This document shows positions 1 to 32,000 of a DNA stretch of 32,000 nt, piece by piece; the stretch's first letter is position 1; each line of letters begins with the position of its first letter. Source of the DNA: Methylorubrum extorquens (GTDB lineage: Bacteria > Pseudomonadota > Alphaproteobacteria > Rhizobiales > Beijerinckiaceae); contig LT962688.1 of assembly GCA_900234795.1 (NCBI GenBank), positions 2,550,001 through 2,582,000 on the forward strand, read 5' to 3'. The translations under genes and the position numbers were made by a program. Below the pieces are notes generated by a model. That model searched no databases. It was not told the DNA's origin and saw only the letters and a list, made by a program, of their open reading frames with translations.

Positions 1-360
1 GGCGCGATGGTCTACGGGCTCATCGCCCTTGCCCGGCCCGCCGCCCCGGTCGCGCGGCTGGCGGCGCTCGCCCTGATCGTTGCCGTGCTGGTCGAGCTGT
101 TCCGCCTCGTCCACACGCCGGGGCTCGATGCCTTCCGCTTGACGCTGGCGGGGCAATTGCTGCTCGGCCGCGTCTTCTCACCGTGGAACGTCGTGGCCTA
201 CGCTGCCGGCATCGGGCTGGCGGCGGCGCTCGATCGGAGCACACGGCGGCCGGACAGGCGGCGGAACGTTGCCGATGCGCTGGCGATGCCGGGCGCCGCG
301 GAGATCGATTTCGAGCCGCCTCGCGCGAAGATCGCTCGCCGACCGGCTGATTTTTCGTGA
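1..360 (+). CDS. DUF2809-like integral membrane protein, 3' part (5' end lies outside the window)
   Basis: The frame of ORF 7..360 stays open back to nt 1. Hydrophobic helices plus the motif GRVFSPWNVVAYAAGIG resemble the conserved C-terminal end of DUF2809 proteins. This is recognition from memory only. Confidence 0.45.
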   Translation, partial: GAMVYGLIALARPAAPVARLAALALIVAVLVELFRLVHTPGLDAFRLTLAGQLLLGRVFSPWNVVAYAAGIGLAAALDRSTRRPDRRRNVADALAMPGAAEIDFEPPRAKIARRPADFS

Positions 361-505
361 TGTGAGGTGGCGGCGACGAGCCGACCGGTGTGGCTCAGCC
401 TCCCGACAGGGCCCGCACCACCGCCCAGTTCGGCGTGATCAGGGCAGCGAGGGTGCGAAGGATGCCTGGCAACGCCCGCATCCTCCGCATCGGCCCCGCC
501 GCTGC

Positions 506-2209
506 TCAGGCCGCCGCGGCCTTGCGGCTCTCGAGGAAGGCCGCGTGCTCGGCCACCAGCGCGCCGCTCAGCGCCTTCTCGATCAGCGCCCGCGTGCCCG
601 CCACGCCGTAGAGCGCGATGAACGAGCCGAAGCGCGGCCCCTGCGCCTCGCCGAACAGCACGTTGTAGATCGAGGCGAACCACGTCTTCGAGACGCCGGG
701 CCGCCCGTCCGGGCTCTTGGCCTTGCCCGAGAGGTCGGGGAAGTGGCGCCGGCCGACCTCGTAGACGATGGCCTGCAAGGCCTCCGGATCGGTCGAGTCC
801 TCGTGCTCGGCGAGTGTGTCCGAGAGGTCGCGCAGGGCCGCGGCCTCCTCTTCGGTGGGCGCGCGGTACTGCTTCTGCGGCCGCACGAAATCCCGGTAAT
901 AGGCGAGCGCCCGCGTCACGAGGCCGGCGAGCCGCGGATGCGTCTCCGGCCCGACATTCGGGGCGTAGCGACGGATGAAGCCCCACAAAACCGCCTCGTC
1001 CTCGGCATTGGCCACCGCCACGAGGTTCAAGAGCATGCCGAAGGAGAGCGTGGTGCCGGCCTCGTCGATGGTCTCGACGGCTGGCGGTTCGCCCGCATGC
1101 AGGTGCCAGACCGGGTTGCCGAGCCGGTGCTTGGCTTCCTGGCCGGCGAAACGGCCGAGGAAGTTGTCGTACTCGTCGACGTTGCGCGGAATCACGTCGA
1201 AGAACAGGCGCTTGGCCTCGCGCGGCTTGTTGTACATGAACAGCGCGAGCGACTCGGGCGTGGCGTAGGTCAGCCACTCGTCGATGGTCAGTCCGTTGCC
1301 CTTCGACTTCGAGATCTTCTGGCCCTTCTCGTCGAGGAAGAGTTCGTAGTTGAACCCCTCCGGCGGCTCGGCGCCGAGGGCGCGCGCGATCTGGCCCGAG
1401 AGCTTGACCGAATCGATCAGGTCCTTGCCGGCCATCTCGTAATCGACGCCGAGCGCGACCCAGCGCATCGCCCAGTCGGGCTTCCATTGCAGCTTGACGT
1501 GGCCGCCGGTGACCGGCGTCTCGTAGGCCTCGTTCGTCGCCGGATCGCGCCAGACGATGGTGCCGGCGCGCGGGCGCACCTCGTCGATCGACACCTGCAT
1601 CACGTGGCCGGTCACGGGGTGGATCGGCAGGAAGGGCGAGTAGCTCGCCGAGCGCTCGGCCCGCAGCGAGGGCAGCATGATCGCCATCACCGCCTCGTAG
1701 CGCTCCAGCACCAAGCGCAGCGTGTCGTCGAAGATGCCGGCCTTGTAGCACTCGGTGGCCGAGCGGAACTCGTAGTCGAAGCCGAAGGCGTCGAGGAAGC
1801 GGCGCAGCTCGGCGTTGTTGTGCGCGCCGAAGCTGTCATGCGTGCCGAACGGGTCGGGCACCTGGGTCAGCGGGAGGTTCAGCGCCTCGGCCAGCCGCTC
1901 GCGGTTCGGCACGTTGTCCGGGACTTTGCGCAGGCCGTCCATGTCGTCGGAGAAGGCGATCAACCGGGTCGGCACCGCGTCCTTGGTCAGCACGCGGAAG
2001 GCGTGGCGTACCATCGAGGTACGAGCGACCTCGCCGAAGGTGCCGATATGCGGCAGGCCCGAGGGGCCGTAGCCGGTCTCGAACAGAACCTCGCTCTTGG
2101 GCTTGCGCTCCAGCCGCGCCACGAGCTTGCGCGCCTCCTCGAACGGCCAGGCGGCGGCGGAGGCAGCGGCCTCCAGAATGTCGGGGTCGAGGCGGAGGGG
2201 CGCGGACAT
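506..2209 (-). CDS. lysK: Lysine--tRNA ligase, class I
   Basis: The translation has a HIGH-type motif ([10 protein letters not shown]), a KMSKS-type motif (KISKSKGNG) and the N-terminal [11 protein letters not shown] block typical of alphaproteobacterial class I LysRS. Start placed at ATG 2209 (MSAPLRLD...). A longer alternative begins at ATG 2254. Confidence 0.9.
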
Positions 2210-2362
2210 CACAAGCAAGCTTTTCGGGGTCTGGACAAGCGCCGCGCCGGCCATTCGGGCCGGGGCGCAAGAGCGGGCAACCTATGGAGCGAGGGGGCCG
2301 GGGTCAACGCAGCCATCCTATGCGACGACCCGAGATCCCGCTTGAGAGCGAAGTCCGAAAAA

Positions 2363-3292
2363 CTATCCGCGCCCGAGCAGCATCAGCCAGCCCACCGTCG
2401 TGGCGGTCGCGGCCAGCGTCGAGACCAGTACGGCGGCGGCAACCGAGCCCTGCTCGCTCTTGTAGCGCACGGCCAGCAGGTAGGCGTTGATGCCCACCGG
2501 CATCGCCGCGAACAGCACGGCGACGCCGGCATAGGCCGGCGGCATGGTGAAGACGTGGAAGGCGAGGAGATAGACCGCGAGCGGGTGCAGGCCGAGCTTC
2601 AAAGCGGCGACGATGCTCGCGCCGCGCAGGTCGTGCAGCACCTTGTAGCGGGTGAGGCCGGCTCCCAGCGCGATCAGCGCGCAGGTCGAGGCGGTGCCGG
2701 CCAGCGAATCGACCAGGGCCTTCGGGATGCCCGAAAAGGAGAGGCCGCCGGCCTTCATCGCCATGCCGACGGCGAGCGAGAGGAAGATCGGGTTCTTGCC
2801 GAGCGCGAGGCCGAGCGCCTTCAGCCGCTGGCCCATGGGGCGCCCGCCCTCCGATTCGATCAGGAAGGTCGCCGCGCCCATCATCAAGGGCAGGTGGACG
2901 GCGAGCAGCATGAAGAGCGGGAAGGCGCCCGATTCGCCGTAGGCCTGGAGAATCATCGGCACGCCGACGAAGACGGTGTTCGACTGGCTCGCGGCAAAGC
3001 CGTGCAGCACGGCCCCGCGCCGGTCCACGCCCTCGGTCCGGCGCCCGATCAGCGAGCCGGTGGCCCAGGCGATGGCAGCCCCGCCGAAATAGCTCGCCCA
3101 GTAGCCCCAGGCGATCTCGCCCGACAGGCCCGGCCGCGTCAGCGTCGAAACGATGAGGGCCGGCACCGCGAGTGAGAAGACGTATTCGGACAGCCCGTCG
3201 CCAACCCGCTCCGAGATGATCTTGGTGAGCGAGGCGAGCCAGCCGACCAGCACGAGGCCGAAGATCGGGATGATGAGGGTGAGCGCCGTCAT
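2363..3292 (-). CDS. AEC (auxin efflux carrier) family permease
   Basis: Start set at ATG 3292 (MTALTLIIPIFGLVLVGW...). About ten hydrophobic helices and an N-terminus typical of AEC/PF03547 transporters. The 67 codons further upstream in the ORF are Arg/Pro-rich and run through the rpmB terminator, so they are excluded. Confidence 0.8.
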   Translation of the reverse strand: MTALTLIIPIFGLVLVGWLASLTKIISERVGDGLSEYVFSLAVPALIVSTLTRPGLSGEIAWGYWASYFGGAAIAWATGSLIGRRTEGVDRRGAVLHGFAASQSNTVFVGVPMILQAYGESGAFPLFMLLAVHLPLMMGAATFLIESEGGRPMGQRLKALGLALGKNPIFLSLAVGMAMKAGGLSFSGIPKALVDSLAGTASTCALIALGAGLTRYKVLHDLRGASIVAALKLGLHPLAVYLLAFHVFTMPPAYAGVAVLFAAMPVGINAYLLAVRYKSEQGSVAAAVLVSTLAATATTVGWLMLLGRG

Positions 3293-3315
3293 CGGCCGAG
3301 GGGATCCTGTCGAAC

Positions 3316-3357
3316 GGAAAAGGCCACCGGGCGCGATTCGCGAATCCGGTGGCCTTT
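3316..3357 (-). terminator. Rho-independent terminator downstream of rpmB
   Basis: Perfect 13-bp inverted repeat AAAGGCCACCGG(G) 3318-3330 / CCGGTGGCCTTT 3346-3357. On the minus strand the hairpin is followed by TTTTCC. Confidence 0.7.
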
Positions 3358-3404
3358 CTGATTCGGTTGGACGATCGTTCGGCCGTGAGCCGGCCCGACA
3401 AGAG

Positions 3405-3710
3405 TTACGCGGCGGCGGGCGTGGCCGGCTCGGCGATCTTCTTCTCGATCTCGCGCTTGAGCAGGCGGGCCGTCTGCGACAGCTCGATCTCACGGGCCTT
3501 CACGAGGAAGGCGTCAAGGCCACCGCGATGCTCAACCGAGCGGAGCGCGTGGGCAGTCACCCGCAGGCGGACGCGGCGGTTGAGGGTGTCCGACTGCAGC
3601 GTGACATTGCAGAGGTTCGGCAGGAACCGGCACTTGGTCTTCCGGTTCGAGTGGCTCACGAGGTGACCGACCTGAACGGCCTTGCCCGTGAGTTCGCAGC
3701 GACGCGACAT
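3405..3710 (-). CDS. rpmB: 50S ribosomal protein L28 (bL28)
   Basis: [33 protein letters not shown]... is a textbook bL28 N-terminus. 101 aa, start at ATG 3710 inside ORF 3405..3770. Confidence 0.93.
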
Positions 3711-3841
3711 CGTTACAGTCCTGTCAACGTTAGGCCGGGTCTCGGCGCTGAAGCGTTTCGGCAATGCCACACGGCTCTCGCGCCGAGGGCGTCGAACCCT
3801 CGCGACAATCGATACCGGCGGAGTCCTATGGAAGTGGCGAG

Positions 3842-3871
3842 CCTATAGGGGAGATGCGCCGGTTTCGTCAA
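3842..3871 (-). promoter_or_regulatory. Candidate sigma-70 type promoter for rpmB
   Basis: The minus strand reads TTGACG (3871-3866), an 18-nt spacer, then TATAGG (3847-3842). This implies a leader of roughly 125 nt. Motif match only. Confidence 0.3.
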
Positions 3872-3895
3872 GGTCGGCGGGCCAAGATCCCGGCT

Positions 3896-4744
3896 TTACT
3901 GGATCGCCGACCGTGCGAGCTGCCGCCCCGGCGTCGCCGCGGCGGCCTGGGCTGTCTTCGGTGCCGAGCGGCGGGCCGCCATGGCGCGCATCTCACGCAT
4001 GTTGGCTGCCGCTTCCGCCGGGCCGAGATCCTGGGCCAGCACTTGTTCCGCTTCGTCGTAGCGGCCCTTGAGGCCGAGCACTAGGGCGAGGTTCTGGCGC
4101 ACGCGGGCATCGGCCTTCGGCTGGGCCACGGCAAGGCGCAGGGTCGTCTCGGCCTCGTCGAGGCGGCGGGAGAGTGCGTAGGACAGGCCGAGATTCGACA
4201 GGATCCGCGGCTCGTTCGGCGCGATCTTGAGGGCGGTGTCGTAGAGGTTCTGCGCCCGGGCGTGGTCGCCGGTCTCGTCGGCCACCATCCCCTGCGCCGA
4301 GAGCACGCGCCAATCGGGCTGGGCCGGGCTGTGGGCGTTCTGAAGGACTTCGTTGGCCTCCTGGTAGCGCCCGGCATCGGCGAGGCTCTTGCCGTAGGCG
4401 GCGAGCACCACCTTGTCTTTGGGATTGCGCAGGGCGACCTGCTGCAGCACCGCCACGGCCTGTGATTTCTGGTCGGTCGCGCGCAGGGCCGCGGCGTAGC
4501 GCATGGCGGCGCGAACGTCGTTCGGGTCCGCGTTGTAGCGCGCGGCCAAAGCATCGATTTCGGCGCGGGGCGAGCGTTCGGGACGGTTCGCGCCGAGCAG
4601 GTTGAGGCCGCCGATCGAGCCGGTCGTCTCGGGCGAGCGGCTCTGGCAGCCGGCCAGCCCGAGGCCGACGAGGGCCAGGGCGAGCAGACGGCGTGTCCGG
4701 ACCATTCCAGGCTGGCTCGGAGCCGCGCTGCAAATGCCGGTCAT
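3896..4744 (-). CDS. TPR-repeat lipoprotein (TadD-like tetratricopeptide protein)
   Basis: ATG 4744 is preceded by GGAGAGG at 5-nt spacing (alternative ATG 4705). Signal peptide with lipobox LGLAGC. The remainder is TPR-like repeats (e.g. LYDTALKIAPNEPRILSNLGLSYAL, ARVRQNLALVLGLKGRYDEAEQVL). Confidence 0.75.
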   Translation of the reverse strand: MTGICSAAPSQPGMVRTRRLLALALVGLGLAGCQSRSPETTGSIGGLNLLGANRPERSPRAEIDALAARYNADPNDVRAAMRYAAALRATDQKSQAVAVLQQVALRNPKDKVVLAAYGKSLADAGRYQEANEVLQNAHSPAQPDWRVLSAQGMVADETGDHARAQNLYDTALKIAPNEPRILSNLGLSYALSRRLDEAETTLRLAVAQPKADARVRQNLALVLGLKGRYDEAEQVLAQDLGPAEAAANMREMRAMAARRSAPKTAQAAAATPGRQLARSAIQ

Positions 4745-4841
4745 GGTGTCCTCTCCCCCCAATGCCACGGCCGGCGCTTGCGCCGTACCGATGGCGGGGT
4801 GATAGAGCGTTAACCCTAATGGCCGGTTAAGCTTATTTTCC

Positions 4842-6251
4842 ATGTCCGCACCTCTCTCGCAGCACGGCCCCTCCCTTCTCGATGCAGGCGCGGATGCCGT
4901 CCCGATCCGCTGCGTGACGGAGGAAGGATGGGGCGCTGTCGCCGCCGGATTGCCCCCGCTCCAGCGCAGCTTTGCCGACGCCACCGGCTTTGCCCCCAAG
5001 GCCGGTCGCGTCGCCCTCCTACCCGGCGACGACGGCGGGCTCGGCAGCGTGCTGTTCGGCCTGGGCGACGCGAAAGCAGGCGGTCGCGACCGCTTTCTCG
5101 CCGGAAAGCTGCCGGGCGCCCTGCCCCCGGGCGATTACCGGTTCGAGCCTTCCGACGGTTTCGATGAGAGCGAGGCGGCGCTGGCGTGGCTGCTCGGCAG
5201 CTACCGGTTCGAGCGCTACCGCAAGCCGGGCGAGTCGCGCCCGCGCCTCGTCGCCCCGGACGGAATCGACGCGGCGGCGATCGAACGGCTCGCGGCTGCG
5301 GTCGCGGCCGGACGCGACCTCGTCAACATCCCGGCGAACGATCTCGGACCGGCCGAAGTCGAGGCCGCCGTGCGAGCGCTGGGCGAGCGGTTCGGTGCGA
5401 CGGTCTCCGTGACCATCGGCGCGGATCTCGAGAAAGAGTTTCCTCTCGTCCATGCCGTCGGCGCCGCCTCGCCGCGGGCGCCCCGCCTCATCGATCTCAC
5501 CTGGGGGGCCGAGGGCGCGCCGCGGGTGACGCTGGTCGGCAAGGGCGTCGTGTTCGACACCGGCGGGCTCGACATCAAGCCGGCCTCCAACATGCTGCTG
5601 ATGAAGAAGGATATGGGTGGCGCTGCCGCAGCCCTGGCGGCGGCCGAGATGATCATGGGCGCCGGCCTGCCCGTGCGGCTGCGGCTGATCGTGCCGAGCG
5701 TCGAGAACGCCATTGCCGGCGACGCCTTCCGGCCCGGCGACGTGATCCGCTCCCGCGCCGGCCTCACCGTCGAGATCGGCAACACAGACGCGGAGGGGCG
5801 CCTGATCCTCGCCGACGCGCTGGCGCTAGCCGATGCCGAGGCGCCGGACCTCATCCTCGATTTCGCGACGCTGACCGGCGCCGCCCGCGTGGCGCTGGGT
5901 CCCGATCTGCCGGCCTTCTTCACCGAGGACGAGGGCCTGGCGGCTGCGGTCGCGGAAGCGGGCCTGCGCGTCAACGATCCGGTCTGGCGCCTGCCCCTGC
6001 ACCTACCCTATGCGAGCCTACTCGATTCGAAGGTCGCCGACCTCAACAATGCGCCGGGCGGTGGCTTTGCCGGGGCGATCACCGCCGCCCTGTTCCTGCG
6101 CCGCTTTGTGCGCCGGACCCAAGCGCACGTACATTTCGACCTCTACGGCTGGAATCCCTCAACCAAGCCCGGCCGACCGGAGGGCGGCGAGGTCCAGACC
6201 GCCCGCCTCGCCTACGCCCTGGTGGCCGAGCGGTACGGCCGCGACGTTTGA
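4842..6251 (+). CDS. Leucyl aminopeptidase family protein (peptidase M17)
   Basis: M17 catalytic-domain signatures are present: VGKGVVFDTGGLDIKP and IGNTDAEGRLILADAL. 469 aa. Confidence 0.9.
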   Translation: MSAPLSQHGPSLLDAGADAVPIRCVTEEGWGAVAAGLPPLQRSFADATGFAPKAGRVALLPGDDGGLGSVLFGLGDAKAGGRDRFLAGKLPGALPPGDYRFEPSDGFDESEAALAWLLGSYRFERYRKPGESRPRLVAPDGIDAAAIERLAAAVAAGRDLVNIPANDLGPAEVEAAVRALGERFGATVSVTIGADLEKEFPLVHAVGAASPRAPRLIDLTWGAEGAPRVTLVGKGVVFDTGGLDIKPASNMLLMKKDMGGAAAALAAAEMIMGAGLPVRLRLIVPSVENAIAGDAFRPGDVIRSRAGLTVEIGNTDAEGRLILADALALADAEAPDLILDFATLTGAARVALGPDLPAFFTEDEGLAAAVAEAGLRVNDPVWRLPLHLPYASLLDSKVADLNNAPGGGFAGAITAALFLRRFVRRTQAHVHFDLYGWNPSTKPGRPEGGEVQTARLAYALVAERYGRDV

Positions 6252-6279
6252 CGGCCTTCACGGGGCCGGCGCTTGCTGT

Positions 6280-6525
6280 TCAGCGGCGCCCGGTCGGATG
6301 CGCGGGAGCCGGCAACTGCCGCTCCTGAACCCGCGCCACGCTCGGCGGGAGCCCCTCCTCCGGCTTGGCCGCCCCCGGTGCCCCCGGTACGGACAGATCC
6401 CGGTTGCTGCCGCGTTCGAACGCCCAGCCCGCATTCACCCCCGCGTAGAAGCCGGAGAAATCCTCCGCCGCGGCGGGGGCCGTGCCCAGGAGCAGCAGGC
6501 CGAGCGCGCTGACGGTCCGACGCAT
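6280..6525 (-). CDS. Small exported protein with an Omp25/porin-family N-terminal motif (possible gene remnant)
   Basis: ATG 6525 is preceded by GAGGGGA at 6-nt spacing. Signal peptide MRRTVSALGLLLLGTAPAAA, then DFSGFYAGVNAGWAF, the hallmark first beta-strand of alphaproteobacterial OMP beta-barrels. The ORF stops after 81 aa with no further barrel-like sequence. Confidence 0.4.
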   Translation of the reverse strand: MRRTVSALGLLLLGTAPAAAEDFSGFYAGVNAGWAFERGSNRDLSVPGAPGAAKPEEGLPPSVARVQERQLPAPAHPTGRR

Positions 6526-6580
6526 CGCGTTTCCCCTCATCGTCGTTGCCGGCCGAAGCCAGCCGAGACGGCCAACCCGA

Positions 6581-6610
6581 CAAACGAAAACGGCGGCCCT
6601 GAGGCCGCCG
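6581..6610 (-). terminator. Rho-independent terminator downstream of the cold-shock gene
   Basis: Stem CGGCGGCC 6591-6598 / GGCCGCCG 6603-6610 with loop CTGA. On the minus strand it is followed by TTTTCGTTTG. Confidence 0.7.
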
Positions 6611-6652
6611 CTTCGTCAACTTCCGTTCGGGCCGCTGGGCGGCCCGCGTCGA

Positions 6653-7492
6653 TTAGTATTCGACGGTGATGCTCGAGGCCTCGCGGCCCTTCTGGCCCTC
6701 GACCACGCCGAGGGTGACCTGCTGGCCTTCGGCCAGCGAGTCGAGGCCGGCGCGGGACAGCGCCGAACGGTGCACGAACACGTCCTTGCCGCCGTCGTTC
6801 ACCGAGACGAAACCGAAGCCCTTGGCCGGGTCGTACCACTTCACGGTGCCGGTCATCTCGACCGACGGGCCGGAGGCGAAACGTCCACCGCCGCCGCCGC
6901 CAGCACCCGCGCCGCCGAAGCGATCACGGCTGCCACCACCGAAACGGTCGCCGCCGCCGCCGCCGAAGCGGTCGCCACCGCCGCCACCACCGAAGCGATC
7001 ACCGCCGCCGCCGAAGCGCGGGGCCTCGCGCCGGGGCGGAGCCGCCTCGGCCGTGGAGGTGTCGACGCTGTTCACTGCGGTGACCTGCGGGCCCTTCTGG
7101 CCCTGGGCGGTCTGGACCGTCAGGCGTGTGCCGGGAAGGAGGTCGTCGTGACCGGCGGCCTCGACCGCGCGGATGTGGAGGAAGGCATCGCCGGAGCCGT
7201 CGCCGAGCTCCACGAAGCCGAAGCCCTTCTCCTTGTTGAACCACTTGACCGTCGCATCACGCTCCGGTCCCGTCGGTGCAGCCGCTGCGCGCGCCGGGCC
7301 GCGGTCGAAGCCGCCACCGCCGCCGCCGCCGTAACCACCACCACCGCCGCCGAAGCGGTTGCCGCCGGCGCTACCGCCGCCGCCGAAGCGGTCACCACCG
7401 CTCGGGGGCAGTTCGTCGGGCCAACGCGGCTCGGAACCACCCTCGTCGAAGCCGCGCTTCTGCGGCCCCCTGAAATCACGACCACGTCCCAT
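6653..7492 (-). CDS. Cold-shock protein with two cold-shock domains and glycine/arginine-rich repeats
   Basis: Two CSDs carry RNP-type motifs (TVKWFNKEKGFGFVEL...DAFLH and GTVKWYDPAKGFGFVSV...DVFVH). They are preceded and separated by (G)nDRF / RFGGGG low-complexity repeats. 279 aa. Confidence 0.9.
   Translation of the reverse strand: MGRGRDFRGPQKRGFDEGGSEPRWPDELPPSGGDRFGGGGSAGGNRFGGGGGGYGGGGGGGFDRGPARAAAAPTGPERDATVKWFNKEKGFGFVELGDGSGDAFLHIRAVEAAGHDDLLPGTRLTVQTAQGQKGPQVTAVNSVDTSTAEAAPPRREAPRFGGGGDRFGGGGGGDRFGGGGGDRFGGGSRDRFGGAGAGGGGGGRFASGPSVEMTGTVKWYDPAKGFGFVSVNDGGKDVFVHRSALSRAGLDSLAEGQQVTLGVVEGQKGREASSITVEY
6875..7021 (-). repeat. Coding low-complexity repeat, GGGGDRF x4-5 (inter-CSD linker)
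   Basis: aa 158-206 of the Csp read PRFGGGGDRFGGGGGGDRFGGGGGDRFGGGSRDRFGGAGAGGGGGGRF. The DNA shows reiterated gccgccgccgaagcg(g/a)tc units. Confidence 0.85.
7304..7402 (-). repeat. Coding low-complexity repeat, Gly-rich with DRF/NRF (N-terminal tail of the Csp)
   Basis: aa 31-63 read SGGDRFGGGGSAGGNRFGGGGGGYGGGGGGGFDR. Confidence 0.8.
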
Positions 7493-7873
7493 TGAAAGCT
7501 CGCAAAAACCGTCCGCCCGCCAAGTCTCGAATACCGCGTGCGCGCTATCTCGAGACAGCCGACGCGCCGCACTATCATCCCCCCGGCTGCGGCTACCGGG
7601 AGCGATGCCTCAGGTCTGACGCAATCCCGCCCATACCGCAAGGTTCTTCTAACCGATCCGTGCTGTAGGCTCCGCATTTTCGCGGTGAAACTGCGTACGT
7701 ACCCCCTTTGGGATCCCGTCCGTTCCGAATCACGCTTGCACGCAGGGGACGCAGAGGGGAACGATTCTCGCCTCTGATTCCCGCGCACTCGGCCGCGCTT
7801 TAGGAAAACGCAAACCCAACGGGGTTAGTTTCGCCGCGAAACGGCCCGGATTCGAGCCGGGCGCCGGCTGCCG

Positions 7874-8350
7874 ATGATCGCAACTCCGACCTTTCCGGAT
7901 CTCTCCGCCCTCGTCGTGGACGAGAGCCTCTACATCCGCCGCATCGTGCGCGACATGCTGATGCGCGTCGGCATCAAGCGTGTGCTGGAGGCGCCCGACG
8001 GGGCGGAGGCGCTCGGCGTGCTCGCCGAGAGCAAGCCCGATCTCACCATCATCGATTGGGATTTGGCAATCCTGTCGGGCGAGGAGTTCATCCGGCTTGC
8101 CAGAACCCCGGCCACCTCGCCCTCGCCGACCGTGCCGATCATCCTCATGCTGGCCCAGCCGCGCCGCAACGTGGTCGATCGGGCGATCGCGCTGGGCGTC
8201 AACGAGATCATCTCCAAGCCGTTCTCGCCCAAGACCCTGTGGTCGCGCCTCGACGAGGTGATCAACCGGCCGCGGCCGTTCTCGCAGGTGAAGAGCCTGC
8301 TGCGTCCCCTGCCCCGGGCCAACGGCCTGTCGAAGATGGGCGCGCTCTGA
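7874..8350 (+). CDS. Single-domain response regulator (CheY-like receiver)
   Basis: Receiver fold signatures: LVVDES acidic pocket, phospho-acceptor context DLTIIDWDL, and conserved Lys in ISKPF. There is no output domain and no adjacent kinase. Confidence 0.8.
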   Translation: MIATPTFPDLSALVVDESLYIRRIVRDMLMRVGIKRVLEAPDGAEALGVLAESKPDLTIIDWDLAILSGEEFIRLARTPATSPSPTVPIILMLAQPRRNVVDRAIALGVNEIISKPFSPKTLWSRLDEVINRPRPFSQVKSLLRPLPRANGLSKMGAL

Positions 8351-8365
8351 CCCGTCCGGGTCGGC

Positions 8366-9313
8366 TCAGGTGTGGCGCTGGCGCCGCCGATGGACCAGTC
8401 CGATCCGGTCCGCGGGCGGTGTCTCGATGTCGAAGCCCGATAGCTCGCCGATGCCGCCGGCCTCGTCGAGGCCGCGCTCGGTCACCGCGATCCGGAAGCC
8501 GTTCTCACCCGGCGTGACCGTGTAGAGGTAGTAGGAGGCGCGCCGGTTGGTCAGCAGCGTGCGCGCCGAAGCCGAGGGCGCGCCGACCACCGGCACCGGA
8601 CGCCCGTCGGGCCCGGTGATCCGAGCCACGGTGCCGACATGGTTGTGCCCGTGCAGGATCAGGTCCGCCCCGGCCCGGCCGATCATCGCGGCGAAGGCGG
8701 CCGCATCCTTCAATTCGCGTCCCGAGGCCGCCCCGCCCGGATGGGGCGGGTGGTGGATCATCACCACGCGGCAGGGCCGATCGGGCGCTGTGGCGAGGTC
8801 GCGCAGCACGCGCTCGGCCGCCTCGATCTGCGCCGGCCCGAGCCGGCCGCTCGCGACGAACGGCTTGGTCGGGATCGCCGAGGACAGCCCCACCAGGGCG
8901 AGCGGCCCCCGCCGCCGCAGATAGGGAAAGAGGCGGATCTGCCCGTCGTCGGCCTCGGTCCAGCCGCCGCACGCGGCGAGCAGCCCCTCCAGCGAGCCGC
9001 GGACGTAGGCGTCGTGGTTGCCCGGCACGAAGCTCACGCGGTCCGCCGGACCCAGCGCTTCGAGAAACACCCGCGCGCTCTCCCATTCGTCCGGAAGGCC
9101 GAGATTGCACAGGTCGCCGGTGCAGGCGACATGGTCGACGCCCTGGCCGTGCAGGTCGGCGATGAGGGCGCCGAGCAGGTCCATGTCGTGGTGGCGGCTG
9201 CGGCCCCGACGCCAGTTCACGTAGCCGGCCGCCCGCTTGCTGAGAAGCTGGCGCAGGCGCGGCCGCGGCAGCGGCCCGACATGGGGATCGGTGAGATGAG
9301 CAAGACGGAACAT
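8366..9313 (-). CDS. Metallophosphoesterase (calcineurin-like)
   Basis: Start at ATG 9313 (MFRLAHLTDPHVG). Motifs DPH, GD(L)xN, GNHD and HHPP...HGHNH match calcineurin-like phosphoesterase metal-binding blocks. Confidence 0.85.
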   Translation of the reverse strand: MFRLAHLTDPHVGPLPRPRLRQLLSKRAAGYVNWRRGRSRHHDMDLLGALIADLHGQGVDHVACTGDLCNLGLPDEWESARVFLEALGPADRVSFVPGNHDAYVRGSLEGLLAACGGWTEADDGQIRLFPYLRRRGPLALVGLSSAIPTKPFVASGRLGPAQIEAAERVLRDLATAPDRPCRVVMIHHPPHPGGAASGRELKDAAAFAAMIGRAGADLILHGHNHVGTVARITGPDGRPVPVVGAPSASARTLLTNRRASYYLYTVTPGENGFRIAVTERGLDEAGGIGELSGFDIETPPADRIGLVHRRRQRHT

Positions 9314-9387
9314 ACGCGACCCCGCATCGCGGCAACGCGGGCCGGCGTCAATATCCGGCATCCTGCGGCATCAACCCCGATGCCGAC

Positions 9388-9416
9388 TTGGCTTTGCGTT
9401 GCTAGCTTCGTATAAC
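9388..9416 (+). promoter_or_regulatory. Candidate sigma-70 promoter for the DUF374-waaA-lpxK operon
   Basis: TTGGCT (9388-9393), a 17-nt spacer, then TATAAC (9411-9416), in the only AT-rich patch of this divergent intergenic region. Motif match only. Confidence 0.35.
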
Positions 9417-9550
9417 ACAGGTTAATATCTGAGAGCGGCTCCGTTGCGTCCACCGTACGGTCGGGTCTAGACAGCCGCCGACCCCGCATGTCGGCGCGGG
9501 AGGCCGACGGTCGGTCGATTGAGCGAATCGGGACAGAGCGGTCAGAACCC

Positions 9551-10300
9551 ATGGGCCTGATCAAGACCATCGGCCGCAAGCCGAGCGTCCAATGGGCGCT
9601 CAGCCATCTGGCCTCGGGCTATCTCCGGCTCGTCCGGCGCACCAATCGCTTCACCCTGGAGCCGGCAGACGCCTATGCGCGGCTCGATGCTTTCGGACCG
9701 TTCATCGCGGCCATGTGGCACGGCCAGCACATCATGATCTCGTTCATGAGCCGTCCGCAGGACCGGGTCGCCACGATCATCTCTCGCTCGCCCGACGGCA
9801 ACATCAACACCATGGCCCTGACGCGGATGGGGGTGCGGGTGATGCGCGCCTCCGGCGCCCGCGGTCGCGCGGTCAAGGACGCCCGCGCCAAGGGCGGCGC
9901 CGAGGGTCTGCGGGCCATGGTCAAGGCGCTGAAGGGCGGCGAGACCGTCGCGTTTTCGGCCGACGTACCCAAGGTCTCCCGTGTGTGCGATGCCGGCATC
10001 ATCCTGCTCGCCCGCTTCTCCGGCGCGCCCATCGTTCCGGTGGCGGTGGTGACGAGCCGGCATATCCGTTTCAATTCCTGGGACCGAGCCTGCCTCGGCC
10101 TGCCCTTCGGCCGCGGCGCCATGGTGTTCGGCGAGGCGACCTTCGTCCCCCGTGAGGTCACGCCCGAGGAGGTCGACGCCCTGCGGCAGCGGGTGCAAGA
10201 CGAACTGAACCGCGTCCACGACCGGGCCTACACCCTCGTCGGCCGGCCGGACCGGGTCGGCGGCGTGTCGGCGCCCGCATCGCAGGGCAGCCCGGCGTGA
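9551..10300 (+). CDS. DUF374 domain protein (lysophospholipid acyltransferase-like)
   Basis: Start set at ATG 9551 (MGLIKTIGRK...); alternative ATG 9488. Sequence and position directly upstream of waaA, with its stop overlapping the waaA start (GTGA), are typical of DUF374 genes in alphaproteobacteria. Confidence 0.7.
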   Translation: MGLIKTIGRKPSVQWALSHLASGYLRLVRRTNRFTLEPADAYARLDAFGPFIAAMWHGQHIMISFMSRPQDRVATIISRSPDGNINTMALTRMGVRVMRASGARGRAVKDARAKGGAEGLRAMVKALKGGETVAFSADVPKVSRVCDAGIILLARFSGAPIVPVAVVTSRHIRFNSWDRACLGLPFGRGAMVFGEATFVPREVTPEEVDALRQRVQDELNRVHDRAYTLVGRPDRVGGVSAPASQGSPA

Positions 10301-11601
10301 GGGTCCCGAAGCTTCCCGTCGCCCTGCGCGCCTACCGCTATGGACTCTATCTCGGCGAACCCGCCGTGGCGGGGCTGCTGGCGTGGCGCTCGCGCCGAGG
10401 CAAGGAGGATCCGGTCCGCCTGTCCGAGCGCCGCGGCCTTCCCGGCCGGGCGCGGCCGGTGGGCCATCTCGTCTGGATGCACGGGGCGAGTATCGGCGAG
10501 GCGCTTTCCCTCGTCGGGTTGATCGAGGGCATGATCGCCCGCGGCTGCTCGGTTCTCGTCACCACAGGCACGCGCAGCGCCGCCGACCTGCTGAGCAAGC
10601 GCCTGCCCCCCGGCGCCGTGCATCAATACATGCCGCTCGACGCGCCGCGCTGGATCGAGCGCTTCCTCGCGCATTGGCAGCCCGATCTCGCCATCGTCGC
10701 CGAATCCGAGATCTGGCCCAACACCATCGTGTCGCTGCACCGCCGGGGCATCCCGCTGGTGCTCGTCAACGGCCGGATGTCGGAGCGTTCGTTCAAGGCC
10801 TGGACGCGCTCGCCCGACACCGCTCGGGCGCTGCTGGCGCGGATCGCGGTCTGCCTCGTCCAGACCCGCGAGGACGGCGAGCGCTTCGCCCGGCTCGGTG
10901 CGCCGCGCATCAACGTCGTCGGCAATCTCAAATACGATTCGGCCGTGCCGCCCGCCGATTCCCAGCAGCTCGCCTATCTCGGCGACATGATCGGGGACCG
11001 GCCCGTCTGGGTCGCGGCCAGCACCCATGCCGGCGAGGACGAGGTCGTCGCCCGTGTCCATGCCGGGCTGAAGGCGCGTTTCCCGCGCCTGCTGACGGTG
11101 ATCGTGCCGCGCCATCCGCGCCGGGGCGAGGAGGCGGCGCGGATTGCCACCGCCGCCGGCCTGCGGGTGAGCCGGCGCGCCAAGGGCGGGCGCCCGCTGC
11201 CCTCGATCGACCTCTACGTCGCCGACACGATCGGCGAACTCGGCCTGTTCTACCGGCTCTGCCCCCTGGTCTTTCTCGGCGGCTCATTGGTGCCGCACGG
11301 CGGCCAGAACCCGATCGAGCCGGTGCGCCTGGACAGCGCGATCCTGCATGGGCCGCATGTCCACAACTTCCACGAACCCTACGGCGCGCTCGACACCAGG
11401 GGCGGCGCGCGCAGGGTCGCGGACGAAGCGGAGCTTCAGAAGGCCGTCGGCGAACTGGTCGCCGACCCGCGTGCGCTTGCGGCGATGTGGGCCAAGGGCC
11501 AGGCCGCGCTCCTGCCCTTCGAGGGCGCGGTGGCGCGCACTTTCGCGGTGCTCGAACCCTACGTCGCGCAGATGAAGCTCTCTGCGCGCGAGCGCGACTG
11601 A
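10297..11601 (+). CDS. waaA: 3-deoxy-D-manno-octulosonic acid (Kdo) transferase
   Basis: N-terminal block LVWMHGASIGEALSL, C-terminal GGSLVPHGGQNPIEP, and about 430 aa are characteristic of WaaA/KdtA. GTG start overlaps the upstream stop. Confidence 0.9.
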   Translation: MRVPKLPVALRAYRYGLYLGEPAVAGLLAWRSRRGKEDPVRLSERRGLPGRARPVGHLVWMHGASIGEALSLVGLIEGMIARGCSVLVTTGTRSAADLLSKRLPPGAVHQYMPLDAPRWIERFLAHWQPDLAIVAESEIWPNTIVSLHRRGIPLVLVNGRMSERSFKAWTRSPDTARALLARIAVCLVQTREDGERFARLGAPRINVVGNLKYDSAVPPADSQQLAYLGDMIGDRPVWVAASTHAGEDEVVARVHAGLKARFPRLLTVIVPRHPRRGEEAARIATAAGLRVSRRAKGGRPLPSIDLYVADTIGELGLFYRLCPLVFLGGSLVPHGGQNPIEPVRLDSAILHGPHVHNFHEPYGALDTRGGARRVADEAELQKAVGELVADPRALAAMWAKGQAALLPFEGAVARTFAVLEPYVAQMKLSARERD

Positions 11602-11608
11602 GGTCGCG

Positions 11609-12592
11609 ATGCGCCCGCCCGGCTTCTGGTCCCGGCCGCCCACGCATCCGCTCGCGCGGCTGTTGGCCCCCGCTGGCCGGGTCTATGGCGGCCTGACCGC
11701 CGACCGGATGGACCGGCCCGGCGCGGCACCGCCCTGCCCCGTCCTGTGCGTCGGCAACTTCACCCTCGGCGGCGCCGGCAAGACGCCGACGGCCCTCGCC
11801 CTCGTCCGCCTGCTGCGCGATCTCGGCCGAACGCCCGCCCTGCTGAGCCGGGGCTATGGCGGCCGGCTCGCCGGGCCGCTGGTCGTGGATCCGGCTCGGC
11901 ACGCGGCGGCGGAGGTCGGCGACGAGCCGCTGCTTCTGGCGCAGGCGGCGCCCACCATCGTCGCCCGCGACCGTCCGGCCGGCGCCCGCCTCTGTGCGGC
12001 GTCCGGCGCCGACGTGATCGTCATGGATGACGGCCTGCAGAATCCGAGCCTGACCAAGTCGCTGTCGCTCGCGGTGGCCGATGGGGGTGCCGGCCTCGGC
12101 AACGGCCTGCCCTTCCCCGCCGGACCGCTGCGCGCGCCGCTGGCCCGGCAATGGTCCCATGTCGCCGGCCTCGTGCTGGTCGGCGAGGGCAGCCCCGGCG
12201 AGGCGGCGGCGGCCGAGGCGGAGAGCCGCGGCCTGCCGGTCCACCGTGCCCGTCTCGTTCCCGAAGCCGGGCCGGACTGGGCCGGCCGCCGCGTCGTCGC
12301 CTTTGCCGGGATCGGCCGTCCGCAGAAGTTCTTCGAGACGCTGCGGAGCCTGGGCGCCGAGATTGGGGCGGAACGGGCCTTCCCCGACCATCATCCCTAT
12401 CGGCCGAAGGATTGGGCGGCTTTGTCGGCGCTCGCCGCGCGCGAGGGCGCCCGCCTCGTCACGACGGAGAAGGATGCGGTGCGCCTGCCGGCCGAGGCGC
12501 GCACGGCGGTGGCCGTGTTGCGGGTGACCCTCGCTTTTGCCGACGAAACGCGGCTCCGCCAACAGCTCGCAGCAGCCTTCCCGCACGCCTGA
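11609..12592 (+). CDS. lpxK: Tetraacyldisaccharide 4'-kinase
   Basis: FWSRPP...LLAP N-terminus and P-loop VGNFTLGGAGKTP, followed by RGYGG. Typical LpxK. Confidence 0.9.
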   Translation: MRPPGFWSRPPTHPLARLLAPAGRVYGGLTADRMDRPGAAPPCPVLCVGNFTLGGAGKTPTALALVRLLRDLGRTPALLSRGYGGRLAGPLVVDPARHAAAEVGDEPLLLAQAAPTIVARDRPAGARLCAASGADVIVMDDGLQNPSLTKSLSLAVADGGAGLGNGLPFPAGPLRAPLARQWSHVAGLVLVGEGSPGEAAAAEAESRGLPVHRARLVPEAGPDWAGRRVVAFAGIGRPQKFFETLRSLGAEIGAERAFPDHHPYRPKDWAALSALAAREGARLVTTEKDAVRLPAEARTAVAVLRVTLAFADETRLRQQLAAAFPHA

Positions 12593-12674
12593 CGTGGGCG
12601 CCGTTCACCGGCAGGAACCGGAGGCGGTCCGACCCCGTCGGTCGAGGTCGGGCGGCGGACGGCCCGTCCTGCCG

Positions 12675-12899
12675 TCAACGCGCCGCGCCGGTCTCCTTGA
12701 GGCGCTGCATCGCCGCCTCGGGGGTGGCATAGGCCTCCTGGCGATCGACGTTCCAGTAGCGCAGGGCGTCGAGGGCGATCGGCTCGCCGGTCACGGCGCA
12801 GCGCACGTAGGTGCCGGGCTTGACCACTCGCATGGTGCCGTCGCCGTACTCGACCTTGGCTTCGCCGCCGGTCGATCCCCGATCGTAGCGTCCGAGCAT
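12675..12899 (-). CDS. DUF2093 domain protein
   Basis: 74-aa ORF (EAKVEYGDGTMRVVKPGTYVRCAVTGEPIALDALRYWNVDRQEAY) resembling the small conserved alphaproteobacterial DUF2093 family. Recognition from memory. Confidence 0.6.
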   Translation of the reverse strand: MLGRYDRGSTGGEAKVEYGDGTMRVVKPGTYVRCAVTGEPIALDALRYWNVDRQEAYATPEAAMQRLKETGAAR

Positions 12900-13043
12900 T
12901 GTGTGGGCTCCCGGTGCCGCGCCCGCGCGCGATCGGCCTGCCTTAGAAGCCGTGCGCGCCGGTGTCGACCGTTGCCCCCTCGACAGGGCCCCTTTCCTCG
13001 GGCCAAACCGCAGGATGCACCGCGAACCGCTCAGGCCTCACCC

Positions 13044-13457
13044 GTGACCGAGCCCGATTTCGATGCCCTGTTCGCCGCGGCCGCCGCCGTGCGCGCACGG
13101 GCCCATGCGCCCTATTCGGGCTTCGCCGTCGGCGCCGCCTTGGTGGATGATGCCGGCCGCGTCCATGCCGGCTGCAACGTCGAGAACGCCGCCTACCCCG
13201 TCGGCACCTGCGCCGAGGCCGGCGCCATCGCCGCGATGATCGCGGCCGGCGGCCGGCAGATCCGGGCGATCCTTGTTCTCGCCGACAGTCCCGCCCCGGT
13301 GACGCCCTGCGGCGCCTGCCGCCAGCGCATCCGGGAATTCGCGCGTCCCGACACGCCGATCCTCTCGGCCGGTCCCGACGGCGTGCGGGCGCGCTACACG
13401 CTGGAGCAGTTGCTGCCCGCTTCCTTCGGCCCGGAGCATTTCGTCCATGGCGCCTGA
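13044..13457 (+). CDS. cdd: Cytidine deaminase
   Basis: GTG 13044 (VTEPDFDALF...) is in frame within ORF 12537..13457. Zinc-ligand motifs CAEAGAI and PCGACRQ plus APYSGFAVGAAL are typical of the homotetrameric Cdd. 137 aa. Confidence 0.88.
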   Translation: MTEPDFDALFAAAAAVRARAHAPYSGFAVGAALVDDAGRVHAGCNVENAAYPVGTCAEAGAIAAMIAAGGRQIRAILVLADSPAPVTPCGACRQRIREFARPDTPILSAGPDGVRARYTLEQLLPASFGPEHFVHGA

Positions 13458-14259
13458 CGACGCGGCCATCGCCCCTCTGCGCGCGGCAGGCTTTGCCGGC
13501 CCCTACGCCCTGGCGATCGTGACGGGGACCGGGCTCGGTGCCCTGGTCGAGGCGGTCGCGGATCGCGTCAGCCTCGATTACGCGGCGATTCCCGGCTTTC
13601 CCGCCCCCGGCGTCAGCGGCCATGGCGGCCGGCTGCATCGCGGGCGCCTGTCGGGGCGGCCGGTGCTCGTGTTCGAGGGGCGGACCCACGCCTACGAGAC
13701 CGGCGACGCTGCCGCCATGCGGGTGCCGCTCGCCGCCGCGCGGGCGCTCGGCGCGGCGCGGCTGCTGCTCACCAACGCCGCCGGTTCGCTGCGCCCGGAG
13801 ATCGGCCCCGGCCGCCTCGTGATGCTGGCCGACCACATCAACCTGTCCGGCCTCAATCCCCTGATCGGGGAGCCGAGCGACGCCCGCTTCGTGCCGATGA
13901 CGGAGGCCTACGATCCGGGCCTGCGCGCTCACCTCAGTGCGGCGGCCGAGGCAATCGGGTTGCCGCTGCCTACGGGCGTCTACGCATGGTTCTCGGGCCC
14001 GAGTTTCGAGACGCCGGCCGAGGTGCGCATGGCCGGGATTCTCGGCGCCGACCTCGTCGGCATGTCCACCGTGCCGGAAACGATCCTCGCCCGGTTCCTC
14101 GGCATGCCGGTGGCGGCGATCTCCGTGGTGACGAACCTCGCCGCGGGGATCGCGGGCGGAGACCCGCACCATGCCGAAACCAAGGCGGTCGCCGCCCGCG
14201 CCGGGGCGGATCTCGCCCGGCTCGTCGCCGGCTTCGTCGGCCGGCTGCCCGAAGCGTAG
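13447..14259 (+). CDS. Purine nucleoside phosphorylase (PNP/MTAP family, inosine-guanosine type)
   Basis: Motifs [40 protein letters not shown] and VGMSTVPE. Overlaps the cdd stop by 11 nt, indicating an operon. Confidence 0.9.
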
Positions 14260-14268
14260 GGAACACGG

Positions 14269-15042
14269 ATGACCGCTTCAGCCCCCCTCCCCCCGCAGGA
14301 TGCGGCCCGAGTCAGGGCGGATCTGGCGCGGCGCGCCCTGCCGCTGCTCGATCTCACCGACCTGAGCGACGCCTGCACCGCTGCCGCCGTCGAGGAGCTG
14401 TGCGAGAAGGCCCGCGCGAGCGGGGTCGCGGCCGTCTGTGTCTGGCCGCGCTTCGTCGCCGATTCGGTCCGTGGGCTTCGCGGAAGTGGCGTTCGGGTCG
14501 CCACCGTCGTCAACTTTCCGGAGGGCGGCGAGGCGGTGGAGCGCACGGTCGCGGAGACGCAGGCCACCCTTGCGGACGGCGCCGACGAGATCGACCTCGT
14601 CCTGCCCTATCGCGCTTTGATGCGCGGCGACGCGGAGAGTGCCCGTGCCATGGTGGAGGCCGTGCGCGCGGCCTGCGCGGGCCGGCTTCTCAAGGTGATC
14701 CTGGAGACCGGCGAGCTCGAAGACCCGGACCTGATCGCGCAGGCAAGCCGCCTGTCGCTCGAAGCCGGAGCCGATTTCATCAAGACCTCCACCGGCAAGA
14801 CCGTGGTCTCGGCGACGCTGCCGGCGGCCGAGATCATGCTGGACGCGATCCGTGCGCGCGGCGACGACCGGCCTGTGGGGCTCAAGGTCTCGGGTGGCCT
14901 GCGCCGGGTCGAGGATGCCGCCGCGTATCTCGCGCTCGCCGACCGGATCATGGGGCCGGATTGGGCGAGCCCGAACACCTTCCGCCTCGGCGCCAGCGCG
15001 CTCCACGCCGAACTCGTGCGCGCCGGCGAGGCTGCCCGATGA
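14269..15042 (+). CDS. deoC: Deoxyribose-phosphate aldolase
   Basis: LIDLTDL-type start (LLDLTDLSD) and Schiff-base lysine context DFIKTSTGK. 257 aa, the long DeoC form. Confidence 0.88.
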
Positions 15043-16349
15043 GGCTTCCCCAGGAGATCATCCGCGACAAGCGCGACGGACGCGCCCTGTCGGAGGCCGA
15101 CATCGCCGGCTTCATCGAGGGGCTGACGCGGGATCAGGTCACCGAGGGGCAGGCCGCGGCGTTTGCCATGGCGGTGTTCTTCCGCGGTCTCTCGCTCGAC
15201 GAGCGCGTGGCGCTGACCCGCGCCATGACGCATTCGGGGACGGTGCTCGCGTGGGATCTGCCCGGCCCCGTCCTCGACAAGCACTCCACCGGCGGCGTTG
15301 GCGACACCGTAAGCCTTCCGCTTGCCGCGATGGTCGCGGCCTGCGGCGGCTACGTGCCGATGATCTCCGGGCGTGGCCTCGGACATACCGGCGGCACGCT
15401 GGACAAGCTCGCGAGCATTCCCGGCTACGACGTGACGCCGGGCCTCAATCGCTTCCGCAAAGTCACGGCCGAGGCCGGCTGCGCCATCATCGGCCAGACC
15501 GCCGAGCTCGCGCCGGCCGACCGGCGCCTCTACGCGATCCGCGACGTCACCGGAACGGTGGAATCGCTCGACCTCATCACCGCATCGATCCTGTCGAAGA
15601 AGCTCGCGGCGGGGCTCCAGGGCCTCGTCATGGATGTGAAGACCGGCTCCGGCGCCTTCATGGCCCGTCGCGAGGATGCGCAGGCGCTCGCCGAGAGCAT
15701 CGTGACGGTCGCCAACGCGGCGGGCCTGCGCACCCGCGCGCTCATCACCGACATGGATGCCCCCCTGGCCTCCTGCGCCGGCAACGCGGTCGAGGTGGCC
15801 TATGCCGTCGATTACCTCACCAGTCGCGCCCGCGAACCGCGCTTCCACGCCGTGACGATGGCGCTGGCCACCGAGATGCTGGTGATCGGGGGGCTGGCTG
15901 CAAACATCGCGGAGGCGGAGGGGCGGCTGACGGCGGCGCTCGAATCGGGCCGGGCCTGCGAGGCCTTCGCACGGATGGTGGCGGCGCTGGGCGGCCCCGG
16001 CGACTTCGTCGAGGCGGCAGACCGGCACCTGCCCCCGGCGCCGGTCGTGCGACCAGTGCTGGCGCAGGAAGCGGGCGTGGTGGAGGCGGTGGAGACCCGC
16101 GCCATCGGCCTCGCGGTGATCGACCTTGGCGGCGGGCGCACCCGGCCGCAGGATGCCATCGACGCCCGCGTCGGTTTCACCGGCCTCGCGCGGCCGGGCG
16201 ACCAACTGTCACCGAACGATCCGATCGGCATCGTCCACGCCGCGGACGATGCCGCCGCCAAGCGGGCAGCGGCATCGCTTCGGGCGGCCTATCGGATCGG
16301 TGCAACGCCACCGGAGCCACGCAAGGCCGTACTGGAGCGCTTGGGCTGA
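15039..16349 (+). CDS. deoA: Thymidine phosphorylase
   Basis: ATG 15039 overlaps the deoC stop (ATGA). [14 protein letters not shown]..., [10 protein letters not shown] and [15 protein letters not shown] are canonical DeoA motifs. Confidence 0.92.
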
Positions 16350-16375
16350 GCGTCGGCTTCAGCCCGCCTCACGCC

Positions 16376-16702
16376 CTACCAGTGGTGGCGGTGGCCCCAG
16401 TGCCGGCGGTGATGGCCCCAGTGGCCGTGATGGTGATGGCGGTGGCCCCAGTGGCGGCGGTGATGCCCCCAATGGCCGTGATGGTGGTGGCGGTGACCCC
16501 AATGGCGGGGATGGTGACGGTGGCCGAAATGGTGGTGCTGCCATTGCACCGTCTCGACGGTCGCCTCCGAGGCGAGAGCCGCTTCCGGAGCCGGCGCGAG
16601 CGGAGCAGCGTTGGCGGTGCTCGCGCCGAACAGGCCGCCGGCCATCAGGGCCAGTGCGGCGAAGGCGAAGCGGGTTCGACGCCCCAAGGATGTGTCCGAC
16701 AT
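16376..16702 (-). CDS. Small exported histidine/tryptophan/arginine-rich repeat protein (unknown function)
   Basis: ATG 16702 is preceded by GGAGG at 7-nt spacing. Signal peptide MSDTSLGRRTRFAFAALALMAGGLFGASTANA|AP. The last 56 residues are 28 His, 9 Arg, 8 Gly and 7 Trp, with HWGHRHHHHGHWGHHRR repeated. Confidence 0.75.
   Translation of the reverse strand: MSDTSLGRRTRFAFAALALMAGGLFGASTANAAPLAPAPEAALASEATVETVQWQHHHFGHRHHPRHWGHRHHHHGHWGHHRRHWGHRHHHHGHWGHHRRHWGHRHHW
16379..16546 (-). repeat. 51-bp (17-codon) tandem coding repeat, about 3 copies
   Basis: Units 16390-16440 and 16441-16491 are near-identical (ggtggccccagtg.cggcggtgatg.ccc.a.tggccgtgatggtg.tggc). A degenerate third copy follows to about 16540. 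Confidence 0.85.
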
Positions 16703-16966
16703 CGTGTGACCTCCGTTCATCGGGCTGTCCCAACAGCCTTGACGACGAAGCTAGGAGCCGGCGGATGAACGCGCACTGAGCACGATCCGAACAATCGGAA
16801 ACAAGTCCGTTCGAGCCCAGCGGACACAGTTGGAAAGCCAGGCCGAAGCGTCCGGATTGCACCGGGCATGTGCCCGAGAACATCCGGATCAGGTCAGCGG
16901 CTTTTCGACGATATTCCGGTGCGTGGAGCCGGCTCTTCGCGGCTCGGCCTCGCCAGGTGTCCAGGA

Positions 16967-17647
16967 TCAGACCGTGCCGGCCTTCGGCTCCGGGCGCCGA
17001 TAAACCCAGACGCGGGCCGGGGGCAGGTTGAGCCAGACGCGGTTGGAGCGGCTCGCCGTGTAGCTGCCCGCCTCGCACTTCGCCGGGATCGGCGGCACGA
17101 CGGCGTAGGTGAACTGCACGAAGGGCGCGCCGGGATGCATCAGGTCGTGGGCGCCTTGCAGCAGTTCGAAGCGCTGCTCCAGCGGCTTGGTGAACAGGGG
17201 CAGGCTGGAGATCGTGGCGGCGCAGAGGCTGCCGAGCCGGTCGCGCAGCGTCTCGCGAATCCGATAGGCGTCGCCGCAGATCACGGTCACGCCGGGGAAG
17301 CGGCGGCGCAGCAGCGTGCAGAAATCGGGGTTGAACTCGACGAGGACGAGCCGGTCCTGATCGAAGCCGCGGCGGATCAGGGCCTCGGTCACAGGGCCGG
17401 TGCCCGGTCCAAGCTCGATCACGGGGCCGCTGACATTCGGGTCGGCATAGGCGGCCATGGTGCGCGCGAGCATCCGTCCCGAGGGTGTGACCGCGCCCGT
17501 GACGAGCGGACGCTCGAACCAGGAGCGCAGAAAGCGCGCCTCGTCCTCCAAGGGATCTTTGCGCTCACGGACGGTGCGTGCGGCGGAGACGGCGCGGGCA
17601 CTGGAACGGCGAAGCGGCGGCACGTCCGAAGGTCCTCGGCTCATCAT
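16967..17647 (-). CDS. pmtA: Class I SAM-dependent methyltransferase, phospholipid N-methyltransferase (PmtA)-like
   Basis: FLRSWFERPLVTGAVTPSG, SAM-binding VIELGPGTG, and the C-terminal NLPPARVWVYRRP resemble rhizobial PmtA-type phosphatidylethanolamine N-methyltransferases. Recalled similarity, not searched. Confidence 0.65.
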   Translation of the reverse strand: MMSRGPSDVPPLRRSSARAVSAARTVRERKDPLEDEARFLRSWFERPLVTGAVTPSGRMLARTMAAYADPNVSGPVIELGPGTGPVTEALIRRGFDQDRLVLVEFNPDFCTLLRRRFPGVTVICGDAYRIRETLRDRLGSLCAATISSLPLFTKPLEQRFELLQGAHDLMHPGAPFVQFTYAVVPPIPAKCEAGSYTASRSNRVWLNLPPARVWVYRRPEPKAGTV

Positions 17648-17714
17648 GGATCGAACAGGCTAGACGACGAAAACCCGTAAGCAGTCAAGCTTCGCCGTAA
17701 GGGGCTGGGCGTGG

Positions 17715-17737
17715 GACCGCGGCGGCAAGCCGCGGTC
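17715..17737 (-). terminator. GC-rich hairpin downstream of dnaJ (possible terminator, no U-tract)
   Basis: Perfect 9-bp stem GACCGCGGC 17715-17723 / GCCGCGGTC 17729-17737 with a 5-nt loop, 45 nt past the dnaJ stop. Confidence 0.4.
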
Positions 17738-17781
17738 ATAACCGGTGGAATGCGGGGTTTGATCCCGTCCGCCGCGAGCGA

Positions 17782-18939
17782 TCACGCCCGCGTCGCGCCG
17801 CTCACGAAGAAGTCACGCACCTTCGAGAAAAACCCGGCACTCTCCGGGTGGTTCTCGTCCGAGGCGCTCTGGTCGAACTCCTGCAACAGCTCGCGCTGGC
17901 GCTTGGTGAGATTCTGCGGCGTCTCCACCGAGACCTGGATGTAGAGGTCGCCGACCTCCCGCGAGCGCAGCACCGGCATGCCCTTGCTCTTGATGCGGAA
18001 CTGCTTGCCCGTCTGGGTGCCGGCCGGGATGCGCACTTGCGTCTGCGAGCCGTCGATCACCGGCACGGTGATTTCGCCCGAGAGAGCGGCCGTCACCATC
18101 GAGATCGGAACGCGGCAAAACAGGTCGGCTCCGTCGCGCTGGAAGAACGGGTGCGGCTTGATCGAGAGGAAGACGTAGAGGTCGCCCGCCGGCCCGCCGC
18201 GCATGCCGCTCTCACCCTCGCCCGCGAGTCGGATGCGCAGACCGTCATCGACGCCCGCCGGCACGTTGATCGACAGCGTGCGCTCGCGGTTGACCCGGCC
18301 CGCGCCGGAGCAGGCCGTGCAGGGATCGTCCACCATCTCGCCGCGGCCGTGGCAGTTCGGGCAGGTCCGCTCGATGGCGAAGAAGCCCTGCGCCGCCCGC
18401 ACCCGGCCGTAGCCGCCGCAGGTCGAGCAGGTGCGCGGCTTCGAGCCCGCCTTGGCGCCCGTCCCCGAGCAGGTCTCGCAGGCGATCGAGGTCGGGATGC
18501 GGATGGTTTCGGTCTTGCCAGCGAAGGCCTCTTCGAGGCTGATTTCGAGGTTGTAGCGCAGGTCCGAGCCGCGCTCACGGCCCGGTGCGCCGCCGCGCCC
18601 GCGTCCCGCCCCGCCGCCGGGAGCCGCGCGTCCATCCCCGAAGAAGTTCTCGAAGATGTCCGACATGAAGTCGCCGAACTCGTTGCCGAATCCGGGGCCG
18701 CCCGCGCCGCCCTGACTGAAGGCGGCGTGACCGAAGCGGTCATAGGCCGCGCGCTTCTGGCCGTCGGAGAGGCACTGATAGGCCTCGTTGACTTCCTTGA
18801 ACTTGATCTCGGCTTCCTTGTCGCCGGGATTGCGGTCTGGGTGATGCACCATGGCCAGCTTGCGGAAGGCGACCTTCAGCTCGCTCTCCGAGGCCGTCTT
18901 CGCGACGCCCAAGACCTCGTAATAGTCCCGCTTCGACAT
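17782..18939 (-). CDS. dnaJ: Molecular chaperone DnaJ
   Basis: J-domain [12 protein letters not shown]...HPDRNPGD, a G/F-rich region, and four CxxCxGxG zinc-finger repeats ([32 protein letters not shown]). Confidence 0.97.
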
Positions 18940-18940
18940 A

Positions 18941-19456
18941 TCAGTTCGCCCAGGGAAGTCGTTCAGGCATCGAGCGCTCAGTCTTCTTGATGCCTACTTG
19001 TTCTTCGCAATCTGAAAGATTGCTCGCATATTTTGAGCGCCCATCCTCGTACCATTTGAAGAGGGCGTCTTGCTCCGGAAGGAGGTTTATTGACTTCTCG
19101 TCATCGATTTTGACAGTCATAGCCTTCGGGTTGAGCGCGTAGACTGCCCCAGCGACGGCTTCATTTAGCCCCTTTTCCGCTTCCGCGCAGGAATGATGGG
19201 ATGCGGCAGGTTTGGATGTCGTCAAGCCGAGGAATCCGCTGACAAGAAGAAGCCTTAGATTGTCGCGCTGTTTTATCGCTTCAGAGAGATTGCGCTCGGC
19301 CAGTATCATGTTTTGGTGGAGACTGCGCATCTCACCCCGGACCCCCGACTCCTCTCGCAATTGAGGATCCAGCTTTGATTCGGCGTGCGTCGCTCCCGAT
19401 GCGCATATCAGAATCACGAACGCAGCACCAACGGTACGAGAAACGAAGAGGGGCAC
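18941..19456 (-). CDS. Hypothetical exported protein encoded by a low-GC insert between dnaK and dnaJ
   Basis: The reading frame stays open for 226 codons through DNA of roughly 50% GC. In-frame GTG 19456 gives [25 protein letters not shown]|ESK, which looks like a signal peptide; alternative ATG 19330. The stop TGA 18943-18941 lies 1 nt before the dnaJ ATG. No family recognised. Confidence 0.55.
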
Positions 19457-19480
19457 GGCTGGAGCAAGCCCAGCCGTGCC
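19436..19480 (-). terminator. Hairpin plus T-rich tract just downstream of dnaK (intra-operon attenuator/terminator)
   Basis: The minus strand reads GGCACGGCTGG (19480-19470), loop GCTTGCT, CCAGCCGTGCC (19462-19452), then CCTCTTCGTTTCTCG. The 11-bp stem is perfect. Confidence 0.55.
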
Positions 19481-19514
19481 GATGTTCCTCGTTCGCAGAC
19501 GAATCACGATCGCC

Positions 19515-21434
<1,920 letters not shown>

Positions 21435-21590
21435 GGTGGGATCCCTCTGTTGGATTTTTCAAGCAGACCGCCGAGCCCCGAAGCAGCTCGACCCATGGCG
21501 GTTGAAAACGTCTGGTTTGAGAACGGGATGGTCCGAAGCGCATCGCCCTGGCGGGCTGTGCTTCCCAGGCCTCGTCCCGTGTCCCGCCGC

Positions 21591-21619
21591 ATATAAGAAG
21601 ACGGCTACGCCGCCGCAAG
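21591..21619 (-). promoter_or_regulatory. Candidate RpoH (sigma-32) heat-shock promoter of dnaK
   Basis: The minus strand reads CTTG (21619-21616), an 18-nt spacer, then CTTATAT (21597-21591). This matches the alphaproteobacterial RpoH-type pattern CTTG-N17/18-CYTATNT and implies a leader of about 150 nt. Confidence 0.5.
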
Positions 21620-21827
21620 AACGGCCGCAAGAACGGCGCTCAACGGTTGAGCGGCGGGCGTCATCCTTCGCCGCGCCGGGGCCGCTTTCCGAGGTGCGAC
21701 TCCGAGAGGAAGACTTGTTTGTTGCCAGGCTGCCACGTCCGCGCCACGGGTGACGTGCTAGGACACCGGCATATGGCTCATGCATACCGCCCGTGAAGTG
21801 GCGGCAAACCGGGAGGCCGACCGCCTG

Positions 21828-22856
21828 ATGTTCCTGCCCGTGTCCGAAAGGGTTTTCGCGAAGAAGCCTCGCCCGTTGCGCGTCGCGACGGGGGCGTTGC
21901 TCGTGCTTGCCGGCCTGGCCGTGGTGCCGGCCACCCCGGCGCGGGCGCAGAACTTCTTCGAGGAGCTGTTCGGCATCGGGCGGGCGGCCCGTCCCCCGCA
22001 GCCGCCGCGCAACGTGCCCGTCCAGCCGCCGCCGCAACCCATGGAGCCCGGCGCTCCGGCGCCGGGTGAAGGCGCCGAGACGCGGCCGAGCGTGCCGGCC
22101 CAGCCCCGCCAGCCCGTGGTGCTGCGGGTGCCGGCCGAGGACAACGTCGTGGGTCAGGACCTGCTGCTGAACGGGCTGAACGGATCGCTGAAGATCGAGC
22201 GGAGCGGCTCGGCCTATACCGCCCAGATGACGCTGCCGGGCACCAAGATCTCGCAGCCGACCGAGAACTGCACGGTCAAGCTCGACGGCGGCAAGCCGAT
22301 GCCGCTGAGCGCCGAAGGCCGCGCACAGGGCGTCTCCCGCTTCTCGACGGCGAGCGCCGAATGCCCGCTGCGCTTCGAGATCCTCGACGGCAGCGTGCTC
22401 GCCACGCCGCTCGGCTCGGGGGCGGCCTGCACCTTCACGGCGGCGGATTGCGAGACGACGCCGTCAGGCCTGTGGGGACCGAACGCCGCCGCGCTGCTCT
22501 CGCAGGCGGGCGAGTTCGACACCGCCCGCGGCGTCGCCGACAAGGCGGTGCGGGACAATTACAAGATCATGACCCAGCGGGCGCGGGGCGGCGACGTCCG
22601 CCCGATCGTGCAGGAGCAGGCGGCGTTCTCTTCCGACCGCGAGCAAGCCTGCCGGACCTATGCCCGCGAGGGCGCGCACGGCTATTGCCACCTGCGCTTC
22701 ACCGAAGCGCGGGCGATCGCGCTCGCAACCCGGCTCGGCGCCAACACCGCGACGCCGACGGCGGCGAACGCTCCGGCACGACCCCGTCGCAGCCGTGCAC
22801 CGGTGGAGGGGATGAACCCTGACGCCCAGGGCGCGGAACCGTTCGCCGACCAATAG
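21828..22856 (+). CDS. Secreted proline-rich / six-cysteine protein of unknown function
   Basis: Start set at ATG 21828 (MFLPVSERVFAKKPRPLRVATGALLVLAGLAVVPATPARA|QN). A Pro-rich linker is followed by a domain with six Cys. The C-terminal segment QEQAAFSSDREQACRTYAREGAHGYCHLRFTEARAIAL is weakly reminiscent of the LprI/DUF1311 fold. Confidence 0.6.
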   Translation: MFLPVSERVFAKKPRPLRVATGALLVLAGLAVVPATPARAQNFFEELFGIGRAARPPQPPRNVPVQPPPQPMEPGAPAPGEGAETRPSVPAQPRQPVVLRVPAEDNVVGQDLLLNGLNGSLKIERSGSAYTAQMTLPGTKISQPTENCTVKLDGGKPMPLSAEGRAQGVSRFSTASAECPLRFEILDGSVLATPLGSGAACTFTAADCETTPSGLWGPNAAALLSQAGEFDTARGVADKAVRDNYKIMTQRARGGDVRPIVQEQAAFSSDREQACRTYAREGAHGYCHLRFTEARAIALATRLGANTATPTAANAPARPRRSRAPVEGMNPDAQGAEPFADQ

Positions 22857-22958
22857 GCCGCGTGGCGCTTCTCACAACGCCGTAGGCATCGTCGCACGGG
22901 CGGAACTCTGCGTTTGGCGCGGATGTTGGCCGGAGGTTCACGCGAAGCGAGCCCGGCC

Positions 22959-25379
22959 ATGCCCGACGAGAAGATCGAAGCCTATACCGACCCGGCCGGC
23001 GGATTGGGGTCGGCCCGCTCGCTCATCGACATCCTGACCCGCGAGGAGATCCCGGCTTCCGGCGCGGCGATGCTGATGAAGCAGAACAAGCCGGGCGGCT
23101 TCATGTGCGTGTCCTGCGCATGGTCGAAGCCAGCCAAGCCGTCCACGTTCGAATATTGCGAGAACGGCGCCAAGGCGACCGCTTGGGAGCAGACCCGCAA
23201 GCGGATCGGTCCCGACTTCTTCGAGCGCCACTCGGTCACCGAATTGCTGACCTGGCCGGACTATGACCTCGAGGAGAAGGGCCGGCTGACGCACCCCCTG
23301 CGCTATGATCCGCAGCGAGACCGCTACGTGTCCGTCTCATGGGAAGAGGCCTTCGCGGAGATCGGCCACGAGCTGAAGGCTCTGCGCGAAACGGACCCGA
23401 CCTCGGCGGTGTTCTACTCGTCGGGCCGGGCTTCGCTGGAGACGAGCTACATGTACGCGCTGTTCGCGCGCATGTACGGCAACAACAACCTGCCCGACTC
23501 CTCCAACATGTGCCACGAATCGACCTCGAAGGCGCTGCCGCAATCGATCGGCGTCCCTGTCGGCACGACGGTGCTGGAGGATTTCGAGAGTACCGACCTG
23601 ATCCTGTTCTTCGGACAGAATGTCGGTTCGAATTCGCCGCGGATGCTCCACCCGCTGCAGGACGCCCGCCGCCGGGGCGTGCCCATCATCACCTTCAACC
23701 CGCTGCGGGAGCGCGGGCTGGAGCGTTTCACCAACCCGCAATCGCCCGTCGAGATGCTGACCCATTCCTCGACGCAGATCTCGACCCAGTACCATCAGGT
23801 GAAGGCCGGCGGCGACATCGCGGCGCTCGGCGGCATCTGCAAGGCGCTCTTCGCCATGGACCGAGAGGCGCAGGCGGAAGGGCGCCCGCGCATTTTCGAT
23901 ATCGATTTCATCGCCGAGCACACCCACGGCTTCGATAAGTTCGAAAAGTTCTGCGACCGGCTCGAATGGCCTGCGCTGGAGACCAAGTCCGGCCTGAGGC
24001 GCGAAGGGATGGAGGCCGCCGCTGCCGTCTACGCCCGCGCGCGGGCGGTGATCGGCATCTACGGGATGGGCCTGACCCAGCACCGCCGCGGCACCGAGAC
24101 GGTGCAGATGTTCGTCAACCTGCTGCTCCTGCGCGGCAATATCGGGCGGCCCGGCGCCGGCATCTGCCCCGTGCGCGGCCACTCGAACGTGCAGGGCCAG
24201 CGCACCGTCGGCATCGCCGACGAGCCATCGCTGGTGCCGCTCGATAAACTCAAGGAGATGTACGACTTCGAGCCGCCCCGCGAGAAGGGGATGAACACGG
24301 TCGAGACCTGCGAAGGCGTTCTCTCCGGCAAGGTGAAGGCTTTCGTCGGGCTCGGGGGCAATTTCATCCGCGCGGTGCCCGACACGAAGCGGATGGAGGA
24401 AGCGTGGCGCTCGCTGCGTCTCACCGTGCAGGTCTCGACCAAGCTCAACCGCTCGCACCTCGTGCACGGTGAGGTCGCCTACATCCTGCCCTGCCTCGGC
24501 CGGATTGAGGTGGACGAGCAGGCGAGCGGGCCGCAGGCCGTGTCGATGGAGGACTCGACCTCCTGCTTCCATGGCTCGCGCGGCGTCGCCCGGCCGGTGA
24601 GCGACCATGTGCGCTCCGAGCCCTGGATCGTGGCGCAACTGGCCAAGGCGACGCTGCCGGCCAACCCCAAGGTCGATTGGAACGCCTGGGTCGGCGATTA
24701 CGCGCGGGTGCGCGACGCCATCGAGGCGACCTATCCGGAGAAGTTCAAGAACTTCAACGCGCGCCTGTTCGAGCCCGGCGGGCAGCACAAGCCGATCGCC
24801 GCGCGCGAGCGCAAATGGGAGACGTCCACCGGCAAGGCGAACTTCGTCGTGCCGCCGGACGGGCTCGACATGGACCCGGACATGAAGAGCGACCGGCGCG
24901 ACGTGCTCGACCTCATCACGCTGCGCTCGAACGATCAGTTCAACACCACGATCTACGGCTATCACGACCGCTTCCGCGGGGTGAAAGGCACCCGCCAAGT
25001 GCTGTTCATGAACGAGAACGACATCGAGCGGCTGCAACTCACCGATGGTGAGACCGTCGATGTCGTGACCGAGGCCGCCGACGAGTTCGCCCGCGAGGTG
25101 AAGGGCCTGAGGATCGTCAAGTACGACATCCCCGCCGGCAATTGCGCCGGCTACTACCCGGAGCTGAACGTGCTGATCCCGCTCTGGCACCATGATGCCC
25201 AGGCCAAGGTGCCGGCGGCCAAGGCGATTCCCGTGCGGATCGCCAAGGCGGCGACATTGGCCGTGAGGGGACTGAGCAGGGGCTCGTCCGGCTCCGCCGG
25301 CTCGGCGTCCGACGGCGATCAAGATTGTACAGCGTGCAAATCATCACTTGCACGCTGTGCAAACCAGGCTCATCCCTAA
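22959..25379 (+). CDS. FdhF/YdeP-family molybdopterin oxidoreductase
   Basis: MPDEKIEAYTDPAGGLGSARS... aligns by eye with the E. coli YdeP N-terminus (MKKKIESYQGAAGGWGAV). Also present: the Cys cluster GGFMCVSCAWSKP...FEYCENGAKA and the length of molybdopterin-binding enzymes. The last 45 or so codons (Ser/Gly-rich, Cys-containing) read through a strong hairpin and may not be conserved. Confidence 0.85.
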   Translation: MPDEKIEAYTDPAGGLGSARSLIDILTREEIPASGAAMLMKQNKPGGFMCVSCAWSKPAKPSTFEYCENGAKATAWEQTRKRIGPDFFERHSVTELLTWPDYDLEEKGRLTHPLRYDPQRDRYVSVSWEEAFAEIGHELKALRETDPTSAVFYSSGRASLETSYMYALFARMYGNNNLPDSSNMCHESTSKALPQSIGVPVGTTVLEDFESTDLILFFGQNVGSNSPRMLHPLQDARRRGVPIITFNPLRERGLERFTNPQSPVEMLTHSSTQISTQYHQVKAGGDIAALGGICKALFAMDREAQAEGRPRIFDIDFIAEHTHGFDKFEKFCDRLEWPALETKSGLRREGMEAAAAVYARARAVIGIYGMGLTQHRRGTETVQMFVNLLLLRGNIGRPGAGICPVRGHSNVQGQRTVGIADEPSLVPLDKLKEMYDFEPPREKGMNTVETCEGVLSGKVKAFVGLGGNFIRAVPDTKRMEEAWRSLRLTVQVSTKLNRSHLVHGEVAYILPCLGRIEVDEQASGPQAVSMEDSTSCFHGSRGVARPVSDHVRSEPWIVAQLAKATLPANPKVDWNAWVGDYARVRDAIEATYPEKFKNFNARLFEPGGQHKPIAARERKWETSTGKANFVVPPDGLDMDPDMKSDRRDVLDLITLRSNDQFNTTIYGYHDRFRGVKGTRQVLFMNENDIERLQLTDGETVDVVTEAADEFAREVKGLRIVKYDIPAGNCAGYYPELNVLIPLWHHDAQAKVPAAKAIPVRIAKAATLAVRGLSRGSSGSAGSASDGDQDCTACKSSLARCANQAHP
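25326..25361. promoter_or_regulatory. Large dyad symmetry / hairpin (14-bp arms, 8-nt centre)
   Basis: TGTACAGCGTGCAA (25326-25339), atcatcac, TTGCACGCTGTGCA (25348-25361). The 11 inner bp are perfect and the outer 3 pair with one G-T. It lies inside the last codons of the YdeP-like ORF, 56 nt upstream of pspA. Confidence 0.5.
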
Positions 25380-25404
25380 GGGCGTGACGACGCGGTCACG
25401 CCCT
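25379..25404 (+). terminator. GC-rich hairpin between the ydeP-like gene and pspA
   Basis: AGGGCGTGAC (25379-25388), gacgcg, GTCACGCCCT (25395-25404). The 10-bp stem is perfect and starts in the stop codon of the upstream gene. There is no U-tract, and the pspA SD (GGAG 25406-25409) follows immediately. Confidence 0.4.
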
Positions 25405-25416
25405 CGGAGTGATGCC

Positions 25417-26110
25417 ATGTTGACGCTGTTGCGAACCCTCGCCCGCGGTGCTGCCGCCCAAGCCTGCGAGGAGGCCCACGACCGCCACGCCCTCCTCGTG
25501 CTCGATCAGCAGATCCGCGAGGCCGCCGCCGATCTGGAGCGCGGCCGGCGCATGCTGGCCGCAGCCATGGCCGGGGACAGCGCGGAGGCGCGGCGTCTCA
25601 CGCAGGTCGAGGCTCGCGCCGCCGACTTGGAGACCCGCGCCGTGGCCGCGCTTGCGGCGGGCCGCGAGGATCTGGCCCGTGAGGCGGCCGAGGCGATCAC
25701 GAGCCTTGAGGCCGAGTGCGACGCCCTACGCGCCGCACGGGCGACCTTCGCGGACGAGGTGGTCCGGATGCGCACGGTGCTCGCCGACGCGACCCGGCGA
25801 CAGGCGGCCCTGGAGCGCGGGCGGCGGGTCGCGGCGGCGTCCGAAGCGGTCCGGCGTCTGCGCCGGACGGAGGGTGTGCGGGATCGCGCGACGTTGCGGG
25901 AAGCCGAGGCGACGCTGGCCCGGCTTCAGCGCACCCAGGCCGAGGCGACGGACACCGACGACGCGCTGGCCGCGATCGAGATGCCCGAGGAGACCCTTGC
26001 CGAGCGCCTCGAACGGGAGGGTTTCGGGCCCCGGACGCGCCCCCTCCTCCGACGAGGTGCTCGCCCGCCTGCGAAGCCGCGCCGAGGCCGCTCGCGCCGC
26101 TTCCGTCTGA
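25417..26110 (+). CDS. pspA: PspA/IM30 family protein, apparently frameshifted at a C5 run (the as-written frame continues to 26262)
   Basis: GGAG lies 7 nt before ATG 25417. Long coiled-coil Ala/Arg/Glu-rich sequence typical of PspA/IM30. After ...EREGFGPRTRP (C-run 26040-26044) the written frame becomes Arg/Pro/Ser junk that overlaps the next gene by 121 nt. The +1 frame reads SSDEVLARLRSRAEAARAASV-stop at 26110, just before the next RBS. Confidence 0.75.
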
Positions 26111-26141
26111 TCCACCCTCCCGCGTTCCAAGGAATTCAGCC

Positions 26142-26414
26142 ATGTCCCAAGAGACTGCGCAGCATACCGGCGCCTGGGTCGTGTTCACCCAAGCCTCCTT
26201 CGTCGCCTCCGCCGCGCTCGTCGGCTTCGGCATCCTGTTCATGCCCCTCGATTTCTGGATGAAGGGCTATCTCGCCATGGGCACGGTGATGCTGATCCAG
26301 TCCTGCATCACCGCCACCAAGACGCTCCGCGACGTCCATGAGGGCCGCCGCATGGTCAACCGCCTGGAGGATGCCCGCACCGAGCGCCTGCTGATGTCGG
26401 TCGGCAAGGAGTGA
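26142..26414 (+). CDS. YiaA/YiaB-type two-helix inner membrane protein
   Basis: AAGGAA lies 7 nt before ATG 26142. 90 aa with two TM helices. KGYLAMGTVMLIQSCITATKTLRD resembles the YiaAB-domain motif (E. coli YiaA [24 protein letters not shown]). Confidence 0.7.
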   Translation: MSQETAQHTGAWVVFTQASFVASAALVGFGILFMPLDFWMKGYLAMGTVMLIQSCITATKTLRDVHEGRRMVNRLEDARTERLLMSVGKE

Positions 26415-26497
26415 CGCGAGGAGCCATGCAAGGAGTCATGTAAGACGGCGGCCTCGGGAGACTCGACGCGCGCCCGCGACGGTCCATATTCCGTGGC

Positions 26498-26791
26498 ATG
26501 GACAGTTCGGACGGAGCTCACGCGCGACGGCAGGCGATCATCGATCGCTTGCTCAGCGACGCCCTGCGCCCGGCCGGCGGGATCGTGCTGCCGAGCCACG
26601 ATGCCCTGCCGGCCGACATCCGCATGACGGTCGATCGCCTGCTCGCCAAGGCGGATGCCGAGCGCCGCCGCTCGCTGACCTACGACGATCTCGAAGAGGC
26701 GTTGCCGCCCCGCGACGTCACCGCCGACGATCTGGAAGCGATCTTCTGGGTGCTGGCGGAATACGGGATCGAACTCGACGAGGGCGACTAG
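26498..26791 (+). CDS. Stand-alone sigma-70 region 1.1-like protein
   Basis: The 97-aa acidic protein has RSLTYDDLEEALPPRDVTADDLEAIFWVLAEYGIELDE, which parallels RpoD region 1.1 (E. coli GYLTYAEVNDHLPEDIVDSDQIEDIIQMINDMGIQV). Confidence 0.65.
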   Translation: MDSSDGAHARRQAIIDRLLSDALRPAGGIVLPSHDALPADIRMTVDRLLAKADAERRRSLTYDDLEEALPPRDVTADDLEAIFWVLAEYGIELDEGD

Positions 26792-28488
26792 CCCTCGGCC
26801 CCCAGCAGTAGCCGTGCCGCCGCCGCGCGCGCCTCGTCGGTGACGGTGGCGCCGGCCAGCATCCGGGCAATCTCTTCCCGGCGCGCATCCGCCGCGAGCC
26901 CGACCACCCGGGTCGTCACCCGGTCGGCGCTCTTCTCCGCGCCCTTGGCCGCTTTCCCCTTCACACTGTCCTTCGCGATGCGGAAATGCGTCACCGCGCG
27001 GGCGGCGACCTGCGGCGCGTGGGTCACGGCCACGACCTGAACCTGCTCCGAGAGACGGCCGAGCCGCGCGCCGATGGCGTCGGCCACCGCGCCGCCGAGG
27101 CCGGTGTCGATCTCGTCGAAGATCAGCGTCGGCGCCGAGCCCTTGCCGGCGAGCACGACCTTGAGCGCCAGCATGAAGCGGGACAGCTCGCCGCCGGATG
27201 CGACCTTCATCATCGGGCCGGCGCGGGTGCCGGGATTGGTCTGCGCCCAGAACTCGACCCGCTCGGTGCCGGCGGCGTCGCGCGAGGCTTCGTCCACGGT
27301 GATCTGCGTGATGAAACGGGCGCCCTCCAGCTTCAGCGGCGGCAACTCGGCCTGCACCGCCGCATCGAGCGCCTTGGCCGCCTTGCGGCGCCCGTCGCCG
27401 AGCCGCTTGGCGGCCTGGGCATAGGCCGCTTCCGCCGCCGTGAGTTCGGCCTCGAGCCCGGCAAGCGCCTGCTCGCCGGCATCGAGGGCGGCCACGTCCG
27501 CATCGTAGCGGCTGCGCAGGTCGGCGAGGTCGTCGGCCGGGACCGAATATTTTCGCGACGCGGCGCGCAGGGCGAATAGCCGTTCCTCGACACGCTCCAG
27601 CTCGCGCGGATCGAACTCGGCGGCGAGCACCGCGGCATCGAGGGCGGCGCGCGCCTCGTCCAGTGCGACGAGGGCCGCATCGAGCGCGGCGATGCTCGGA
27701 TCGACAAGGGTCGGCACCGTGGCGCTGCGCCGCTCCAGCCGGCGCACGGCGGAGGAGAGATGCGGCACGAGCGAGCCGGAGCCGCCGACGAGGTCGAGCG
27801 CTTCGTTCAACTCGCGGGCGACCTTCTCGCCCTGCTGCATCAGAGTGCGGCGCTCGGCGAGCTTGGCCTCCTCGCCCGCCTGCGGATCGAGGGTGCCGAG
27901 TTCCTCCACCGCGTGGCGGAGGAAGTCGGCTTCCTTCTGCGCGGCCTCGACGCGTTCGCGCTGCTCGGCAAGCGTCGAGCGGGCGGCGCGAACGCGTTTG
28001 GCGGCCGAGGCCACCTGCGCCAGCGGACCCTGAAGCCCGCCGAACGCATCGAGGATGCTGCGGTGGGTGGTAGGGTCGGCCAAGGCCCGGTCGTCGTGCT
28101 GGCCGTGGATCTCGACGAGCGCCGTGCCGATCGCTCGCATGGTCTGCACGCCGACCGGCTGGTCGTTGACGAAGGCGCGGGTGCGTCCGTCGGCGAATTG
28201 CGTGCGGCGCAGGATCAGGTCGCCGTCGGTGTCGATCTCGGCCGCCGCCGCGACGGCACGGGCGGGATGGTCGAGGGCCACGTCGAACACGGCGGTGACG
28301 CCGCCCTGCGCCTCCCCCTGCCGCACGAGACCGCCATCGCCGCGCCCCCCGAGCGCCAGGGCGAACGCGTCAAGCAGGATCGATTTGCCCGCACCGGTCT
28401 CGCCCGTGAGAACGGTGAGCCCCCCGGAGAAGGTCAATTCGAGCTTGTCGATCAGAACGATGTCGCGGATCGCGAGCTGGACGAGCAT
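26788..28488 (-). CDS. recN: DNA repair protein RecN
   Basis: MLVQLAIRDIVLIDKLELTFSGGLTVLTGETGAGKSILLDA (Walker A), a long coiled-coil middle, and C-terminal SGGELSRFMLALK / LIFDEIDTG (signature and Walker B). Confidence 0.95.
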   Translation of the reverse strand: MLVQLAIRDIVLIDKLELTFSGGLTVLTGETGAGKSILLDAFALALGGRGDGGLVRQGEAQGGVTAVFDVALDHPARAVAAAAEIDTDGDLILRRTQFADGRTRAFVNDQPVGVQTMRAIGTALVEIHGQHDDRALADPTTHRSILDAFGGLQGPLAQVASAAKRVRAARSTLAEQRERVEAAQKEADFLRHAVEELGTLDPQAGEEAKLAERRTLMQQGEKVARELNEALDLVGGSGSLVPHLSSAVRRLERRSATVPTLVDPSIAALDAALVALDEARAALDAAVLAAEFDPRELERVEERLFALRAASRKYSVPADDLADLRSRYDADVAALDAGEQALAGLEAELTAAEAAYAQAAKRLGDGRRKAAKALDAAVQAELPPLKLEGARFITQITVDEASRDAAGTERVEFWAQTNPGTRAGPMMKVASGGELSRFMLALKVVLAGKGSAPTLIFDEIDTGLGGAVADAIGARLGRLSEQVQVVAVTHAPQVAARAVTHFRIAKDSVKGKAAKGAEKSADRVTTRVVGLAADARREEIARMLAGATVTDEARAAAARLLLGAEG

Positions 28489-28643
28489 GAAGCGGCGCCA
28501 GAGCCCCTTATTGGATTGTGCGCGGGTTTAGCCGTAAGCGGAGAGGACTTCATCCGGAAAGTGCTGCGGGACCCGCGACCGACGATCGGCCGCGCGGCAG
28601 GCCGCTTCGTTCACCCGCCTGAAGGCGTCTGGAGAGCCATTGC

Positions 28644-29630
28644 ATGCGTGTGGTCGCGGTGAGCCGAGTGCTCGATGAAGTCGATGTCATCGAGGCGTTC
28701 ATTCGGCACGCGGCGGCCTTCGTCGATCATCATATCATTCTCGACAACGGCAGCCGGGACGGGACCGTCGAGATCATCCGAAAACTTGCCGAAGAGGGGC
28801 TTCCGCTCACGGTCTATCAGTCGCCGTCGATCTGCTTCTCCGAGCGGGACATGAACAACTGGCTCTACAACGAGGCGGTCGACCGGCACGACGCGGATTG
28901 GGTCGCCTGTCTCGACAGCGACGAGTTCTACGACGAGCGCCAGTTGCCGGGAGGATTGCGGAACTACCTCAAAGAGCTGGAAAACGCCGGCGGGAACGTC
29001 GTCGCCGTCCGGGTTCCCTGGGCTCATTACAACTATACGACCCGGGATGATGCAGGAGAAAACCTCGTCCCGCGTCGCATCACCCATCGCACGGAGATCG
29101 CCAGCGACGGCAAGATCATCGCGAGCTGGCGGTTGGCGAAGGAGAAGGGCGTCGTGCTGGAGGGACAGCACGACGTGCATCTGCCGGAGGGCAGCCACGG
29201 CACGGTGGTCTCTGAGCGGCGGCTCTGGATCGCACATTTCTCCGAGCGCAACGCGGCGCAGTACGTCACCAAATTCGTGAGAGGGTGGGCGAAGATTCTT
29301 ACCGCCGGGCAGGCCTGCCAGGATCGGGGCTTCTCCGCCCATTACCGCGGACCGTTCGAGCTTCTCAGAGACCATCCCGAGACGCTGCTGAGGTCCGACG
29401 GGTTCCTCGAGAGAAAGAACGAGGACCGAAGCGTCGTCCACGACCCGATGGATTACCGCGGTGGCCCCCTTCGCTACACGCCTCCGAACGATCCGGAGAT
29501 GCAGTCGGTCCGAGCGCTCGTCGGATTCCTCTCGGAGGTATGCAGCCGCTACGGCGAACTCACCGATGCCCTGCCCGTGGCAAGGGCGTATTCCGAGCGA
29601 ATCGAGCGGCGGATCAACCGGCTCATTTGA
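28644..29630 (+). CDS. Glycosyltransferase family 2-like protein (Glyco_tranf_2_4 type), orphan
   Basis: GGAGAG lies 7 nt before ATG 28644. The N-terminal VLDEVDVIEAFIRHAAAFVDHHIILDNGSRDGTVEIIRKL and the DxD motif (CLDSDEF) are typical of this GT2 subgroup. GC is about 58% in the first 100 nt (hand count), visibly lower than in the neighbouring genes. Confidence 0.7.
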   Translation: MRVVAVSRVLDEVDVIEAFIRHAAAFVDHHIILDNGSRDGTVEIIRKLAEEGLPLTVYQSPSICFSERDMNNWLYNEAVDRHDADWVACLDSDEFYDERQLPGGLRNYLKELENAGGNVVAVRVPWAHYNYTTRDDAGENLVPRRITHRTEIASDGKIIASWRLAKEKGVVLEGQHDVHLPEGSHGTVVSERRLWIAHFSERNAAQYVTKFVRGWAKILTAGQACQDRGFSAHYRGPFELLRDHPETLLRSDGFLERKNEDRSVVHDPMDYRGGPLRYTPPNDPEMQSVRALVGFLSEVCSRYGELTDALPVARAYSERIERRINRLI

Positions 29631-29825
29631 AGCGTGCTCGCCCGGCCCAAGGCCGAGGCCAAGCCCGATCCGTCCGGCGTGATGGGGTGGGCTCCGTCTC
29701 GGACGCTGAGGTTCGTCCGACGCCGCCATCGCGAGCGTCCGCCGAGCGACCTGCGGCGCACCATCTCCGGACGATTCGCGGTCAGGATCGCGCCGGCTCC
29801 GCGTCACGGAGACGGCGGAGGGACG

Positions 29826-29868
29826 GAAACGAAAACAGCGTCCCGGATCTCAGATCCGGGACGCTGTT
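29826..29868 (-). terminator. Rho-independent terminator downstream of bamD (may act bidirectionally)
   Basis: AACAGCGTCCCGGATC (29834-29849), tca, GATCCGGGACGCTGTT (29853-29868). The 16-bp stem is perfect, and on the minus strand it is followed by TTTTCGTTTCC. Confidence 0.75.
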
Positions 29869-29909
29869 CGAAGGCTTCGCCTATGTCGCGCAAGCGCTGT
29901 GAGGAGGCC

Positions 29910-30785
29910 CTACTCCGCAGCGGCGGTCCGCCCGATCACGCCGCGGTAGATCTTGCTGATCCAGGAGGACTTCTCCTCCCGCGGCTCCAGGCCGCCGGTC
30001 TGCAGGAGCTTATAGGCATCCTGGTACCAGGGGCTGTCGGGGAAGTTGTGGCCCAGCACCGCCGCGGCGGTCTGCGCCTCGCCGGTGAGGCCGAGCGCCA
30101 TGTAGGCCTCGACCAGACGCTCCAGCGCCTCTTCGGCGTGGCGGGTCGTCTGGTACTTGCTGACCACGTCGCGGAAGCGGTTGATCGCCGCCGGGAAGGC
30201 GCGCTTCTCGAGGTAGAAGCGGCCGACTTCCATCTCCTTGCCTGCGAGCTGGTCGCGGGTGATCTGGATCTTGGCCTTGGCGTCGGCGGCGTATTCGGAG
30301 GTTGGGTACTTCTGCACCAGCTCCTGGAGGGCGACGAGGGCGCGCTCGGAGCGCTCCTGATCGCGGGTCACGTCCGGGATCTGCTTATATTGCGACATCG
30401 CCATCAGGTACTGGGCGTAGGCCGCGTCCTTGCTCGCCGGGTGGCGCTGGAGGTAGCGCTTCGAGGCGTTGATGGCGTCGTCGTACTTCGCGCCCTCGTA
30501 GTTCGCGTAGGCCGTCATCAGCAGCCCTTTCCGCGACCAGTCGGAATAGGTGTACTGCTTGTCGAGCTGATCGAACTGCTTGGCGGCGTTCTCGTAATCC
30601 CTGTCTTCCATCTTCGCCAAGCCCTCGCTGTAGAGCTTGTCCGCGGGCGTATCCGGGATCGCCTCGGGCTTGTACTTTTCGGCAAAGAGGTTGGTCGGAT
30701 CGAGGGCATCGCAGCCGCCGAGCCCGATGCCCAGGCTGAGGAGCACGGCCGCCATCGCGCCACGGGTCGGGAAGGTCACAGGCAT
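29910..30785 (-). CDS. bamD: Outer membrane protein assembly factor BamD
   Basis: Start at ATG 30785 (alternative 30755). Lipobox GIGLGGC. TPR-like body with LYSEGLAKMEDRDYENAAKQFDQL, YAQYLMAMSQY and EVGRFYLEKRAFPAAINRF, typical of BamD/ComL. Lies in the conserved position next to lpxC. Confidence 0.9.
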   Translation of the reverse strand: MPVTFPTRGAMAAVLLSLGIGLGGCDALDPTNLFAEKYKPEAIPDTPADKLYSEGLAKMEDRDYENAAKQFDQLDKQYTYSDWSRKGLLMTAYANYEGAKYDDAINASKRYLQRHPASKDAAYAQYLMAMSQYKQIPDVTRDQERSERALVALQELVQKYPTSEYAADAKAKIQITRDQLAGKEMEVGRFYLEKRAFPAAINRFRDVVSKYQTTRHAEEALERLVEAYMALGLTGEAQTAAAVLGHNFPDSPWYQDAYKLLQTGGLEPREEKSSWISKIYRGVIGRTAAAE

Positions 30786-30950
30786 CGCGGTCAATTTCCC
30801 TGTCAGGCCCGGCCGCTTGAGGAGCGGCGCGCGACCTACGCGCAGGCTTTTACGGTTGGCGGTCGATTCGGGCGTCAAAACGGCAGGGCGTAGGGAACCT
30901 TTAAGGTATTCCGCCTGCGACGTGGATCGAGGGCCGATGTGGCGTCCGGG

Positions 30951-31898
30951 TTACAGTTCGGCGGCGAAGGCGGCGAGCCCGAGGCCGGCACCGAAGTCGG
31001 CGCGGGCGGTCTCGCGGCGGGTGCCCTGGCCCTCGACGATGGCGTAGTTCGCGCGATCGGCAAACAGGGCTTCGAGGATGCCGACATTCATGCGGTGGCC
31101 GCCGCAATAGGAGCGGTAGGCGCCCTGGAGCGGCAGGCCGGCCAGCGCGAGGTCGCCGACCGCATCGAGGAACTTGTGACGGACGAACTCGTCCGCGAAG
31201 CGCAGGCCTTCCGGGTTGACGACGGCGGTCTCGCCGACGGCGACCGTGTTGTCGAGGGAGGCGCCGAGCGCGAAGCCCGCCTTCCAGTAGCGCTCCACGT
31301 CCTTCATCATGCCGAAGGTGCGGGCGGGGGCGATCTCGCGGCGGTAGGCGGCCGGGGTCAGGTCCATCGCCTTGCGCGAGCGGCCGATCACCGGGGATTC
31401 GAAGTCGATCTCCACGTCGAGGCGGAAGCCGCGGTCGATCGGGCGAAGTTCGGCGAAGGCGCGGCCGGCCTCGATGCGAACGGGCTGGAGAACCTTGATC
31501 CAGCGGCGCGGGGCGCCGCAGAGGGCCAGGCCGACGCTGTCGATGGCCTGGACGAAGAGGCGGGCGCTGCCGTCGAGGATCGGCATCTCGGGGCCGTCGA
31601 TCTCGACCAGAGCGTTGTCGACACCGAGCCCGTAGAGGGCCGACATCAGATGCTCGATGGTGGCGACGGCACCGGTCTCGACGTCACCGATGACGGTGCA
31701 CAGCTCGGTGGCGGAGACGCAGGCGAAGTGGGCCTTGATGATCCGGTCGTTGCCGGTGGTCGTGCCCGTCCGGAGGAAGGCGATACCGTGGTTGGCTTTG
31801 GCGGGGTGGAGCGTGATCTCCGCCGGGTTGCCGGAGTGGACTCCGATACCGGTCAGCGTCACGGACGTTTTGAGTGTTGTCTGTTGGTTCGTCCGCAT
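30951..31898 (-). CDS. lpxC: UDP-3-O-acyl-N-acetylglucosamine deacetylase
   Basis: TLKTSVTLTGIGVHSGNPAEITLHPA, EHLMSALYGLGVDN, and HKFLDAVGDLALAG are canonical LpxC blocks. GAGGG lies 7 nt upstream of the ATG. Confidence 0.95.
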   Translation of the reverse strand: MRTNQQTTLKTSVTLTGIGVHSGNPAEITLHPAKANHGIAFLRTGTTTGNDRIIKAHFACVSATELCTVIGDVETGAVATIEHLMSALYGLGVDNALVEIDGPEMPILDGSARLFVQAIDSVGLALCGAPRRWIKVLQPVRIEAGRAFAELRPIDRGFRLDVEIDFESPVIGRSRKAMDLTPAAYRREIAPARTFGMMKDVERYWKAGFALGASLDNTVAVGETAVVNPEGLRFADEFVRHKFLDAVGDLALAGLPLQGAYRSYCGGHRMNVGILEALFADRANYAIVEGQGTRRETARADFGAGLGLAAFAAEL

Positions 31899-32000
31899 AC
31901 CTTAGCCCTCGGCCAGGATCCTTCCCGCGCATCCCGTTTTCGGGGGCGGTATGAGAAAGTCCGTCCGCTGCTTGAAGCCCCTGCGAGCGCTGGCAGTCAT

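Follow-up and report, generated by a model that had tools for sequence, protein, structure and literature searches.

The dnaK-dnaJ operon is among the most conserved and best studied in bacteria, and the locus described here raises the question of why, in Methylorubrum extorquens, its two genes lie 575 nt apart, what the reading frame between them encodes and how dnaJ is translated behind it. The window analysed is a stretch of 32,000 nt (GenBank assembly GCA_900234795.1, contig LT962688.1, positions 2,550,001 to 2,582,000), and its features are listed in Table 1. The flanking genes encode a DnaK with 98.9% and a DnaJ with 98% identity to their M. aminovorans counterparts. The distance between the dnaK stop and the dnaJ ATG, given in an earlier note made from the sequence, is borne out by the ORFs. 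The premise of that note that the two genes are normally near-adjacent is not, since the 75 Methylobacterium/Methylorubrum loci without the intervening frame whose spacer could be measured have 100-409 nt at this position, at ~70% GC.

Table 1 Features of the dnaK-dnaJ locus, in window coordinates
Feature	Position	Strand	Description
RpoH (sigma-32)-type promoter motif	21591..21619	-	CTTG-N18-CTTATAT, ~185 nt upstream of dnaK
dnaK	19515-21434	-	ORF, 639 aa; stop TAA at 19517-19515
Candidate 17-codon N-terminal extension of X	19457..19507	-	From in-frame GTG 19507
G+C-rich hairpin	19452..19480	-	GGCACGGCTGGG cttgc TCCAGCCGTGCC; 12 bp, U-poor tail; terminator-like match
Gene X	18941..19456	-	171 codons, GTG 19456 to TGA 18943-18941; predicted exported-protein precursor of an undescribed family
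Signal peptide (predicted)	19382..19456	-	n-region MPLFVSR, 12-residue h-region, cleavage site between THA and ES
Mature domain	18944..19381	-	146 aa; from alignment, AF2 model and Cys counts
Putative coupling junction TGAtATG	18937..18943	-	X stop TGA (18943-18941) 1 nt before dnaJ ATG
dnaJ	17782-18939	-	ORF, 385 aa

Coding status and product of the frame between dnaK and dnaJ

The spacer is compositionally distinct, as had been counted by hand in the earlier note (50 G+C at 18941-19040 and 51 at 19041-19140, both figures being exact): its GC content is 0.55 against 0.694 for the window, and it forms the GC-poorest 575-nt stretch of the 32 kb (minimum 0.544 at 18876). A single frame on the strand of the chaperone genes runs from end to end of the spacer without a stop, while each of the other five frames contains 3-11 stops; the probability of 191 stop-free codons at the spacer's composition is ~4e-4, in agreement with the view that such a frame is unlikely to arise by chance. 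For this ORF between dnaK and dnaJ we use the working name X. Among three Methylorubrum alleles, dN/dS is 0.23-0.27 in the frame of X versus 1.0-1.5 in the shifted frames, and the dS and dN values within the Bradyrhizobium-like group give about 0.2-0.35. Furthermore, the alignment of the window with M. salsuginis displays zero indels over 188 codons despite an amino-acid identity of 54%. Judged from these comparisons, X is a real coding gene under purifying selection, as had been claimed.

The opposite reading, that a non-coding regulatory spacer (a terminator, a processing site or a small RNA) contains the open frame by chance or in a state of decay and yields no protein, would fit the lack of a Shine-Dalgarno site at both candidate starts of X, the location of the start within a strong hairpin and a codon usage that differs from the host's (GC3 of 0.59 in X, 0.93 in dnaK and 0.90 in dnaJ). 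It conflicts with the low probability of the open frame, with selection confined to the frame of X, with homologues at 24-41% identity that share length and architecture with X, and with the confident AF2 prediction described below. Rfam offers no match either: none reaches the gathering score in the 32-kb window, and in the spacer matches are at chance level only, with no family, tpke11 included, at E ≤ 1. We consider a non-coding spacer highly improbable, and the comparative data effectively refute it.

Translation from GTG 19456 gives the 171-aa product with cleavage before ES that the earlier note had read. The N terminus carries the hallmarks of Sec export and signal peptidase I cleavage (a positively charged n-region, a hydrophobic h-region of 10-15 residues and a small-x-small site), and the signal peptide predicted in that note is a conserved feature of the family: a hydrophobic h-region is present in all 20 full-length members, followed in 19 of the 20 by a small-x-small site before E/Q. 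X as a lipoprotein was rejected, as the residues before the h-region Cys are I-L-I in the window and I-L-L in M. salsuginis, leaving no lipobox L-[ASTVI]-[GAS]-C; this Cys is missing from most family members. The two Cys noticed in the mature part are a family-wide trait, exactly two being found there in all 20 full-length relatives. As predicted by AF2 from a 24-sequence alignment (pLDDT 92.1, pTM 0.84), the mature domain consists of four helices and a small beta-hairpin; this model supersedes a first one built from four sequences (pLDDT 67.7), with which the fold search was uninformative. Directly before the stop, a C-terminal tail of the form R-x-(L/M)-P-x-(R/K)-L-P is conserved in the family; to our knowledge it resembles no known arrest motif.

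The X family, its genomic address and its history

Among 1.84 billion proteins, the distant homologues of X at E ≤ 1e-3 comprise 19 representative clusters, and the family as a whole has about 25 sequence clusters, with hosts among a small number of bacteria of soil and plants, namely Methylorubrum, Microvirga and Bradyrhizobium-like contigs. In each of the 15 loci read, dnaJ is the next gene downstream of X, and in 12 of the 13 loci readable on the other side dnaK immediately precedes X. By these sequence data, the X family is rare, undescribed and known solely from the site directly upstream of dnaJ (15 loci). The idea of a one-off foreign arrival does not hold for a family of this extent that occupies the same position in every locus read. 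Nor does low GC mark a foreign origin, because low GC3 is shared by all members, whatever their host, and hence gives no sign of recent arrival. The whole-family alignment is without any conserved stretch of 7-10 columns.

That X belongs to no recognisable family was correct inasmuch as matches to known conserved families are absent; the family exists but is undescribed. Pfam and NCBIfam yielded no match for X (an NCBIfam hit to mobB at E 0.013 is spurious), and Pfam none for the family. Like LprI/DUF1311 proteins, X is small, predicted to be exported, helical and Cys-containing. The suspected likeness to LprI was not upheld: the Pfam hits include PF07007 (gathering score 22 bits) neither for X at E ≤ 10 nor, at E ≤ 1, for the 24 family members, and no LprI entry is among the 50 best PDB matches listed by Foldseek for the pLDDT-92 model. 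The best of these Foldseek matches (E 0.08) are generic helical bundles, none of them significant, and the viral fold library BFVD gave no significant match (best E 0.21). A sequence-profile search of the PDB returned nothing for X below E 0.5, and scanning metagenomes for peptide patterns specific to Methylorubrum led to no confirmed X locus. X as a plasmid-, phage- or IS-borne gene was likewise rejected, since tblastn (E ≤ 1) detected no homologue in the collections of plasmids and phages and the gene tables of the X loci read contain no recombinase gene; the sole scars are duplicated dnaJ 5' ends.

The earlier note had called for a comparison of presence, absence and boundaries among related genomes. 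X proved to be variable among close relatives and is absent from all 77 other Methylobacterium/Methylorubrum loci checked. Between X-bearing and X-less alleles the whole spacer is swapped, with the dnaK stop and the dnaJ ATG as its exact boundaries. Residual homology between the two types of spacer was not detected, local similarity being no better than in shuffles, and a GATCCTC block in their MAFFT alignment was rejected since it does not rise above shuffles either. Inspection of the X starts in other lineages revealed that in locus L087 X and the adjoining dnaJ share 86% identity over their first 73 nt, that ~90 nt of the dnaJ 5' end are duplicated at the start of X in L092, and that X and dnaJ have their first four codons in common in L091. 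Read from the sequence, the duplicated dnaJ 5' ends in these three lineages are insertion scars.

These observations have to be weighed against the view that X is an old, vertically inherited resident of the Hyphomicrobiales dnaK-dnaJ operon that was lost in most lineages, and hence did not enter this genome by insertion. X identity broadly declines along with DnaJ identity, from Methylorubrum to Microvirga and L091 and on to the Bradyrhizobium-like group, within which the dS of X is about equal to that of dnaJ; both features also fit old vertical inheritance with many losses, and position and junction style are alike in all hosts. On the other hand, the spacers of five X-less Methylorubrum relatives can be aligned to each other, and no remnant of X was found upstream of dnaJ in the X-less loci searched, either by tblastn or by hmmsearch --max on six-frame translations. 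The X-bearing Methylorubrum lineages fall into two subclades with X-less sisters in each, so several independent clean losses would be needed. In addition, the dnaJ 5' duplications, with 86% identity in L087, point to insertion events, and the lasting GC3 of ~0.55 of an old resident in genomes with a GC3 of ~0.9 would be puzzling without selection for a low value. An old resident lost many times over is therefore a serious candidate, albeit an unlikely one.

Translation starts of dnaJ and X and transcription of the operon

As stated in the earlier note, 1 nt separates the stop of X from the dnaJ ATG, and a close junction is general: over all 15 loci, the gap between X and dnaJ ranges from -4 to 12 nt. 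Consistent with the reported lack of a canonical Shine-Dalgarno site before dnaJ, the Shine-Dalgarno energy at this start in the window is -2.8 kcal/mol, at the level of the background (median -3.0). Whereas the dnaJ genes of X-less loci (n=80) average -6.5 kcal/mol, all of them at or below -4.0, those of X-bearing loci average -2.4 kcal/mol, which is background level, and 11 of the 12 are without a site (≥ -3.6). The exception is L087, which bears X yet has a good site before dnaJ (-7.2), and hence coupling is not obligatory everywhere. In loci with a normal spacer between dnaK and X, it is X itself that bears a Shine-Dalgarno site (-6.9, -8.3 and -10.0). The X-dnaJ junction is no more structured than shuffles (z +0.88), and in the comparison of the window with M. 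salsuginis, synonymous codon identity climbs at both ends of X.

Termination-reinitiation coupling is well known from trpE-trpD and trpB-trpA of E. coli and makes use of TGAnATG or ATGA junctions. Like these pairs, X and dnaJ have stop and start within a few nt of each other and a downstream gene devoid of an independent Shine-Dalgarno site, whose translation is therefore expected to depend on ribosomes that finish the upstream gene. In contrast to the classical cases, X is a strain-variable accessory gene that has displaced the spacer of a chaperone operon together with its ribosome-binding site, and dnaJ of X-less relatives initiates independently. The proposal that DnaJ is made by termination-reinitiation after X thus gains strong comparative support (a Shine-Dalgarno site in 80 of 80 X-less loci versus none in 11 of 12 X-bearing ones), and it seems that dnaJ no longer possesses a ribosome-binding site and has come to depend on X in order to be translated.

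The same loss is compatible with X being mainly a selfish hitchhiker, a cassette that recombination carries from one dnaJ locus to another with little benefit to the host: with the ribosome-binding site of dnaJ gone from 11 of 12 X-bearing loci, deletion of X would cut DnaJ, and X would be hard to lose. Such behaviour would also suit a rare and patchy family that is missing from the closest relatives, has left scars in three lineages and has an atypical codon usage in every host, as well as the dS of X in Methylorubrum, which is 2-4 times that of dnaJ. However, purifying selection acts over the entire protein in several lineages, the Cys pair is invariant and the fold confidently predicted, and a pure spacer or addiction element has no need of a conserved exported domain; the lack of homologues in the plasmid and phage collections and of recombinase genes in the loci read also speaks against it. 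We regard selfish spread as a rather unlikely main explanation.

X has two candidate starts. A second in-frame GTG at 19507, 7 nt past the dnaK stop, would give a candidate product of 188 aa. The extension keeps its frame and length in M. salsuginis, with no indel, and an in-frame start 2-7 nt past the dnaK stop is present in 7 loci and also in L093-L095; its dN/dS of 0.74 is uninformative because of the few sites. Neither GTG 19456 (-4.0) nor GTG 19507 (-3.7) has a Shine-Dalgarno site before it. The 17 codons may be a translated leader that couples X to dnaK, or else they are untranslated.

GTG 19456 falls within the 3' arm of the hairpin that follows dnaK. The surrounding 101-nt segment folds at -47 kcal/mol (z -4.07) with the 12-bp hairpin as its dominant element; followed by CCTCTTCGTT, the hairpin is a marginal match in a terminator scan. 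M. salsuginis has the hairpin too, with C-G in place of a T-A pair, and analogous post-dnaK hairpins occur in Bradyrhizobium-like and Microvirga loci; in X-less relatives, dnaK is followed by a canonical hairpin and TTTTTT. An RNA thermometer at the start of X was rejected by inference, since a 12-bp stem with nine G-C pairs should not melt at heat-shock temperatures.

As for transcription, the alphaproteobacterial RpoH heat-shock promoter has the consensus CTTG-N17/18-CYTATNT. On this basis we take the motif upstream of dnaK to be of RpoH type; it is the single match on both strands of the 32-kb window, and 12 further loci, Microvirga, L090 and L091 among them, share it at that position. It provides a candidate promoter for the heat-shock control of X that had been suggested. 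A second sigma-32-like sequence, CTTGAAA...CCCACCAT, next to the dnaK ATG was dismissed because it overlaps the start codon, and the conserved motif ~185 nt upstream was preferred.

Proposed role of X and relation to known systems

We propose that X, in this spacer allele, stands in place of a non-coding spacer and is co-transcribed with the chaperone genes, exported and coupled to dnaJ, an account that we hold to be probable. The usual spacer (~230 nt, 70% GC), with its intrinsic terminator and the dnaJ ribosome-binding site, would have been replaced by X, presumably through recombination at the dnaJ 5' end, as dnaJ starts are duplicated in other lineages. The operon would be transcribed from the RpoH-type promoter of dnaK, and some transcripts would read past the U-poor hairpin and carry X and dnaJ. 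X would pass through Sec, be cut after THA and form a disulfide bond, between Cys65 and Cys125, in the periplasm. Ribosomes finishing X at its TGA would restart 1 nt on at the dnaJ ATG, so that DnaJ synthesis would depend on the translation of X, and the poor codon usage of X along with its weak, hairpin-embedded start would hold DnaJ output below that of DnaK. That the low GC3 of X acts as an attenuator is speculation; it could alternatively stem from repeated transfer from lower-GC donors. For the exported protein itself, a periplasmic stress-related function co-induced with DnaK and DnaJ is our guess.

An ORF with an export signal that governs a downstream protein-biogenesis gene calls to mind the secretion-monitor leaders SecM-secA, VemP-secDF2 and MifM-yidC2. 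X resembles them in that a predicted export signal adjoins a protein-biogenesis gene and a proline-containing C-terminal tail precedes the stop. If X served dnaJ as a leader that senses export, in the manner of SecM or VemP but connected to the cytosolic Hsp70 system, the dnaJ start would be reachable only by ribosomes completing X; as X would be a Sec substrate with such a tail, its rate of completion and release could report the status of Sec or the envelope and set DnaJ synthesis. In contrast to the known monitors, X, which is under purifying selection, comprises a full-length domain of predicted fold that contains a Cys pair, rather than a short arrest peptide, and the downstream gene encodes a cytosolic co-chaperone. 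Coupling would also be a 1-nt restart and not the unmasking of a hairpin-held Shine-Dalgarno site; a masked site of this kind was rejected, dnaJ having no Shine-Dalgarno site and the junction being unstructured. We deem a monitor function very doubtful.

Another parallel is DafA of Thermus thermophilus, an ~8-kDa cytosolic DnaK-DnaJ assembly factor encoded by a lineage-specific gene in the dnaK operon. X is likewise a small, lineage-restricted gene embedded in a DnaK chaperone operon, but its predicted signal peptide would place its action outside the cytoplasm, and the two sequences are unrelated.

In enterobacteria, the dnaK-dnaJ intergenic region is 85 nt long, encodes the sRNA tpke11 and has been proposed as a site of differential dnaK and dnaJ expression (PMC12077118). 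No other relevant report turned up in literature searches on dnaJ coupling and on genes situated between dnaK and dnaJ. Both spacers have a hairpin after dnaK and are potential points of unequal dnaK and dnaJ expression; unlike the non-coding enterobacterial spacer, the one described here holds a gene of 171 codons.

The means by which cells adjust the DnaK:DnaJ ratio remain a matter of debate (PMC12077118). At the present locus, an accessory gene for a predicted exported protein has taken over the spacer, and an essential co-chaperone is left without a ribosome-binding site of its own in 11 of 12 X-bearing loci. The occurrence of both alleles, with and without X, in sister species provides a natural, strain-variable test system for coupling and for co-chaperone levels. 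X further exemplifies a gene family bound to a single chromosomal address with its insertion scars still visible, and it represents a new, presumably periplasmic protein family that has a confidently predicted fold and no known relative and whose co-induction with the heat-shock chaperones is expected. If the monitor reading were true, X would link periplasmic to cytoplasmic protein quality control.

The coding gene between dnaK and dnaJ

dnaK and dnaJ are 575 nt apart, as the earlier note had stated, and recounting its G+C values for two 100-nt segments of this spacer gave the identical 50 and 51. With a GC content of 0.55 (whole window, 0.694), the spacer is the lowest in GC among all 575-nt stretches of the 32-kb window. 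The same-strand frame is indeed free of stops all the way between the end of dnaK and a TGA that leaves 1 nt to the dnaJ ATG; each of the five remaining frames contains 3-11 stops, and the probability of such a long open frame by chance is ~4e-4. The window belongs to a Methylorubrum of the extorquens/zatmanii group. The gene, termed X here, is deposited in a 226-aa form as SOR29411.1 ('protein of unknown function [Methylorubrum extorquens]'), and WP_129545763.1 from M. zatmanii (171 aa) is 99% identical to its product.

X has syntenic counterparts between the two chaperone genes of M. salsuginis (L001; 54% amino-acid identity) and of a JGI metagenome contig (L002; 75%), each again 1 nt from dnaJ; the gene order flanking dnaK-dnaJ is the same in M. 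salsuginis and the window. Differences between these three alleles cluster at third codon positions, dN/dS is 0.23-0.27 in the X frame versus 1.0-1.5 in the two shifted frames, and the 188 codons display zero indels although dS is ~1.4. The low dN/dS in this frame alone and the lack of indels confirm that X is coding. Its GC3 is 0.54-0.59 versus 0.89-0.95 in the flanking chaperone genes.

Features of the window and of dnaK-dnaJ loci from other genomes or metagenome contigs
Feature	Locus	Position	Strand	Basis
thymidine/pyrimidine-nucleoside phosphorylase	window	13986-16349	+	Pfam
tandem repeat, 51-nt period	window	16382-16508
methyltransferase gene	window	16967-17647	-
dnaJ	window	17782-18939	-
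12-bp hairpin after dnaK, U-poor tail	window	19480-19452
dnaK	window	19515-21434	-
12-nt tandem repeat	window	21612-21637
358-aa ORF, divergent from dnaK	window	21780-22856	+
molybdopterin oxidoreductase	window	22914-25379	+	Pfam
PspA/IM30 family protein	window	25348-26262	+	Pfam
SMC_N/AAA_23 ATPase (RecN/RecF-like)	window	26788-28488	-	Pfam
342-aa gene	L001	2679-3707
two stable hairpins after dnaK stop	L084	164-220
two stable hairpins after dnaK stop	L085
two stable hairpins after dnaK stop	L086
two stable hairpins after dnaK stop	L088	5001-5060
duplicated dnaJ 5' ends	L087	179-260 and 740-815
duplicated dnaJ 5' ends	L092	103-190 and 693-785
inverted repeat, dnaK-X spacer	L091	4868-5000

The 51-nt repeat (2.5 copies, 90% matches) is part of a G+C-rich segment downstream from the methyltransferase gene; read on the minus strand it is Pro/Gly/Ser-rich (PPSPSPPLG...).

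Distribution of X and probable traces of its arrival

X matched nothing in Pfam or NCBIfam. Among 5.8 billion proteins, a word-indexed search recovered Methylorubrum relatives only; HMMER, run in full over 1.84 billion representatives, yielded 19 proteins with E <= 1e-3 (81-215 aa), most of which (160-215 aa) align nearly end to end. Genomic context was read in 15 loci in total. X is directly upstream of dnaJ in all 15, at gaps of 1, 1, 1, 12, -4, 2, 2, 3, 6, 6, 7, 6, 6, 0 and 9 nt, and dnaK precedes it in 12 of the 13 loci with a readable upstream side. Its hosts are Methylorubrum, one Microvirga isolate (sp. 2MCAF38) and, among metagenomic sequences, two long contigs that share the synteny of the order; several further X-bearing contigs we take to be Bradyrhizobium-like from their DnaK and DnaJ. 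At every locus X has a GC3 below that of its neighbours (0.45-0.73 versus 0.76-0.95); its odd composition thus characterises the family as a whole and does not mark recent arrival. The suggestion that the gene is foreign needs revision accordingly: X belongs to a family with a single address.

A DnaJ-based scan provided 80 Methylobacterium/Methylorubrum species loci, none of which contains an X homologue by tblastn or by hmmsearch --max with the family profile in the 700 nt upstream of dnaJ. Presence in the window, L001 and L002 and absence from these 80 loci bear out the proposed polymorphism. The spacer, measurable in 75 of the 80, spans 100-409 nt at ~70% GC. Among X-less loci are the nearest relatives of the window, M. 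aminovorans (98% DnaJ identity), M. thiocyanatum, M. podarium and strain B4 (97%), as well as M. zatmanii LMG 6087 (94%). These five have mutually alignable spacers of ~235 nt with a canonical terminator. Homology between window and relatives breaks off at the dnaK stop and restarts at the dnaJ ATG, and local similarity between X-bearing and X-less spacers is not above shuffles. By dnaK and dnaJ dS, M. salsuginis is nearest to M. subtropicum, M. rhodinum and Leaf456, all X-less, and the window to the JGI contig and the X-less M. aminovorans, M. podarium and M. thiocyanatum; X-bearing alleles therefore occur in two subclades among X-less sisters. The dS of X is 2-4 times that of dnaJ in Methylorubrum and similar to it in the Bradyrhizobium-like group, a difference to which the stronger codon bias of Methylorubrum dnaJ may contribute.

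In two metagenomic lineages, L087 and L092, the start of X is a degraded tandem duplicate of the adjacent dnaJ's first 25-30 codons. X of L087, where the upstream gene is not dnaK, starts with MSKRGYYEVSRVEKTATEAEMKSA, and its nt 1-73 are 86% identical to nt 1-73 of the adjacent dnaJ; in L092, ~90 nt are duplicated in the same way. Both duplications have the look of scars left by recombination as X arrived. At a further locus, L091, the first four codons (ATGTCCAAGCGg) are common to X and dnaJ, and X sits behind a normal 133-nt post-dnaK spacer. We propose that X may have entered dnaJ loci through recombination at the very start of dnaJ and taken over its initiation region, dnaJ then being translated behind X. 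The L091 spacer also harbours an extended, almost perfect inverted repeat (arms ~40 nt; CATCCCCGGC...GGGGATCC / GGATCCCC...GCCGGGGATG), closer in appearance to a REP- or MITE-like element than to a simple terminator.

Probable coupling of dnaJ translation to X

As a measure of Shine-Dalgarno strength, we computed the energy of pairing the 16S 3' tail with the 18-nt segment at -20 to -3 relative to dnaJ. Across the 80 X-less loci this energy averages -6.5 kcal/mol, with every locus at -4.0 or below; in 12 X-bearing loci the mean is -2.4 kcal/mol, and 11 of them lie at -3.6 or above. The window, at -2.8 kcal/mol, is close to the background median of -3.0. X itself is preceded by a good site in L087 (-10.0), L090 (-8.3) and L091 (-6.9 kcal/mol); dnaJ behind it lacks one in L090 (-3.6) and L091 (-3.0 kcal/mol), with L087 as the exception that retains its site (-7.2 kcal/mol). 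Loss of the dnaJ site in 11 of 12 X-bearing and 0 of 80 X-less loci gives strong comparative support to the earlier proposal that DnaJ synthesis depends on ribosomes finishing X. RNA structure at the junction is not above shuffles (z +0.88). When X of the window is compared with that of M. salsuginis, synonymous codon identity is ~0.8 in the first 30 and last 8 codons and 0.25-0.5 in the middle; given the small numbers, this only hints at RNA-level constraint at the two junctions.

At the 5' side, the post-dnaK hairpin of the window is preserved in M. salsuginis via a compensatory change, and other X lineages have analogous hairpins whose palindrome reads MAGHVPAIR in frame. The annotated start, GTG 19456, falls within the 3' arm of the window hairpin; a further in-frame GTG (19507) lies 7 nt past the dnaK stop. 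In-frame starts 2-7 nt past this stop recur in Methylorubrum, Microvirga and Bradyrhizobium-like loci, which suggests that X may be coupled to dnaK too. The paired hairpins of the Bradyrhizobium-like and Microvirga loci consist of a first one with a UUCG or UUUG loop (CCATGGCTTCGGCCATGG) and a second, palindromic one (ATGGCCGGG...CCCGGCCAT); each reads in the X frame and includes ATG codons, which leads gene callers to different starts for X. An RpoH-type motif, CTTG-N18-CTTATAT, lies ~185 nt upstream of dnaK; the window has no second match, and 12 further loci conserve the motif. On its -35 side it overlaps 2.2 copies of a perfect 12-nt tandem repeat (GCCGCAAGAACG).

The X product and related systems

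As anticipated for an exported protein, signal-peptide features recur in the family sequences: an N-terminal hydrophobic segment in 20/20 full-length members and a small-x-small|E/Q site after the h-region in 19/20, with no lipobox. The mature part has exactly two Cys in 20/20. AlphaFold2 modelled it (146 aa, 24-sequence alignment) as four helices and a small beta-hairpin, with pLDDT 92.1 and pTM 0.84. This predicted architecture indicates a periplasmic, disulfide-bonded protein. Foldseek retrieved generic helical bundles only (best E 0.08 in PDB, 0.21 in BFVD), and a profile search against PDB sequences gave no match. No Pfam family is common to X members, and the suspected resemblance to LprI did not hold, LprI being absent from the Pfam matches of all members. 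Should the window contain anything LprI-like, it would be the divergent 358-aa ORF rather than X. The product of this ORF combines an apparent signal peptide with a Pro-rich region and a C-terminal part that contains Cys and matches DUF5642 (E 0.032) and, weakly and below threshold, LprI (PF07007, E 0.2); the 342-aa gene at the equivalent place in M. salsuginis has no Pfam match.

The X-dnaJ junction is like classical termination-reinitiation coupling. As in SecM-secA, VemP and MifM, an ORF with an export signal lies ahead of a protein-biogenesis gene; unlike these, X encodes a folded domain under selection, and no arrest or Shine-Dalgarno-masking structure was seen. In enterobacteria, non-coding DNA separates dnaK from dnaJ (PMC12077118), and we found no account in the literature of any gene between dnaK and dnaJ. 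X thus represents a rare, undescribed protein family whose genes keep to a single address and are repeatedly linked to the start of dnaJ. We rate it as a probable case of translational coupling in which an accessory gene has captured an operon.
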